Assembly: GCA_033345235.1 (NCBI GenBank) | Contig: JAWPOC010000016.1 | Span: 69,026 to 133,025 of the forward strand | Direction of reading: 5' to 3' | Length of the DNA: 64,000 nt | Origin: Alphaproteobacteria bacterium | GTDB lineage: Bacteria > Pseudomonadota > Alphaproteobacteria > Rs-D84 | Shown: positions 1 to 64,000 of the stretch, one piece after another | Position numbering within the stretch: the stretch's first letter is position 1 | Layout of the letters: each line of letters starts with the position of its first letter | Position numbers and translations under genes: made by a program | Notes under the pieces: model-generated | What the model saw: the letters and a program-made list of their open reading frames with translations, nothing else | Told to the model about the DNA's origin: nothing | Databases searched by the model: none

Positions 1-552
1 TTAAATGGTGTGTTCGATAATGAAAGTCCAGAAAACTTTGTCGCAACACAAAATATGTTAGATGCACAAGAATTGGAATTTGAACGTGGTTGGAAAATTA
101 CTTCAGATGAATATGGTATTACAATAACCAGAACTTTGCGCAGTGTTACAGAAAGTTATTTCTTGCCACGCGAAAAAATAAATGGCCCAGAAATTCGTGG
201 CTGGCACAGATTGGATGGCAAATCTGAACTGATGGAAATGTTTAGTAAACCAACAGTGTTGCGCGTAAAATCAAAATCACAGAAAATCTGGGGCGCGTTA
301 ACATTGTTGAATACTGCATTTGAATACGCAAAAACAGGTCTTAAAATCCAACGTTACAAAGGTTTGGGTGAAATGAACGCAGAACAGTTGTGGGAAACAA
401 CGATGGATCCAAATCATCGTTCACTGTTCCAAGTTAAAATTGATGATGCAGCCAAAGCAGACGAAGTTGTGTCAATGCTGATGGGGGATGTGGTTGAACC
501 CAGACGTGACTTTATCGTTGAAAATGCGCTGGATGCAAATTTGGATGTTTAA
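1..552 (+). CDS. gyrB: DNA gyrase subunit B, C-terminal part (5' end lies outside the window)
   Basis: The translation ends ...[67 protein letters not shown], which matches the conserved GyrB C-terminus (E. coli ...[19 protein letters not shown]...LMGDAVEPRRAFIEENAL...). Confidence 0.85.
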
Positions 553-598
553 GTTCGTGGCGCAGAATTTTCTGCGCCATATTTATACAGGAAAAAAT

Positions 599-871
599 AT
601 GTCGTCGATTATAAATTTTGGTATGTCAAAAAAAGAAAAACTAATCCATGAATTGCAAAATCTGGAACAAGAATTGTTGGACTATGGTGATGCAGTTACG
701 GAATCTCAGGTTTGGCATAAAAAAGCCAGAATTGAACAACTGAAACAGAAAATCGCAGAAATTGATGCCAAGAAAAACAAGTTTAATGCTGGCGCGGATA
801 AATTAAAATCAATGATGAATAAAAATAATTCAAATGATATAAATGCCCCTTATTTCGGGGAACGTGAATAA
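599..871 (+). CDS. small hypothetical protein (~90 aa), predicted coiled-coil, K/N-rich
   Basis: ORF with ATG at 599 after a purine-rich stretch. It has no recognisable motif. It sits between gyrB and a glycosylase gene. Confidence 0.3.
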   Translation: MSSIINFGMSKKEKLIHELQNLEQELLDYGDAVTESQVWHKKARIEQLKQKIAEIDAKKNKFNAGADKLKSMMNKNNSNDINAPYFGERE

Positions 872-873
872 TA

Positions 874-1521
874 ATGTTTACATCAAAGTGGTTCTTTTTA
901 TTAGATGAACAGTTGCGGGCAGCAGGCTTGGACAGTGATGCACAAAGTTTCGATGAAATTTTACAAAATTTAAAACAACGAAAAATTTATAATCCTGAAG
1001 AATTTGCATCTCATTGTGTGTATGTTATTTTGGCTGGTGGTTTTTCTCAGAAAACTGCAAAAAAAATACACGAAAAAATAATAACTGTTTTACAAACAAA
1101 AGGTGCAGACTTTGATACTTTGATAAGTATATTTAATAATAAAAATAAAATAAGCGCGATTTGTAAAATTTGGGATAACAGAAATAATTTTTGTGATGGG
1201 TATTATCGTTGTCTGTCTTTGGATGAGAAATTAAATTATCTGCAACGGTTGCCACATATCGGAAAAATAACAGCAAATCATTTAGCGCGAAATCTGGGCG
1301 AAGATGTTGTCAAATATGATATATGGATTCAACGCTTGGGCTGTGTGTTTGCAAAACGTTCGGATTTAGCAGATAAAATAAATAACGCTGTTTTGTGTAC
1401 CGAAATAAAAGATGTGTGTGATAATATGTTTGAACATATGGCCACAGTAACCGGATTACCACGTGGGTATATCGATGTCGTATTGTGGAAAAGTTGCCAA
1501 CAAGGACTAATAAAATTATGA
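874..1521 (+). CDS. HhH-GPD superfamily DNA glycosylase-like protein (MagIII/EndoIII-like, no FeS cysteine cluster seen)
   Basis: A helix-hairpin-helix-like segment [26 protein letters not shown] resembles LPGVGxKTA...D of EndoIII/MagIII. The ~215 aa size fits MagIII. The gene overlaps ung by 4 bp. Confidence 0.4.
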
Positions 1522-2180
1522 ATGTGAAAATAGAACAATCTTGGAAAGATGCGTTAAGTGCAGAATTTGATAAAGAATATTTTATCAAATTAACAGATTT
1601 TGTGCGTTCAGAATATTTGTCTGGCAAGACTATATTTCCGGCGGCTAAAAATATATTTAATGCGTTTAATTTGTGCCCGTTGAATCAAGTCAAAGTTGTA
1701 ATTATTGGCCAAGATCCATATCATGAACCAAATCAAGCGCATGGTCTTTGTTTTTCTGTGTTACCACCAACGCCATTGCCACCATCGCTGCAAAATATAT
1801 ATAAAGAAATAGAATCTGATATTGGGCGAAAATCTGTTACAAATGGTGATTTAACACATTGGGCAAATCAAGGCGTGTTGTTGTTGAATTCTACGTTAAC
1901 AGTACGTGCGCATGCGGCTGCATCGCACAGTGGACGGGGTTGGGAAGAATTTACAGATGCAGTAATACGTATTGTTAGCGGTCGTGAAAATATTGTTTAT
2001 ATGTTGTGGGGATCTTTTGCGCAAAAGAAAGCGGCGTTAGTTGATGAAAATAAAAATCTGGTGTTGAAAAGCGCACATCCATCACCATTGTCCGCATATC
2101 GTGGGTTCTTTGGAAATAAACATTTTAGTCGTGCAAATGAATACTTAGAAAAATGCGGAAAATTGCCAATCGATTGGTAG
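1518..2180 (+). CDS. ung: uracil-DNA glycosylase
   Basis: Carries the Ung family 1 motifs [18 protein letters not shown] and HPSPLS. The N-terminus [22 protein letters not shown] aligns to the E. coli Ung start. Confidence 0.9.
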
Positions 2181-2184
2181 GTTG

Positions 2185-2742
2185 TTAAAAATTAAAACTT
2201 AGACCCAAACCATAAAACGCATAAGAATTATTTTCTGGGGCGGTGTTTCCGTTTGATATATGTTGCATAAATGCTTCGACTGCGGTGCATTCTGATATTC
2301 TGTAACCGGCGCCGACCTTGAATCCGAATAATAGTTTTGAACCAATACGTTCGTTTTGTTGTGCCTGCATACCGACCCCCAGTCCCATAAAAGTATACCA
2401 ATTACAAATATCTGTTAAAATAACGTCTTCGGATAACATCGCAATTGGAATAGTATATTTGTCCCAATGCCAGCCATATTTTTTACCAAATCCCAATGTT
2501 TGAATTACATTCAAGGACTTACGCGCAGGCAGTCTGAAAAATGTTGTTGGTTGAGAATATTGAATCTGCATCATTGTAAAAGGCACCCATTTTGTTGGCG
2601 GAGATAACAGAAACCCATGATCTGTGCCATAACCAAGATTTATTGTTATTTGGTTGTTGTACCCATTAAAAAAAGGGTTTTCTGATGCATAAGCCACAGA
2701 AATAATTGTTGATAATAATATTGCAGATAAAATTTTGTTCAT
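2185..2742 (-). CDS. small outer-membrane beta-barrel protein, possibly a PagL-like lipid A deacylase
   Basis: Signal peptide MNKILSAILLSTIISVAYA. Alternating hydrophobic beta-strand pattern with a C-terminal aromatic (…GLGLSFNF). The HISNG motif near the C-terminus resembles the PagL His/Ser site. Confidence 0.45.
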   Translation of the reverse strand: MNKILSAILLSTIISVAYASENPFFNGYNNQITINLGYGTDHGFLLSPPTKWVPFTMMQIQYSQPTTFFRLPARKSLNVIQTLGFGKKYGWHWDKYTIPIAMLSEDVILTDICNWYTFMGLGVGMQAQQNERIGSKLLFGFKVGAGYRISECTAVEAFMQHISNGNTAPENNSYAFYGLGLSFNF

Positions 2743-2879
2743 ATTTAGTATGATATCATATTGTATACATAGCTTCAATATAATTTATTAAGAATTAAAA
2801 TGGTTATATTTATGAATAAAATCATAAACAATGCTTTTACTTGATTTTTGATTTTTTGCTGTTATAATTCGTGTCGCTT

Positions 2880-2954
2880 GGCAGCGTAGCTCAGTGGTAG
2901 AGCAGAGGAATCATAATCCTTTGGTCGGGGGTCCGAATCCCTCCGCTGCTACCA
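2880..2954 (+). tRNA. tRNA-Met (anticodon CAT; initiator, elongator or Ile-lysidine not distinguished)
   Basis: Cloverleaf: acceptor GGCAGCG/CGCTGCT, D-arm GCTCAGTGGTAGAGC, anticodon stem GAGGA/TCCTT with loop ATCATAA, T-arm GGGGGTCCGAATCCCTC, discriminator A, encoded CCA. Confidence 0.85.
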
Positions 2955-2964
2955 GAATAAACAA

Positions 2965-2988
2965 ACGACCCGATGGGTCGTTTTTTTA
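2965..2988 (+). terminator. rho-independent terminator after tRNA-Met
   Basis: CGACCC-GAT-GGGTCG hairpin followed by a T7 run. Confidence 0.6.
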
Positions 2989-2996
2989 TTCTGTGC

Positions 2997-3141
2997 GTCG
3001 GGGTGGTGATGGACACCCAGATGGGGGTCCGACCCGCAGGCAAAAGGCAGACGGGAGTATGCCGGTCCCCCGAAATTTTAACGAAGGGGGATTTGCCCAG
3101 GGGAATGAAGCGCAGCGGAATCAATCCCTCCGCTGTTACCA
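2997..3141 (+). ncRNA. GC-rich structured element of unknown identity that ends in a tRNA-Met-like acceptor/T-loop 3' end (…TCCGCTGTTACCA)
   Basis: About 65% GC in a ~35% GC genome. Several helices are predictable, e.g. CCCCC-N14-GGGGG and CAGCGGA-ATCAATCCC-TCCGCTG. It lies between two terminators. Confidence 0.3.
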
Positions 3142-3145
3142 GAAT
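3123..3145 (+). repeat. direct repeat of the tRNA-Met 3' end (22/23 nt identical to 2936-2958)
   Basis: AATCCCTCCGCTGTTACCAGAAT versus AATCCCTCCGCTGCTACCAGAAT in the tRNA. The identity extends 4 nt past the CCA. Confidence 0.7.
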
Positions 3146-3172
3146 TTCCCGGTTTTCCGGCCTTTTTTATTT
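3146..3172 (+). terminator. rho-independent terminator
   Basis: CCCGG-TTTT-CCGG followed by CCTTTTTTATTT. Confidence 0.55.
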
Positions 3173-3325
3173 CGTGTTATTTGCCCGAATTTATGCGATT
3201 TTGCGACTTTACGCAGATTGTTTTACATATACTGGACATAATTCCGGACATAGAAAATTGGTGTGCTGTGGAAAGGTGTGGTTTTTCCTGCGCTGGCAAC
3301 CCCGTCTACTGCTACAAACATAGCA

Positions 3326-3805
3326 TCACTTTTCTACACTCAATAACTTTGTTTTGGATTCGTACCAATCTGTCAGACCTTTTATCAAGAAATCTGGACG
3401 TATATCTAGTGATGACAAATCGGCAATATTATGAAATTTAAATTCTAATTTTTCTTCCTTGGATGCGATTGTATCAGGTGTTTCGGCATTAACCGCGAAT
3501 AAAATTGTGTACTCTTGATGACGTGATGATTCAATATCGCCATAAATGTTTTCAAAAAAACCTATTGGTTCACCGATTGAATAAGTAGAACCAATAGTTT
3601 CTTCTTCTAATTCGCGCACCAATGCATTAGTTGCGGTTTCGCCAAATTCAACATGACCGCCAGGTAAAAAATACCAATTTTTACCCTTTACATTAGCCAA
3701 TAATACTTTGTCGCCATTGATAATTACCGCACGAGATAAAATTTCAAATTCTTTATTCATTATATTCTTCCGGCTTTTCATTGTACAAGGAATTGTATCT
3801 TGCAA
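3326..3805 (-). CDS. NUDIX hydrolase
   Basis: Nudix box GGHVEFGETATNALVRELEEETG (GX5EX7REUXEEXGU). Confidence 0.8.
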   Translation of the reverse strand: MQDTIPCTMKSRKNIMNKEFEILSRAVIINGDKVLLANVKGKNWYFLPGGHVEFGETATNALVRELEEETIGSTYSIGEPIGFFENIYGDIESSRHQEYTILFAVNAETPDTIASKEEKLEFKFHNIADLSSLDIRPDFLIKGLTDWYESKTKLLSVEK

Positions 3806-4253
3806 AAGTTAAATTGTCAATTGAACATCAAATTGACTTTTGCTTTTCTTGACTTAAGGACACAAACACAATATAAAACTTTACATATAGAAAAATGATG
3901 TGCTGGTGAAAGTGGCGGATTTCTGCGTCGTTCGTGTGGGAATATACAATCGGCTGCGCTGCTACCAAGACAAACAGCCCCCCGACTTATTAAGTCAGGG
4001 ATAAATAACGATACAAAACCACAGGAATGACATCGGATGACGATGCCATTAGCAATTTTGCACCGACTATAGTAGGCTTGTGACAGCCCCGAACCCATAT
4101 CCCTATGGATTCATTTCATAGTCTATCATTAAAATGAAAGGTTTAAAAGTTTTTTTGGGTGTTCAGATTTAATATAATCGGATTTTTGTATTGTTGACTT
4201 TTTTTTGCGTATTCATAATAATATACCTGTTATATTTTATATAAGGAAAGGTT

Positions 4254-4751
4254 ATGAAAAAGTTATTTGCTTTATTTTTATGTGGTTTGCCAGTCAATTT
4301 GATGGCAAATCCTGCGTGTCCAGTATGTACAATCGCAATCGGGGCAGGGCTGGATATCGCCAGACGTTTGGGCGTTCCAGATAGTGTTGTTGGACTGTGG
4401 GCCGGTGCAATGCTGGCTTTGTTAGGGTACTGGACATTGAAATTTATGGATAAAAAAAGATGGAATTTCTTTGGACGTGATGTGGTTGTTATGCTGGCCT
4501 CAATCGCGATGATTGGATTCGTTTATCTGGGGGTTACACAATATAATCCTGTACAAATTTGCGGCGTTTTCGTGATGGATCCTGTGTTGTTCGGTACAAT
4601 TTGCGGCGCGATTATCTTTATTTTAACATCAAAACTGTATCAATGGATGAAAGAAAAAAATGGTGGACATGCACACTTTCCGTTTGAAAAAGTTGTCTTG
4701 CCAGTTGTCGCGTTGGCTGTTGCCAGTTGGATTATGATGTTGTGTTTTTAA
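4254..4751 (+). CDS. hypothetical integral membrane protein (4 predicted TM helices)
   Basis: Hydrophobic segments. A TTGACT-N17-TAATAA promoter-like sequence lies upstream. Confidence 0.45.
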   Translation: MKKLFALFLCGLPVNLMANPACPVCTIAIGAGLDIARRLGVPDSVVGLWAGAMLALLGYWTLKFMDKKRWNFFGRDVVVMLASIAMIGFVYLGVTQYNPVQICGVFVMDPVLFGTICGAIIFILTSKLYQWMKEKNGGHAHFPFEKVVLPVVALAVASWIMMLCF

Positions 4752-4767
4752 ATTAAAAGGAATATAG

Positions 4768-5319
4768 ATGAAAAAAATAGAAAGTGTTCAAGAATTTGTA
4801 GAAAAATTAGATGCTGCGAAAAAGGTTAATCCAAAGGATTTATCCAGTGACCAAGATTTAACAATCGCAATAATGAACTTGATTTCTATTGAAGAACATT
4901 TAATGTTTTCTGGTGCAAAAACAGGTAAACACGAATTTTATGACTTGATAAACCAAGTTCGTGATATGCGTAAAAATGCGATGCTGAAAATAATCCCTGC
5001 ATACGAAGGCGAAGTTTGGTGCATTTCAAAACATCTGTTGGCTGCATCTATGCGCGTTTTCGAAGTCGGTACAAAAGCACTGGCGTCGGGCGATAAAAAA
5101 ACAGCATATGATTTATTCGATCAATCTTATGAATTATATTGTATGTTTTGGGGCTTGAATATGGGTGTTTTAACCGCAGAAAAAGCAACCTCAAAAAAAG
5201 CAAAAGAAACTAAATCTGCGCAACCTGTCGCCAAAGAAAAATCTGAACCCGCTGCAAAATCTGGAATGTCAAAGTTAAAAAGCTGGGTTAAGAATGCCGT
5301 TAACTGTTGCATAGAGTAA
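4768..5319 (+). CDS. hypothetical protein with a Lys/Ala-rich C-terminal tail
   Basis: ORF with RBS AAAGGAATATAGATG. No recognisable domain. Confidence 0.4.
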   Translation: MKKIESVQEFVEKLDAAKKVNPKDLSSDQDLTIAIMNLISIEEHLMFSGAKTGKHEFYDLINQVRDMRKNAMLKIIPAYEGEVWCISKHLLAASMRVFEVGTKALASGDKKTAYDLFDQSYELYCMFWGLNMGVLTAEKATSKKAKETKSAQPVAKEKSEPAAKSGMSKLKSWVKNAVNCCIE

Positions 5320-5325
5320 AATCAA

Positions 5326-5428
5326 TTATAATAAATTATCTAAAAGCGATGCCGGCAGCTCATGTACGTTTTGTACACTACACTGCCGGCATCACTTTTA
5401 TCTAAATTATTCTAATTGATTTTTTTAT
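5326..5428 (+). repeat. hairpin-loop repeat element, copy A1 (subfamily 1)
   Basis: Hairpin 5341-5400: arm TAAAAGCGATGCCGGCAG, loop CTCATGTACGTTTTGTACACTACA, arm CTGCCGGCATCACTTTTA. Conserved tail TCTAAATTATTCTAATTGATTTTTTTAT. Confidence 0.8.
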
Positions 5429-5435
5429 GGCGGAT

Positions 5436-5538
5436 AATAAATTATCTAAAACCAATACCGGCAGCTCATGTACGTTTTGTACACTACACTGCCGGCATCA
5501 CTTTTATCTAAATTATTCTAATTGATTTTTTTATATGT
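5436..5538 (+). repeat. hairpin-loop repeat element, copy A2 (tandem duplicate of A1 with 3 arm mismatches)
   Basis: Same loop and right arm as A1. The left arm is ACCAATACCGGCAG. Confidence 0.8.
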
Positions 5539-5559
5539 GGTGGAAAGATGGGGGTGAGA

Positions 5560-5633
5560 TGGTGCCCTAAGCAAGAATCGGACTTGCGACTCGTCCTTAC
5601 CAAGGACGTGTTTTACCACTAGACTATTAGGGC
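5560..5633 (-). tRNA. tRNA-Thr (anticodon GGT)
   Basis: Reverse complement GCCCTAA-TA-GTCTAGTGGTAAAAC-A-CGTCC-TTGGTAA-GGACG-…-TCGCAAGTCCGATTCTTGC-TTAGGGC-A-CCA. Confidence 0.85.
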
Positions 5634-5914
5634 AATGACCTGTTGATTATAAGAAACACTTAATAAAATGCAAGAATAAAATATTACGGGCTTTTTTATT
5701 GCAAATGTTTTTTTTCTGGTATAAAATCTTTAGCGTTGTTGTTATTTGATATGATGATGTGACTGACAACCACGGAGTATCTATGACACATAAAAAGTTA
5801 TAAATCAGGGTGGCACCGCGCAAAGATTTTTTATGCGCCCCTGAAGTTTAACAATCTGTGGGTGCCGGTATTCCTTAGATTCTGCGCCCCAAAATAAAAA
5901 AAGGGACCAATAAA

Positions 5915-7684
5915 ATGTTATCTTTGAAATCAAAGTACAGAACACATACGTGTGGCGAATTAAATTCCGAAAATGTCGGTGAAACAGTTGTCTTGTCCGG
6001 ATGGGTACATCGTAAGCGTGATCATGGGGCGCTGTTGTTTGTTGATTTGCGCGATAATTATGGTATTACACAAATCGTTTTTGATGGCGGTGATGAAAAC
6101 CTAGAAAAAGTTAGACCTGAATCTGTTATAAAAGTAACAGGTAATGTTGTCGCACGTGACGCAGCGGCTGTGAATGACAAAATACCAACAGGACACATTG
6201 AAATCCAAGCAACATCTTTTGAAGTTTTAACAAATTCTGATGTTTTGCCTTTCCAAGTATTTGGTGAAGATGAAGTTGGCGAAGAACTGAGATATAAATA
6301 TCGCTTCTTGGATTTACGTCGTGAAAAATTACACAATACTATTTTAATCAGAAATAAAATGATGAAATGGCTGCGTGACAGAATGTGGGATTTGGGATTC
6401 TCGGAATTTCAGACACCAATCTTGACCGCGTCCAGCCCCGAAGGTGCACGTGACTTTATCGTACCAAGTCGTTTACATCATGGAAAATTTTATGCTTTGC
6501 CACAGGCGCCACAGATGTTCAAGCAATTGTTGCAAGTGTCTGGATTTGACCGTTATTTCCAAATCGCGCCTTGTTTTCGTGACGAAGATTTGCGCGCAGA
6601 CAGATTGTTAGAATTTTATCAGTTGGATTTAGAAATGTCTTTTGTGGATTTGCCGGATGTCCAAGCTGTTGGCGAAGCGGTTATGCCGGATTTAGTTCGT
6701 GCGTTCGCACCAGATGCAAATGTTTATCCAGATATTCCACATATCACATTTGATGACGCAATGTTAAAGTATGGTTCTGATAAACCAGATTTGCGTAATC
6801 CAATTATAATACATGATGTAACAGATGTATTCCGCGGTTCGGATTTCGGTATCTTTGCAAATGCAATTGAAAATGGTGCTGTTGTTCGTGCTGTGCCAGC
6901 CCCAAATACAGCAGATAAACCACGTTCTTGGTTCGATAAGTTGGGAGAATATGCAGTCAAAGAATTGGGACTGGGTGGACTGGGATATATTGTTTTTGCA
7001 GATGAAGCAAAAGGCCCTGTGGCAAAAAAACTGGATGCGGAACGTATTGAAAAATTGCACCAAATTGCAGGTGATAACGCATCTTTGTTCTTTGTTTGTG
7101 ACAGTGTTGAACCGGCGTCTAAGGCTGCGGGTAAATTACGTAATAAATTAGGTGCGGATTTAGGTCTGGTTAATCCACGTGACTTTGCGTTCTGTTGGGT
7201 TGAATCTTTCCCATTCTTTGAACCAGATGAAGAACGTGCAGGCGCGCCAAAGTTTACTCATAATCCATTCTCGTTCCCGATGGCAACATTGGAAGAACTG
7301 TCTACGAAAAATCCGTTTGATATCAAGGCAGCACAATTCGATATGGTGTTAAACGGTTTGGAAATTTGCAGTGGTGGATTACGTAACTATAATCCAGATG
7401 TTATGAAAAAATGCTTTGAAATTGCAGGCTATCCAATAGAAGCAGTTGAAAAGAATTTTAGTGGTCTGTACACTGCGTTCCAATATGGCGCGCCACCACA
7501 CGGTGGATGTGCGTTCGGTATCGACAGACTGGTTTCTGAAATCACAGGATTCGGAGACAGTGTGCGTGAAGTTGTGGCGTTCCCTGCAAATCAACGTGGG
7601 CAAGACTTGTTAATGGGCAGCCCGAACGAGGTTACAGAACAACAATTGCGCGATGTTCATATCAATATAAGAAAGAAAAACTAA
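5915..7684 (+). CDS. aspS: aspartate--tRNA ligase
   Basis: Class II aaRS motifs FQIAPCFRDEDLRADR and GGCAFGIDRLV. Anticodon-binding N-terminal domain. 589 aa. Confidence 0.95.
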   Translation: MLSLKSKYRTHTCGELNSENVGETVVLSGWVHRKRDHGALLFVDLRDNYGITQIVFDGGDENLEKVRPESVIKVTGNVVARDAAAVNDKIPTGHIEIQATSFEVLTNSDVLPFQVFGEDEVGEELRYKYRFLDLRREKLHNTILIRNKMMKWLRDRMWDLGFSEFQTPILTASSPEGARDFIVPSRLHHGKFYALPQAPQMFKQLLQVSGFDRYFQIAPCFRDEDLRADRLLEFYQLDLEMSFVDLPDVQAVGEAVMPDLVRAFAPDANVYPDIPHITFDDAMLKYGSDKPDLRNPIIIHDVTDVFRGSDFGIFANAIENGAVVRAVPAPNTADKPRSWFDKLGEYAVKELGLGGLGYIVFADEAKGPVAKKLDAERIEKLHQIAGDNASLFFVCDSVEPASKAAGKLRNKLGADLGLVNPRDFAFCWVESFPFFEPDEERAGAPKFTHNPFSFPMATLEELSTKNPFDIKAAQFDMVLNGLEICSGGLRNYNPDVMKKCFEIAGYPIEAVEKNFSGLYTAFQYGAPPHGGCAFGIDRLVSEITGFGDSVREVVAFPANQRGQDLLMGSPNEVTEQQLRDVHINIRKKN

Positions 7685-7688
7685 ATAA

Positions 7689-7718
7689 AATAAATCCCCC
7701 AATTTTTGGGGGATTTTT
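7689..7718. terminator. bidirectional rho-independent terminator (TCCCCC-N6-GGGGGA type)
   Basis: AAATCCCCCAATTTTTGGGGGATTTTTT. Confidence 0.6.
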
Positions 7719-7792
7719 TATGATTTTATACCTGTTGGAAAAAGTGCTCGTTTATATATAATTTTCTATGAATTAATCCAAAGGAATTTATT

Positions 7793-8143
7793 ATGTATAA
7801 ACGAATTGATGTGTTGACAGAATATTTACAACTTAGTCAATACCAATCAAGTAAATTGAAAACAGACTATGATAAATACAATATATCACGACTGGAAAAA
7901 CGTGGCGGAGTTTTATATGCACCATATGTTATACATGGCTTTTGGAGTAAATTATTTAGCATCTTTTTGGGCAGAAGAGCCGATTTAATCGGGAAAACAA
8001 AAATTGTTTTACGGGCGCAACGTAATATAAAATTTTGCGCAAATGGTTACCACTGTGTCAGAATAGGGTTATATACTTATTATGCAGATGCAGATGGAAA
8101 TGCTGTGTCGCGAAACGAATTTATACGGAATACAAAACATTAA
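7793..8143 (+). CDS. hypothetical protein
   Basis: ORF only. No motif recognised. Confidence 0.3.
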   Translation: MYKRIDVLTEYLQLSQYQSSKLKTDYDKYNISRLEKRGGVLYAPYVIHGFWSKLFSIFLGRRADLIGKTKIVLRAQRNIKFCANGYHCVRIGLYTYYADADGNAVSRNEFIRNTKH

Positions 8144-10614
8144 AACTTGTCGTGTGTTTTAATGAATGCGCGCATATAGCCAATGTCCATATTTTGCATA
8201 ATGTCAGATAAAGAATAATTTCGAACGCCATTTGGCATAATGCTTAACGCGATTGTCACAGGTGTTGGCGCAGTTCCGCGCATGGTTAAGTCAAATTCAG
8301 CAGTCATTGTTCCGTCTGTCAGCGCCAAACCCCCAATCGCATCTGTGTGGCGCATTGATAAAGTTAAAGGTTTTGTTGTAATAAAATTGCCATTGGTATA
8401 TTCGCCAACAACGTGCATCTTTTTTATTTTTGTTTCGCCACCACCCAAAGTGCGCGCCAGTGCATATTCCGCAGTCAGTATAGATAAATCTTCGGCAGAT
8501 GCATAGAAATCATCAAATGACATACCAATCAGATAACCGCTGTTAAAGGTTATGTCTAAATCACCACTTAGGTTATAATATATATCATGGGCAATTTGGC
8601 CATGGGTGTGCAAGTGCGCTTCGGCTGTTATCATTGTATCGCGAATGTTTAAAGGCATATTTGACGATAATAATGTCCCGTTTATCAAGAACTTGTTTAA
8701 TTGTGCAAATATTTCATATGTGTTTTTATCTTTATCAATTGTTGCCAGTAAGTTACCGCGATAAGAATCTGTAATCGAAAATGTTTGTGAGTTTTCTTTT
8801 AATGAATATGTAAAGTTTTTATATTCATTGCCTTTGTATATCAATACATCAGAATACAAAGATATATTTATCGGCAGATTAAATAATGTCATTATTGGCG
8901 CGTTTTTCAAGAATTCCAGTTCAGAAAATCTGTTTACAAAATCTGGATTGATAAATTTATCCAGTGGTAATGTTTTTGTAAATAATGTTATGTTTTTTCC
9001 AGATGCAGAACCTGTAAATTCATGGTCTGATATTTTTATATTTAAATTTGATATTTTATCTTTGTTATAATGACCAGATATAACATATGGCGCATCATTT
9101 ACAAAATCAAGATCGATATTCGGTATCCATGTTTTAAAATTATCGCCAGAAATATAAAAATAATTATCAAGTGTTGCAAATGTCCATCTTTTGCTGTTCG
9201 GAACAAATGTTAACATATTGTCTTGCCATATAAAATTACCGGATTCAGATAACATATATTCAGGTAAAAATGGCAGTTTTATATTTAACCATTTCAAGGT
9301 TTTATTGTCTGCATAATCGTATGTCGGAATTATTTTGTTGCCGTTGATTTCCATTTTGCCACCGACGTTTGCGAACTTAAAGTGTATTGTTCCGTTGTCT
9401 CCAAACATAGATGTCAGTTTTAATATTTCTGAATCTGATAACATTTTTTTATTTGATTGAACGTATATACTAAAAGTTCTGTCGTTTACAGAAATTGTGC
9501 CGGTCATATCTGCGTATGTAAATTTACTGCATGTCCAATTGTCTGGTGTGCCAGAAAATAGGCATGTCGATTTATGTTTGTTAAAAGGCAATGTTAATAA
9601 CAAATTATTTGCGCCATCTTTTGTTATTGTGCCGCCTGTTATAGATATGTCATCCGCAATAACTTTGTTTATTTGAATCTGATTATTACTGCCAATGGCG
9701 TCAATTAATAAATGATGGAATTTATGATTTTGAAAACTGAGATTCCCATAAAAATCAATATTAATTTTTGTTCGATGTAATAAACTGGTTGGGTGTGCCA
9801 AGAATGAAAAATCAAATGTAATATCATCTGAAACTAATTGAATAATACGTTCTCCATTAGGTAACATTTCAATGTTGCCAGATATTGTATTTGTTTTCAA
9901 ATTTGTTATTTTATAACTGTCACCACCATCCCATTCGAAATCAGTCGTTAAATAAACAGTGTGGTCGATTTTTGGTTCTTTTATTCCCAGCCATTCATTG
10001 ATGTTTTTTGTTTTTACAGACATATTGCCGCGTATGCTGCCGTCTGTGTACATTTGACCTGTGATGTTCAAGTTGTTCGTTTTGTTTTTGATATTAAATG
10101 TGCTGCCTATGAACTCTACATCATATTTATGATTCTTGGTGCGAATGGTTCCATGAAATTGCCCGTTAGTAAAATCTGCGCGTACGATATAAAATTTACG
10201 CCCCATAAAATTAATCATACTGTTATATATTTCAATGTTGTGGTTGAACATTGCTGGTTCTAACTTGTTAATATTAATGTTCGCATCATATATAACCACA
10301 GCGTCATTTAATCGCGCGTTTTTTAAGTCAAAGAAATTATGAAATGGTATCGAAAACATAACAGAACCAATAGTGGCATTTGGTATATCAACATCGTGTG
10401 CAACAATTGTTGTGCCACCAATAAGACTGAAATGTATATCGCCTTGTAATTTTAATGGGACGCGTGTTTGCTCAAGTATAGACTGTTCAACAACGTTCTT
10501 GAAAGAATTTAATGTTATCATTGGTGGAATGATAATCACCGTCAGCACAATTGTGCAAATAATAGATACAATTGCCCAAAAAAATCTGCGTTTATACTTA
10601 GGTTTTAATGCCAT
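8140..10614 (-). CDS. AsmA-family outer membrane assembly protein
   Basis: N-terminal TM anchor (FFWAIVSIICTIVLTVIIIPP) followed by a long beta-rich periplasmic region, ~820 aa. Architecture is typical of AsmA/TamB-like proteins. Confidence 0.55.
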   Translation of the reverse strand: MALKPKYKRRFFWAIVSIICTIVLTVIIIPPMITLNSFKNVVEQSILEQTRVPLKLQGDIHFSLIGGTTIVAHDVDIPNATIGSVMFSIPFHNFFDLKNARLNDAVVIYDANININKLEPAMFNHNIEIYNSMINFMGRKFYIVRADFTNGQFHGTIRTKNHKYDVEFIGSTFNIKNKTNNLNITGQMYTDGSIRGNMSVKTKNINEWLGIKEPKIDHTVYLTTDFEWDGGDSYKITNLKTNTISGNIEMLPNGERIIQLVSDDITFDFSFLAHPTSLLHRTKINIDFYGNLSFQNHKFHHLLIDAIGSNNQIQINKVIADDISITGGTITKDGANNLLLTLPFNKHKSTCLFSGTPDNWTCSKFTYADMTGTISVNDRTFSIYVQSNKKMLSDSEILKLTSMFGDNGTIHFKFANVGGKMEINGNKIIPTYDYADNKTLKWLNIKLPFLPEYMLSESGNFIWQDNMLTFVPNSKRWTFATLDNYFYISGDNFKTWIPNIDLDFVNDAPYVISGHYNKDKISNLNIKISDHEFTGSASGKNITLFTKTLPLDKFINPDFVNRFSELEFLKNAPIMTLFNLPINISLYSDVLIYKGNEYKNFTYSLKENSQTFSITDSYRGNLLATIDKDKNTYEIFAQLNKFLINGTLLSSNMPLNIRDTMITAEAHLHTHGQIAHDIYYNLSGDLDITFNSGYLIGMSFDDFYASAEDLSILTAEYALARTLGGGETKIKKMHVVGEYTNGNFITTKPLTLSMRHTDAIGGLALTDGTMTAEFDLTMRGTAPTPVTIALSIMPNGVRNYSLSDIMQNMDIGYMRAFIKTHDKF

Positions 10615-10660
10615 TCTCTCTTTCCTTGTATTTTTATTATAATGGATTACAATCAAGGTT

Positions 10661-12664
10661 GTGAACAAAAAAATGAAACAGGCAGAATTTATTCTTGAAA
10701 GTAACTATGAACCAATGGGCGATCAACCGACCGCTATATCTGAATTGGTGTCAGGTTTAAAACAAGGACAGCAAAATCAAGTTTTGCTGGGGGTGACCGG
10801 TTCTGGAAAGACTTTTACAATGGCAAATGTCATAAAAGAAATGGGACGGCCTGCGCTGATTATGGCACCAAATAAAATATTGGCGGCTCAGTTATATACA
10901 GAAATGAAGTCTTTTTTTCCGCATAATCACGTTGAATATTTTGTTTCTTATTATGATTATTATCAGCCAGAGGCTTATCTGCCGACAACAGATACTTATA
11001 TCGATAAAGATGCGTCAATAAATGAACAGCTGGATCGTATGCGGCACAGTGCAACACGTGCAATGCTGGAAGAACGTGACGTTGTTGTTGTGTCCAGCGT
11101 GTCCGCAATTTATGGTATGGGGTCGCCAGAACAGTACGCAGGTATGCGACTGGTTTTAAATACAGGTAATAATATTTCTATGCGTGATGTAATTCGCGCT
11201 TTGGTTGATATTCAATATAAAAGAAATGATACTGCATTTGCACGTGGTGAATTTCGTGTGCGCGGTGATGTGTTGGATGTTTTTCCATCGCACGCAATGG
11301 ACAGAGCGTGGAAAATTTCTTTTTGGGGTGATGAAATCGAAGAAATTTGGGAATTTGATACTTTGACTGGTGCAAAACTTAAAAAAATAGACAGAATCGC
11401 AATATATCCAAATACTCATTATGCAACACCAATGCCCAGTGTTCTGCAGGCTATTACACAAATAAGACAAGATTTAACAGAAAGGTTGGATTTCTTTCAC
11501 CAAAATATGAAATATATCGAAGAACAGCGTTTGCGTGAAAGGGTGAACTTTGATATTGAAATGATGGAAAGTACAGGTACATGTCGTGGGGTCGAAAATT
11601 ATTCGCGATATTTATCTGGACGTGCACCAGGACAACCACCACCGACTTTGTTCGAATATTTACCAAAAGACGCAATTCTTTTTATTGATGAAAGTCATGT
11701 GACTGTGCCGCAAATCGGTGCTATGAGTCGCGGTGACAGGGCACGTAAAGAAACTTTGTCTCAGTATGGTTTTAGATTGCCCGCGTGTATTGATAACAGG
11801 CCTTTGACATTTGATGAATGGGATATGTTGCGACCCCAGACTATATTCGTATCCGCAACACCCGCAGAATGGGAATTAAACCAAGCAAACGGTATCGTAT
11901 CTGAACAAGTTATCAGACCAACAGGATTATTAGACCCTGTGTGTGAAGTCAGACCAACACAATACCAAGTCGATGATTTGTTGGAACAAGTTAAAAAGGT
12001 TAATGGACGGGTCTTGGTTACAACGCTTACTAAAAAAATGGCCGAACAATTAACAGATTATTTTGTGGAAAATGGTGTTCGTGCAAAATATCTACACAGT
12101 GATATTGAAACGCTGGAACGTATCGAATTGTTGCGTGATTTAAGATTGGGTAAGTTCGATGTATTGGTTGGGATAAATTTACTGCGTGAAGGACTGGATG
12201 TACCAGAATGCGAATTGGTCGCAATTATGGATGCAGATAAAGAAGGATTCTTGCGGTCGGCGCGGTCACTGATTCAAACAATTGGACGTGCCGCGCGTAA
12301 TGCCAATGGGCGTGTTATACTGTATGCAGATAAAGTCACAGATTCTATGCAACAGGCATTAACAGAAACCGCCAGACGACGCGATAAACAAATGAAATAT
12401 AATCAAACGCATAATATTATACCGAAAACTGTGACCAAGGCAATTTTTGCCGAAGTAGGTGATGCACAAGAAAAAACTGATGGCACACGACGCTTTATTT
12501 ATGATAAGTTGGGTGGTGTAATGGATGCAGAATCAATTCGAAAAGAAATTAAAAAACTAACCCAGAAAATGAAGAAGTATGCAGAAGATTTAGAATTTGA
12601 AGAAGCTGCGCGTCTGCGCGATGATATTCATAAACTGGAAGATGATTTGTTATTAGTGGAGTAG
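10661..12664 (+). CDS. uvrB: excinuclease ABC subunit B
   Basis: GDQPTAI, Walker A GVTGSGKT, helicase motifs, and a C-terminal UvrC-interaction coiled-coil. Confidence 0.95.
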
Positions 12665-12669
12665 GGCAA

Positions 12670-13080
12670 ATGCAAGAATTTATTTTAAATAATGTTGATG
12701 AAATGCGCGCTTGGGCGTCTGAATTCGCACGCAGTTTAGTCGCGCCAGCTGTTGTCGCATTACATGGTGATTTGGGAATGGGAAAGTCTGAAATCGCGCG
12801 GGCAATAATAAAGACTCTTCGTGGGGCGGATACTGTTGTCCCCAGCCCAACGTTTACAATTGTTCAATCGTATGACGGAATCTCTCATTTCGATTTGTAT
12901 CGTATAGAAGATGTCTCAGAACTGGCGGAAATTGGTTTGCAGCACGCAATTGATAACGATATAACATTAATTGAGTGGCCTGATATCGCGTCAAACGTTT
13001 TGCCAGAAAATACAATACATATAAGTATCGTTCAATATGGTAATGGACGTAAAATAACGCTGAACACAAAACAGGAATAA
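12670..13080 (+). CDS. tsaE: tRNA threonylcarbamoyladenosine biosynthesis protein TsaE
   Basis: P-loop LHGDLGMGKSEIARAI and the YjeE-family size. Confidence 0.8.
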   Translation: MQEFILNNVDEMRAWASEFARSLVAPAVVALHGDLGMGKSEIARAIIKTLRGADTVVPSPTFTIVQSYDGISHFDLYRIEDVSELAEIGLQHAIDNDITLIEWPDIASNVLPENTIHISIVQYGNGRKITLNTKQE

Positions 13081-13124
13081 ATACGTATAGAATTTATTTG
13101 TTTTTTGCATATAATATGGGTATG

Positions 13125-13222
13125 CGACTTTGCATTGATAAGCGGACTTATACAAGACCCGAACCCACATCCCTAAGGTGCATAGTTTGCAAATTAAAAG
13201 ACGCCATTTTGGCGTTTTTTAA
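13125..13222 (+). ncRNA. candidate small RNA carrying a conserved 21-nt motif (CCCGAACCCACATCCCTAAGG)
   Basis: Possible TGnTATAAT-like promoter at 13106-13115. Hairpin terminator GACGCCATTTTGGCGTTTTTT at 13192-13222. The same 21-nt motif occurs at 4087-4108. Confidence 0.2.
13192..13222. terminator. bidirectional terminator between convergent tsaE and ftsA-rpe
   Basis: AAAAGACGCCATTTTGGCGTTTTTTAATTTT. Confidence 0.6.
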
Positions 13223-15003
13223 TTTTGTGTGTTTTGATGTGGTAACAGACTTTGAACAGCCAATGGAAAATCGTGCGCGCGTGCTAAATATGAACCGCAT
13301 ACCAACATATCTGCACCTGCATCCCAACAAAGCTGCGCAGTTTTATCGTTTATACCACCATCTACAGATATTGTATATTTTAAATTGTATTTTTTACGCG
13401 TGGCATTTAATACAGATATTTTATGCAATGCATCAGGATTAAACGCTTGGCCTGCTGCACCGGGGGTAACAGACATTACCATCACTTCATCAATTTCACG
13501 TAATATGCTTTTTAATATCGATATAGATGATTCTGGGTGCAAGGCAATTCCAACGCGCTTGCCAGATGAATGAACAGTGCGTATCGCAGCGCGCAGACCA
13601 GATGTGTTCGTTGATAAAATAACTGTGTCTGCACCTGAGTTAATCGCATCTTTGGCCCAAATGTTCGGGCTTTCTGTCATTAAATGTACGTGCAAGTGCG
13701 AATTTGTGTGTTGCCGTATAGTTCGTAATTCTTCGATGCTGCCAGATATTCTATCAACATAAAAGCCATCCATAATATCAACGTGTATCATTGATATGTC
13801 GCCAGACTTGAATAGCGTATATGTTTCTGGACGTAACATATTAAAGCATAATGTGCTGGGTAATATAGGTATGAATTTTTTACGGGCTTTCTTTTTTTTG
13901 CGACGGATTTTTGGAAATATATTTAAAAGCGACGCGATTTTCTTTTGTCTGGAAATAAAAGTTTGACGATGTGCCTGCTCATTCATCCAGATGTAATCAG
14001 ATAACGCACGTACAGTTGTGTCAATCGGCATAGTTTCTGTTGTAACAGCAAATGCATTTTCAATAAAGTCACGAACTCCCTCGATTTCTGCGCCACCGCC
14101 AGTCAGGATTATTTTTGTCGGTCTGTATTTTTTAAAGCTGGATTCACATTGGTCTTTGATTTGACTGATTATATCAACCATAATCGGGACAAGTGTTTCG
14201 TTTATATCAGAACGTGAAAAATCATATGCAGTGTCTGCAGGGGTAAATCTGTCCATTTCTTTTGGTATCAAAGATGAAACAGATTTTTTTATTCTTTCGG
14301 CATCTTCAAAACTTAAATCAAATTTTGTGCGGATTTCATTTGTTATATCTGTGCCGCCAGAATTTATTTTCGTGTGCATCACAGGACCACGATCTGTCCA
14401 TATCGATACAGATGTATAGCGTGCACCAAAGTCTATAAACATGGTCGTTTGTTTTTGATGTCTTAGTGATGCATTCAGTATAAAGTGCGGATCATAAAAG
14501 GCATCTGCTTGAATGTGTGCGCCGCGCAAATGTTCATGAATTTTATCCAGACCTGTACCAGAATAGCATATCGCACTGAATACAGATATTAACTGATGAT
14601 CAATAAGACCAGATGGATTTACAATATTGCGAGCATTCGGTGTGTCGTATCGCAGCGGTATTATATGCATCGGAAAATAATTTTCTGGAATATTAATACG
14701 AGATATCTGATTGCGTATGTCATTGGTCGTAATTTTATGTTCCCCAGACCAAACGGTATTCTTGGCGTTCATACTGAACTGAGATGGGCCAAAATCCCCA
14801 GTGATATATGCACTGTCAAAATGGGCGCCAATTTGTTGTTCCAGTTCATCGATAACTGTTTTTATCGCAAAAACCGTATCATAGCTGTCTGATGTAAAAT
14901 ATGCGGATTTTTCAATGTTTGCGTCTTTGATACGATGCGCAATACCGCGCACGCCACTGGTGCCAATATCCAGACATAAAAAAGATGAAACAAACAAGTT
15001 CAT
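13219..15003 (-). CDS. ftsA: FtsA fused in frame to ribulose-phosphate 3-epimerase (single 594-aa ORF)
   Basis: N-terminal actin-like FtsA (DIGTSGVRG, ...ILTGGGAEIEG, amphipathic KKIASLLNIFPKIRRKK). After the KKKKARKK linker comes full Rpe (FIPILPSTL…IHVDIMDGFYV…HLMTESP…VMSVTPGAAGQAF…ISVDGGIN). No stop codon or ATG separates them. An A8 run lies at 13891-13898. Confidence 0.7.
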   Translation of the reverse strand: MNLFVSSFLCLDIGTSGVRGIAHRIKDANIEKSAYFTSDSYDTVFAIKTVIDELEQQIGAHFDSAYITGDFGPSQFSMNAKNTVWSGEHKITTNDIRNQISRINIPENYFPMHIIPLRYDTPNARNIVNPSGLIDHQLISVFSAICYSGTGLDKIHEHLRGAHIQADAFYDPHFILNASLRHQKQTTMFIDFGARYTSVSIWTDRGPVMHTKINSGGTDITNEIRTKFDLSFEDAERIKKSVSSLIPKEMDRFTPADTAYDFSRSDINETLVPIMVDIISQIKDQCESSFKKYRPTKIILTGGGAEIEGVRDFIENAFAVTTETMPIDTTVRALSDYIWMNEQAHRQTFISRQKKIASLLNIFPKIRRKKKKARKKFIPILPSTLCFNMLRPETYTLFKSGDISMIHVDIMDGFYVDRISGSIEELRTIRQHTNSHLHVHLMTESPNIWAKDAINSGADTVILSTNTSGLRAAIRTVHSSGKRVGIALHPESSISILKSILREIDEVMVMSVTPGAAGQAFNPDALHKISVLNATRKKYNLKYTISVDGGINDKTAQLCWDAGADMLVCGSYLARAHDFPLAVQSLLPHQNTQN

Positions 15004-15012
15004 ATTCTGTAT

Positions 15013-15693
15013 TTATTCGATTAATATACGCGCACTGTCACGCATATCAATTGTCTTTATATCTTTGTTTAAAAGATTGTGTTTGTTATTTAAATCAACC
15101 AATGTGTTTACAGCCACAGATGGATTTTGTTCCGGTAACATAATTCTTATTCCGTTGTTCGTATACATATCCCAACGACGGTTTTCAATCCATTCCAAAT
15201 GATTTAAGTGACCAACTAAATTATGTGCTATTTTAGTTATTTCAGAAATATCAGATGGTAATTTCCCGCTGAATACAACGTTGCCAATGTTACGTGTTTC
15301 GGTCGGCTTGTTAACAATCGTGCCATCTGCAGATAATGGATAATAATTTTCCCCATCTGTCCATAATGCCACCGCTTGATATAAAGATACTGTTACAGAA
15401 ATATTCCCATTTGGCATTCTGCGTACAGCGGATTTCTTTATCCCAGGGACATTACTAATACGGGTGTTTATTTCTTCTAAATCAACCAGATATGAATTTG
15501 TGCCAGATGTAATGTTTATCGCAGAAACTAGTCCTGATAAATCTTTGTTTTCTTGGTCGGCCGATATAGATATATTACGAACAAGGGATGATGGTGAATG
15601 GCCAAAGCCTGTTGTTATTATGCGCACAGAAAAATAAATCGCCAGGCACATAGCGATAATAAAACTTAGCCAAAACCATATAGAACGTCTCAT
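15013..15693 (-). CDS. ftsQ: cell division protein FtsQ
   Basis: N-terminal TM plus POTRA-like domain. It sits immediately upstream of ftsA as in dcw clusters. Confidence 0.65.
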   Translation of the reverse strand: MRRSIWFWLSFIIAMCLAIYFSVRIITTGFGHSPSSLVRNISISADQENKDLSGLVSAINITSGTNSYLVDLEEINTRISNVPGIKKSAVRRMPNGNISVTVSLYQAVALWTDGENYYPLSADGTIVNKPTETRNIGNVVFSGKLPSDISEITKIAHNLVGHLNHLEWIENRRWDMYTNNGIRIMLPEQNPSVAVNTLVDLNNKHNLLNKDIKTIDMRDSARILIE

Positions 15694-15732
15694 GAATGCT
15701 ATTATATCATATTTTCATGCGTTACGCAAAAA

Positions 15733-16113
15733 TTACATTGCACGTAATAAATAGCCGCGTCTGAACATACATTTACGGTATGCGCCAACAGATTTTGATG
15801 TCGTATTTCGTGGAACAGACATCAAACTGCGCTGGCCAACGTCGCGATATTCATTAGATTGAAATGTTACCCATAAACCGTCCCAGTCGGGCATCATATC
15901 ATTTTGGTTCGGTAATAATAATTTCGCAATCCGAGAACGTGGTTGATATGGATTCCTGTTGATGCCCAGACAAGCCTTGTGGTCACGAACAAATTGTTCT
16001 GTGGTAACCGCTTCGTTTTCCCAGTTCAGCACAGTCGCGTCATCTATGTTGCCATTGTTGACGGATGCGCACGCGGAAAGTAATAAAAAAAGAGGTAAAA
16101 TTCTTATTCTCAT
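15733..16113 (-). CDS. hypothetical lipoprotein
   Basis: Lipobox LLLSAC. Confidence 0.4.
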   Translation of the reverse strand: MRIRILPLFLLLSACASVNNGNIDDATVLNWENEAVTTEQFVRDHKACLGINRNPYQPRSRIAKLLLPNQNDMMPDWDGLWVTFQSNEYRDVGQRSLMSVPRNTTSKSVGAYRKCMFRRGYLLRAM

Positions 16114-16188
16114 GTTTTATATTATAATTTAATTGCCTTTTGGTGGCAATAGTTTTTATAATGCAAAAAAGAGAGAAAGGATTTTTTT

Positions 16189-16512
16189 ATGGCGCTTAGT
16201 GTCCAAAAATTTATAAAACTGGCAAATTATTATAATCAAACTGTGATGTTGATGTCTGCAATATGTGTGCAAAAAGGTGGAATCGCAATCGAAAATTATG
16301 TCGGGCGTTTCTTTGCTGCAGATGTCTTGCAATACGTTGTCGAATACGGCAGACGTTTAATCGCGCAAAATAAAGGAATGACGCCAGAACTTGTTGCATT
16401 GTTAGACAAATTTGTTGCACAATACGAACGTGTCAAGGATTTGACAACACCATCACAAAAACCAATACACGAAATGTCGTTGGAAGAATTTGAAAAAGTT
16501 ATGAATATTTAA
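16189..16512 (+). CDS. hypothetical protein
   Basis: ORF only. Confidence 0.3.
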   Translation: MALSVQKFIKLANYYNQTVMLMSAICVQKGGIAIENYVGRFFAADVLQYVVEYGRRLIAQNKGMTPELVALLDKFVAQYERVKDLTTPSQKPIHEMSLEEFEKVMNI

Positions 16513-16545
16513 TAAGATGTCATAACGCGGACAAGGAGATTTAAT

Positions 16546-17877
16546 ATGAATTTGTTGAAAAAAAGTCTTTTTACCCTGATGGGTGGAATAATAATGTTGG
16601 GGTGTGCACAACAACAAAATCAACAAAATATGCCTTTGTATGATACTGTTACAGTTGTTGATCAATTGGTAATTGATGATAATTCTGTGCCTATCTTTCC
16701 GAAAAAAGCGGCACTGACAACTGATACTGCCAGACGTTTTTCAATCGAATTGCCAAAACGATGTGAAGTAAATTGGGATAATCAAACAGTTGTGTCTGTA
16801 GTGCCCGAAGAAACTATTGAAATTGTCAGATTGAACAAAGGGGATGCGTTGCCGGAATTGCAAGTCGCTGATTATGATTTTACAGAACTGACTGTTAAAC
16901 AGGCGTTGGATAAATTGTTAATCGGAACAGATATCGCGGTAATCGAAGATGAACCTGTTTATGAAAAAATCTCTGGAACAATATCTGCAGGTAAATTGTC
17001 TGATGCAGTGGATTTAATGACAAAAATGGGGCGTGCATATTATCACTATGATGCGGAAAATGGTGAGTTAAGATTGGCACATTATGGAAAATGGTTGATA
17101 AAAATGCCATATAACCAGACTATTATTATGGCGTTATTAGATGCAATGCATGGTGCAGATGTTCGTAACTTGTTGGTAAATTGGCAAGATAAAACAATCG
17201 TGTTCGAAGGTAATTATCAAACAGAACGAGAAGTAGCAAAAATTATCGCAGATGTATCTGATAAGAAATATATGCTGGCCTGGGATATAGATGTTTATCG
17301 TGTGTATCCACGTACAGATAATCCAATCGTATGGATGAATTTGTTACCCGCGTTCGGAGATAGAAATATAAAAATGTCAATACCTGGGGTTGTTGGACGT
17401 GCGCTGGTTGTGGGACCAGAAATAAACACCAAGACATTGCAAGAATTTTTGGCTCAACAAGCAAATGTTGTTCTGATATCCCAAGGAACTTTTGCGATAC
17501 CAAATGGTTGGCAATCCAGATTTGATATCGGACAATGCAGTAAGGAAGAAAGGTTGGAAACAGATTTAATTATTGGTGCAACTGGTACATATGGGGATTT
17601 CGGTGGTATGGATAAAATAGATGCCAAAATAGTCTTGAGAACAAGCAATGGCGAACTGTCTTCGTTTAATATACCAACCAGCATAGGTGATAACTATGTT
17701 ATTGTCGGTATCCCAACGCATTCATTTGTTACAACGCCTGAAACATTAGTGTCACCATTTGCAGAATTGGTTGTGTTTATGTCGCCTCGTGTGATTTCAA
17801 TTGTTAAACCAGATGCAGATAATGCAGATGATGATTTGTTAATCGGGGATGCGTTGCGTGATTTCTTGAATGAATAA
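16546..17877 (+). CDS. hypothetical lipoprotein (443 aa), co-oriented with and overlapping lolC/E
   Basis: Lipobox IMLGCAQ. The C-terminus …LVVFMSPRVISI is weakly secretin-like. Confidence 0.45.
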   Translation: MNLLKKSLFTLMGGIIMLGCAQQQNQQNMPLYDTVTVVDQLVIDDNSVPIFPKKAALTTDTARRFSIELPKRCEVNWDNQTVVSVVPEETIEIVRLNKGDALPELQVADYDFTELTVKQALDKLLIGTDIAVIEDEPVYEKISGTISAGKLSDAVDLMTKMGRAYYHYDAENGELRLAHYGKWLIKMPYNQTIIMALLDAMHGADVRNLLVNWQDKTIVFEGNYQTEREVAKIIADVSDKKYMLAWDIDVYRVYPRTDNPIVWMNLLPAFGDRNIKMSIPGVVGRALVVGPEINTKTLQEFLAQQANVVLISQGTFAIPNGWQSRFDIGQCSKEERLETDLIIGATGTYGDFGGMDKIDAKIVLRTSNGELSSFNIPTSIGDNYVIVGIPTHSFVTTPETLVSPFAELVVFMSPRVISIVKPDADNADDDLLIGDALRDFLNE

Positions 17878-17893
17878 ACAAGGTAAAATAATA

Positions 17894-19147
17894 ATGTTTT
17901 CTAAACTGGAAAGAAAAATTGCTTTTAGATATATGGGTGCCAAAAAACGTGGCTTTGGTTCTGTTATATCGTGGGTGTCGCTGATTGGTATTATGCTGGG
18001 GGTGGCGACATTAATTGTTGTTATGTCTGTTATGGGCGGTTTTCATGATACTTTGTTGGGGCGTATCGTCGGAATGAACGGACATGTGGTGGTTTATCAT
18101 CAAGATGGTGCAATTGCTGATTTTGATTTCTTAATCGATAAAATGCGCCAAAATAAAGTGGTCGAAGAATATGCTACTGCGATTGTGCCAATTGCCGAAG
18201 GGCAAGTTATGGCAACTGCAAATGGAAATAATACGGGCGCAATGGTACGTGGTATTCGTATGACTGACTTGGTCGAGAAAACAAAAACAGGTACACGTAT
18301 TTACGGGAAAAGTTTATCGGAAATTACAGATGGTGAATTGGTCGCAGGCGCATCTTTGACGCGGGCGTTGCGTGTGACAATGGGTGATAATATTTCGCTG
18401 GTGTCGGCAAATGCTGCAACATCAACGCCATTCGGTTCAATGCCACGAATTATGGCGTATCCAGTGAAAAGTTCGTTCTTTATGGGAATGCATGAATATG
18501 ATTCTGGATATATTTTTATGCCACTGCAGACGGCACAGAAATATTTAAATATTCCAAATTCTGTTACGCATATTGATTTGTTCTTGAAAAATCCCGAAGA
18601 TACAGATGCTGTTGTAAAGGCCTTGGTTAATTTGTTGCCTGATGGATTTGTTGTACGTGATTGGCGTGAATTAAATCGCGGTTTTGTTGGGGCGTTACAG
18701 GTCGAATCAAATGTTATGTTTTTGATTTTATTACTGATAGTCATTGTTGCTGCGTTTAATATAATTTCCAGTTTGGTTATGTTGGTGAAAGATAAAAATA
18801 AAGATATCGCAATTCTGCGGACGTTTGGCGTGTCTCGTAAATCTATGATGAAAATATTTATACTGTCTGGAACCAGTATTGGTGTTATTGGGGCCGCGTT
18901 TGGTACATTCTTTGGTGTGCTGGTTGCGATTTATATTGAACCAATCAGACAATTTTTCCAATGGCTGACAGGACGCGATTTATTCCCATCTGAATTATAT
19001 TATTTGTCTGAATTACCATCAAAGTTGGTAATCAGTGATGTTGCAGGTATTGCTTTGATTGCGATATTGTTGGCATTCTTGGCGACATTGTATCCTGCAT
19101 GGAAGGCGGCAAATACTGATCCGGTCGAAGTGTTGCGAAATGAATAA
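17894..19147 (+). CDS. lolC: lipoprotein-releasing system permease LolC/LolE
   Basis: FtsX-like permease with N-terminal RKIAFRYMGAKKRGFGSVISWVSLIGIMLGVATLIVVMSVMGGF and C-terminal PVEVLRNE, aligning with E. coli LolC/LolE. Confidence 0.8.
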   Translation: MFSKLERKIAFRYMGAKKRGFGSVISWVSLIGIMLGVATLIVVMSVMGGFHDTLLGRIVGMNGHVVVYHQDGAIADFDFLIDKMRQNKVVEEYATAIVPIAEGQVMATANGNNTGAMVRGIRMTDLVEKTKTGTRIYGKSLSEITDGELVAGASLTRALRVTMGDNISLVSANAATSTPFGSMPRIMAYPVKSSFFMGMHEYDSGYIFMPLQTAQKYLNIPNSVTHIDLFLKNPEDTDAVVKALVNLLPDGFVVRDWRELNRGFVGALQVESNVMFLILLLIVIVAAFNIISSLVMLVKDKNKDIAILRTFGVSRKSMMKIFILSGTSIGVIGAAFGTFFGVLVAIYIEPIRQFFQWLTGRDLFPSELYYLSELPSKLVISDVAGIALIAILLAFLATLYPAWKAANTDPVEVLRNE

Positions 19148-19164
19148 TAAAAGGTTGTTGTAAA

Positions 19165-19875
19165 ATGGCGAATATTTTAAGTTCTTTGTCAAAGATAAAA
19201 AAGTCAGATGTTGTGCTGTCTGTGCGCGATATTAAAAAGACTTTTATCGAAGGTGGACAACCGTTACATATTCTGCGCGGCGGCGGATTTGATTTGCATC
19301 GTGGGGAAATAATCGCGATGGTTGGACAATCTGGATCAGGTAAGTCGACATTGTTGCAATGCGTGGGACTGTTGGATAAACCAAGTGGCGGCAGTATTAT
19401 TATTGATGGTCGTCCTGTGCAAAGAATGGATGAAGATACGCGTACTAAAATTAGACGTAAAAAAATTGGATTCGTGTATCAAAAACATAATCTGTTGTCT
19501 GATTTTTCTGCGTTGGAAAATGTTATGCTGCCAATGATGGCAGATGGTGTTGCCGAAGATACTGCGCAAGCGCGCGCAATAAAATTACTAAAAGCTGCAA
19601 ATGTTGTACATCGCGCATCGCATATGCCTGGGGAAATGTCCGGCGGTGAACAGCAAAGAACTGCGGTTGCGCGCGCGTTGGCAAATAATCCTGATATATT
19701 GTTGGCAGATGAACCAACCGGCAGCTTGGATCCACAACATGCAGGGGCGGTCTTTGATTTGTTGTTAAAACTGGTGCGTAATAATAAAATGTCTATGTTG
19801 TTTGTTACGCATGATATGGGATTGGCTGAAAAAGCAGATAGAATTATAACCATTAAAAATGGTATAGTTGAATAA
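19165..19875 (+). CDS. lolD: lipoprotein-releasing system ATP-binding protein LolD
   Basis: ABC ATPase with Walker A GQSGSGKST, signature LSGGEQQR and Walker B ILLADEPTG. Confidence 0.85.
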   Translation: MANILSSLSKIKKSDVVLSVRDIKKTFIEGGQPLHILRGGGFDLHRGEIIAMVGQSGSGKSTLLQCVGLLDKPSGGSIIIDGRPVQRMDEDTRTKIRRKKIGFVYQKHNLLSDFSALENVMLPMMADGVAEDTAQARAIKLLKAANVVHRASHMPGEMSGGEQQRTAVARALANNPDILLADEPTGSLDPQHAGAVFDLLLKLVRNNKMSMLFVTHDMGLAEKADRIITIKNGIVE

Positions 19876-19896
19876 AATAAAAAAAAGGAGAGAAAT

Positions 19897-20754
19897 ATGG
19901 CAAAAAATACACAAGGATGCATCGTTCATACTAAATCACAAAAGTTTTTTGGTGGGTTGGCTTTTGTTATGTTGTTTATTTGTGGTGTTATGGTGGGCGC
20001 AGGTGTTAATGATGGTAAAAGACCTGAAAATATGTCCGTTATTCAAATGACTGAATCACAATGCGGTGATATCGCAAGGCAGATGACAAATACGTCGTTT
20101 GACGCGGCAAAGTTAGCAGAACTGAATAAAATTTATTCTGAAAATTGTGCGGGACGCTTGCAACTAAAACGTGTGCAGCCAAAACCAACCAAAGTAGAAC
20201 CACAACAACCTTGTGAAACTATCGAAGAAGTTTTGTCCGAAAATTTATTGCCCGCGGGTAGTTTTGATTATGATAATCCAGAACATAATTTAGAAATATA
20301 TCGAAAATTAGCTAGCTATGGATGTCCAGAAAATCAGGAAAAATATTATAATGCGATAAGTGCAGAACAGCAAATTATTCGTGCACTAAATCAACAACAA
20401 AAAACAACTTGTGAACAGATAGAAGATTCTTTGATGCCAAGATTACCCTATGGTGGGGCAGAGGCAGGTACAAACCAAAGAATAGAACGTGCGAAAATTT
20501 ATGCAGTCTTAGCAGAACGTGGATGTCCGGAAAATTCTGGGCGTTATGCGGATTTGGCAAAACAAGAACTGGAAATTGCACGCGCATTACAAGATGATGA
20601 ATTTAGCGAAGGCGATACAATCGAAATCGTTGAAACTTATAAACGTTTGAATATGCAGGCGGCGGCCGAAGAAATATTTGAAACAGCAAAAAAGTTAACA
20701 AATCCTGCGATTGATTTTATTTTGGAAGTCGAAAAAATAATAAATGAAAAATAA
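19897..20754 (+). CDS. hypothetical secreted protein with internal Cys-containing repeats
   Basis: TM/signal at residues 20-40. Repeats YGCPENQEKYYNAISAEQQIIRALNQQQ and ERGCPENSGRYADLAKQELEIARALQDDE. Confidence 0.45.
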   Translation: MAKNTQGCIVHTKSQKFFGGLAFVMLFICGVMVGAGVNDGKRPENMSVIQMTESQCGDIARQMTNTSFDAAKLAELNKIYSENCAGRLQLKRVQPKPTKVEPQQPCETIEEVLSENLLPAGSFDYDNPEHNLEIYRKLASYGCPENQEKYYNAISAEQQIIRALNQQQKTTCEQIEDSLMPRLPYGGAEAGTNQRIERAKIYAVLAERGCPENSGRYADLAKQELEIARALQDDEFSEGDTIEIVETYKRLNMQAAAEEIFETAKKLTNPAIDFILEVEKIINEK

Positions 20755-20763
20755 GGTATATTA

Positions 20764-21315
20764 ATGAAAATATTGGTTGCGTTATTTTTAAGTGTGTTGT
20801 CCGTCGGGGCATATGCAAATGATTCAGAAAGTGGCGGGTCTTTGGTTCAAGCAGTCAAAGCACGTTTGACTTGTGAAGATATGTCTGCGCGTTTGAAAGA
20901 ATTGACTGCATTAGAAGATCCACAAGATTATGACTTAGAAGAAATAGAACAATTGAAAGCGGACTATCGACGTAGCTGTGTAAAGATTTCAAAAAAACGC
21001 AGAAGTTCTGTGGCCAAGAATCAGCCTGTTGTCGCCGATGTTACAACAGATGTTGTCGCTGATTCAGCAGAGGTTGCAGAAGAACCTGTGAAAGAAGAAA
21101 TCACAACTGTTACAGAAACGGAAACAGAAGTTGTTGTTTCAGAAGCAGACTTGGTTGCCCAAGAATTAGAAAATCTGGATGCAGGTTTGTGTAATGACGG
21201 CAGTAAACCAAATCAATTTGGTTGCTGTTCAGGTGAAGTTTATAAAGATTTGGGTGATTTTGTGTATGCATGCTGTCCAAAGACAGGTGGCGACTGTTTT
21301 CCGCCGATTAGATAA
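20764..21315 (+). CDS. hypothetical secreted acidic protein with a Cys-rich C-terminus
   Basis: Signal peptide MKILVALFLSVLSVGAYA. C-terminus GLCNDGSKPNQFGCCSGEVYKDLGDFVYACCPKTGGDCFPPIR. Confidence 0.45.
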   Translation: MKILVALFLSVLSVGAYANDSESGGSLVQAVKARLTCEDMSARLKELTALEDPQDYDLEEIEQLKADYRRSCVKISKKRRSSVAKNQPVVADVTTDVVADSAEVAEEPVKEEITTVTETETEVVVSEADLVAQELENLDAGLCNDGSKPNQFGCCSGEVYKDLGDFVYACCPKTGGDCFPPIR

Positions 21316-21340
21316 AAATCCCCAAAATGGGGATTTTTTT
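21312..21340. terminator. bidirectional terminator (TCCCC-N4-GGGGA type)
   Basis: AAAAATCCCCAAAATGGGGATTTTTTT. Confidence 0.6.
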
Positions 21341-21408
21341 GTGACGTCAAATAATTACTTGATTTTGATTTCATTTATTATATAATCACAGGGCTTTGTC
21401 GATTTGTT

Positions 21409-21483
21409 GCGGGCATAGTACAAAGGCTAGTATGCAAGCCTTCCAAGCTTGAAATGCGGGTTCGATTCCCGCTGCCCGCACCA
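21409..21483 (+). tRNA. tRNA-Gly (anticodon TCC)
   Basis: Acceptor GCGGGCA/TGCCCGC, anticodon stem CAAGC/GCTTG with loop CTTCCAA, T-arm GCGGG-TTCGATT-CCCGC, encoded CCA. Confidence 0.8.
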
Positions 21484-21578
21484 GAAATAAAGTGCGCGTA
21501 GTTGAACTGGGTAACCTTGCGACGCAAACATCAATTCGTTGCTAATAACGCAACTCATTGTGTTTTTATACGTTCGGT

Positions 21579-21596
21579 TTCCCGCTGCCCGCACCA
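21579..21596 (+). repeat. direct repeat of the tRNA-Gly 3' end (TTCCCGCTGCCCGCACCA, 18/18 nt)
   Basis: Identical to 21466-21483. Lies 6 nt upstream of tRNA-Tyr. Confidence 0.65.
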
Positions 21597-21602
21597 AGGA
21601 TT

Positions 21603-21689
21603 GGGCGTGCGCCGGAGTTGGAGAGCCGGGGCAGACTGTAAATCTGTTGGCTTAAGCCTGAGTTGGTTCGAATCCAACCACTCCCACCA
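21603..21689 (+). tRNA. tRNA-Tyr (anticodon GTA), long variable arm
   Basis: GGGCGTG-CG-CCGG-…-CCGG-G-GCAGA-CTGTAAA-TCTGT-variable arm-GTTGG-TTCGAAT-CCAAC-CACTCCC-A-CCA. There is one C4:U69 mismatch in the acceptor stem. Confidence 0.75.
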
Positions 21690-21696
21690 GAAATAA

Positions 21697-21730
21697 AAAA
21701 TACCCCGTATGGGGTATTTTTTATTTTGAT
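21697..21730 (+). terminator. rho-independent terminator after tRNA-Tyr
   Basis: ACCCCGTATGGGGT followed by a T-run. Confidence 0.6.
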
Positions 21731-21910
21731 AAAGGCAAGTGGTTGGATGCACCAGAGTGGCAACGGCACGATAAGTGCCGTACGAAAATGAAATTTTCGT
21801 GGGCGATAGCCATGACACGTATGGTGAATACGCAGATAGACAATTAGAAAAATCTTAAAAAATCGCAGGTACAAGATTTTTTTGATTTTTGTTATTGTAT
21901 ATTAAGGCGA

Positions 21911-21925
21911 CAACCACTCCCACCA
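21911..21925 (+). repeat. direct repeat of the tRNA-Tyr 3' end (CAACCACTCCCACCA, 15/15 nt), followed by a terminator at 21931-21955
   Basis: Identical to 21675-21689. The downstream terminator is AACCCACGAAAGTGGGTTTTTTATT. Confidence 0.6.
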
Positions 21926-22014
21926 TTAAAACAACCCACGAAAGTGGGTTTTTTATTTCTGTTGTTGTGGTTATTATGATATAATTCTTTTGTATATTAG
22001 CGTGGGGGTGGGGT

Positions 22015-22371
22015 ATGCAAAAAACAACTAAAAAAGTTCAAAACAAACAGAACAATGAAACAAAACAAAATATAATAGAATTTGTTCGTTGGGTGTTGTT
22101 AGGGCCGGCTGTGTGTGCAGCGTGGTGGAGTGGTTTGGTTATTAGTCTCTTTCTGGAAAGATGGGGTCTATTCTTAGATCTTCTGGATTCTTATCCAATA
22201 GTGTGTTTTTTTATTGTTTTTGTTATTATACCAGTTATAGCAATGTTCTTTGTCGCAAAAGGTATTGCGCCAAAATATAAGAAAATTTCTGGTGTTGTTG
22301 CAGTGGTTGTGTGTGTTTTATGGGACTTGTTTTTATTCTTGAATTTAATGATGTATGGTATTGCAGGTTAA
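22015..22371 (+). CDS. hypothetical small membrane protein
   Basis: K/Q-rich N-terminus followed by 3 hydrophobic helices. Confidence 0.35.
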   Translation: MQKTTKKVQNKQNNETKQNIIEFVRWVLLGPAVCAAWWSGLVISLFLERWGLFLDLLDSYPIVCFFIVFVIIPVIAMFFVAKGIAPKYKKISGVVAVVVCVLWDLFLFLNLMMYGIAG

Positions 22372-22399
22372 AAAAACGCCGCTAAACTGGCGGTGTTTT

Positions 22400-22723
22400 T
22401 TATTTTTTTGTACATAACTTGGCACATTGCTCGTCACATTTTGGGTTTTGTTGTGAAGGTGGAATGTTATCGTTTAATGTGCGTTCGATATAACTTTCTG
22501 TAAAAGAAAATTCTTTGGCAGGTATCATAAAACTATCGCTGTTTTCTGTGTTGTGGCATTTGCACAGTTTTATATATGTTGTTTTTCTTTCAACAAATTG
22601 TCCGTCTTGCTCAGTCGTGGTGACAGTGTGATCATTCCTGACACAGTAACCTGTCATATTATTATTTGTGTTATCGCATCCGCACAAAGCAATGCACAAC
22701 ATCAGAAAAATATATTTTTTCAT
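22400..22723 (-). CDS. hypothetical Cys-rich lipoprotein
   Basis: Lipobox LCGC. Ten Cys in 107 aa. Confidence 0.4.
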   Translation of the reverse strand: MKKYIFLMLCIALCGCDNTNNNMTGYCVRNDHTVTTTEQDGQFVERKTTYIKLCKCHNTENSDSFMIPAKEFSFTESYIERTLNDNIPPSQQNPKCDEQCAKLCTKK

Positions 22724-22737
22724 ATTAAATCCTTTGC

Positions 22738-24345
22738 TTATTCCAGAATTTCGTATTCGTCGATATAAGTGCGACTGACTGTATCAATTGTAACAGGTTT
22801 CCAATCTTTGGATTTTATCGGGGTTGTATCAACGGCCGGTGGAACAGATATCACAGGTATCGTTGCAACAGGAGCAGAATCAAAGTTTTCATCCGCAGCA
22901 ATTGCATCACTGGTATATTTGCCAATAAAGCGTTCCGGTATGTCGATATAGTCATTAGGATTGACTTCTTCGGTTGACATCGGCATCGCAGACGCAGGTT
23001 TTATGTGACGCTGCTCAATATGATATAATGGTGTTTTAAAGTCTTTTGCAGCTGACTTAACTTCGTTTGGAATGCCTGTACCATTTAACTGCATTATGCG
23101 CAGGCCGCGTTCATTATCGCCACTGGGTTTCAAGCGAATAAGACCATCAACACCGATATAACCACTGGGGTCCAGTAAGTATGCAGCATTCGTTTTGTCA
23201 GAATACATCATGCCAATCGCAAGGTTCGCGGCGTCATAACCAAATGTCGCAAATCTGTTTGGTGCGCGACCTGTGATTTGTGAATATGTATTTGCAAATT
23301 CAGAATTCGTAGATGGCAGACCAACAAATTTAGAACCAGACATAGTAAAGTCAGATGTAATATCAGGTGATTCCCACATCGATGTGCCATAAAAACGTGC
23401 ATCACGTGCGCCAACGTTATAATAGCGCAAGAAAGATGCCAATGCCTTGGAATCGTTGCCATTGCCCAAGAATAATATCGCGTCATATGGAACAGTACCA
23501 ACAGTGTCCGTCTTTGATAACTTTTCTAGTTGCGCGTTAAGATTTGATTCTTCGATTGGTGTTAACATCTCATTTGTTAATATGTCAGACAAGATTTTGC
23601 GCGCTTCGGTATGGGCGGCACTGCGTGCAGAATGCATTGCGGCATCTTTGGCGATATTCTTTATTGAATCCGTATCTTGTTCATCGTAATAGAATATGCC
23701 AATCAGTGGTATGTCGTATATAGATGCAGCATTTTTTGCAGTCCCAGCCAACAGACGACCAGATGACGTATCAGGCGCCATAATAATAAAGTTCTTGTTA
23801 TTATCTATCTTCATTTCTTTGACAATTTCTTCGACGCCATTTGTTGGTACCAAGCCAACTGTCATAACACCATTACCAATCGCAGTTACATCAGATGTAA
23901 ATGACAATACAGGCAAATCAGATGGTTTATTCTTGCGCACGATTTTGGTGTCTTCGGCAAACACTGGCCCAATAATAATGTCTGGATTTGTAGACAGTAC
24001 GGTTTTCATTGTTTCTTTTAAATCGCCACTGTTTGAATCATAAAAAGATACAGATAAATTCTGGGGCGCATTTTTTAATACAGCTGTTTCAACAGATGTT
24101 CTGATGGCGTCACCAACAGATTCTGCCTGACCAGATAATGGTACCAATACAGCCATAGAATAAGATGTTTCCGCAATGTTGCCATAGCCATCAGATAAAT
24201 ATCCGTATTTTAACTTTGACGGAGTGCCCACAGCATAAGTGTTATACCCATCCAACCAATCCGCGTCAGATTCAAAAGTTTGAGAGCCACAGCCAGATAA
24301 AATAATCAGGCTAAATAAATAATAGAAAAATTTGTTTATATACAT
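22738..24345 (-). CDS. LpoA-like lipoprotein with a periplasmic-binding-protein type I fold
   Basis: Lipobox LIILSGCGS. PBP type I-like central and C-terminal region. The ORF may start at 24399. Low certainty. Confidence 0.4.
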   Translation of the reverse strand: MYINKFFYYLFSLIILSGCGSQTFESDADWLDGYNTYAVGTPSKLKYGYLSDGYGNIAETSYSMAVLVPLSGQAESVGDAIRTSVETAVLKNAPQNLSVSFYDSNSGDLKETMKTVLSTNPDIIIGPVFAEDTKIVRKNKPSDLPVLSFTSDVTAIGNGVMTVGLVPTNGVEEIVKEMKIDNNKNFIIMAPDTSSGRLLAGTAKNAASIYDIPLIGIFYYDEQDTDSIKNIAKDAAMHSARSAAHTEARKILSDILTNEMLTPIEESNLNAQLEKLSKTDTVGTVPYDAILFLGNGNDSKALASFLRYYNVGARDARFYGTSMWESPDITSDFTMSGSKFVGLPSTNSEFANTYSQITGRAPNRFATFGYDAANLAIGMMYSDKTNAAYLLDPSGYIGVDGLIRLKPSGDNERGLRIMQLNGTGIPNEVKSAAKDFKTPLYHIEQRHIKPASAMPMSTEEVNPNDYIDIPERFIGKYTSDAIAADENFDSAPVATIPVISVPPAVDTTPIKSKDWKPVTIDTVSRTYIDEYEILE

Positions 24346-24393
24346 TGAAAAATCCATTTTATTCTGTATCATTTTACTATAAAAGGAAACAAA

Positions 24394-25194
24394 ATGCAAA
24401 CAGGGCTTTATATAGTTGGAACACCAATTGGAAATTTATCAGATATGTCGCCACGCGCAATCGATGTTTTGAAAAATGTCGATTTGGTCGCAACCGAAGA
24501 TACACGCGTCTTTGGCAAGTTGGCCGCGCACTTTGATATAAAAACAAAACGTGTTTCGTGTCATGAACATAATGAGCGGGATGTTATCCCAGATATTATT
24601 GAAAAGATAAAGTCTGGATTGGCTGTGGCGGTGGTGTCAGACGCAGGTATGCCCGCAATATCAGATCCTGGATTCAGATTAGTGCGCGCAGCAAGAACAG
24701 AAAATCTGCCGGTGTTTGTTGTCCCAGGACCTGTGGCGGCGATTTCCGCGTTGGTTTTGTCCGGATTCCCAACAGATAGATTTACTTTCTGTGGATTTTT
24801 CGATGAAAAAAAACTGCGTGACGATAATAAAATAAGACATACAATTATTTATTATGAAAGCCCAAATAGAATTATGAATACTATTGCCGCTTTGGCGCGG
24901 GTTATGCCAGAACGTCAAATCGCAATTGTGCGTGAAATTACTAAAATTCACGAAGAAACAATTATCGGATATCCGGCTGAATTGATGAATATTGTGCCAC
25001 CACGTGGCGAAATTGTTATCGTTGTCGCACCTGCGCCAGAACATAAAATGTCAGATGCAGAAATTTCAAATATCGTAAATGATATCGCAATGACTTCTAT
25101 GAAATCTGCAGCTGCAGATTTAGCCGCCAGAACAGGTATTTCTAAGAAAGAAGCGTATAAACGTTTGTTGGAAAAAGAGGGTACAGATGATTAA
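24394..25194 (+). CDS. rsmI: 16S rRNA (cytidine1402-2'-O)-methyltransferase
   Basis: Tetrapyrrole-methylase fold. N-terminus LYIVGTPIGNLSDMSPRAIDVLKNVDLVATEDTRV. Confidence 0.85.
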   Translation: MQTGLYIVGTPIGNLSDMSPRAIDVLKNVDLVATEDTRVFGKLAAHFDIKTKRVSCHEHNERDVIPDIIEKIKSGLAVAVVSDAGMPAISDPGFRLVRAARTENLPVFVVPGPVAAISALVLSGFPTDRFTFCGFFDEKKLRDDNKIRHTIIYYESPNRIMNTIAALARVMPERQIAIVREITKIHEETIIGYPAELMNIVPPRGEIVIVVAPAPEHKMSDAEISNIVNDIAMTSMKSAAADLAARTGISKKEAYKRLLEKEGTDD

Positions 25195-25741
25195 GTTTGT
25201 AGGCAGCTTTGATACAGTTAAATCTTTGCCAAATTCAATGTTTCCTGAATATGCTTTTATCGGGCGCAGTAATGTCGGAAAATCATCGCTGATAAATGCT
25301 GTGGTGGGAACAAATATTGCACGTACTTCAAATACCCCCGGGCGTACACAAAGTTTAAATTTATTTAATATAGACGACAGGGTAATGATTGTCGATTTGC
25401 CAGGATATGGTTATGCCAAAGTGTCTAAGACAGATGCAATGCGATGGTTAACAAGACTGGAAGATTATTTGTTAAACAGACGACAATTAAAAAGGCTGTA
25501 TGTTTTGATTGATTCGCGTATCGGTGTGCGTGACGCTGATTTAGATTTGATGGATTTTTGTGATGCAAATGCAATCGCTTATCAGGTCGTTTATACAAAA
25601 AAAGATAAAAAAGTACGCGAAAAAAATCAGCAAGAAATATTGCATACCGCCCATGGTGCAATGATTCCAGAAATTTTATATACGTCCGCAGAAAAAAAGA
25701 CAGGGTTGGAAAATATAAAGGAAACTCTTGGTATCAAATAA
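25187..25741 (+). CDS. engB: ribosome biogenesis GTP-binding protein YihA/EngB
   Basis: G1 FIGRSNVGKSSLINA and G3 DLPGYG. Confidence 0.85.
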   Translation: MIKFVGSFDTVKSLPNSMFPEYAFIGRSNVGKSSLINAVVGTNIARTSNTPGRTQSLNLFNIDDRVMIVDLPGYGYAKVSKTDAMRWLTRLEDYLLNRRQLKRLYVLIDSRIGVRDADLDLMDFCDANAIAYQVVYTKKDKKVREKNQQEILHTAHGAMIPEILYTSAEKKTGLENIKETLGIK

Positions 25742-28238
25742 TAACATATTTTATGCAACTAATCCTGCCAAGATGCTGGATGCACTGTGGAAAATTATTT
25801 CAGAATCCACAGTTGATATGCGCGAAATCTTGATTTTTTTACCCAGCAGGCGCGCAGTTAGAACAGTTGAAAAATTAATCGCTGAAAAATCGGGAGGATG
25901 TGCTTTATTGCCTGATTTAGTACCCTTGGGCGAAGGGGCAGATGATGATTATGATGATATGGAATTGCGGCCTGATATTATTCCTGATGTGGAACGTGTG
26001 GTGGTATTGGCAAAGTTGTTGGCCGCAGATGCAAATGTTGGAAATTTAACAACTGCGTTGCCAATAGCGCATGATTTAGTGCGTATGCAAGATTATTTGG
26101 AAAACGAAGGTGTTGACGCGACAACAATAAACTGGGGCGATTTAGTTGATGAAAAATATGCAAATCATTTTCAAAACAAAGCAAAAATTTTAAATATATT
26201 GTCTGAATTTATGCCACATTATATGCAGGGCAGGTTAACCACAACACAAAATAGAAATAATGATATTCGTGCGTGGATAAAAAAACTGGAACAATATAAG
26301 TTGGTTGTTGTGTGTGGCTCAACAGCCAGTGTGCCAGCAACAGCAGATTTAATGATGGCCGTTGCACGTTTGTCGTATGGTCGAATTATTTTGTCTGGGA
26401 AAATTGATGGGCGTGTGGATGATTTTGAATTAGATACAAATCCGTATAATTCTGAATATAAATTCTTGAAAGGTTTAGGCGTCGCGTTCACAGATGTCTT
26501 GCCGATAGATGTTGGAATGTCCGCAATTGATTTTATGAATTATGCATTCGGAAATGACTGTGGTGGCGCAGATGTAAATACAGATTTATCACATTGCCAT
26601 TTAATAGAATGTCCGCGTGAATCTGTCGAAGCAGCAGCTGTCGCACAAATTGCAAAACGGGCAATTGATGAAAATAAATCAGTGTTAGTTATTACTCCGG
26701 ACGCGGCCGGAAATCAGCGTATACAAACAGAATTGAATGCAATTGGAATAAAAGCAGACTTTTCAGGCGGAATGTCAGGCACAATGACCAATTTTGGTCG
26801 CGCGTTATTAAATTTATTCGATTTATGGATCGATTCAAATAGTTGTGTGTTTGATAAAATATACGCTAAAACAGAGTTCAATTTATTTAATACTGTTGCA
26901 CAAATTATAGATGAATATACAGACTGTTTTTCACCACAATTCGTGTTAGAAGATAATGATACTGTACAAGTTTTAATCGCGATAAAAAATATGTCTGATG
27001 CATTAATGGCGGCAGATGTTCAGTTGTCTTTGTCGCAAGCGCGAACATTTATTGCAGATGCGATGAAGTCTGTGTCTGTACGTGCGCAAATGGATACAAA
27101 TGCACCAGTTGTTGTGTTGGGAACAATTGAATCACGTATGCAAACAGCAGATGTTGTTATCCTGACAGGATTAAACGAAGGTATGTTCCCAGCGCGTGGA
27201 TATGAAAATGCATGGCTGCCTAAAAATATCGCAAAACAAATAGGATTGCCTGCACCAGATAGAAAGGTTTCTTTGCAGGCGTTGGACTTTATGAATTTAT
27301 CATGCGGCAAGGATGTTTACTGGTTGCGCAGCGTTATATCTGGGGGGGTGCAAACAACAGAATCTAGGTTCTTGTCCAGAATTATCGCAAGAAAAGCAGT
27401 TATAGATAAAAATTATGGAAACATCATTTTAAATGATGTTATAGCGCGTGATAATGTGCAAACGCACAGTTTGGATTATTCAGCACCTGTGCCACCAAAT
27501 GATTGGTCGGACGTTTATGTGACAGAGTTAGATTATTTAATTCATAATCCATATGCTTTTTATGTAAAGCATATTTTGAAATTAAAAGTTATGGACGATT
27601 ATTGGGTGCTGCCAGATGCGCGGCATTTTGGAATACTGGTGCATGATGTAATTGAAAACGCCACAGATTGGAACCCAAATGTTTTGGTTGCCCAGATGGA
27701 TGCACGTGCAATGGAATTGCTGGGACGTGGAAATGTGATATTTCATTTCTGGCATAAAAGGTTTTTAGAAATTGCGCCGGTCATCGCAAATGAATTATCT
27801 AAAATTCACAACGGTCGTGCCGAGATTTCCGGAAGTATAAAAATTGCAGGACGAAATGTACGTGCGCGGGCTGACTTGGTTTGGGATGGTGGGGTCTTGG
27901 ATATTAAAACAGGAACTGCGCCAAATAAAAATCAATTAGTACAAGGAAATGCACCGCAATTGCCGTTAGAGGCTTTGATGTTACAAAGTGGCGGATTTAA
28001 AATAAAAACAACAGGTGTGTCTGGTGCGCCAATAATGAAATTTTTACAATTGAAAAACAATGATACGCGTATCATAGAATGTGATTCTGAAACAACCCAG
28101 ATGATGATAAATGGTGCGGTCGCCAAAGTAACAGAATTATTTAATATGTATTCTGCAGGTGCTGCGCCATATGAATATCACGAAACAAGTGATGCAAAAT
28201 ATCGGCAATATGATGACTTAGCCAGAGTAAAAGATTAA
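25728..28238 (+). CDS. AddB-like PD-(D/E)XK nuclease family protein (RecB-like nuclease domain at the C-terminus)
   Basis: C-terminal …DLVWDGGVLDIKTG… resembles the AddB/RecB nuclease motif. No addA-like helicase gene is adjacent. Confidence 0.5.
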   Translation: MVSNNNIFYATNPAKMLDALWKIISESTVDMREILIFLPSRRAVRTVEKLIAEKSGGCALLPDLVPLGEGADDDYDDMELRPDIIPDVERVVVLAKLLAADANVGNLTTALPIAHDLVRMQDYLENEGVDATTINWGDLVDEKYANHFQNKAKILNILSEFMPHYMQGRLTTTQNRNNDIRAWIKKLEQYKLVVVCGSTASVPATADLMMAVARLSYGRIILSGKIDGRVDDFELDTNPYNSEYKFLKGLGVAFTDVLPIDVGMSAIDFMNYAFGNDCGGADVNTDLSHCHLIECPRESVEAAAVAQIAKRAIDENKSVLVITPDAAGNQRIQTELNAIGIKADFSGGMSGTMTNFGRALLNLFDLWIDSNSCVFDKIYAKTEFNLFNTVAQIIDEYTDCFSPQFVLEDNDTVQVLIAIKNMSDALMAADVQLSLSQARTFIADAMKSVSVRAQMDTNAPVVVLGTIESRMQTADVVILTGLNEGMFPARGYENAWLPKNIAKQIGLPAPDRKVSLQALDFMNLSCGKDVYWLRSVISGGVQTTESRFLSRIIARKAVIDKNYGNIILNDVIARDNVQTHSLDYSAPVPPNDWSDVYVTELDYLIHNPYAFYVKHILKLKVMDDYWVLPDARHFGILVHDVIENATDWNPNVLVAQMDARAMELLGRGNVIFHFWHKRFLEIAPVIANELSKIHNGRAEISGSIKIAGRNVRARADLVWDGGVLDIKTGTAPNKNQLVQGNAPQLPLEALMLQSGGFKIKTTGVSGAPIMKFLQLKNNDTRIIECDSETTQMMINGAVAKVTELFNMYSAGAAPYEYHETSDAKYRQYDDLARVKD

Positions 28239-28266
28239 AAAAATTCCCCAAACGGGGAACTTTTTT
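28238..28266. terminator. bidirectional terminator (TCCCC-N4-GGGGA type)
   Basis: AAAAAAATTCCCCAAACGGGGAACTTTTTTT. Confidence 0.6.
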
Positions 28267-29846
28267 TATTCGTGTCTGTCTGGATATTTTCCATCAATCA
28301 GATTTTGACGAATGACATGATGTTTTACCTTTTGTGTGCTGGTCAAAGGTAAATCTTCGGTTGTCATTGCGTAATGGGTAACCCATTTATAGCTGGCAAC
28401 TTTTTTGTTTGCAGCATTAATCTCTTGACCCAGTTTTTCAAGTGTCATACCGTCTTCAACACTGAATACGCCATATGTCACAGTTTTTCCTTTGACAATA
28501 TGTTCAAACACAGCAACGTTTTTGACGCCTGGGATTTTGATATACATACCCTCCAGTTCGTCTGGATAAACGTTTTTACCACTGTCTAAAACAATAACTT
28601 GTTTTTTGCGGCCTGCGAAATGCAATTCGCCATTTTTATCCATAAATACCATATCGCCTGTGTTAAAGAAACCGCGTTCATCGAATACTTCGGCATTAAC
28701 AGCGTCATTGTTTAAATAACCGCCGAATACTTGATGACCACGTAACCACAGAACACCGATGCCATCTTCGTTTTTATCACGAATTTCACATTCGTTATTC
28801 AATGTTGGACCACCAAATGCAAATGGTAAACGTTTCTTGGTTGGTTTGGAAATACAGATTGGGCCAACTGTTTCTGTTAAGCCATAACCTTGGATAAATG
28901 TCAGACCTAAACGTTCATAGAATGTTTCAACTTCGGGTTTGGTTGCTGCACCACCTGCAATCAGTAAACGTGCACGACCGCCGAATACATCCAGAATAGG
29001 TTTTTGTACCTTGCGTACCAAAAATCTAAGACCGATTTTTTCCAATGTTTTGCCGTATTTCAAAATAAATGATACCAACCACCATTTCTTTTGTGATTTG
29101 ATGTTATCAATGATTTTGTTACGGAACACTTCCCACAAGCGTGGAACCGCAGGAATGATTTGTGGGCGGAACTTTTTAAAGTCGGCCATAATTTCTTTTG
29201 GATTAATTGTTGGCTGTAACAAGACGCCCGCACCATAATGCAAAGTTGCTAATATTTCAACTGCAAAACCAAATACGTGATACATTGGTAAAAATCCGTA
29301 TATGTAATCACCTGGTTTAATCCATTTGGCCATTGATTCCAAAGAATTTGTACATTCAACAATGTTAAAGTGTGTTAATGGTACAACTTTTGGTACACCT
29401 GTTGATCCAGATGTAAACGACATTGTCGCAATGTCCAAGGATTCAACCTGGGCAGGTTTTAAATCTGGATTTATTTTGCCGTCTTTTTTGGCTATGTCAT
29501 AAAATTTGAATTTGCTGGTTTTATACACAAAAGATTTTTCTGCGCATACCAGATGACAATTTGTAATCGTTGCCATATTGTCATATTCAAATGGTGTAAG
29601 ATTTGTGTCCAGCAATAACACTGTACCACCCAAGTACCAGATAGCAAACATTGTGATTGGAAATTCTGGGATGTTATGTGACAGAATTCCAACAATGTCA
29701 CCCTTTTTAATACCCGCAGTATGCAATGATGCAGCGCGCGCTTTGACCAAATCTAAAAATTCTTTGTAAGAAACGCCTTCGCGAACCAGATACAAGTTAT
29801 CAGGATATTTTTGCGCAGTACGTTCCAATAATTGATACATATTCAT
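28266..29846 (-). CDS. AMP-dependent synthetase/ligase (long-chain acyl-CoA or acyl-ACP synthetase)
   Basis: AMP-binding motif TSGSTGVPKVV and adenylate-forming-family C-terminal domain. Confidence 0.8.
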   Translation of the reverse strand: MNMYQLLERTAQKYPDNLYLVREGVSYKEFLDLVKARAASLHTAGIKKGDIVGILSHNIPEFPITMFAIWYLGGTVLLLDTNLTPFEYDNMATITNCHLVCAEKSFVYKTSKFKFYDIAKKDGKINPDLKPAQVESLDIATMSFTSGSTGVPKVVPLTHFNIVECTNSLESMAKWIKPGDYIYGFLPMYHVFGFAVEILATLHYGAGVLLQPTINPKEIMADFKKFRPQIIPAVPRLWEVFRNKIIDNIKSQKKWWLVSFILKYGKTLEKIGLRFLVRKVQKPILDVFGGRARLLIAGGAATKPEVETFYERLGLTFIQGYGLTETVGPICISKPTKKRLPFAFGGPTLNNECEIRDKNEDGIGVLWLRGHQVFGGYLNNDAVNAEVFDERGFFNTGDMVFMDKNGELHFAGRKKQVIVLDSGKNVYPDELEGMYIKIPGVKNVAVFEHIVKGKTVTYGVFSVEDGMTLEKLGQEINAANKKVASYKWVTHYAMTTEDLPLTSTQKVKHHVIRQNLIDGKYPDRHE

Positions 29847-29916
29847 TACTTAAATTCCTTGTTGTTTTTATATCGGACTGTGGGTATTATATCTAACAAA
29901 GGATAGGATTGCAAAT

Positions 29917-30687
29917 ATGAAAATACTAACATTAAATATTAACTCTATACGGGCGCATGCGCAAAGTTTTATCGATATTTTGCGGGCTGGCGAATATGAC
30001 ACAATTATGGTTCAGGAATTAAAAGTCGAAAATGCGAACTTTCCGCATATGCTGTTCGATGAATTTGGATATAATGTCAAGGTGTTTGGTCAGAAAAGTT
30101 GGAATGGTGTCGCGACTTTTTCAAAGTGTTCAATCGAAGATGTAACAATGGGAATGCCAACATATTCTGATGTTAATGCACGCTTCTTAGAATGTGTTGT
30201 AGATGGGCGTGTGCGATTGATAAATGTATATATGCCAAACGGCGATATGGTTACATCACCAAAGTTCCCATATAAATTAGAATGGATGAACGCTTTTACA
30301 CAATATATTGCGCAATATCTTGATTCGCCAGAGCCGGTTATTATCGCAGGTGACTTTAATGTCGCAATCCAAGACAGGGATGTATGGAAACCTAAAAATT
30401 ATGAAGGTGTCGCAATTGCTGCCCCAGAAGCACGCGCGATAATGAATAATTGGATTGATTCTGGATGGATTGATGCATGGCGTATGTTGCATCCGGATGA
30501 TGTTGGGTACACATGGTACGGATATCGCGGTCGTGATACAGTTGGAAATAAACAAGGATTGCGATTGGATTATTTCTTGTGCAATAAAGCAGCTGTACAA
30601 ATGGTTAAAAATTGTGAAATTGATATGAACCCAAGGTTGGCTGAAAAACCAACCGACCATTGTGGATTGGTTCTAGAGATAAAATAA
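29917..30687 (+). CDS. xthA: exodeoxyribonuclease III
   Basis: EEP-family AP endonuclease with N-terminal MKILTLNINSIRA and C-terminal SDHCGLVLEI-like motif. Confidence 0.9.
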   Translation: MKILTLNINSIRAHAQSFIDILRAGEYDTIMVQELKVENANFPHMLFDEFGYNVKVFGQKSWNGVATFSKCSIEDVTMGMPTYSDVNARFLECVVDGRVRLINVYMPNGDMVTSPKFPYKLEWMNAFTQYIAQYLDSPEPVIIAGDFNVAIQDRDVWKPKNYEGVAIAAPEARAIMNNWIDSGWIDAWRMLHPDDVGYTWYGYRGRDTVGNKQGLRLDYFLCNKAAVQMVKNCEIDMNPRLAEKPTDHCGLVLEIK

Positions 30688-30707
30688 AAAAAGCCCATGT
30701 GGGCTTT

Positions 30708-32006
30708 TTATTTTCCCAGACATAATTGTCCGAATGTCATGTCCAGTACTTCGTCTGCAGAAATTGTACCTAATATTTTCCCGATGTTGTCTGAACTGCG
30801 TCGGACGTGTTCTGCGAATATATCGTAATTATCGCCCGCGTTCAGTGCGTTTGATAATTCGTTTTTTGCATCTGTTAGTAAGGCTTTTGTGCGCGCGTTT
30901 ATTGATAGCGCAGATTCAGAACCGTCAGTGATAGAATGTATCTTTTTGCGTAGCGCATTCATTAATTCTGGTATTCCATCGCCTGTTTTTGCAGATGTGT
31001 AAATTACATTGTATGTGTCCTGTTTATCAATTGTATCTGATTTGTTTATAACAATAATTTCATTGTCTGATAATGTGTTGTGTGCGGCCGATTCCGGCGT
31101 ATAGACGTGAATTATAATGTCTGAATTTTCTATTTCTGACTTTGTGCGTTCGATACCTATGTTTTCAACTGTATCATCTGTTTCGCGAATGCCGGCTGTG
31201 TCAGACAGGTTTATCATAAATCCATCTATATCAAGCATAGATGATACCACATCACGTGTTGTGCCTGCGACGTCAGATACAATCGCACGATTTGCACCGA
31301 CCAATTGATTAAATATAGAAGATTTACCAACGTTTGTTTCACCAACCAAGGTAACATTTATTCCACCACGTATTGCGCGTGCGGTTTTATATTGGTTTAG
31401 TGCATTTGTGATTTCATTATATAATTTTTGTGTTGTGTTTCGAACTGTGTCGCCAATATTAAGTGGCAGGTCGTCCGGACTGTAATCCAAAATTGCAGCT
31501 GCGTATGCAGAAACCTCTATCATCTGATTACGCCAAGTATTATAAATGTTGCTGTCGTGACCCAACATAGAGCGCAGCGCGTGTTTACGTTGCATATCTG
31601 TTTGTGCGTCCAATAACGCTGCCAGACCATCAATATCTGTTAAGTTCATTTTGTTGTTATAAAATGCGCGCTTGGAAAATTCCCCAGGTGTCGCCATACG
31701 CATATTCAGTGTGGCCAAGTGTTCAAATACTTTATTTATTACTGCGGGTGCGCCATGGGTATGCAATTCAATAACGTCTTCGCCTGTAAAACTGTGTGGG
31801 GCAGGGAAGTAAATTGCCAAACATTGGTCAATAATTTCGCCGTTGTTATCGCGCAGGTTTATAAAATATGTGTGGCGCGGTGTTGGGTCTGATTTGTTTG
31901 CAAAGGTTGAAAATATATCAGATAATTTTTCGCCAGAAATACGAATGACCGCAACGCCTGATTTACCATGACCGCTGGATAATGCAAAAATTGTATCGTT
32001 ATTCAT
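30708..32006 (-). CDS. mnmE: tRNA modification GTPase MnmE
   Basis: G-domain GETNVGKSS and the C-terminal CLGK motif. Confidence 0.9.
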   Translation of the reverse strand: MNNDTIFALSSGHGKSGVAVIRISGEKLSDIFSTFANKSDPTPRHTYFINLRDNNGEIIDQCLAIYFPAPHSFTGEDVIELHTHGAPAVINKVFEHLATLNMRMATPGEFSKRAFYNNKMNLTDIDGLAALLDAQTDMQRKHALRSMLGHDSNIYNTWRNQMIEVSAYAAAILDYSPDDLPLNIGDTVRNTTQKLYNEITNALNQYKTARAIRGGINVTLVGETNVGKSSIFNQLVGANRAIVSDVAGTTRDVVSSMLDIDGFMINLSDTAGIRETDDTVENIGIERTKSEIENSDIIIHVYTPESAAHNTLSDNEIIVINKSDTIDKQDTYNVIYTSAKTGDGIPELMNALRKKIHSITDGSESALSINARTKALLTDAKNELSNALNAGDNYDIFAEHVRRSSDNIGKILGTISADEVLDMTFGQLCLGK

Positions 32007-32009
32007 GCT

Positions 32010-32594
32010 TTATTTCCCCTTGCTGATTTCTTTTAATGCCATTGGAACCAGTTTAGATACGTCTGCACTTGGGTTTTCATTTACCAGTTTTTGTGCCATT
32101 TCAATTATATCTAATCTTTTGTACCCCAATGATTCCAGTGCCATTAACAAGTCAGGTAATGCAGATGACGCATCAGGTGAAATTTGTGTAAAGATACTGG
32201 CCGATGTGCCCCCAAATTTGTTCTTTAATTCAACAATGATTTTTTCTGCCATCTTTTTCCCAACCCCAGGGGCAGTGGCAATTGTTTTTGCGTCGCCCGT
32301 TGCAATGGCTGATATTAATGTGTCTGACTTTATCGTTCCCATTATTGCCAATGCAACCTTTGGTCCAACACCAGATACACCGGTCAGCATATTAAATAAA
32401 TCTTGGGATTGCAGGTTCGAAAAGCCAAACAGGCGAATAGAATCTTCGCGGACAATCGTTTCAATCCACAGTTCAACTGTTGACTTGTGCGTCAGGTATT
32501 CTGCCGTATAAACTTTGTAGCCAACGCCGCCTGTTAATAAAATTACATATCCGTCACCAATATAGTCAACTATGCCTTGCAATTTTCCAATCAT
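32010..32594 (-). CDS. ruvA: Holliday junction ATP-dependent DNA helicase RuvA
   Basis: MIGKLQGIVDYIGDGYVILLTGGVGYKVY and the HhH domain. Confidence 0.9.
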   Translation of the reverse strand: MIGKLQGIVDYIGDGYVILLTGGVGYKVYTAEYLTHKSTVELWIETIVREDSIRLFGFSNLQSQDLFNMLTGVSGVGPKVALAIMGTIKSDTLISAIATGDAKTIATAPGVGKKMAEKIIVELKNKFGGTSASIFTQISPDASSALPDLLMALESLGYKRLDIIEMAQKLVNENPSADVSKLVPMALKEISKGK

Positions 32595-32644
32595 TTGTTA
32601 TCCTTTTGGTGTGATTTTAATCTAAATAAATAAAAAGGTCAAAT

Positions 32645-33361
32645 ATGAGTGGACACAGTAAATGGCATAACATTCAACACAAAAAAGGCGCGGCAGACGC
32701 TGCACGCAGTGGTTTGTTTACAAAATTGGCACGTGAAATTACTATGGCGGCCAAATTAGGCGATAAAAATCCAGATAATAACCCAAGACTTCGCTTGGCA
32801 ATATTGACAGCACGTAAAAATTCAATGCCAAATGATAATATCAAACGCGCAATTGAAAAAGCGTCTGGTGCAAATACAGAAAGCTACGAAGCAGTTAGAT
32901 ACGAAGGTTATGGCCCAGGGGCGGTTCCTGTTATCGTAGAGGCGTTGACTGATAATCCTCGTCGTACTGTGCCAGAAATTCGTAACATCTTTGGTAAAAA
33001 TGGCGGAAATATGGGTGAAGAAGGCTCTGTTGTATTTATGTTTACACGTGCAGGGCAAATTATGTACCCAGCTTCAATCGGTAAAACCGAAGATGAAATG
33101 ATGGAAATTATTATGGAAGCCAATGCAGACAACTTGGAAACATCCGAAGAAGGTTTTATCATCACAACAAAACCAGAAGATTTTGTTAATGCACAAAAAT
33201 ATCTGGCAGATGTTTTAGGTGAACCAGAACAGGCAGAATTGACTTGGTTGCCAAATATGCCAATGGACTTGGATGATGAAGCGTATGCAAAACTAGAAAA
33301 ACTGGTTGATGCATTGGATGCAAATGATGATGTGCAGAAGGTGTTCACAGCCGCTGCATAA
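32645..33361 (+). CDS. YebC/PmpR family DNA-binding transcriptional regulator
   Basis: MSGHSKWHNIQHKKGAADAARS…, the family-typical N-terminus. Confidence 0.9.
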   Translation: MSGHSKWHNIQHKKGAADAARSGLFTKLAREITMAAKLGDKNPDNNPRLRLAILTARKNSMPNDNIKRAIEKASGANTESYEAVRYEGYGPGAVPVIVEALTDNPRRTVPEIRNIFGKNGGNMGEEGSVVFMFTRAGQIMYPASIGKTEDEMMEIIMEANADNLETSEEGFIITTKPEDFVNAQKYLADVLGEPEQAELTWLPNMPMDLDDEAYAKLEKLVDALDANDDVQKVFTAAA

Positions 33362-33376
33362 TAAAAATTAAATCTA

Positions 33377-33481
33377 ATGGCATATCTACGAACAAACCCG
33401 ACATCTCATGTAACTTCTGTACACTACGATGTCGGGTTTGTGCGTATCTATACCATTATCTTTAATTTTTTCGCTAATCAC
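33377..33481 (+). repeat. hairpin-loop repeat element, copy B1 (subfamily 2)
   Basis: Hairpin 33389-33444: arm CGAACAAACCCGACATC, loop TCATGTAACTTCTGTACACTAC, arm GATGTCGGGTTTGTGCG. Tail TATCTATACCATTATCTTTAATTTTTTCGCTAATCAC. Confidence 0.8.
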
Positions 33482-33499
33482 GGGGTGTGTGGATTTAAG

Positions 33500-33594
33500 A
33501 CATCTCATGTAACTTCTGTATACTACGATGTCGGGTTTGTGCGTATCTATACCATTATCTTTAATTTTTTCGCTAATCACGTGCGGGGTGTGTT
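33500..33594 (+). repeat. hairpin-loop repeat element, copy B2 (tandem copy, 5' truncated; left arm reduced to ACATC)
   Basis: Loop TCATGTAACTTCTGTATACTAC, right arm and tail identical to B1. Confidence 0.75.
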
Positions 33595-34308
33595 TTGAGA
33601 TGGTATCTGGAAGATGTTGAAAAAGCAATTCGTGGGGCAACATTAAAAATTGCCCCGGTGGTTGATGGAATTGTTAAGGATTTAAATTTGCCCAAAAATA
33701 CAGATGTTTTTGCGGTTGGTGGGTTTGTGCGTGATGCGGTCTTGGGAAAATTGGTCGGCAAAGAAACAGGATCAAAAGATATTGATTTAATATTATCGCA
33801 AAAACCAGATTTGCAAAATAATCCGAATGTTATTTATGTAAAACAAAATTCTTTTGGTGGAACAAAGTTGGGTTTAAAAAAATTCCCAGAAGTTGATATT
33901 TTTAATAAAGAAATTGATTGGCCTGATATGATTGTTGGTCAGTATTTTGATTTTAATTGTAATTCTATTTTTTATTATAATAAAACACAGCAAATTTTGG
34001 CGGCGGCACCGTTTTACGCTTTTACATCAAATAAAACAATAGAATTGATAAATTATCGTGTGTTAAATGATAAAACAGAAACGTTGTATACGGAACCATC
34101 ACTGGTTTCACGTGCGTTAAAATTTCAAGTTTTGTTTCGTGAAAAATATGGTTTTGAATCCAAATTGTCCACGATGATTATGCATTTGTTGTATGGTATG
34201 AGTGAAAAAACAGAACAAGAAATGTTTAAATATACCCGTCAAAAAATTAAAGATGAAAAATTACAAAAACAGATAATAGAACAGTATTATAAAATCAAAC
34301 AATATTAG
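33595..34308 (+). CDS. short nucleotidyltransferase of the poly(A) polymerase/CCA-adding head-domain family (237 aa)
   Basis: Motif AVGGFVRDAVLGK…DIDLIL matches the class II tRNA nucleotidyltransferase head domain (GGxVRD…DxD). The only available start is TTG at 33595, directly abutting the B2 repeat tail. Confidence 0.35.
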   Translation: MRWYLEDVEKAIRGATLKIAPVVDGIVKDLNLPKNTDVFAVGGFVRDAVLGKLVGKETGSKDIDLILSQKPDLQNNPNVIYVKQNSFGGTKLGLKKFPEVDIFNKEIDWPDMIVGQYFDFNCNSIFYYNKTQQILAAAPFYAFTSNKTIELINYRVLNDKTETLYTEPSLVSRALKFQVLFREKYGFESKLSTMIMHLLYGMSEKTEQEMFKYTRQKIKDEKLQKQIIEQYYKIKQY

Positions 34309-34316
34309 TTTTTATT

Positions 34317-34345
34317 TATAAAAAAATCCCCAATCGGGGATTTTT
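34317..34345. terminator. bidirectional terminator (TCCCC-N4-GGGGA type)
   Basis: AAAAAAATCCCCAATCGGGGATTTTTG. Confidence 0.6.
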
Positions 34346-34366
34346 GAAATGTAGAAATTTGTTTTA

Positions 34367-34792
34367 TTATTTTGCATTTTTCTGTTCGTATAATGCTGCA
34401 AAATCCATTGGTTGTAATGCCAAAGGTGGAAAACCTGATTCTGATGTCAGACGTGTAATCAGTGCGCGAACAGATGGGAATATCAATGTTGGAACGTCGA
34501 TTAACAATGTACGTTTTTTGGTGTCTTCGTTCTTTTCTTCTTCCAATTGAGCCAAGCAAGAATATGTTGATTCAATCAAGAACATTGTTTTTTCGCCTTT
34601 TTCGAACTTTGAATGTACTTTTGTAATCAAGTCGACCATAAACAGGTTGTTTTCTGCACCTTTAACCTGAATGTCAATGTTTATTTCAACCTTTGGTTGA
34701 CCGTCTTCGTTTTTGAAAAATAATTCCGGAACATTTGGACTTTCAAAAGAAATATCTTTCAAGAATTGCGAAATAATTTTAAAGTTTGCCAT
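34367..34792 (-). CDS. secB: protein-export chaperone SecB
   Basis: MANFKIISQFLKDISFESPNVPELFF… typical SecB N-terminus and size. Confidence 0.85.
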   Translation of the reverse strand: MANFKIISQFLKDISFESPNVPELFFKNEDGQPKVEINIDIQVKGAENNLFMVDLITKVHSKFEKGEKTMFLIESTYSCLAQLEEEKNEDTKKRTLLIDVPTLIFPSVRALITRLTSESGFPPLALQPMDFAALYEQKNAK

Positions 34793-34905
34793 TTGTACTT
34801 TCTCCTTAGGATAATGTTTATTGGATGTAAGGTCTGGACTTGCATCCTGCTTTTATGATAATATAGCAATATAAAAATATTTTACAAGTGGGGGGATAAA
34901 TAAAA

Positions 34906-36006
34906 ATGTATTTTTTTGAAAAGTGCAGATTTGGACAGGTTGTTTTGGCGGTTTTTAGCGCCTTTTTGTTGGCGTCTTGTGATTTGTCGACGCCAACTGT
35001 CAGCGGCGATAATTCTGTGATTCCATCTAATTTCAAGCGGGTGTCTTATAATGATTTGCCAGGTTGGCGCGATGATGACGTCAGATATGCGTTGCAGGCC
35101 TTTCGTAATTCATGCAAGGCGAAAATTCAATACACTGGGCGTGTAATCCCAGACAAGCAACTGTTTAATGAAAAATGCCGTACTTTGCCATCCGCATCCG
35201 CAGATGTGGCAACTGTTCGCGCTTGGTTTGAATCTAATTTCCAGCCGTACAAGATTTATAATGATAACGGAACAGACAAAGGAACATATACAGGGTATTA
35301 TTCCCCGATTATACCTGCGTGCCGTACCAAGACTGCACAATGTAACGAACCTTTGCTGGGCTTGCCAAAAGATGGTCGCGCATACAAAGGTGTCGCAAAA
35401 AAAGATATTGTCGAACAGCAAATAGGTCAGGTCTTGTATTGGGCAAATATTGTTGATGTGCAAAACCTGCAAATTCAAGGCAGTGGTAACCTGAGACTGG
35501 AAGACGGTACAGATGTAAAATTGAACTATGCGGGTGTAAATGATATGCCTTTTAAATCAATTGGGGAAGAATTGCGCAATCGTGGTATCAGACCGGCCGG
35601 TGGTTATTCGTCAGAGGCTGTGTGGCAGCACTTGAAAGCAAATCCGGCATTGGCCAAGGATGTGATTTATAAAAATCCACGATATGTTTATTTCTATGAA
35701 TCAACACCACCAGATGTTATTGGCAAGTTGGGTACGCCTTTGTCAAAAATACGCAGTGTCGCAATGGATGATAAATTGTATACATTGGGATTGCCGGTGT
35801 ATGTAAATACGAATTTATCAGATGGTCGCCCGTTCCGCCGATTGATGATTGCCCAAGATACAGGCAGTGCAATTCGTGGTTGGATTCGTGCAGATATCTT
35901 TTTCGGCAAGGGTGATGAAGCATATAAATTTGCCCAAGGACAACATTCCCAAGGTCAAATGTTTATCTTGATGCCAAAAGAATATACTTATGTCAAACCA
36001 CAGTAA
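34906..36006 (+). CDS. mltA: membrane-bound lytic murein transglycosylase A
   Basis: Lipoprotein signal (LLASCD), MltA domain and 3D domain (…AQDTGSAIRG…). Confidence 0.8.
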   Translation: MYFFEKCRFGQVVLAVFSAFLLASCDLSTPTVSGDNSVIPSNFKRVSYNDLPGWRDDDVRYALQAFRNSCKAKIQYTGRVIPDKQLFNEKCRTLPSASADVATVRAWFESNFQPYKIYNDNGTDKGTYTGYYSPIIPACRTKTAQCNEPLLGLPKDGRAYKGVAKKDIVEQQIGQVLYWANIVDVQNLQIQGSGNLRLEDGTDVKLNYAGVNDMPFKSIGEELRNRGIRPAGGYSSEAVWQHLKANPALAKDVIYKNPRYVYFYESTPPDVIGKLGTPLSKIRSVAMDDKLYTLGLPVYVNTNLSDGRPFRRLMIAQDTGSAIRGWIRADIFFGKGDEAYKFAQGQHSQGQMFILMPKEYTYVKPQ

Positions 36007-36319
36007 AGATTTTGAAAAACGAACAGCACGTCCACAAACCTTGGCAGGTGCGCTGGGGGGGATGATGCGTTTGTTTGGTGGTCGTGCATCTGATTCTGAT
36101 TTGGTTGCGCGTTGGGACGAAATTATGGGGACAGATATTGCGTCGGTCGCCAGATTGGTGGCAATCAAACAAAATCGTGACAAGACCTTTAATGTCGTAA
36201 TCAGACCGGCTGTGCCGGCGTACGCGTTACAATTGTCATATCAATCAGATGAAATAATCAAACGTATAAATAAATATTTCGGATATAACGCAGTTGGTAA
36301 AATAAGTTTTAGAAAATAG
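35990..36319 (+). CDS. DUF721/DciA-like small protein
   Basis: 109 aa. Weak similarity to the DUF721 family. Overlaps the mltA stop. Confidence 0.3.
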   Translation: MSNHSKDFEKRTARPQTLAGALGGMMRLFGGRASDSDLVARWDEIMGTDIASVARLVAIKQNRDKTFNVVIRPAVPAYALQLSYQSDEIIKRINKYFGYNAVGKISFRK

Positions 36320-36330
36320 GGAAATATGAT

Positions 36331-36531
36331 ATGAAAATTTTTTTTAAAGCTTTGTATTTTATAGCTTGTGTTTTTTTGTTAAAAATAGGTAATGATTTGT
36401 TCTTTTTAACAGATGTTAATTTATTTTGGGTTTGTTTGTATGTTTTTTTTGTAATTGTGGTATTTTTCCCACTGACGAGTTTAGGGTGGCGATATATACA
36501 TTCAAAAAAGTTTGGTAAGGATAGAAAATGA
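36331..36531 (+). CDS. hypothetical small membrane protein (66 aa)
   Basis: Two hydrophobic helices. Overlaps the ruvC start by 4 bp. Confidence 0.3.
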   Translation: MKIFFKALYFIACVFLLKIGNDLFFLTDVNLFWVCLYVFFVIVVFFPLTSLGWRYIHSKKFGKDRK

Positions 36532-37004
36532 CAAAGCGTGTGTTGGGTATTGATCCAGGGTTATTACATACAGGTTGGGCGGTTGTTGATACGTCTGGTC
36601 AAACACGTAAATATGTTGCTAGTGGTGTTATTTTACCAAATCCAAAAATGGAAATGGCACAACGTTTGGTAACAGTGTTTCGTGAAGTTACAAAAATATG
36701 TGAAACTTTTTCGCCGGATGAATGTAGTATTGAAATAATTTTTGTAAATAAAAATCCAAAAACTACATTGATTTTAGGACAGGCGCGTTCGGCAGCAATT
36801 GTCGCAGTTGCAAATCAAGATATTCCTATATTTGAATACGAACCAAATAAAATAAAAAAAGCACTAACTGGGGCAGGACATGCAGATAAGACGGCTGTTG
36901 ACAAAATGGTGCAAATTTTGTTGCCAAATGCACGTCCGAAAACGGCAGATGAAGCAGATGCAATCGCAATTGCATTGGCGCATACAAATACAATGCGGTT
37001 TTGA
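36528..37004 (+). CDS. ruvC: crossover junction endodeoxyribonuclease RuvC
   Basis: VLGIDPGLLHTGWAVVD, RNase H-like catalytic N-terminus. Confidence 0.9.
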   Translation: MTKRVLGIDPGLLHTGWAVVDTSGQTRKYVASGVILPNPKMEMAQRLVTVFREVTKICETFSPDECSIEIIFVNKNPKTTLILGQARSAAIVAVANQDIPIFEYEPNKIKKALTGAGHADKTAVDKMVQILLPNARPKTADEADAIAIALAHTNTMRF

Positions 37005-37047
37005 AACCGCTAACATTAATTACTTTTTTATGATATAATATACATCC

Positions 37048-38238
37048 ATGGCGAGAGAGAAGTATATTTCAATAGGCAGTAAAGTAAATGGTTTTTCGTT
37101 TGCGAATTTGGGGCTTTTTACCGGATTTGCAGACGGTATTTATAATGCTGTATATTCTTTGGTGATTTTGGAAATATTTCGAAACAGTGCAGTTGTGGGT
37201 ATTTATGTCGCCATTTATTCTGTGTTTTGTTTCTTGGTCGGATTATTTGCAAATGAAATATTTCGTCAGTTTTCCAAGGTACGTGTCTTTTATTTCGCAA
37301 TGCTGATGATTGCGATTTGTTACGCAATGATGAGTTTTTCTATATTGCCACGTACGTTTATTATTTTGGACTATACAACAGGGTTTGCAATAACGTTAAC
37401 AACTGTGTTAATACCGTTGTTTATGTCGGATTTTTCTGAAAAAATTGGTATGGCACGATTAAATGCCAGATATCATTTGTGGTTGAATATAGGCGCGTTC
37501 TTTGCACCAATGGTTGCTGTTTTAATTGCAAACAAATTTGATAACAGGGCCGCATTTATGGGATCCGCGATAATTTATTTCTTGGGCTGGTTTGTATTCC
37601 GATTGTTTAAAATTGTTCAGCAAGATAAAACGGTCAAACCTGTCAGTCCCAGAAAAACAGTGCGGGCGTTGCTGAAAAATACGGCGGAATTCTTTAAAAT
37701 TCCAGGAATGTTACGTGCGTATCTGGTTAATTTCGGATATTATTCTTTGCGTGCATTGCGCGTATTATATGTCCCAATCTTGGTTATTGAAAACGGTTTT
37801 TCAAAAGATACTTTGGGGCTGGTTTTAACGTTGGGAATTATTCCTTATTTGTTGATGAGTGAAATTATGGGGCGCATGGTTCGCAGGTTTGGTAAAACAA
37901 TTTGGTTGATAATCGGGTTTGGGTCATTTGCAATTCTGTCTGCATTTGCAATATTTGTTACAGGGGTTCCGTTGCTGGCTATATTTGTTGCGTGGCAGAT
38001 TTCAGGCGCGTTTATGGAACCTGTGCATGATTTGTTGTTCTTTGATACCGCGTCAACCAAGGCACAACAAACGCGTTTTTATGGCGTGTTCAGAACCAGT
38101 TCAAATCTGCCGAATATTATTGTCCCAACATTAGGGGCGGCGGCAATTACTTTGTTTGGTGCAACAACAGCTGTGTGGACAGTTACTGCCTTTATCGGGG
38201 CGTTTATGCTGCTGATTTTAGTTCAAAGAAAAAAATAA
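37048..38238 (+). CDS. MFS transporter
   Basis: About 12 predicted TM helices, 396 aa. Confidence 0.7.
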
Positions 38239-38302
38239 CAAATTCATTGCTTTTTGCCGGGTTTCTTTGTATGATTTTCCTAAGAAAATAAAGGGGAAGC
38301 AT

Positions 38303-39382
38303 ATGGCGAAAAAAGATGCTGTTAAAGATGCAGGTGCACCTGCAAAAAATCCTGCGCTGGAATCTGCGTTGGCGCAAATCCAAAAACAATTCGGTAAAGA
38401 AGCAATTATGAAAATGGGCGACGGTTCCCAACAAAATATAGAGGCGATTTCATCAGGGTCTTTGGGGTTGGATATCGCGTTGGGTGTCGGTGGTTATCCA
38501 AAGGGACGTATCGTTGAAATCTATGGCCCAGAAAGTTCCGGTAAAACAACACTGGCATTGCATGCGGTCGCGGAATCCCAGAAAAAAGGTGGAACATGTG
38601 CGTATATTGATGCGGAAAATGCGCTGGACCCAAGTTATGCAAAAAAGTTGGGCGTCGATGTCGCAAATTTAATCATTTCTCAACCTGATTCCGGGGAACA
38701 GGCACTGGAAATTGCAGATACATTGATTAAATCTGGTGCAGTTGATGTCGTCGTTATTGACAGTGTGGCGGCATTGGTGCCAAAGGCAGAACTGGAAGGT
38801 AATATCGGTGATTCTTTTGTTGGTACAACAGCCCGATTAATGAGTCAGTCTTTGAAAAAACTGGCGGGTTCTGTATCGCGTAGTAATACTTTGCTGATAT
38901 TTATCAATCAAATTCGTATGAAGATTGGTGTTATGTTCGGTAATCCAGAAACAACGTCCGGGGGAAATGCATTAAAGTTCTATGCGTCTGTGCGTCTGGA
39001 TATCCGCCGTACAGGACAAATCAAAGATAAAGAAAATATCGTTGGAAATGAAACACGTGTAAAGGTTGTAAAGAACAAAGTTGCACCACCTTTCCGTACA
39101 GTTGATTTCAAAATTATGTATGGCGAAGGTATTAGTCGTATCAGTGAAATCTTGGATATGGGTGTGAAATATGACCTGATTGAAAAAGCAGGCAGTTTCT
39201 ATTCTTATAACAGTGAGCGTATGGGACAGGGTGAAGCAAATGCCAGAGCGTGGCTGAAAGACCATGAAGATGTTCAGAAAGAATTGCTGGATAAAATTAT
39301 GGCACGTGCCAGCGGCATCGCCGAAGAAATGACAACGGGCCCAAGTGATGAAGAAAGTTTTTCTGAAAATACAGAAGAATAA
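38303..39382 (+). CDS. recA: recombinase RecA
   Basis: Walker [11 protein letters not shown]1/L2 loops, and near-complete colinearity with RecA. The ORF could start at 38267. Confidence 0.95.
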
Positions 39383-39444
39383 TAAAATAACCCAATCAGA
39401 GTTCTGGTTGGGTTGTTTGTCTGATTTTTAACAAAGGTGTAAAT

Positions 39445-40347
39445 ATGAGTTTTTCTAGATTTATTGCAACAGTGAAAATTGTATTCTTGGGGCATATTTT
39501 AAACTGGCCTTGGCGGTCGCGCATTAAACGACGCAAAGTGCGCAGTGATGTTATTTCAAAAATAATACCAAAATATTTTAAAAGATATTTGCCAGCAGCC
39601 GCGGCGGTTGTTGAAAGAAAAGTCGAAAACAATGATAAAAACGACAAAATTTTTACACTGTGGTTACAGGGTGAAGATAAAGCGCCTCCTTTGGTTCAGG
39701 CGTGTTTTCGCAGTGTGCGTAAAAACTGTAAACAAGAATTGGTTGTGTTGGATGAAAAGACGGTCTTTGATTACATTACTTTGCCAGATGTTATTATGGA
39801 AAAGCGTAAGGCTGGTAAAATCGCGCATGCTCATTTCGCAGATATTTGTCGCGTAGAGTTGTTATATAATCATGGCGGATATTGGCTGGATTCAACAGGA
39901 TTGGCAACCAGTGCAATTCCAGACTGGATTGAAAATGAAGATTTCTTTGTGTATTTGGCCGGACAAAATGTCGGCAGCCCTTATTCTTTTATGCAAAACT
40001 GTTTCATTCGTGCGCGTAAAGGGGCGTATTTGTTAGATGCGTGGCGCGCGATGATTTTAGATTATTGGATGCATGAAAATTCTAACTTTGATTATTTTAT
40101 GCACCAATTACTGTTCAAAGCGTTGGTTACATATGACCCTCGTGCAAAAAAGTACTTTGAAAAAATGCCACACGTTGATCAAGATCCAACGCATATGTTG
40201 TGGTGGGATTATCATAATAAACCTTTTGATAAAAAACAATTTGAACAAGTTACCAGTGGCGCTTTCTTTCAAAAACTGACTTACCGCGGTTCGGAAAAGC
40301 CAGTGCCTGGGACGTATGCAGATGAAATTATCAAAATGTATAAATAA
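39445..40347 (+). CDS. GT32-like (DXD, capsular-polysaccharide-synthesis type) glycosyltransferase
   Basis: Motif FADICRVELLYNHGGYWLDSTG resembles the GT32 sugar-binding region. Confidence 0.5.
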   Translation: MSFSRFIATVKIVFLGHILNWPWRSRIKRRKVRSDVISKIIPKYFKRYLPAAAAVVERKVENNDKNDKIFTLWLQGEDKAPPLVQACFRSVRKNCKQELVVLDEKTVFDYITLPDVIMEKRKAGKIAHAHFADICRVELLYNHGGYWLDSTGLATSAIPDWIENEDFFVYLAGQNVGSPYSFMQNCFIRARKGAYLLDAWRAMILDYWMHENSNFDYFMHQLLFKALVTYDPRAKKYFEKMPHVDQDPTHMLWWDYHNKPFDKKQFEQVTSGAFFQKLTYRGSEKPVPGTYADEIIKMYK

Positions 40348-40361
40348 CAAAAGGATTACAG

Positions 40362-41381
40362 ATGCCCGCAATTTCAATTATTATTCCAATGTATGGTGTT
40401 GAAAAATATTTGCGCAGATGTTTGGATAGTGTACAAAATCAGACTTTTAAAGATTGGCAGGCAATTTGTGTGAATGACGGCAGTCCTGATAAATCTGGCG
40501 AAATCGCACGCGAATACGCTGCACGTGACAAGCGGTTTGTTGTGGTCGATAAAGAAAACGGTGGTTTATCTGATGCGCGTAATGCCGCAATGCCATATGT
40601 CACAGGTGATTATATTTTATATCTGGATAGTGATGATTTTATTCATCCACAAACAATGGAAATTGCGTATTCTTTGGCTTTGCGTGATGGGTCAGATATT
40701 GTGTCTTTTACATACGACAGAATTTATCGCCCCCAATTGATGGTGCGTCATAAATTAGGTTTGGATACAGATAATGTTGTGCCAAGGCGTATGCATAAAA
40801 AATATGACCTTGCAAAAATTAAAACACGTGTCACAGATGATGTATACGAATATGCAACAGAACGCACACATAATAAATTTAATCCAAAACGCAAGTGGCT
40901 AATTAAACACTGTCAGGTTTGGAAAAATTTATATAAACGTGAATTAATCGAAGATATTCCTTTTATCAAGGGAATATTATTCGAAGACTTCCCTTGGTGG
41001 AGTCGCGTTATGTTGCGTAATCCACGTGTTACAATCGCGCCACTGCCGCTGTATTTCTATATTCCAAATTTTGGTGGAATAGTGTTGGGGGCAAAGCAAC
41101 TGCGTATTATGAAAAGTTTGTGCACTGGTATCGAAAGTGCGTATGACGCGTATAAAGAATCTGCAACTGAATATCAGATGAAACGATGGAATGCTGAATT
41201 CAAGTGGTACTTTATCAAATGGGCGTTTAGAAAGATAAAATATTTGGATAATGATGCAGATGTTGCAGATGCTCGCGAATGCTTTAGACATTTAAATGAA
41301 ATAGGCGCGTTGTCTAATCCGCCATATGCGTGGGCAGAAAAAATTCGTGAAAGTATCTTGGATTTTATCAAAGGAAAATAA
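40362..41381 (+). CDS. family 2 glycosyltransferase
   Basis: ISIIIPMYGVEKYLRRCLDSVQNQTFKDWQAICVNDGSPD…LYLDSDD (GT-A fold, DxD). Confidence 0.8.
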   Translation: MPAISIIIPMYGVEKYLRRCLDSVQNQTFKDWQAICVNDGSPDKSGEIAREYAARDKRFVVVDKENGGLSDARNAAMPYVTGDYILYLDSDDFIHPQTMEIAYSLALRDGSDIVSFTYDRIYRPQLMVRHKLGLDTDNVVPRRMHKKYDLAKIKTRVTDDVYEYATERTHNKFNPKRKWLIKHCQVWKNLYKRELIEDIPFIKGILFEDFPWWSRVMLRNPRVTIAPLPLYFYIPNFGGIVLGAKQLRIMKSLCTGIESAYDAYKESATEYQMKRWNAEFKWYFIKWAFRKIKYLDNDADVADARECFRHLNEIGALSNPPYAWAEKIRESILDFIKGK

Positions 41382-41384
41382 CCG

Positions 41385-42401
41385 ATGACTGAAAAAACTA
41401 TTATATCAATAATTATCCCTGTGTATAACGTTGAACGGTTTTTACGCAGATGCTTAGATAGTGTGTTGCGTCAGACTTTTCAATACTGGCAGGCAATATG
41501 TGTTAATGATGGCAGCACAGACGGCAGTCTTGAAATATTACAAGAATACGCTGCAAAAGATTCTAGATTCAAAGTGATAAATAAAAAAAACGGTGGATTG
41601 TCTGATGCGCGTAATACCGGTATGAAATATGCCAAAGGCGAATATGTTTTATTCTTAGACAGTGATGATTTTATTCATGACCAAACGCTGGAATTGATGT
41701 TCGGAACGATAAAACAAAAACGTGCAGATATGGCGTTGTTTGACTTTGATTTGCCTTTTTACAAAGCGTTGCGTGCAAAGTTAGATAAACACAAAGATAT
41801 ATATGATTTAGTTCCAACCAGCAGAAGAAGGGTTTATAAATTTAGCAGATTTTGTAAGTATGTAACGAAAAATATTTTGATGCATTGTACCGAACGTAAT
41901 CGTACTTTGTTTATACGACGCCCTGTACGCAGACATTGTTATCCTGTGTTGGCGTTGTATAGCAAAAATTTAATCCAAGATATTCATTTTATCAAAGGAA
42001 TTATTATCGAAGATTTTCCATGGTGGGTTGCAGTATTGCACAAAAAACCAAAGACTGTTATGACTAAATTGCCACTGTATTTTTATATTCCAAATGCGAC
42101 TTCGATATTAAACAGTTCTAAATCTTTGTTTATGGCAAAGTCAATCGCAACAGGCTTAAAGGCATCGTTTGATTTGTATTCAACTGGTGTAAGTAAGTCA
42201 GAATATAAACATTTTAACTATCATTTCTTGTGGCCTTTTACAATTACAATGATGCGAAAAATTCGGGACTTGGATAATGATGCAGATATTGCAGTCGCAA
42301 AAGAATTTGTTTCCGATTTATATAATCATGGTGTTTTTGATATGCCATGTGGCGCGCGTGCCAGAAAATATAAACGCAAAATTTTAAAATTTATAAGTTA
42401 A
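41385..42401 (+). CDS. family 2 glycosyltransferase (tandem paralog of the preceding gene)
   Basis: ISIIIPVYNVERFLRRCLDSVLRQTFQYWQAICVNDGSTD…LFLDSDD. About 45% identity to the upstream gene over the N-terminal domain. Confidence 0.8.
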   Translation: MTEKTIISIIIPVYNVERFLRRCLDSVLRQTFQYWQAICVNDGSTDGSLEILQEYAAKDSRFKVINKKNGGLSDARNTGMKYAKGEYVLFLDSDDFIHDQTLELMFGTIKQKRADMALFDFDLPFYKALRAKLDKHKDIYDLVPTSRRRVYKFSRFCKYVTKNILMHCTERNRTLFIRRPVRRHCYPVLALYSKNLIQDIHFIKGIIIEDFPWWVAVLHKKPKTVMTKLPLYFYIPNATSILNSSKSLFMAKSIATGLKASFDLYSTGVSKSEYKHFNYHFLWPFTITMMRKIRDLDNDADIAVAKEFVSDLYNHGVFDMPCGARARKYKRKILKFIS

Positions 42402-42428
42402 GAAAAAAAAGACGCAATTGCGTCTTTT

Positions 42429-43274
42429 TTATATGTTTGTTTTTTTGAGACGTTCTGGGATTTTTACGACTATTTTTATCCCAAGCATATTTGGTTTGTT
42501 CCATGCATAAGGAGCGCGAATATATGTCTGAACAAAGCGTGCAATTTTTATCCATTTTTCATTATGTGCAGTGCGTTTTGTTACGTCGTTTATTGTGCCG
42601 TTACCACGACGTTTTAGATGATTAACCCAATCTTCACCACGTTTGGCGGCCTTGGATACTAACATATTCATATCAACTGCACCAAAGTGTAATAAATACA
42701 GGTTTTTATCAATGTGAAAATTTTTGCCTTTGATGCGATGAAAACCACTGCCCCAATTTACAGGTTTATTTATAACAACAGGTTTTGTGTATCGTGTTGA
42801 CATTAATGCAAAATCGCGTTGTGATGAAAATGATTTTGTCGGGTTTAGTTCTTGTTCTGTTAGCATATGTTGACCAACATCCAACCCCAGTCCAGATAAT
42901 GTTGTGTTAAATTTTTTATTGGATAAATATTCATGCAGACTCATTTTTGTTTTTGGGTCGTTTATTAAAAATTCATCACAATCACAACCGATTACAATAT
43001 CGTATGTTTTTAACAGTTCTTTTGCTAATGTAGATATTTTTCCAATTCTGTATTTGTCGCCGGCACTGCGTGACATATCAGAATGTGGTAATTTTGTTAT
43101 GTGGGCTTTGCCTGCATTTTCAGGAATGTTTTGGTCTGTGCCATCTAGATAGATATACAAATTTTCTGTGCCAAATTCATCGCCATAATATTTAATCCAA
43201 CGTGACAGAAAAAAGTCATCGTTTCGTGCCATTGTAATAACAGCGATTTTCTTGTGTGGTTTTTGTTTTTTCAT
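42429..43274 (-). CDS. putative glycosyltransferase (nucleotide-diphospho-sugar transferase-like)
   Basis: …IAVITMARNDDFFLSRWIKYY…IYLDGTDQ… resembles GT-A-like families. Start chosen at the internal Met to avoid a long overlap. Confidence 0.35.
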   Translation of the reverse strand: MKKQKPHKKIAVITMARNDDFFLSRWIKYYGDEFGTENLYIYLDGTDQNIPENAGKAHITKLPHSDMSRSAGDKYRIGKISTLAKELLKTYDIVIGCDCDEFLINDPKTKMSLHEYLSNKKFNTTLSGLGLDVGQHMLTEQELNPTKSFSSQRDFALMSTRYTKPVVINKPVNWGSGFHRIKGKNFHIDKNLYLLHFGAVDMNMLVSKAAKRGEDWVNHLKRRGNGTINDVTKRTAHNEKWIKIARFVQTYIRAPYAWNKPNMLGIKIVVKIPERLKKTNI

Positions 43275-44134
43275 ATTCCCTCGACCAAGATTTTGCGCAA
43301 TGCGTGACGAATATTGCGTAATAATATTTTTATTGGATTTTTTGTTATTAGCCATTTTATGTATTTTACACCGTATTCGTCTGTTGCGGATTTTATAATT
43401 GCAGATTTTAAATCAGGCGTTGTATGATTTAATATATATTTTATCTGACCACCCAATGCACCATGATTGCGAATAAATGCAGATTTTTTCATAAATGGCA
43501 TACCATGTACGAACAATTTCTTTATTCTGTTGTATACGCCACGACCAGATACAGTATATAAACAATCCCAAGTAAATCCGTTTTCAGATATTTGTTTTGA
43601 TAAGCCTTGTTCATATTCGCGTGTAATTGCACCTTTGGATGATAATTTTGTAATATTTATCATGAAACTATCAAACCATTTACTGGTGAATATTTGCGGG
43701 GTGACGCCTATAAACCAAGACTGAATATGTGGGTGTTTGGAATTTGGATTTTTAACAATACCAAACGCGTCATGCCCCATATTTTCCATCGCGTCAAAAT
43801 ATCGTTCCAGTGGATATAATGGGCCGTATACAGAATCATTTACCAGATAAAAATAATCATATGTTGATAAATCTAAATTATCTTTTGCCCAGATATATGC
43901 ACGCTTGTAAGACCCAAAGTCATATTCATTGTGACGTGTGGCAATTGCGTGTTTTGTGATGGATTTTATTTTCTTTAGTTCACTGGTACTGCATTCACAG
44001 TCCATTGATAATACAATGTCACCAAATTTGCTTAGTTTTTTTATATAATATGCCAATGCATCATCCACAGCGCAGGATTTATTATAGCCTGCGAATAGAA
44101 ATAAACGTTTTTTTCTAGGAACTTGGTGTTTCAT
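43271..44134 (-). CDS. putative glycosyltransferase, rhamnan-synthesis-F (RgpF)-like
   Basis: …YFYLVNDSVYGPLYP… resembles the RgpF-family motif. Confidence 0.35.
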   Translation of the reverse strand: MKHQVPRKKRLFLFAGYNKSCAVDDALAYYIKKLSKFGDIVLSMDCECSTSELKKIKSITKHAIATRHNEYDFGSYKRAYIWAKDNLDLSTYDYFYLVNDSVYGPLYPLERYFDAMENMGHDAFGIVKNPNSKHPHIQSWFIGVTPQIFTSKWFDSFMINITKLSSKGAITREYEQGLSKQISENGFTWDCLYTVSGRGVYNRIKKLFVHGMPFMKKSAFIRNHGALGGQIKYILNHTTPDLKSAIIKSATDEYGVKYIKWLITKNPIKILLRNIRHALRKILVEGI

Positions 44135-44189
44135 ATTATATAATTTACATGTTTTATAATCATTTTGCAAGAATCTTGAGGTTGGTAAT

Positions 44190-45386
44190 ATGAAAATGTC
44201 TTGTTATGCAAATAATCGATATAAAAAGAATTTAATGCAAAAAATCGCAAAGATTTCTTGTCGCAATAATATGAAGATAGATGCTGTGCCGCGGGGTGCA
44301 TTTATTGTAAATCCAACAACGGGGGCGTTTGGCGTTTTTGATGATGCGGGAAATTTAATAAAGTCATCGTTACAATATCGTGGAAAAACGGCTCAATTCA
44401 TCCCAAAGTATGTACCAAGTGTCGAATATATGGATTGTGACGCAGTTTTTGTTGGTAATGTATATCCGCACTTTGGACATTTTTTGTTGGAACATCTTAA
44501 TCGTGGGTGGGGAATAGGGCGCATAAAAAGTAAAAAAATTAAATACGTTTTAGTCGATAATAGAAATTTAGGGGCGCGACAATGGATGATTGATTTCTTG
44601 AAATGCGCCGGTGTTAAAGAGTCTGATATATTAATCCTGAATAAGTCGGTGCGGTTTAATACTGTTTATGTGCCATATCAATCTTTGAATATTGTATCTG
44701 GGTGGTATGCGCCAGAATTCAAAGATGTATTTGATATTATGCGCAAAAATACAAAGACTGATACAATATATGACAAGGTTTATGTGTCGCGGGCAAAGTT
44801 GTCTGATGATATGCGCGTCTGGGGCGAAGAACAGGTGCAATCTATATTTGAAAAAAATGGGTTCACAGTTATTTATCCAGAAACATTGCCGCTGGCAGAA
44901 CAGATTGCGATAATCAGCCACTGTAATGTTTTAGCAGGGTGCGCTGGGACAGCGTTACATTTGGCGCTGACGATGAAAGAGGAAACGCGGGTCATTCAAT
45001 TGAATCGTACGTCTGCTGTCAAAGATAACGGTGAAATTCAGTACAGATTATGTAAATTAAAAAATCAAGATTTTGATGTTATCTCTGCATCTGTCGAAGA
45101 GGTGCAATCTACGCATGGGGGGATACATGCGCCACAAATTATTGGTGTGACAAAAGAATTGCAACAATTCTTTGATGATAATAATTTTAAATATGATGAC
45201 GCAGACTTGCAGATGAATGCAGATGTGCTGAATCAATACAAGTTACATTTGTCAGAATTTCAAAAAAATAACGGCGGACAATTATATTTGAAATTTAAAA
45301 AGAAATTTATTAAGTACATTTCTTGTATTGTTCCTGGGCGTATTTTACGTGGTCGGTTTAGAAAATGGTTAAAAGAAAAGATGTAA
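44190..45386 (+). CDS. putative glycosyltransferase (DUF563/GT61-like)
   Basis: …YPHFGHFLLEHLNRGW… resembles the DUF563 core. Confidence 0.35.
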   Translation: MKMSCYANNRYKKNLMQKIAKISCRNNMKIDAVPRGAFIVNPTTGAFGVFDDAGNLIKSSLQYRGKTAQFIPKYVPSVEYMDCDAVFVGNVYPHFGHFLLEHLNRGWGIGRIKSKKIKYVLVDNRNLGARQWMIDFLKCAGVKESDILILNKSVRFNTVYVPYQSLNIVSGWYAPEFKDVFDIMRKNTKTDTIYDKVYVSRAKLSDDMRVWGEEQVQSIFEKNGFTVIYPETLPLAEQIAIISHCNVLAGCAGTALHLALTMKEETRVIQLNRTSAVKDNGEIQYRLCKLKNQDFDVISASVEEVQSTHGGIHAPQIIGVTKELQQFFDDNNFKYDDADLQMNADVLNQYKLHLSEFQKNNGGQLYLKFKKKFIKYISCIVPGRILRGRFRKWLKEKM

Positions 45387-45387
45387 A

Positions 45388-45418
45388 ATTAAAATCCCCC
45401 AATCGGGGGATTTTTTTA
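45388..45418. terminator. bidirectional terminator (TCCCCC-N4-GGGGGA type)
   Basis: AAAATCCCCCAATCGGGGGATTTTTTT. Confidence 0.6.
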
Positions 45419-47248
45419 AGCGTCTGCATTTTTACGTGTCTTTTTACGAATGTTGCTGTCCAGTTCTTTCTTGCGCAGACGAATTGTGTCTGGGGTAACT
45501 TCGACCAATTCGTCATCCAAGATATAAGACAGTGCTTCTTCTAATGATATGCGACGAGGGGGGGCCAAGAATAATTTTTCGTCAGCTGTTACTGAACGCA
45601 TATTCGTAAGTTCTTTACCTTTGATTGGGTTGACTTCTAAATCGTTTTCTTTGCTGTGTTCGCCGATAATCATACCAGAATATACTTCTGTTTGTGGGTC
45701 GATGAACAATGTGCCACGTGGTTGCAAATTGAACAGGGCGTATGTTGCGGCGCTGCCTTTTTCCATAGATACCAAAACACCTGGACGATACTGCATAATT
45801 GGGCCGCGATATGGGCCATATTCTGCAAAGACGCGGTTCATAATGCCTGTGCCGCGGGTGTCTGTGCGGAATTCGGACAGATAACCGATTAATCCACGTG
45901 AAGGTGCAGAAAATACAATACGTGTTTTCCCGCCACCTGATGCTTTCATTTCAGTAATGGTTGCTTTGCGTTTTGTCATCTTTTCAATAACAACACCACT
46001 GAATTCATCGTCTACGTCGATAACAACGTCTTCGATTGGTTCCAGTTTTTCGCCGTTTTCACCATCAATCATTACAACGCGTGGGCGACTGACACTTAAT
46101 TCAAATCCTTCGCGACGCATTGTTTCAATCAAAATCCCCAGTTGTAATTCGCCACGACCAGAAACTTCGAATGCTTCGTTGTTTTCGCTTTGTTCGACTT
46201 TTAATGCGATGTTTGTTTCGGCTTCTTTGAACAGGCGTTCGCCAATCATACGTGATGTCAATTTTTTGCCGGATTTGCCCGCCAATGGCGATGTGTTTAC
46301 AAAGAATGTCATTGTCAGGGTAGGTGGGTCAATTGGCATCGCAGGAATTGGTTCGTTTACACTTGGGTCACATAATGTGTCCGCCACAGTTGCTTTGGAA
46401 AAACCTGCAACGACAACGATGTCGCCAGCAGATGCTGTGTCACGTGATATTTTTTCAACACCACGATGTTCAATAATTTTTGTAATTTTTGCGTTTTCTA
46501 TAAATTCCCCACGCATATTAATTGCTTTGACTGATTGGCCAACGCGAACTGTACCGGATTCAATTTTCCCAGTCAGTATTCGACCAACGTATGGGTCTGC
46601 TTCTAGTGTTGTGGCCAACATTTTAAATGGCGCGTTCAATTGGCAGCGTTCGCCATTACAATCAGGTGCTGGTACGTGATCGACGATTAATTGAAATAAT
46701 GGGGTCAGGTCTTTTCTTTCGTCGTTCAGGTTACGTGCCGCCCAACCGTCACGCCCAACAGAATACAAATATGGGAAATCAAGTTGTGAATCTGTTGCGC
46801 CTAATTTATCAAATAAATCAAATGTTTCTGTCAGTACTTCATCAGGACGGGCGTCATTACGGTCGACTTTGTTAATACATACAATTGGACGCAGCCCCAG
46901 TTTCAAAGCCTTGGATAAAACGAATTTTGTTTGAGGCAGGGGGCCTTCGGCACTGTCAACCAACAAGACAACACCATCAACCATCGACAGAATACGTTCA
47001 ACTTCGCCACCAAAGTCTGCGTGCCCAGGTGTGTCTACGATGTTAATTTTATATTCGCCCCATTGAATAGATGTTGGCTTCGCGGAAATTGTAATCCCGC
47101 GTTCGCGTTCAATATCACCACTGTCCATTACGCGGTCTTCGACTTTTTCATTGGCGCGGAATGTGCCGGCTTGCTTTAACATATTGTCAACCAGTGTAGT
47201 TTTACCATGGTCAACGTGTGCAATAATTGCAATATTGCGAATTTTCAT
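45416..47248 (-). CDS. typA: translational GTPase TypA/BipA
   Basis: [21 protein letters not shown]… and EF-G-like domain order. 610 aa. Confidence 0.95.
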
Positions 47249-47406
47249 GTCTTTACCCCATGTTTTCAGATTTTTCTAGCTTAGGGTATACCCATTTTTT
47301 TACATTTTCAAGAATATATTGTGTCTGGTATTGACATTTTGTTAAATTTGTCTATATTAACTGGAGTGAGTGATATGTGTATAATATGAATCAAGGAGGT
47401 ATAAAT

Positions 47407-47928
47407 ATGACTTACCAAGCTTATACAGAACAAGATATTCGTAACGCGATGGCAGTGGGTTTAGATAGTTTAACAAAATTGGCACGTGTTAGATTAAAAA
47501 CACGTTGGAAACAGATGCCTTTGAATAAACGCTGTGATGCAGCGCGTGCATTGGTTAATATGAATGCCGTAGCAAAAAAACCAGAGGCCTATTTTTCACG
47601 TGCGGCGACACAGCAAGCATGGAATAAACGTGCAAATGAATATGCGCAGGAAAAGAATTTAAAAAATGCCAGTGACGCATATTATATCGTTCAAGATCCA
47701 ACAGGGGTGGTTTGGAATTCTGTAGCAGGTGCATTCTTTGATGGAAATGGCAGTGATTATTATAATTTCTGTGAATTGATTCAAAATTGGGAATATAATA
47801 ACATCAAAGGCTTGTATGCGGATAAAATATTGAATTTGGCCAAAGCGTATAAAAACAAATTGGAACTGGCCAGTGCAAATAATTTTGCGCGTCCGTTTGT
47901 CGAAATAAAACAGGCTTTTCAAAGATAA
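47407..47928 (+). CDS. hypothetical protein, paralog 1 of a tandem pair
   Basis: RBS AAGGAGG 8 nt upstream of the ATG. Shares …ARALVNMNAVAKKPEAYFS…WNKRANEY…NFCELIQNWEY with the next gene. Confidence 0.45.
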   Translation: MTYQAYTEQDIRNAMAVGLDSLTKLARVRLKTRWKQMPLNKRCDAARALVNMNAVAKKPEAYFSRAATQQAWNKRANEYAQEKNLKNASDAYYIVQDPTGVVWNSVAGAFFDGNGSDYYNFCELIQNWEYNNIKGLYADKILNLAKAYKNKLELASANNFARPFVEIKQAFQR

Positions 47929-47941
47929 TAGGTGAAATTAT

Positions 47942-48475
47942 ATGTCGCATAATATCAGATTTGTACATTCGCAAATAGGTAAGGCTTTACAAGCGTTTAA
48001 AAATATCGCACATGCAGATTTGGTAAAATCTTGGGGGCGGTTTTCACAATCAGAACGTTGCCAAATCGCACGTGCGATGTTACTGATGGAAAATGCGGCC
48101 AGAAAGCCTGCAAACTATTTTTCATACGCAAAAACATATGCTACTTGGCAAACCAGAGCAAACAAATTTAAACAAGGCTTTGGTTTAACAGATGATGCGG
48201 TTGCGATGGATGCTGTTACAAATCCAGCCGAAGAATTTTTTGAAAAGGTCAAAATTGTTTGGATGAATCCAGACTTAGCACAGAAATATAAAAAATTCTG
48301 TGAATTGGTATATCTGTGGGAATATGCACGTAAGTCTGAACAATCAAGTGATGTTGTTGAAAAGTATGTAGATGCAATATTGTTTGTTGTGGCTGAGGTA
48401 TGTGCATATCAATTGCAGATACTAAACCAGAAAAATGCGTTCTTTCAAAAAATAAAAATGTATATATGCCGTTAA
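47942..48475 (+). CDS. hypothetical protein, paralog 2 of a tandem pair
   Basis: …ARAMLLMENAARKPANYFS…WQTRANKF…KFCELVYLWEY. Confidence 0.45.
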   Translation: MSHNIRFVHSQIGKALQAFKNIAHADLVKSWGRFSQSERCQIARAMLLMENAARKPANYFSYAKTYATWQTRANKFKQGFGLTDDAVAMDAVTNPAEEFFEKVKIVWMNPDLAQKYKKFCELVYLWEYARKSEQSSDVVEKYVDAILFVVAEVCAYQLQILNQKNAFFQKIKMYICR

Positions 48476-48476
48476 A

Positions 48477-48503
48477 AAAAATCCCCGTTTGGGGATTTTT
48501 TTA
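48477..48503. terminator. bidirectional terminator (TCCCC-N4-GGGGA type), probably the original serS terminator
   Basis: AAAAAAAATCCCCGTTTGGGGATTTTTTT, immediately followed by the displaced 42-bp copy of the serS 3' end. Confidence 0.6.
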
Positions 48504-48507
48504 TTGG

Positions 48508-49050
48508 TGTTTACCGCCGATTTTTGTGCGACCACCCATCAATGGTTGTTAATCCCCTTCGTCTGGCGAAGGGGTGCCCGTTAGGGCGGGGTAGTGGTTT
48601 TTTGTTGTTTCTTCAATTGATGAAATAACTTTATCTATTTGGAATTTTACGTCATGGTCGTCAAAATGTATTACAGACAGACCAAGCGATTTTAAATATT
48701 CATCTCGTTTTTTATCATATGTATATTTATTATCGTGCGAACAACCGTCGATTTCTATGACCAGCTTTAATTTTGGACAGTAAAAATCAACAATATAGTT
48801 CCCTATGATGCGTTGTCTATCAAAATCAAGTCCATTCGTACGTTTGTTTTTTAGTAAGTTCCACAAAAGAACTTCGGATAGGGTAGATTTTTTACGTAAT
48901 TCACGTGCGTTTTTTCGTAAATCTTTATTTGATGGTAATTTTATTGCCATAATTTACCACTACCCCGTCCGCATTCGCGTCCACCCCTTCGCTTAGCGAA
49001 GGGGATTATGTTTACCGCCGATTTTTGTGCGACCACCCATCAATGGTTGT
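48508..49050. mobile_element. small selfish cassette: 42-bp direct repeats (serS 3' end) flanking ~50-bp GC-rich inverted repeats and a DUF559 endonuclease-like gene
   Basis: DR 48508-48549 equals DR 49009-49050 (TGTTTACCGCCGATTTTTGTGCGACCACCCATCAATGGTTGT, 42/42). IR 48551-48598 AATCCCCTTCGTCTGGCGAAGGGGTGCCCGTTAGGGCGGGGTAGTGGT is matched by the reverse complement of 48956-49007. The DUF559 ORF lies between them. Confidence 0.6.
48549..48950 (-). CDS. DUF559 domain protein (Vsr-like/PD-(D/E)XK endonuclease fold)
   Basis: …LRKKSTLSEVLLWNLLKNKRTNGLDFDRQRIIGNYIVDFYCPKLKLVIEIDGCSHD… matches the DUF559 consensus. The last 15 codons are encoded by the left inverted repeat. Confidence 0.75.
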   Translation of the reverse strand: MAIKLPSNKDLRKNARELRKKSTLSEVLLWNLLKNKRTNGLDFDRQRIIGNYIVDFYCPKLKLVIEIDGCSHDNKYTYDKKRDEYLKSLGLSVIHFDDHDVKFQIDKVISSIEETTKNHYPALTGTPSPDEGD

Positions 49051-50282
49051 AACGCTTTTGGAATATTTACAGAACCGTCTGGGTTTTGGTGGTTTTCAAT
49101 AACAGGTACAATTGCACGCGGCAAGGCAATACCTGTATTATTTAATGTCGCACAGAATTGCATGCTGCCATCCGACGCGCGGAAACGTGTGTTTGTTCTG
49201 CGGGCTTGGAATTGACCAATCGATGAACAAGAACCTAGTTCACGATATGTATTTTCGCTGGGGAACCATGCTTCGACGTCATGCATTTTAATCTTGTTAA
49301 AGCCCATGTCGCCAGTGCATGCCATAATCACGCGATATGGTAATTCCAAATCTTCCATAATTTCGCACAAGTTATTTAACAAATGTTCGTGCATTTCATC
49401 AGATTGTTCAGGTGTGCAATATATATACTGTTCAACCTTGTTAAATTGATGTATACGTACAATTCCGCGGGTGTCGCGGCCGGCGGCACCTGCTTCTTTG
49501 CGGAAACATGGGGAATAGCCAGCGTATTTAATTGGTAAATCTTTTTCGTTCAAGACTTCATCACTGTGCAGAGAATTCAAGATAATTTCCGCAGTGCCTG
49601 CCAAACAACGGTCTGTATCAGTCAGCATAAATACATCGTTGTTCATAATAGATAAGTCTTTGCCAGTAAAATGTCCTGCATTAAATATTGTTTGTGGTTT
49701 TGTAATTGATGGGCAATTTACAAATGTAAATCCTTTGCTGATTAATTTTTGAATAACGTATGTTTGTATCGCCAGTTCTAATTCTGCGGCTTCGCCAAAC
49801 AGGGCGTATGTACGTGTGCCGCAAATTGATGCGATTTTTTCTGGCTTCCACCAGCCGTTCATTTCCAATAAATCCCATTGTGGGCGTGGTGTAAAGTCAA
49901 ATTCACGTGGTGTCCCAACGCGGCGGACTTCGACATTTTCAGAATCATCACGACCAATTGGCGTGTCTGCAGATGGAATTTGCGGAACGCTGTGTAATAA
50001 TTCAGACAGTTTTTCTTCTTTGTCGCTAAGTTCTGCCATATCAGCTGCAATTTCCGCATTGATTTCTTTGGATTTTGCAATCAGGGGCGCTTTGTCGGCA
50101 GCAGTTGGTATTTCACGTGTGATTTTATTCTTTTCTGCTGTTTTTGATTGCGTGATTGTTTTAAGTTCACGAACGCGTTTGTCTAGTTCTAAAATTTCGT
50201 CTGTGTAATCTGTATAACCTTTTAATTCACAGGCTTTTTTTACGGCGTCCGGATTTTCGCGAATAAATTTTATATCTAGCAT
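48993..50282 (-). CDS. serS: serine--tRNA ligase
   Basis: N-terminal coiled-coil arm plus class II core. The C-terminus now reads …GGKHNPLR*, where NPLR* is supplied by the cassette inverted repeat. The displaced copy reads …GGKHQ*. Confidence 0.95.
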   Translation of the reverse strand: MLDIKFIRENPDAVKKACELKGYTDYTDEILELDKRVRELKTITQSKTAEKNKITREIPTAADKAPLIAKSKEINAEIAADMAELSDKEEKLSELLHSVPQIPSADTPIGRDDSENVEVRRVGTPREFDFTPRPQWDLLEMNGWWKPEKIASICGTRTYALFGEAAELELAIQTYVIQKLISKGFTFVNCPSITKPQTIFNAGHFTGKDLSIMNNDVFMLTDTDRCLAGTAEIILNSLHSDEVLNEKDLPIKYAGYSPCFRKEAGAAGRDTRGIVRIHQFNKVEQYIYCTPEQSDEMHEHLLNNLCEIMEDLELPYRVIMACTGDMGFNKIKMHDVEAWFPSENTYRELGSCSSIGQFQARRTNTRFRASDGSMQFCATLNNTGIALPRAIVPVIENHQNPDGSVNIPKALQPLMGGRTKIGGKHNPLR

Positions 50283-50531
50283 AATAATGTGTCCTTGTTG
50301 TTTTTTTTATATATACTATAACTAATAATATTTTTTGTAAAGAAAATGCGTGATAAATTATTCCCCAAATGGGGATGATATAGTGCTAAAAAATACAAAA
50401 CTCAATTTCATAACGTACATAATTATAAAATACTTTAAGTTGAAAAGCAACAGAATATAATGTGCTGTTTTTGTTTGCATAAGGTTTATATATTGTGTAT
50501 GCTGAGGCAGAACAAATAGGAAGGTTTTATT

Positions 50532-51431
50532 ATGTATGATATTATTATCTTAGGTTCTGGCCCTGCGGGCTTAACAGCGGCATTGTATGCGGCGCGCGCA
50601 AATAAAAAGACAATTGTGTTGGGTGGAAGTCGTCTGGGTGGCCAGATGGCAGGTATCGCAACATTGGAAAATTATCCGGGCTTTGAAGGCAGTGGTTTAG
50701 AGTTAGCAGAGTTTATGAAAAATCAAGCAGAACACTTTGGCGCGACTGTGAATTTTGTGTCGGCAAAAAATATATCTGGCGACGCAGAAACAGGATTTGT
50801 GGTCTCTGCAGATGACGGTAAAGAATATACAGGGCGTGCAGTAATTATTGCCACAGGTGCGTCACCACGTAAACTGGAAATCGAAGGGGCGCGCGAATTG
50901 ATGGGGCGTGGTGTGTCTTATTGTGCAACGTGTGATGGATTCTTTTACAGTGGTAAAACTGTTATGGTTATGGGCGGCGGAAACAGCGCGCTGAATGATG
51001 CGTTGTATTTGGCTGATTTGGCCAAGACAGTTAAAATTGTTTATCGCAAGGCCGAATTTACGCGGGCAGAGGCTGTATTACGTGAACGTGTCGCAGCACG
51101 TGAAAATATTGAATGCTTGTTCAATACAGATTTGGTAAAAATTGAAGAAAAACCAGATTCAACAGATGGTGAATTGATTGTTACAACAACGACCGGTGAT
51201 AAAATAGTTGTTGACGGTTTGTTTGTCGCAATTGGACACGAAGCCAACACAGATTATTTAACCGAAGATGTTAAACGTGATGCAATGGGGCGTCTTGCAC
51301 CATCTGCATTGCCAGCGGGTATGTTTGTTGCAGGTGATGTGCACAGCGATATCAAAATGCAGATTGCAACAGCTGTTGGTACAGGGTGTACGGCTGGGAT
51401 GGATGCCATCGCATTCCTTAACAAAAATTAA
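50532..51431 (+). CDS. trxB: thioredoxin-disulfide reductase
   Basis: FAD motif GSGPAG, redox-active CATCDGFFY, and NADPH motif GGGNSA. Confidence 0.9.
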   Translation: MYDIIILGSGPAGLTAALYAARANKKTIVLGGSRLGGQMAGIATLENYPGFEGSGLELAEFMKNQAEHFGATVNFVSAKNISGDAETGFVVSADDGKEYTGRAVIIATGASPRKLEIEGARELMGRGVSYCATCDGFFYSGKTVMVMGGGNSALNDALYLADLAKTVKIVYRKAEFTRAEAVLRERVAARENIECLFNTDLVKIEEKPDSTDGELIVTTTTGDKIVVDGLFVAIGHEANTDYLTEDVKRDAMGRLAPSALPAGMFVAGDVHSDIKMQIATAVGTGCTAGMDAIAFLNKN

Positions 51432-51548
51432 ATATAACAATTCATCTGTGGACGGTCCCGATAACTCATGTAACATTTGTACACTACGTTATCGGGACCG
51501 TTCCACATCTAAACTGTTCTATTTAATTTTCCGCTAATCACTACCCAC
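51432..51548 (+). repeat. hairpin-loop repeat element, copy C (subfamily 2)
   Basis: Hairpin 51447-51507: arm TGTGGACGGTCCCGATAAC, loop TCATGTAACATTTGTACACTAC, arm GTTATCGGGACCGTTCCACA. Tail …CTATTTAATTTTCCGCTAATCAC…. Confidence 0.8.
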
Positions 51549-51552
51549 TAGA

Positions 51553-52056
51553 TTATTTTTTACCAAAGTGTTTCTTTAATATATCGTATGCAGCGGAAAT
51601 GCGCGCAAATTCTGTAGCGGCGTTCTTTTTGTCTGTCGCTGTATCCGGATGGTATTGTTTTGCCATCGCGCGGTATTTTGTGCCGACTTCGCGCCACGTG
51701 GCAGATATACCAAGGCCAAATACTTTTAATGCCGATACAACCGTTGTTGGTAATTTATTTTTTGCAGGCATACGATCAAATTTACTGCGGCCATGCAGAA
51801 AGTCATTTAAAAACTGGGTATAATCAGTTGCTTCTTTGTTTGCTGTATCTGTATCTTTTAATGGTGCGCCAAATGTTTGTCGTTCCCAATCGGCTTCGAT
51901 TTCTTCGGGGGACATATCTGCATAAAAATTCCAATTTTTGTTATATTCTGCAGCGTGTTCCTGACAGAAAAACCAATAATCTTTTAAGTCGCGGGATTTT
52001 GGTGCGCGACATGTTCCTGCTTTGGTGCAGCCCGTTTTATCACATTTTTTTATCAT
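51553..52056 (-). CDS. J-domain protein with a Cys-rich N-terminus
   Basis: C-terminal J-domain …YRAMAKQYHPDTATDKKNAATEFARISAAYDIL…. The N-terminus has CxxGC/CxxxC motifs. Confidence 0.6.
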   Translation of the reverse strand: MIKKCDKTGCTKAGTCRAPKSRDLKDYWFFCQEHAAEYNKNWNFYADMSPEEIEADWERQTFGAPLKDTDTANKEATDYTQFLNDFLHGRSKFDRMPAKNKLPTTVVSALKVFGLGISATWREVGTKYRAMAKQYHPDTATDKKNAATEFARISAAYDILKKHFGKK

Positions 52057-52920
52057 TTATCTTGTACCTTTGTTCATCCCAAAAGGATGGTGCTTTTCAA
52101 CTGTTTCTTTTAACTGTTCTGGCATAACGTGCGTGTATATCTGGGTTGTAGATATATCTTCGTGCCCCAACATTGTTTGTATCGCACGCAAGTTCGCACC
52201 GCCAGCCAGTAAGTGTGACGCAAATGAATGACGCAGTACGTGTGGACTGACGCGATTCGGATCAATGCCGGACAGTATAGCACATTTTTTTAAAATTTTG
52301 AAAAAACCATCACGTGTTATGTGACCGGAATTTCCACGTGATGGAAATACGTATTTAGAATCAATGTCACCACGTGCATCCAGCCACTTGTTCAGTGCAT
52401 GTATGGCGGTGGCGTGCATTGGGATTAATCTTTCTTTGGCGCCTTTGCCATGTATTAATAATTTATCCCCCAGTACCCCAGATAATGGTAATTCACATAA
52501 TTCTGATACGCGCAGCCCAGATGCATACAACAATTCAATCATCGCGCGCAGACGAAGTGCTGTTTTTATGTCGCCTGCGGATGATATTAACAGTTCGATT
52601 TCTGTGGGTGATAAAAATTTAGGTAACTTGCGTTCGCGTTTCGGTAATTCCAGATTTTGCGCAGGATTTGTTTCGATTATTTTTTCCAACATCAGAAATT
52701 TATAAAAACCACGTAATGCAGACGCTTTGCGGGCAATAGATGATGGCTTTTCAGATAGTTCTGATAAATATTGTTGTACAGACGCGTTCGTCGCGCTAAT
52801 TAAGCCACCATCAAGCGCAGCGTCTGCTAGAATTAAATCAGACTTGTAGCTGGATAGTGTTCTTTCGCTGCAGCCTTTTTCAGCAGACAGGGCTTCTAAG
52901 AAAATATCTATATAGTTCAC
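52057..52920 (-). CDS. xerD: tyrosine recombinase XerD-type
   Basis: Catalytic motifs …RLRAMIELLYASGLRVSELCEL… and HVLRHSFASHLL…LGHEDISTTQIYTHV. The N-terminus FLEALSAEKGCSERTLSSYKSDL is closer to XerD than to XerC. Confidence 0.75.
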   Translation of the reverse strand: MNYIDIFLEALSAEKGCSERTLSSYKSDLILADAALDGGLISATNASVQQYLSELSEKPSSIARKASALRGFYKFLMLEKIIETNPAQNLELPKRERKLPKFLSPTEIELLISSAGDIKTALRLRAMIELLYASGLRVSELCELPLSGVLGDKLLIHGKGAKERLIPMHATAIHALNKWLDARGDIDSKYVFPSRGNSGHITRDGFFKILKKCAILSGIDPNRVSPHVLRHSFASHLLAGGANLRAIQTMLGHEDISTTQIYTHVMPEQLKETVEKHHPFGMNKGTR

Positions 52921-53069
52921 GGATATACTACGATTTCAGTCATATGTTGTGTTGTTGGAAATGATATAATCATTAATATAATGAATATCGCAATCAAAGC
53001 CCATATCAGGATTGTTTTTGCTTTGGTATTTTTTTTCTTTTTTATTGGCATTGTTTCCCTCATTCTTTT

Positions 53070-54128
53070 TTATATAGTGTCAAAACTGGTAATAAATATT
53101 CCGGCGCCCGCAATAATAATTAATGGTGGGGCAATAATAGATAATATCGGGGGCAGGGTGCCTGTCGCGCCCAATGCGTTAAATAAATTTATCAGAAAGT
53201 AAACAATAAAGCAGGTTATAATACCCAAACTAAATTTAATCCCAAAACTGTAATTGCGGCGTTGTTTGGTCTGAGAAAATGCAATCCCCAACGTCGCCAT
53301 TGATATCATTGTCAGTGGCAAAAATAACAGTGTCCAAAATTGTACACTATGCCCGCGAACAGGTGCGCCAATGTCTTTCATTTTTGTTATGAATTCAGGT
53401 AATTGCCAGAATGATATCTGGTCTGGTTGCAGATATCTGTCCAGTACTGTTTGTGGTGTCAGCATTGTTTTTACGTTCCAATCTGAATTTGTGACAGTGC
53501 CGTCTGGATGCCATATTTGTGCGTCTGTGGCAAATAGACCGTCATCAGATAATGTGACAGACTGGGCGTTAATGCGATTGGTTAATTTGAATGTTGCGTC
53601 TTGGGTATATATTGTCGCATTTTTAAATATTAATGTGTTCGCATTTTTTTGCATGCCTTTGGCGTTCATAGTTATATATTGGTCATCTGTTGATTCGCGT
53701 AACCAAATAGAATTATCAATTAATTGTAAATTATCAGATGTTATATGATCAGAACTAATCCGAACAGAATATGGATTAATAACCGTCGTCGCAAACAAGC
53801 CAATTAAAAATGCGCCAATCAAAAACGGTGTCGTCGATTGAAAAGGTGACAGACCTGCACTGGCAATAATAATGTTTTCTGTGGACTTGGTTAATTTATA
53901 AGCTGTTAACAGCGTGCCCATAAATACAGCCAGCGGCAGAAATAATGGAACGTATTCCAACAAGCGTATCCAAGATTCATAAAGTGCCGCAATTGCAGTC
54001 GGATTAGATGGCAGACGTTCTACAAAAGTTACTGCCAATATTATCCCGCATACAATCAGCATAACAAGACCAACGCCAGAAAAAAATCGGCGTAATAAAA
54101 AACGATTTAAGATATTAAACCTGAACAT
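53070..54128 (-). CDS. LptF/LptG-family LPS export permease
   Basis: YjgP/YjgQ-type N-terminus MFRFNILNRFLLRRFFSGVGLVMLIV, 6 TM helices with a periplasmic beta-jellyroll insert. Confidence 0.7.
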   Translation of the reverse strand: MFRFNILNRFLLRRFFSGVGLVMLIVCGIILAVTFVERLPSNPTAIAALYESWIRLLEYVPLFLPLAVFMGTLLTAYKLTKSTENIIIASAGLSPFQSTTPFLIGAFLIGLFATTVINPYSVRISSDHITSDNLQLIDNSIWLRESTDDQYITMNAKGMQKNANTLIFKNATIYTQDATFKLTNRINAQSVTLSDDGLFATDAQIWHPDGTVTNSDWNVKTMLTPQTVLDRYLQPDQISFWQLPEFITKMKDIGAPVRGHSVQFWTLLFLPLTMISMATLGIAFSQTKQRRNYSFGIKFSLGIITCFIVYFLINLFNALGATGTLPPILSIIAPPLIIIAGAGIFITSFDTI

Positions 54129-54222
54129 AGTAATAAAACTATACCTTGTTCATTTGATAATTGCAAAATTAAAATGAATGCGTATAATTCTGCAAGAATA
54201 AAAATAAATAGGATGTAAAATT

Positions 54223-54693
54223 ATGGAAAAGAAACCAATTTCAAGGGCTGGTTTTGATAACTTGTTGAAAGAACTGAGAGATTTAAAGGAAAATCAAAGA
54301 CCAGAAATTTTAAAAACTGTTCAATGGGCGCGTTCTTTGGGGGATTTGTCTGAGAATGCGGATTACAGCGCGGCCAAAGAAAAACAACGTCAAATCGACA
54401 ACAGAATCAGATTTATCGAAGATGTAATTGAAAATGCCGCGATTATTGATATTGATTCGTTGTCAGGAAACAGGGTGGTTTTTGGTGCGCGTGTTGTCGC
54501 CGAAGACGAAGATGGTAATAAAATGCAATGCAGAATTTTGTCTGATATAGAATCTGATGGCAGAACTGTGATTTCTTGTACTTCGCCTGTGGGGCGCGCA
54601 ATGATTGGCAGATGTGTTGGTGATACATGTATTGTGAAATTGCCCAGCGGTGAAAAAGAATATGAAATTTTATCCGTCAGCTTTAAGGATTAA
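54223..54693 (+). CDS. greA: transcription elongation factor GreA
   Basis: Coiled-coil N-domain with …SENADY… and FKBP-like C-domain. 156 aa. Confidence 0.9.
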   Translation: MEKKPISRAGFDNLLKELRDLKENQRPEILKTVQWARSLGDLSENADYSAAKEKQRQIDNRIRFIEDVIENAAIIDIDSLSGNRVVFGARVVAEDEDGNKMQCRILSDIESDGRTVISCTSPVGRAMIGRCVGDTCIVKLPSGEKEYEILSVSFKD

Positions 54694-54699
54694 TGCGTT

Positions 54700-56445
54700 A
54701 TGACAGTTCGCGTGTTACCAGACTTTTTAATCAATCAAATCGCAGCAGGTGAGGTTGTAGAAAGACCGGCCAGTGTGGTGAAAGAATTGGTTGAAAATGC
54801 GCTGGACGCGGGCTCAACACAAATTGTCATAGATGTTGTTGATGGTGGACGCACAATGATTTGTGTGACAGATAATGGGTCTGGGATGTCACGTGATGAT
54901 TTGGCGCGTGCGATAACACGACATGCAACATCTAAATTGCCAGATGATGATTTGTTAAATATTAACTTTATGGGATTCCGTGGCGAAGCGTTGCCGTCAA
55001 TTGCGTCTGTGTCTGATATGACAATTGATACCTGTAATGGCACAGATGAAAATGGTTGGCAAATTGATTGTACTTCGCATGAAATTAAACCGTCTGATTG
55101 GCAGACAGGAACCAGAATTCGTGTGCAAAATTTATTTGCAAAAACACCTGCACGATTAAAGTTTCTGCGCGGCGACAAGGCGGAACTGATGTCTGTTGTA
55201 GATGTTGTCAAAAGATTGGCAATGGCCAGAACTGATGTCGGGTTTGTACTGAATAACAAGTGGTTCTTTCCAAAAGATGTGTCTTTGTTGGAACGACTGG
55301 AATCTGTTATGGGGCCAGATGTTCGTGGCCGTATGCTGGAAGTTAGCGCAGAATCTATGTCTGGGTCTGGTATGAAATTGTCAGGTTTTATATCGCAGCC
55401 AACGTTACGTCGCGCATCGTCTGTGGATCAATATTTGTTTGTTAATGGACGGCCAGTCAAAGATAAAGTCTTGGTCGGGGCGTTGCGTGCTGCGTATATG
55501 GATGTAATGCATGCACGTGAATTTCCTTTGTGTGCATTGTATTTAACTTTGCCATCTGGGGCGGTTGATGTTAATGTGTCGCCCGCCAAGACCGAAGTGC
55601 ATTTTCTGGAACCAAATCATGTTAGGGCTTTTATTATCAAGACTTTGCGTGACAGATTGTCACAAACAATCGCGCAAAGTGCGCCACTTAGGCCGGTTAC
55701 AGAATTTAAACATAATCATTTTGTTAAACCAAATGTGCCGCCGGTTAAATTTGATTTAGGACAAAATTCTGGAACGCGTATATTTGTAAGTGATGTTTTA
55801 AAACAAGTTACCCCAGAAATGTTCCCAACGCCTTTTGTTGCAGAACCAAAAGATACTTTAAATCAGGTGCAAAGTATTGATTTGCCTTTGGGACGTGTCG
55901 TTGGACAGGTTGCAAACAAATATATAATTGCACAAAAAGATGGTAATATGGTTATTGTTGACCAACATGCAGGTCATGAACGTATAACCTATGAAAAATT
56001 ACGTAATGGAAAAATAAAGTCCCAGCCATTATTAACGCCAATCGTGATAAACCTGCGCGCAGAAGATGTTAATGCGATTATGTCTGTCGCAGATGATTTG
56101 AAAAAGTCAGGTTTGCATATTGATGTTTTTGGTGATGATGCGATTGCTATATTTGAAAAACCGTCTGATTGGGATTTGAAATGGGATGATGTTCTGCATG
56201 CGGTGGCTGATGAAGTGCGGGAAAATGGTTCGTCCAGCCAGTTAAATGAAAAATTGCATTTGAAACTGGCAAATTATGCGTGTCATCATTCTGTGCGCGC
56301 AGGTCAAAAACTGGATTTTGCCCAGATGGATGCGCTGTTGCGCGATATTGAAAATACAGAACGTGCAGGACAATGTAACCATGGGCGTCCTGTGTATAAA
56401 ATTATACCGCTGATAGAAATAGATACTTGGTTTGAAAGATTATAA
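54700..56445 (+). CDS. mutL: DNA mismatch repair protein MutL
   Basis: GHKL ATPase motifs IAAGEVVERPASVVKELVENALDAG, and a C-terminal dimerisation domain. Confidence 0.95.
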   Translation: MTVRVLPDFLINQIAAGEVVERPASVVKELVENALDAGSTQIVIDVVDGGRTMICVTDNGSGMSRDDLARAITRHATSKLPDDDLLNINFMGFRGEALPSIASVSDMTIDTCNGTDENGWQIDCTSHEIKPSDWQTGTRIRVQNLFAKTPARLKFLRGDKAELMSVVDVVKRLAMARTDVGFVLNNKWFFPKDVSLLERLESVMGPDVRGRMLEVSAESMSGSGMKLSGFISQPTLRRASSVDQYLFVNGRPVKDKVLVGALRAAYMDVMHAREFPLCALYLTLPSGAVDVNVSPAKTEVHFLEPNHVRAFIIKTLRDRLSQTIAQSAPLRPVTEFKHNHFVKPNVPPVKFDLGQNSGTRIFVSDVLKQVTPEMFPTPFVAEPKDTLNQVQSIDLPLGRVVGQVANKYIIAQKDGNMVIVDQHAGHERITYEKLRNGKIKSQPLLTPIVINLRAEDVNAIMSVADDLKKSGLHIDVFGDDAIAIFEKPSDWDLKWDDVLHAVADEVRENGSSSQLNEKLHLKLANYACHHSVRAGQKLDFAQMDALLRDIENTERAGQCNHGRPVYKIIPLIEIDTWFERL

Positions 56446-56516
56446 TTTCTGTGATTTTCTCTTTACAATAATGGCTTTTTTTACTACGGTTCTTGTATTA
56501 AACAAGGAGAAATTAT

Positions 56517-56831
56517 ATGGAAAATACAATCGAAGTCGTTGATGCTGTTGCTCAGACAGGTGCGGTGAATGCTCAACAGGGCAGTTTTTGGGGAATGGTT
56601 CTGTATTGTGTTGTTGTTTTGGGAATAATCTATTTCTTGATGGTGCGCCCAAATAAAAAACGTATGGCAGAATATCAAAAGATGTTGGATTCCTTGAAGG
56701 TAGGTAATCGTGTTATGGCTGCAGGTATATACGGCGTGATTAAAAAAATAAATGAAAAAACAATCGAAATGGAAGTCGCAAAAGGCGTTGTTATCGAAGT
56801 TAATAAAAACGCTGTGGCAAGTGTTGAATAA
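56517..56831 (+). CDS. yajC: preprotein translocase subunit YajC
   Basis: Single TM plus …KMLDSLKVGNRVMAAGIYGVI… YajC signature. Sits upstream of secD. Confidence 0.85.
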   Translation: MENTIEVVDAVAQTGAVNAQQGSFWGMVLYCVVVLGIIYFLMVRPNKKRMAEYQKMLDSLKVGNRVMAAGIYGVIKKINEKTIEMEVAKGVVIEVNKNAVASVE

Positions 56832-56840
56832 CTATAAGGA

Positions 56841-58400
56841 TTGGGTATGTTTAAAAAGTTAGCAGTTATTTTTGTTGCTGCGTTCTGTGTTTTGTTGGCT
56901 GTGCCAACAATATCGCCAAAATTGGCACCTTATTTTCCATCTTGGATTCAGCCAGTGTCGCTGGGACTGGATTTAAAGGGTGGGGCACAATTGTTGCTGG
57001 AAGTTGATACGGATACAATGTTCAAAGAAAAAAATGAACAGTTGTATGAAGAAACGCGCAGCGCGTTAATAGACAGAAACAAGGGTGTTATTCGTTTTTC
57101 TAATTTGCGCAATCATGATGGGGTTGTGTCTTTGGTGGTGCGTAATGCAGACGAAGTATCAAATGCCAAAGGGCGTCTGAAGGCGACGTTTGGTAATACT
57201 GTGGATATGTCTTCGGATGGAAAAACAATAAAGTTATCTTATTCTGATGCCCAAAAACAAGAAATGATAAAAGATGCTTTGGCGCGCAGTATCGAAATTG
57301 TACGTCGTCGTATTGATGCGCTGGGAACAAAAGAGCCTTCTATCCAAAGCCAAGGTGGTAAATATATCTTGGTGCAGTTGCCTGGGGTCGATAATCCAGA
57401 ACATATTAAAAACTTAATCGGGCAAACCGCAAAGATGAGTTTCCATTTGGTAAATGAAAACATTACACATGAACAGATGATGTTAGGACGGGCGCCCAGT
57501 GGTACAGAATTTTTGCCTTATATGAATATGCCATGGCAAAGTGTGCCTGTGTATTCCAGAATAGAAGTTTCTGGGGATTCTTTGAAAGATTCTCAGGCTG
57601 ATTTTGACCAAAATAATATGCCCGTTGTGTCAACTGTGTTTGATGCGTCTGGTGCCAGAAAATTTGCAAAATTAACAACAGAACACGTGGGTGAACGTTT
57701 TGCAATTGTCTTGGATGGTCAGGTTTTGTCTGCGCCGGTTATTCGTGAACCAATCCCAGGTGGTCGTGGTCAAATTTCTGGTGGTTTTGCATTACAAGAA
57801 GCAAAAGATTTAGCAGTTCTGTTGCGCAGTGGTGCATTGCCTGCGCCGTTGCAGGTTATCGAAGAACGTACTGTTGGTGCGGGCTTAGGTGCAGATACAA
57901 TTGAAAAAGGTAAATTGGGATCAATTGTTGGTGTGGCGTTTATCTTTATATTCTTGTTCTTTGTATATCGCTTGTTCGGCGTAATCGCAGGTATCGCATT
58001 GATGGTGAATTTGGGAATGATTGTGGGTATAACCGCATTGTTTGGTGCAACATTAACATTGCCAGGTATCGCAGGTATTGTGCTGACGTTGGGAATGGCG
58101 GTTGACGCAAATGTATTGCCGTTCGAACGTATTCGTGACGAAGTAAAAGCAGGTGTTCCAACATTGCGCGCGGTGAATATGGGATTTGATAGATCTTTGA
58201 AGACCGTTATGGACGGAAACTTGACTACACTGATTTGTGCATTGGTTTTGTTCCAGTTCGGTGCAGGCCCAATTCGTGGATTTGCAGTGACTTTGTCGAT
58301 AGGTATATTGACAACGTTGTTTACATGTGTCTGGTTGACCAAGGTCTTGGTTGATTGGTATATGAACGGCAAGAATAAAAAACTTGGTTTTGTTAGATAA
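56841..58400 (+). CDS. secD: protein translocase subunit SecD
   Basis: Large periplasmic P1 domain and 6 TM helices. Located directly upstream of secF. 519 aa. Confidence 0.95.
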   Translation: MGMFKKLAVIFVAAFCVLLAVPTISPKLAPYFPSWIQPVSLGLDLKGGAQLLLEVDTDTMFKEKNEQLYEETRSALIDRNKGVIRFSNLRNHDGVVSLVVRNADEVSNAKGRLKATFGNTVDMSSDGKTIKLSYSDAQKQEMIKDALARSIEIVRRRIDALGTKEPSIQSQGGKYILVQLPGVDNPEHIKNLIGQTAKMSFHLVNENITHEQMMLGRAPSGTEFLPYMNMPWQSVPVYSRIEVSGDSLKDSQADFDQNNMPVVSTVFDASGARKFAKLTTEHVGERFAIVLDGQVLSAPVIREPIPGGRGQISGGFALQEAKDLAVLLRSGALPAPLQVIEERTVGAGLGADTIEKGKLGSIVGVAFIFIFLFFVYRLFGVIAGIALMVNLGMIVGITALFGATLTLPGIAGIVLTLGMAVDANVLPFERIRDEVKAGVPTLRAVNMGFDRSLKTVMDGNLTTLICALVLFQFGAGPIRGFAVTLSIGILTTLFTCVWLTKVLVDWYMNGKNKKLGFVR

Positions 58401-58417
58401 TGTAAAGGGGTGTTAAA

Positions 58418-59281
58418 ATGCAATTACATTTTATGAAATATCGTAAAATTGCGTACTTGGTTTCAGGGGCGTTGATTTTGCTGTCTGTTATATCTTTGCT
58501 GTTTCGTGGATTAAATTATGGAACAGACTTTTCTGGTGGTATATCGATGGAAGTAACACCACTGGAACAAGGGTATACCATTGATCAAATGCGTGACCAG
58601 TTGTCCGAATTTAATCCAGAATTGCAACAGGTTGATGGTAAATCTATTTTAATCCGTTTGGGGTTGCCAAAAGATGCAACTGATGCACAGCAAAATGAAC
58701 GTGTTACTCAAATCAAAGATATTTTGGGAAACAGTGTTGAATATTCACAAGTTCAAATCGTAGGCCCAAAAATCGGTGGCGAATTAGTACGTGGCGGTAT
58801 TCTGGCAATATTGTTCGCGTTTGTAATGATGGCGATATATGTGTGGATTCGTTATCGTGGTGGCTATGCAGTTGGTGCATTTGTGTCTTTGTTCTTGGAC
58901 TTTGTGTTGATGTTCGGGTTCTTTTCAATCACAGGTTTGGAATTTAATCAGACGGCCATTGCTGTTATTTTGACAGGTATTGGGTACTCGATTAATGACA
59001 AGGTTGTAAACTATGACCGTATCGATGAAAATGTAAAGAAATACCACAAAATGCCAATGGCGGACTTGATTGACCTGTCTGTCAGTGAAATGTTCCGTCG
59101 TACAATGTTGACCAGTGTTTCTACATTGTTGGCAATGATTGGTATCTTTATGTTTGGTGGGGCGTTGTTGCGTGACTTTGCGTTGGCGATGGGCTTTTCC
59201 GTTATTATGGGAACGTTTACCAGTATCTTTATCTCGAATATGATACTGTATAACTTTAACTTGCGTGATAGCGATAAATAG
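58418..59281 (+). CDS. secF: protein translocase subunit SecF
   Basis: SecF topology. Follows secD. Confidence 0.9.
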   Translation: MQLHFMKYRKIAYLVSGALILLSVISLLFRGLNYGTDFSGGISMEVTPLEQGYTIDQMRDQLSEFNPELQQVDGKSILIRLGLPKDATDAQQNERVTQIKDILGNSVEYSQVQIVGPKIGGELVRGGILAILFAFVMMAIYVWIRYRGGYAVGAFVSLFLDFVLMFGFFSITGLEFNQTAIAVILTGIGYSINDKVVNYDRIDENVKKYHKMPMADLIDLSVSEMFRRTMLTSVSTLLAMIGIFMFGGALLRDFALAMGFSVIMGTFTSIFISNMILYNFNLRDSDK

Positions 59282-59314
59282 TTAATTTGGCACTGTAATC
59301 TGGGGGGAAATACG

Positions 59315-60814
59315 ATGAAAAAATTTTTAATCTGGACATTTTTAACTTTGGTTGCAGTGCCTTGTTTTGCAAACAGTCTGTTTTTTGAAGATGAGCCTGT
59401 ACAGGATGGTTTGCCCGTATTTACAATGTCTGAGACGTTCGCAGATGTTTATGAAAAGTTAGATGGTGTAAATTGGGGTGGAAAAAATCTGAATCTGGCA
59501 ATTGAAAGTCTGGAAAATATCAATTCTTTGGCGCATATTGCTGCGACTGATGAAAGAATTGTTTTGGTGTGGCGTGATACTATTGTCGGAAATTTTGCCA
59601 GACCAAAAGATAAAGATTGGAACGCGTTTGGCGAAATTACAACAGCGTTGATACTAAAAATGCGCCAGCAAGACCCAAATCTGCGCAGAATGAGCGAAAA
59701 TGACATTTATCAAATTGCAGTGGAAAGTTTAGTGCGCGGTCTGGATGAACATGGTAAGTATGTATTGTCTAAAAATGCACAGATTACAGAAGATGGAAAA
59801 ATATTAACCAGTGTCGGTGTCGAAGGTGCGCGTGATGCACGTGGCTATTTTCGTGTGACTGGGGTTTATAAGGGTTCTCCTGCAGATGGGGCAGGTATAA
59901 AATCAGGTGATTTGATTGTTGAAATAGATGGTATGCCTGTGACAGGTATGTCAGGTGCAGATTTGGCAAGTGTTATGACTGGGTTTAATTCTGGTACAGC
60001 CAAAATAAAACTGTTAACGCCGTCAGGACAGAAAAATGTTGTGTTGCGTCGCGCGTCAATTGCGTTGGCAGATGCAGATGTCGTATATCGTAATGATACA
60101 GAATATAGTGGTATTTTAGAAATTGTTGTTCATAAAATTACAAATGGTGCAGTTGATATTATTAACAGAGCCTTGGCAATGTATCCTGATGTATATGGAA
60201 TAATTTTAGATTTGCGCGCGGCGTCTGGTGATGATGAACGTGCTGTTGCAAAATTAGCAGGATTGTTTATGGGACAGGTGCCTGTTATGCGTGTTGTTGA
60301 AACTGCACGTGAAGAAGTAGAAATAATCCCTGGGGGAAATGCAGTAACAGATGTGCCTGTGGTCGTACTGGTGTCTGATATGACACGTGGTACAGCCGAA
60401 GCATTGGCCGCAGCGTTTTATGAAAATCAGCGCGGTGTTTTGGTCGGAACACCAACCGCAGGACAAGCGCGTATCGCATCACAGATAGATTTAAAAAATG
60501 GCGGAATGTTAGAACTGTTAAACAAGTCCGTTAAAACAGGCAGTGGACGCGCAATTGATAATCGTGGTGTGTTCCCAATTGTATGTTTATCTAATATTCG
60601 GTCAAATCAGCAGCAAAATGCATTCTTTGTAAATGTTGTAAATAATGACTTTAATATGCAAGACTTTAATAAAAAATCAGATGTCAGTGCAGATGATATT
60701 CGGCGTGGGTGTCCAACAATTACCAGTGGTACAGATGAAGATGCAGTGTCATTGGCTGTGGCGGTAAAAATTTTAACTGATAAAAAAGTCTATAATAAAT
60801 TAATAATAGAATAA
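59315..60814 (+). CDS. S41-family C-terminal processing peptidase (PDZ-containing)
   Basis: Signal peptide. PDZ GVYKGSPADGAGIKSGDLIVEIDG. S41-like core …VVVLVSDMTRGTAEALAAAF…. Confidence 0.55.
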   Translation: MKKFLIWTFLTLVAVPCFANSLFFEDEPVQDGLPVFTMSETFADVYEKLDGVNWGGKNLNLAIESLENINSLAHIAATDERIVLVWRDTIVGNFARPKDKDWNAFGEITTALILKMRQQDPNLRRMSENDIYQIAVESLVRGLDEHGKYVLSKNAQITEDGKILTSVGVEGARDARGYFRVTGVYKGSPADGAGIKSGDLIVEIDGMPVTGMSGADLASVMTGFNSGTAKIKLLTPSGQKNVVLRRASIALADADVVYRNDTEYSGILEIVVHKITNGAVDIINRALAMYPDVYGIILDLRAASGDDERAVAKLAGLFMGQVPVMRVVETAREEVEIIPGGNAVTDVPVVVLVSDMTRGTAEALAAAFYENQRGVLVGTPTAGQARIASQIDLKNGGMLELLNKSVKTGSGRAIDNRGVFPIVCLSNIRSNQQQNAFFVNVVNNDFNMQDFNKKSDVSADDIRRGCPTITSGTDEDAVSLAVAVKILTDKKVYNKLIIE

Positions 60815-60833
60815 CAGTACTTGGGGGTGTGTT

Positions 60834-61520
60834 ATGTTTTTGTCGAAAGATAATCAAATGTTATGGCGCAGGGTGCGTTGGGCAGCCTTGATAACAGCAG
60901 TGCTGGTTGCGTTGGGAATTGCGTGGTATGACAGGCCTTTGTTTGTAATGATGCGTTATTTAGACGCTAGAATTTGGGGATTCTTTGATGCTGTTTTTGA
61001 TGCCAAAGTTTGGATTATTTCATCGTTTGTTGTTCTGTTAGCACTGTGTGTTAAAAAACAAATAAAATCAAAAGACTTTTTAAAAGAATGTAAAACAAAG
61101 TTCAATTTAAAATGTTGTGCGTGTGACTTGTTCTCGCAGATAAAAACCAGTCACGCTTTTTTGATTTTTTGTAGTGTTTTATCAGCAGGCATAATCGTTA
61201 AAATACTAAAGATATTTATCGGACGTGCCAGACCTGTGTTTTTCGAAGCTTTGGATATGGTTGGATTTTATCCACCGTCTTTGGATTGGGCGTTTAATTC
61301 TATGCCATCTGGGCATACGACCGTTACATTTGCGGGCTTGGTCATGATTGGTATGTTGGCACCAAAGTACAAGCCTTTGACATGGGGATTGGCGATTGTT
61401 GTTGGACTGTCAAGGGTCGCAATAGGGGCACATTGGCCAACAGATGTTTTGTTGGGGGCTTTTATAGGAATGCTGGTGGCGGATATTGTAAAATATCTAT
61501 TGTTACGTAAATCTAGATAA
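60834..61520 (+). CDS. PAP2-family membrane phosphatase (PgpB/LpxE-like)
   Basis: PAP2 motifs KxxxxxxRP (KIFIGRARP), PSGHT and SRVAIGAHWPTD. Confidence 0.7.
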   Translation: MFLSKDNQMLWRRVRWAALITAVLVALGIAWYDRPLFVMMRYLDARIWGFFDAVFDAKVWIISSFVVLLALCVKKQIKSKDFLKECKTKFNLKCCACDLFSQIKTSHAFLIFCSVLSAGIIVKILKIFIGRARPVFFEALDMVGFYPPSLDWAFNSMPSGHTTVTFAGLVMIGMLAPKYKPLTWGLAIVVGLSRVAIGAHWPTDVLLGAFIGMLVADIVKYLLLRKSR

Positions 61521-61587
61521 ACAAAATAGGCGGGTAATAATAAATCGCCTATTTTTTTTGTGATTTTTATGATAAAATGTCTGTGCT

Positions 61588-63861
61588 ATGACAAGGAAGA
61601 AAAAAACATCAAGAATTTTGCCCGCTGGAATTTCTGGCGCGTTGAACAGTTTGGTTGCCCGTATCTTTGGTGGGTGTGTTTGTGTGCTGGGGGTGTGGGC
61701 GTTGATCGCTTTGTTTATGTATAACCCAAATCTGGATGGGTTCGCTGTCGCCAGTAATTTCGGCAGTCAATCTGCAATGGGAAATGTTGTTGGGGCATTG
61801 CGTTATGCAATTGGGTTTGTGCCAACGTTATTTGTGTTTTTATGTGCTGCCAGATGGGGCGCGTTAAAACTGTTGGGGATGGAAATAGGGGCGTCACCAG
61901 AATATAATTTCTTGCGCGGATTTATCGCTGTTTGTGTCGGGGCAATTGGGTTTGGTTTGCTTGTTCCAATGGGAACGTATGGCGGTATGTTTGGCGCGAT
62001 TGCATATATGGACGTTGTTGGTGTTGTTGGTAAAGTTGCACCGGTCTTGGGTGTTTTATTTGTTGCTGTATTTTTTGTTTTAGCAGGTACTTTGTTACAT
62101 ATCAGTTGGCGTCATTTGCGTTGGGCAATGGGAATAATTATTCGTTGGCTGCGCTGGATTGGCAGTGCATTCCATCTGATTAAACCTGTGGCAGACGCCC
62201 CACAAGAAGATGATGAAGAATACACAGATGATGACACAGAAGACGAAGCCGATGCAGAAGAAGAAAAGCCAGAAAAACCCAAACGTAGTTTACTGGGACG
62301 TCGCGCGTCAAACAAGGCGGCTGTGGTTGCAACTGTGTCTGCGGGGCGTTCACGTCGTGCGGCGGCTGCATATCAATTGCCAGACCCGAAATTCTTGGAA
62401 AAGTCCAGTTTTAGTAAATGTGCCGTAACACCTGATTTGAAACAGAATGCGCGTAATATGGAAACTCATTTTGCGGAATATGGTGTGTATGGGCGCGTTG
62501 TTGGTATAAAGCCTGGGCCAATTGTGACGTTATATGAATTCGAACCAGATACAGGTATGCGTATTGCAAAAATTACAGAAACAGTCAAAGATATGACCCG
62601 CGCAATGGCAACAGAAAATATTCGTATCGCGCATATTCCACGCACGAACTTTGTTGGTGTTGAAATGGTTAATATCAAGCGTCAAACAGTGCGTTTTCGT
62701 GGGCTGGTTGAAAATCCGATTTTCATAGAATCAAAGTACAAAATTCCATTGGCGTTGGGTGTTGATATTGGCGGAAATCCAATGTATTTTGACTTGGCCA
62801 AGATGCCACATATGTTAATCGCAGGGCGTACTGGGTCTGGTAAATCCGTATTTGTACAATCTATTATTACATCGATTGTGTATCACTTTACGCCGGACAA
62901 GTGCAAGTTGATGATTATCGACCCAAAAGGTGTTGACTTTGGGTTCTGGGATGATATTCCACACTTGATTACGCCAATTGTAAAACTGGATCCTGCTGCG
63001 GCGGTAAATGCGCTGAAGTGGGCAGTGCGCGAAATGGAAGAAAGATATAAACAATTACAAGTCTTAAATGCGCGTAATATCGAAAGTTATAATGAAATTG
63101 CGGCGCAAAAACGTGAAAGCGGTGAAAAGATTACAAAACAGGTCGCGGTTGGCACAGACCCAGAAACAGGCGAATTATTATTTGAAACCCAAGAAGTTGA
63201 CTTATCCGATATGTCATACATTGTCATCGTCATAGACGAGGTGGCCGACCTGATGTCTTTGGCGCGCAAAGATGTTGAAGCCTGTGTTCAACGTATTGCG
63301 CAAAAGGCGCGTGCGGCTGGGATTCATCTTGTTATGGCGACCCAGCGTCCAGACGCAACAACAATCACAGGTGTTATCAAGGCAAACTTCCCAACACGTG
63401 TTTCGTTCCAAGCGCGCAGCCGTATTGACAGTGCAACCACACTGGGCGAAGGTGGTGCAGAACAGTTATTGTCTTGTGGCGATATGCTGTTTAGCGAGGC
63501 TGGCCGCGTCCCTGTGCGAATTCATGGCGCATTCATAGACGATGGCGAATTGAACAGAATTGGTGAATTCTTGCGCGCCCAAGGCGAACCAGAATACGCA
63601 GACGGTGTAACGGATTCCGAAGGCGACGGTGGCAGCGATGTTGATGTTTCTGGTATCCCAGGAATGGGTGGTGGTGATAAAGATGGCGACCTGTATGCCC
63701 GCGCCAAAGAGTGTGTTTTACGTGATAAAAAGCCGACAATTTCTTATATTCAGCGTCGTTTACAAATTGGCTATAACAAGGCTGCGGGCTTTATGGAACG
63801 TATGGAAGAAGAGGGTATTGTGTCTGGGCCGGACGCCAATAACAAACGTCACATCCTATAA
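61588..63861 (+). CDS. ftsK: DNA translocase FtsK
   Basis: N-terminal TM region, acidic linker, motor domain with Walker A GRTGSGKS and a C-terminal gamma winged-helix. Confidence 0.95.
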   Translation: MTRKKKTSRILPAGISGALNSLVARIFGGCVCVLGVWALIALFMYNPNLDGFAVASNFGSQSAMGNVVGALRYAIGFVPTLFVFLCAARWGALKLLGMEIGASPEYNFLRGFIAVCVGAIGFGLLVPMGTYGGMFGAIAYMDVVGVVGKVAPVLGVLFVAVFFVLAGTLLHISWRHLRWAMGIIIRWLRWIGSAFHLIKPVADAPQEDDEEYTDDDTEDEADAEEEKPEKPKRSLLGRRASNKAAVVATVSAGRSRRAAAAYQLPDPKFLEKSSFSKCAVTPDLKQNARNMETHFAEYGVYGRVVGIKPGPIVTLYEFEPDTGMRIAKITETVKDMTRAMATENIRIAHIPRTNFVGVEMVNIKRQTVRFRGLVENPIFIESKYKIPLALGVDIGGNPMYFDLAKMPHMLIAGRTGSGKSVFVQSIITSIVYHFTPDKCKLMIIDPKGVDFGFWDDIPHLITPIVKLDPAAAVNALKWAVREMEERYKQLQVLNARNIESYNEIAAQKRESGEKITKQVAVGTDPETGELLFETQEVDLSDMSYIVIVIDEVADLMSLARKDVEACVQRIAQKARAAGIHLVMATQRPDATTITGVIKANFPTRVSFQARSRIDSATTLGEGGAEQLLSCGDMLFSEAGRVPVRIHGAFIDDGELNRIGEFLRAQGEPEYADGVTDSEGDGGSDVDVSGIPGMGGGDKDGDLYARAKECVLRDKKPTISYIQRRLQIGYNKAAGFMERMEEEGIVSGPDANNKRHIL

Positions 63862-63974
63862 ATAAATTATAATAACTTATCTACACGCGGTGCCGGCAGT
63901 TCATGTAGCGTTTGTACACTACACTGCCGGCACTGCGTGTATCTAAATCATTCTAATTTATTTCTGTTTATCGG
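63862..63974 (+). repeat. hairpin-loop repeat element, copy D (subfamily 1)
   Basis: Hairpin 63882-63941: arm TACACGCGGTGCCGGCAG, loop TTCATGTAGCGTTTGTACACTACA, arm CTGCCGGCACTGCGTGTA. Tail TCTAAATCATTCTAATTTATTTCTG. Confidence 0.8.
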
Positions 63975-64000
63975 ATGATAATTCATCTACAAGTGGTGTC
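63975..64000 (+). repeat. start of a further hairpin-loop repeat copy, cut by the window edge
   Basis: ATAATTCATCTACAAGTGGTGTC resembles the 5' flank and left-arm start of copy C (ACAATTCATCTGTGGACGG). Confidence 0.4.

Follow-up and report, generated by a model that had tools for sequence, protein, structure and literature searches.

What process would leave the 3' end of an essential gene duplicated around a lone nuclease gene, and how could such a structure spread? The question is raised by serS, the seryl-tRNA synthetase gene, in the window, by which we mean the whole 64-kb stretch of DNA analysed here. Our data make it very probable that positions 48550-49008 are a copy of a mobile selfish nuclease cassette. 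The fuller account, in which hairpin arms at the ends of the cassette are central to its movement, seems to us evenly poised between right and wrong.

A nuclease gene between hairpin arms at the last codon of serS

A 459-bp insert lies between two perfect 42-bp direct copies of the serS tail (Table 1). The window contains exactly two instances of this 42-mer, with 0 mismatches between them and 0 expected by chance; the earlier note had described this duplication as perfect and serS-specific, and the sequence is indeed not a dispersed repeat. In the insert, a DUF559 gene encoding 133 aa is enclosed by a pair of inverted double-hairpin arms of ~50 nt each, an organization that the same note had recognised and that inverted-repeat alignment, folding and Pfam now bear out. 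It is located at exactly the last serS codon, between serS and its terminator, and is co-oriented with serS. As had also been read from the sequence, serS now ends within the proximal arm as ...GGKHNPLR*, with its TAA (48993-48995) in the loop of hairpin 1, such that the occupied gene encodes 429 aa, 4 aa more than the 425-aa empty alleles; a stop codon is kept in this loop in all serS-site elements (TAA, or TAG in L013). The displaced tail copy still spells ...GGKHQ*, with the intrinsic terminator next to it, as stated previously; a refinement is that ...GGKH*, not ...GGKHQ*, is the end seen in relatives whose serS is empty. In empty alleles a terminator is directly 3' of the serS stop codon; in the window it now ends the serS-DUF559 unit and is also used by a convergent hypothetical gene.

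The DUF559 ATG is 5 nt past the GGGGTAGTGGT of the proximal arm, and the last 16 codons and stop of the gene are encoded by the distal arm. The cassette itself has neither promoter nor terminator, and read-through from serS therefore presumably transcribes it. No further arm copies, solo arms or second element were found within the 64-kb window, which weighs against an arm-centred account. The identical arrangement is present in four other metagenome assemblies (L001-L004), making five independent assemblies with the window, and thus it is not an assembly artefact.

Table 1. Features of the occupied serS locus, in window coordinates
Feature	Position	Strand	Evidence
Intrinsic terminator, original to serS, bidirectional (AAAAAAATCCCCGTTTGGGGATTTTTTT)	48475..48502		terminator scan; sequence
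Displaced native serS end: C of His codon, CAA (Gln), TAA (stop)	48501..48507	-	sequence
Direct repeat copy 2, displaced untranslated serS tail (..QPLMGGRTKIGGKH)	48508..48549	-	repeat search
Distal arm, 5'->3' inward TAATCCCCTTCGTCTGGCGAAGGGGTGCCCGTTAGGGCGGGGTAGTGGT; hairpin 1 48554-48574, hairpin 2 48576-48587	48550..48598	+	inverted-repeat alignment and folding
DUF559 gene, 133 aa, predicted Vsr-fold nuclease	48549..48950	-	Pfam, homologues, AF2, Foldseek, dN/dS
Proximal arm, minus-strand reading TAATCCCCTTCGCTAAGCGAAGGGGTGGACGCGAATGCGGACGGGGTAGTGGT; hairpin 1 48984-49004, hairpin 2 48970-48979	48956..49008	-	inverted-repeat alignment and folding
Direct repeat copy 1, functional serS tail	49009..49050	-	repeat search
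serS (seryl-tRNA synthetase), 429 aa	48993..50282	-	ORF and Pfam

The only encoded protein is a constrained nuclease

DUF559 is the sole ORF of the unit, which encodes no transposase of the DDE, HUH, serine or tyrosine type. Pfam matched residues 10-114 to DUF559 (PF04480; 117.1 bits against a cutoff of 20.6, E 4.4e-34) and identified nothing else in the unit, including no Hint or HUH domain. An AF2 model (pLDDT 85, with a disordered arm-encoded C-terminal tail) was matched by Foldseek to 3HRL (E 1e-7), to 3R3P, the catalytic domain of I-Bth0305I (E 6.5e-5, TM 0.80 on target), and more weakly to 1VSR and 1CW0, in accord with the Vsr-like nuclease fold proposed before; a sequence profile search of the PDB with DUF559 did not recover 3R3P at E<=1. 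Among 33 homologues, D55, E66 and D68 never vary and H72 is almost invariant, and from sequence alone we predict that these are active-site residues. The dN/dS of the ORF (0.03-0.14, compared with 0.05-0.08 for serS, at a host dS of ~0.8-1.5) indicates that it is under strong purifying selection.

More than 2,500 DUF559 relatives were returned by a homologue search. With respect to function, PADLOC gave merely weak generic nuclease matches to defence systems, NCBIfam gave just a YcjD-like match below its cutoff, and our literature search on DUF559 found one structural-genomics crystal structure, no biochemical study of any member and nothing on mobility.

Occupied and empty alleles of serS

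Among 118 close serS alleles (85-93% identical), 21 are occupied, ending ..NPLR*, and 97 are empty; occupancy was confirmed in DNA for some of the 21, and the empty alleles were DNA-verified. The occupied alleles are scattered on the tree, and empty and occupied loci differ solely by the 459-bp unit and the 42-bp duplicate, with no integrase, intron or intein in the DNA that distinguishes them. These data support the suggestion of the earlier note that the unit is a minimal selfish cassette carrying DUF559 alone, and the polymorphic occupancy, together with the constraint on the ORF, argues that it is not a fixed relic. HsdR provides a second fixed site in a conserved gene at which the element is present or absent: of 120 close alleles, ~100 are empty and 5 occupied, and one has a solo hairpin-1 palindrome at the site.

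The element is also more uniform than its surroundings. Two occupied loci (L015 and L176) differ at 1 position in the 457 bp of the element, compared with 23 of 1200 bp upstream and 23 of 1199 bp downstream, and pooled divergence within one population is 0.31% for the element versus 1.3-1.7% for the flanks, the interior being ~5-fold lower. Its borders are mosaic and resemble those left by co-conversion. The serS phylogeny with which the element tree was compared is star-like (81-86% nucleotide identity). At the candidate excision site in L187 and L188 we saw a 13-nt insert and no hairpin-1 footprint.

The tail copies behave differently. In the same population they are hypervariable (4.5-5.8%) with polymorphisms common to both, occurring in all combinations, and in relatives the two copies differ by 0-12% while tracking the local allele or sharing polymorphisms. 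Because the copies exchange sequence, the perfect 42/42 match cannot be taken as a sign of recent insertion. Gene conversion between the copies, instead of regeneration of the duplicate on insertion, could account for the shared polymorphism. The junction between arm and copy 2 varies with element lineage, which is as compatible with the whole structure having been inherited through homologous recombination as with lineage-specific cut positions.

Related cassettes duplicate the tails of other genes

Searches for empty serS alleles and for other arm-DUF559-arm units, both recommended at the outset, yielded the 97 empty alleles and ~180 loci. Close relatives of the element at new targets are all co-oriented with the host gene and abut its stop codon. 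An element at alaS is accompanied by a perfect 50-54-bp tail duplicate, one at an uncharacterised gene by a 61-bp duplicate and one at gap by a 36-bp duplicate; at an rluD-like gene no tail duplicate is recognisable, and a second proximal-type arm is present ~30 nt after the element. Where there is a duplicate, it is the local gene's own tail. It had been suggested that the element preserved serS by carrying a replacement 3' end. The data do not support that idea in this form: with local tails at new targets and polymorphisms shared between the tail copies of one population, duplication of the target or exchange between copies fits better than an imported tail.

Long flanking repeats were not found at most loci outside the close relatives or at internal in-frame sites, indicating that tail duplication is specific to a gene-end sub-lineage. 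In the wider family, 79 of 182 units lie in frame within longer ORFs, and Pfam-confirmed hosts include HsdR, HsdS, type ISP enzymes, methyltransferases, QueA, PriA, fumarase and a radical-SAM protein. A JGI metagenome scan added breadth, with no close relatives (best 60% identity) and no additional serS-type sites. We rejected a phage-borne element, since 2.9 million viral contigs gave merely 7 weak matches.

The arms are conserved across phyla

The inverted arms of the window align over 40 nt at 75% (I1) and over 15 nt at 93% (I5), and each folds as two hairpins in single-stranded DNA (z -3.7 to -5.5). The same architecture brackets DUF559 in most of the ~180 loci, which span many phyla: we found 400 arms in 186 loci, 361 of them adjoining DUF559. 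The arm consensus is NATTCCCCTCC-NNN-GGAGGGGTG, followed by a covarying stem with a GNA loop and then by GGGGTGGT. Across 67 distinct 41-mers, 99.6% of cells are paired and 50 are compensatory; 0 of 500 shuffles paired as well, and slid controls reached 40-63%. On the strand that reads inward, the hairpin-2 loop of either arm is GNA or GNNA, and the complementary sequence is very rare there. Because these loops are strand-symmetric, a role at the mRNA level cannot explain them.

Solo and tandem arms exist in other genomes, where the solo arms may be MITE-like; the unit in the window, which carries a constrained ORF, is not a MITE. Rfam, applied to the window region and five other loci, gave only chance-level matches, none near a gathering score, and no intron match. 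No description of a hairpin-armed DUF559 cassette was found in Rfam or the searchable literature, and literature searches with arm nucleotide strings, arm-encoded peptides and the concept itself returned nothing relevant. Hairpin-armed DUF559 cassettes form a very large family, apparently undescribed, whose members have invaded conserved genes across many bacterial phyla.

The conservation and covariation of the arms across phyla, the strand symmetry of their loops, the small conserved protein and the existence of solo and tandem arms all suggest that the conserved cis sites of the nuclease are the arms rather than the diverse targets.

Alternative explanations

A strong rival to a mechanism centred on the arms is classical free-standing homing, in which DUF559 would recognise and cut serS 3' ends that lack the cassette, homologous repair templated by an occupied allele would copy it in, and the arms would be accessory (linkers, insulators or expression signals, for example). 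Occupancy of the same position in many diverged alleles is a prediction of target-specific homing and counts against a mechanism centred on the arms, and it is what we see in the conserved, essential serS and likewise in HsdR. The homogeneity of the element relative to its flanks and its co-conversion-like borders fit homing as well. Additionally, the structural match ranking second is to the catalytic domain of I-Bth0305I, a proven homing endonuclease (PMC3239194) that belongs to a Vsr/DUF559 clade (PMC3424549), and fungal mitochondrial mORFs have the same layout of gene-tail duplication and endonuclease ORF (PMC3630166, PMC6279837). We nevertheless consider homing rather unlikely. The junctions of upstream sequence with tail (copy 1) and of tail with terminator (copy 2) both survive intact in the occupied allele, so that this allele could be immune only if the enzyme recognised more than 42 bp. 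The 133-aa protein is 47-60% identical across elements in unrelated targets, without a variable DNA-binding domain, and has no sequence-level match to 3R3P. Homing creates no duplication, yet duplicates are found at new targets and are the local tails, and it does not account for arms that are conserved and covary across phyla and have strand-symmetric loops, or for solo and tandem arms.

A second alternative is that DUF559 is a domesticated cellular repair or defence nuclease with REP-like regulatory or terminator hairpins, the polymorphism being produced solely by deletions and ordinary recombination and the element not promoting its own movement. Domestication of an enzyme together with its repeats has a precedent in REP-flanked RAYT genes, and the strong purifying selection, the presumed co-transcription with a housekeeping gene from no promoter of its own, and the E. 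coli DUF559 gene ycjD, kept directly after sapF, would all be expected of such a gene. It is an improbable explanation, however, for close relatives at different genes, each with its own tail duplication, for in-frame copies that split domains of restriction-modification and housekeeping genes, for an element interior ~5-fold less diverged than its flanks, and for a patchy distribution at two independent sites.

Still less probable, and by a long way, is a small integrative element mobilized in trans by an integrase or Xer, with the 42-bp repeats as attL and attR. Duplication of a gene 3' end is typical of integrated elements, but the repeats at serS, alaS, gap and the fourth gene are unrelated sequences of 36-61 bp with no shared core at the junctions, internal in-frame copies are without such repeats, and the inserted DNA encodes DUF559 alone, with no integrase. 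Least credible is an ancient fixed relic or assembly artefact, a reading to which the sharing of the serS arrangement by several species lends some support and which is refuted by the majority of empty alleles, the intact and constrained ORF and the five identical assemblies.

A proposed mechanism and its consequences

If the arms are indeed the cis sites of the element's own nuclease, they would act as DNA hairpins or cruciforms with two-fold symmetry, and the nuclease would nick or cut at the arms or at hairpin-like targets, while the recombination, repair and replication machinery of the host would do the copying and joining. Where the cassette enters at breaks or gaps with a stagger of ~36-61 nt, the gene tail would be duplicated, and we propose that an essential gene would thereby stay intact. 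Spread between alleles would occur via homologous flanks, and the element would be lost when the tail repeats, or the two palindromic hairpin-1 copies, recombine with each other. A PD-(D/E)XK nuclease alone cannot transfer strands, and the joining step is therefore entirely hypothetical. We offer more tentatively the broader proposal that these cassettes constitute a previously unrecognised class of prokaryotic mobile element, in which the nuclease acts on its own double-hairpin ends through their strand-symmetric GNA-loop hairpins, host replication and repair carry out the joining, and conserved genes are colonised in two ways, by in-frame insertion with translation of the arms as linkers or by insertion at a stop codon with long duplication of the tail; we lean towards doubting it. 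In a bolder variant of this proposal, the in-frame copies would be removed at the RNA or protein level.

DUF559 is one of the large nuclease families of "unknown function", and if its members are the mobility enzymes of hairpin-armed cassettes, much of this very large family would acquire a function, a new transposase- and integrase-free form of DNA movement would become testable with a 133-aa protein and 50-nt arms, and GC-rich palindromic repeats seen in many phyla would gain autonomous partners. The elements mark sites at which essential and restriction-modification genes tolerate insertions of 150-190 aa, they confuse annotation through gene-tail duplications and in-frame peptide repeats, and their presence or absence offers a natural marker in uncultured gut Alphaproteobacteria (Ca. 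Enterousia). That they so often reside in hsdR, hsdS and methyltransferase genes prompts the question of whether they interact with host defence.

Comparison with known systems

By their terminal inverted repeats the cassettes resemble DNA transposons, but a transposase is absent and there is no target-site duplication of fixed short length, the duplications being 36, 42, 50-54 and 61 bp at gene ends and none being detected internally. IS200/IS605 elements likewise have structured hairpin ends and likely involve recognition of single-stranded DNA; their ends are not inverted, however, and they use an HUH transposase and create no target duplication, whereas the cassettes have inverted ends, no HUH domain and long, variable duplications. 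REP/RAYT systems (REPtrons, REPINs), too, place an enzyme gene between inverted hairpin repeats, of which solo or tandem copies are found near gene ends as well. RAYT is an HUH Y1 transposase, and RAYTs are single-copy and vertically inherited, whereas the cassette enzyme is of the PD-(D/E)XK type and the unit is polymorphic and resides in many different genes. Rickettsia palindromic elements and mitochondrial double-hairpin elements or GC clusters are similar to the arms in being short GC-rich palindromes that are translated in frame within protein genes, yet they encode nothing; the cassette palindromes bracket a nuclease gene, indicating that an autonomous form exists. E. coli Vsr has the fold predicted for the cassette protein, and it has nicking chemistry, but Vsr is a housekeeping partner of Dcm that acts on T:G mismatches, and the cassette has neither a methyltransferase partner nor such a context.

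Two further parallels involve mobile endonuclease genes. I-Bth0305I and other EDxHD homing endonucleases have in common with DUF559 a Vsr-like catalytic fold (predicted for the cassette protein; PMC3239194), and both I-Bth0305I and the cassette are selfish nuclease genes within conserved genes. However, I-Bth0305I has several domains, is the product of a gene within a group I intron and footprints ~60 bp (Taylor et al. 2011, PMC3239194), and other EDxHD family members are associated with introns or inteins (PMC3239194), while the cassette protein is a free-standing, hairpin-armed single domain of 133 aa with no sequence match to that class and neither intron nor intein. Similar in layout are the mORFs that duplicate a host C-terminus, known from Allomyces atp6 and from Glomus atp6, atp9, cox2 and nad3 (PMC3630166; also PMC6279837): in both cases an endonuclease ORF lies at a gene 3' end and is accompanied by a duplicated gene tail, of which the upstream version functions and the native one has moved downstream. 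The mORFs encode LAGLIDADG or GIY-YIG enzymes, have foreign, diverged upstream tails (64-81% identity) and lack hairpin arms (PMC3630166). A foreign upstream tail does not describe the cassette, whose copies are identical (42/42) in the window and track the local allele in relatives. In the cassettes the tail copies are identical or nearly so and reflect the local allele, and it is the arms that delimit the unit.

The serS 3′ end carries a 459-bp DUF559 unit

The whole window contains exactly two copies of the 42-mer TGTTTACCGCCGATTTTTGTGCGACCACCCATCAATGGTTGT, with 0 mismatches and 0 occurrences expected by chance: the functional tail of serS (copy 1) and a displaced tail (copy 2). The 459 bp between the copies consist of an arm, an ORF encoding a 133-aa DUF559 protein and an inverted arm, and no further arm copies are present elsewhere in the 64-kb window. 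Each arm folds as single-stranded DNA into two adjacent hairpins (z -3.7 to -5.5 versus shuffles), and because hairpin 1 is palindromic it also forms a direct repeat between the arms, 86% identical. Beyond copy 1, the serS reading frame enters the proximal arm, where a TAA in the hairpin 1 loop ends it, such that the protein terminates in ...GGKHNPLR*; C-CAA-TAA and then the intrinsic terminator come after copy 2. The element thus sits between a housekeeping gene and a terminator, with the DUF559 ATG 5 nt past the arm, in which no promoter-like site was found. Every feature that an earlier note had described (repeat, arms, ORF, serS end and terminator) is present, as is the absence of any integrase, intron or intein within the inserted DNA. 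The identical sequence has been assembled from four other metagenomes.

Coordinates of features in the window and at other loci carrying DUF559 units or related sequences
Locus	Feature	Positions	Strand	Remark
Window	tandem hypothetical genes	47377-47928, 47942-48475	plus	convergent to serS
Window	intrinsic terminator	48475-48502		3′ of copy 2
Window	copy 2	48508-48549
Window	DUF559 ORF, 133 aa	48549-48950	minus	Pfam DUF559, E 4e-34
Window	distal arm	48550-48598		at DUF559 3′ end
Window	hairpin 1 direct repeat	48554-48574, 48984-49004
Window	proximal arm, inverted	48956-49008		on serS side
Window	serS	48993-50282	minus
Window	copy 1	49009-49050
L010	retained terminator	3470-3495
L011	second proximal arm	3400-3455
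L017	second proximal arm	2924-3058
L182	solo proximal arm	1930-1990
L187, L188	13-nt extra sequence	2770-2790, 2310-2330
L037	hsdR	992-5398		Chitinophagales
L078	unit between 87-bp copies	2287-3040		unclassified MAG
L196	ycjD	7040-7900		E. coli K-12, NC_000913.3 1351039-1351899

The two tandem hypothetical genes are paralogous (29% identity, E 9e-18) and match nothing in Pfam or NCBIfam; in relatives, either one or two genes of this type, encoding 147-202 aa, lie between serS and bipA, and this interval is therefore a variable slot. The terminators retained 3′ of the element in the window and at L010 share the outer stem of hairpin 1, AATCCCC...GGGGATT, which is absent from the terminators of other lineages and of empty alleles (those without the element); the likeness may be a coincidence or a hint of a preference for hairpin-like targets.

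Presence of the element is polymorphic

The DUF559 protein of the window has an identical counterpart in an Alphaproteobacteria MAG, and the nearest genomes belong to Candidatus Enterousia, a gut lineage. In other species the same serS position is occupied by elements whose DUF559 proteins are 93, 86, 79 and 71% identical, within the shared synteny trxB-serS-element-hypothetical-bipA. Empty serS alleles, which the earlier note had proposed to look for, are common: among 120 SerS alleles (85-93% identity), ~97 end ...GGKH* and ~21 end ...GGKHNPLR* (occupied). At two empty loci seen as DNA, ...AAG CAT TAA is followed immediately by the terminator and the neighbours are unchanged. Occupied loci differ from empty ones solely in carrying the 459-bp unit and the 42-bp duplicate. 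Occupied alleles are scattered on a neighbour-joining SerS protein tree, where the 17 changes counted by Fitch parsimony mean "many" only, the tree being poorly resolved. One serS allele, found at two loci, ends ..GGKHNS*, with an additional 13 nt, AATAGTTAACAAC, separating the His codon from TAAAAAAA plus terminator. These nucleotides match the start (AAT) and end (TTA) of the arm and the first bases (ACAAC) of the 42-bp repeat; they may be an imprecise-excision scar, though an unexplained one.

Seven contigs with one and the same DUF559 protein (L015, L176-L181) served as a population sample. L015 and L176 differ at 1/457 bp in the element interior, versus 23/1200 upstream in serS and 23/1199 downstream; at the flank rate, ~9 element differences would be expected (P ~0.002). 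Pooled divergence was 1.73% in upstream serS, 4.55% in copy 1, 0.31% in the element, 5.84% in copy 2 and 1.31% downstream, indicating that the element is younger than the backgrounds carrying it and that variation peaks at its borders. Copy 1 and copy 2 show every combination of the variants GGTCGC/GGCCGT and GGAAAG/GGGAAA/GGAAAA, which points to sequence exchange between the copies or to mosaic borders; the perfect match over all 42 positions in the window is therefore no proof of recent insertion. A second proximal arm follows copy 2 at L011 and L017, resembling a tandem array, and L182 has a solo proximal arm beyond the element and a 30-nt spacer; two of these contigs end there. Unequal exchange between repeats would generate tandem arrays and reciprocally clean empty sites.

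The unit abuts other gene ends, mostly with a duplicated tail

Elements that are 64-68% identical in protein, with TAATCCCCTTCG-type arms, are co-oriented with four other genes and abut their stop codons. The final 50-54 bp of alaS, stop included, are perfectly duplicated (L016); the duplicate is 61 bp with 6 differences at an unidentified gene (L017), 36 bp with 5 differences at gap (L183), and not recognisable at a pseudouridine synthase gene (L182). The duplicated tails are mutually unrelated and unlike serS, and no serS sequence moves with the element. The mobile unit therefore comprises the two arms and the ORF and nothing else, with the duplicate derived from the target. Stop codons within the hairpin 1 loop are found only in serS-site elements, where translation enters the arm (TAA, or TAG in L013).

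The arms are conserved as structured DNA

Nearly all of 160 further DUF559 loci, drawn from metagenomes and from a genome set with a single genome for each species, are bracketed by one bipartite arm type that reads inward 5′ to 3′ at both ends, with the consensus NATTCCCCTCC-NNN-GGAGGGGTG, a short stem-loop and GGGGTGGT. A strict pattern yielded 400 arms, 361 of them within ~500 bp of DUF559; solo and tandem arms also occur, in 42-nt steps. Across 67 distinct 41-nt arms, both helices are paired in 99.6% of cells (slid controls, 40-63%), and compensatory cells number 50, most of them in hairpin 2 (0/500 shuffles as good). Hairpin 2 stems include GCCC/GGGC, GGTC/GACC and GTCC/GGAC, and the loop is GAA, GCA or GTA in ~90% of 41-mers. 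When left and right arms were tallied apart, GNA/GNNA loops dominated the inward-reading G-rich strand of both, and the complement was almost never seen. In the right arm, this is the strand complementary to the DUF559 mRNA, so the loop constraint reflects a two-fold symmetry of the DNA and not an mRNA feature. DNA mini-hairpins of the type d(C-GNA-G), for example GCGAAGC, have exceptional stability, which fits a single-strand or cruciform DNA role of the arms.

At L025, the hairpin 2 stem is flipped between the arms (GCCGCC-GAA-GGCGGC left, GGCGGC-GAA-GCCGCC right), yet in both the inward-reading strand keeps the GAA loop; this is a clear case of selection for structure and a strand-specific loop. 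In E. coli, the DUF559 gene ycjD immediately follows sapF and is co-oriented with it. A GC hairpin underlies its terminal Pro/Ser tail, and ~40 bp of its 3′ end are duplicated ~60 bp downstream, beside GC-rich palindromes; ycjD may be a decayed relative of the hairpin-armed type. The DUF559 unit at L078 lies between two diverged 87-bp copies from an RHS/YD-like gene, a duplication that may be a property of the RHS locus and not of the element.

Units occur in frame within host proteins

In 79/182 cases the open frame extends far past DUF559 on one or both sides. Pfam-confirmed hosts are HsdR (with the unit between HSDR_N and the helicase domain), HsdS, type ISP enzymes, N6/N4 and Eco57I-type methyltransferases, QueA, PriA, fumarase and a radical-SAM (LipA-like) protein, and in some of them the unit splits a host domain. 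The translated arms are Pro/Gly/Ser-rich peptides (left NSPPLEGW..GVV, right HP....TPP.EGN). The Chitinophagales hsdR is a single 1468-codon frame spanning three arm sets, an inserted GIY-YIG domain and a complete DUF559 unit; its tandem solo arms form 14-aa units, FPSSGGVAESRGGK. The observation extends to L136.

As a common-descent test of shared sites, we queried with an insert-deleted HsdR and took the 120 closest homologues (84-97% identical). About 100 are empty, 5 carry the unit at the query site, where it replaces a variable ~10-aa linker, and 8-9 carry an in-frame GIY-YIG domain, which starts 6 residues past the DUF559 site in the two alleles where the inspected segment covers its start. 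This HsdR linker is thus a hot spot at which nucleases insert in frame and without an intein. One HsdR allele (P0326, 1085 aa) has only NSPPLEGN at the exact DUF559 site, that is, one hairpin 1 palindrome of 24 nt, which could be the remnant expected from deletion between hairpin 1 copies or, equally, a landing site.

The DUF559 protein is constrained and Vsr-like

The hosts are distinct species (serS 81-86% nucleotide identity, dS ~0.8-1.5), and across the same pairs the dN/dS of DUF559 (0.03-0.14) is as low as that of serS (0.05-0.08). The earlier note had taken a degraded ORF as the mark of an ancient fixed relic; on these substitution patterns, the element is not a relic. The nuclease fold it had assigned is borne out by an AlphaFold model (pLDDT 85) with a Vsr-like core and disordered arm-encoded residues 123-133. 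D55, E66 and D68 are invariant among 33 homologues, with H72 nearly so. Structurally, the model is closest to 3HRL, a Neisseria DUF559 crystal structure (E 1e-7); the homing endonuclease I-Bth0305I also matches through its catalytic domain (3R3P, E 6.5e-5, TM 0.80), and PvuRts1I, mitochondrial RAP-type proteins and Vsr match more weakly.

A self-promoting cassette and its alternatives

The element is very probably a self-promoting mobile nuclease cassette: it combines a compact nuclease gene under constraint with structured ends that are conserved, is polymorphic in presence at fixed sites, has spread recently relative to its flanks and has colonised new gene ends with the local tail duplicated. 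We give even chances to a version centred on the arms, in which these would be the nuclease's own cis sites, since protein and arms are conserved together and the targets are unrelated; the protein appears too small and too uniform to recognise many different long targets. The nuclease would introduce nicks or breaks, host recombination, repair and replication would do the joining, and breaks or gaps with a 36-61 nt stagger would produce the tail duplication. Spread between alleles would proceed through homologous flanks, and loss through the tail repeats or hairpin 1.

The main rival is classical homing, proposed in the earlier note, in which the nuclease would cleave empty serS ends and the element be copied in by repair. 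Diverged alleles occupied at one site, mosaic borders and the I-Bth0305I-like fold speak for homing, but the occupied allele keeps both junction halves, such that immunity would require a site longer than 42 bp; homing also leaves arm conservation without explanation and does not create the duplication, and we regard it as less likely than the arm-centred version. A domesticated host gene is improbable, an integrase acting in trans very improbable and a relic or artefact scarcely credible, all three fitting the data poorly.

No Rfam family matches the arms. In the searched literature, which omits most subscription journals, arm sequences and arm peptides are absent and mentions of DUF559 describe no mobile element, one paper calling it EDxHD-like in passing (PMC9403480); a prior description is possible. 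There is a real, though lesser, chance that the hairpin-armed cassette is a class of its own; conservatively, it is placed among the selfish nuclease genes, an already-known kind. A close analogy, and a further point in favour of homing, is found in fungal mitochondrial endonuclease ORFs, which, like the serS element, displace a duplicated gene tail (PMC3630166, PMC6279837).
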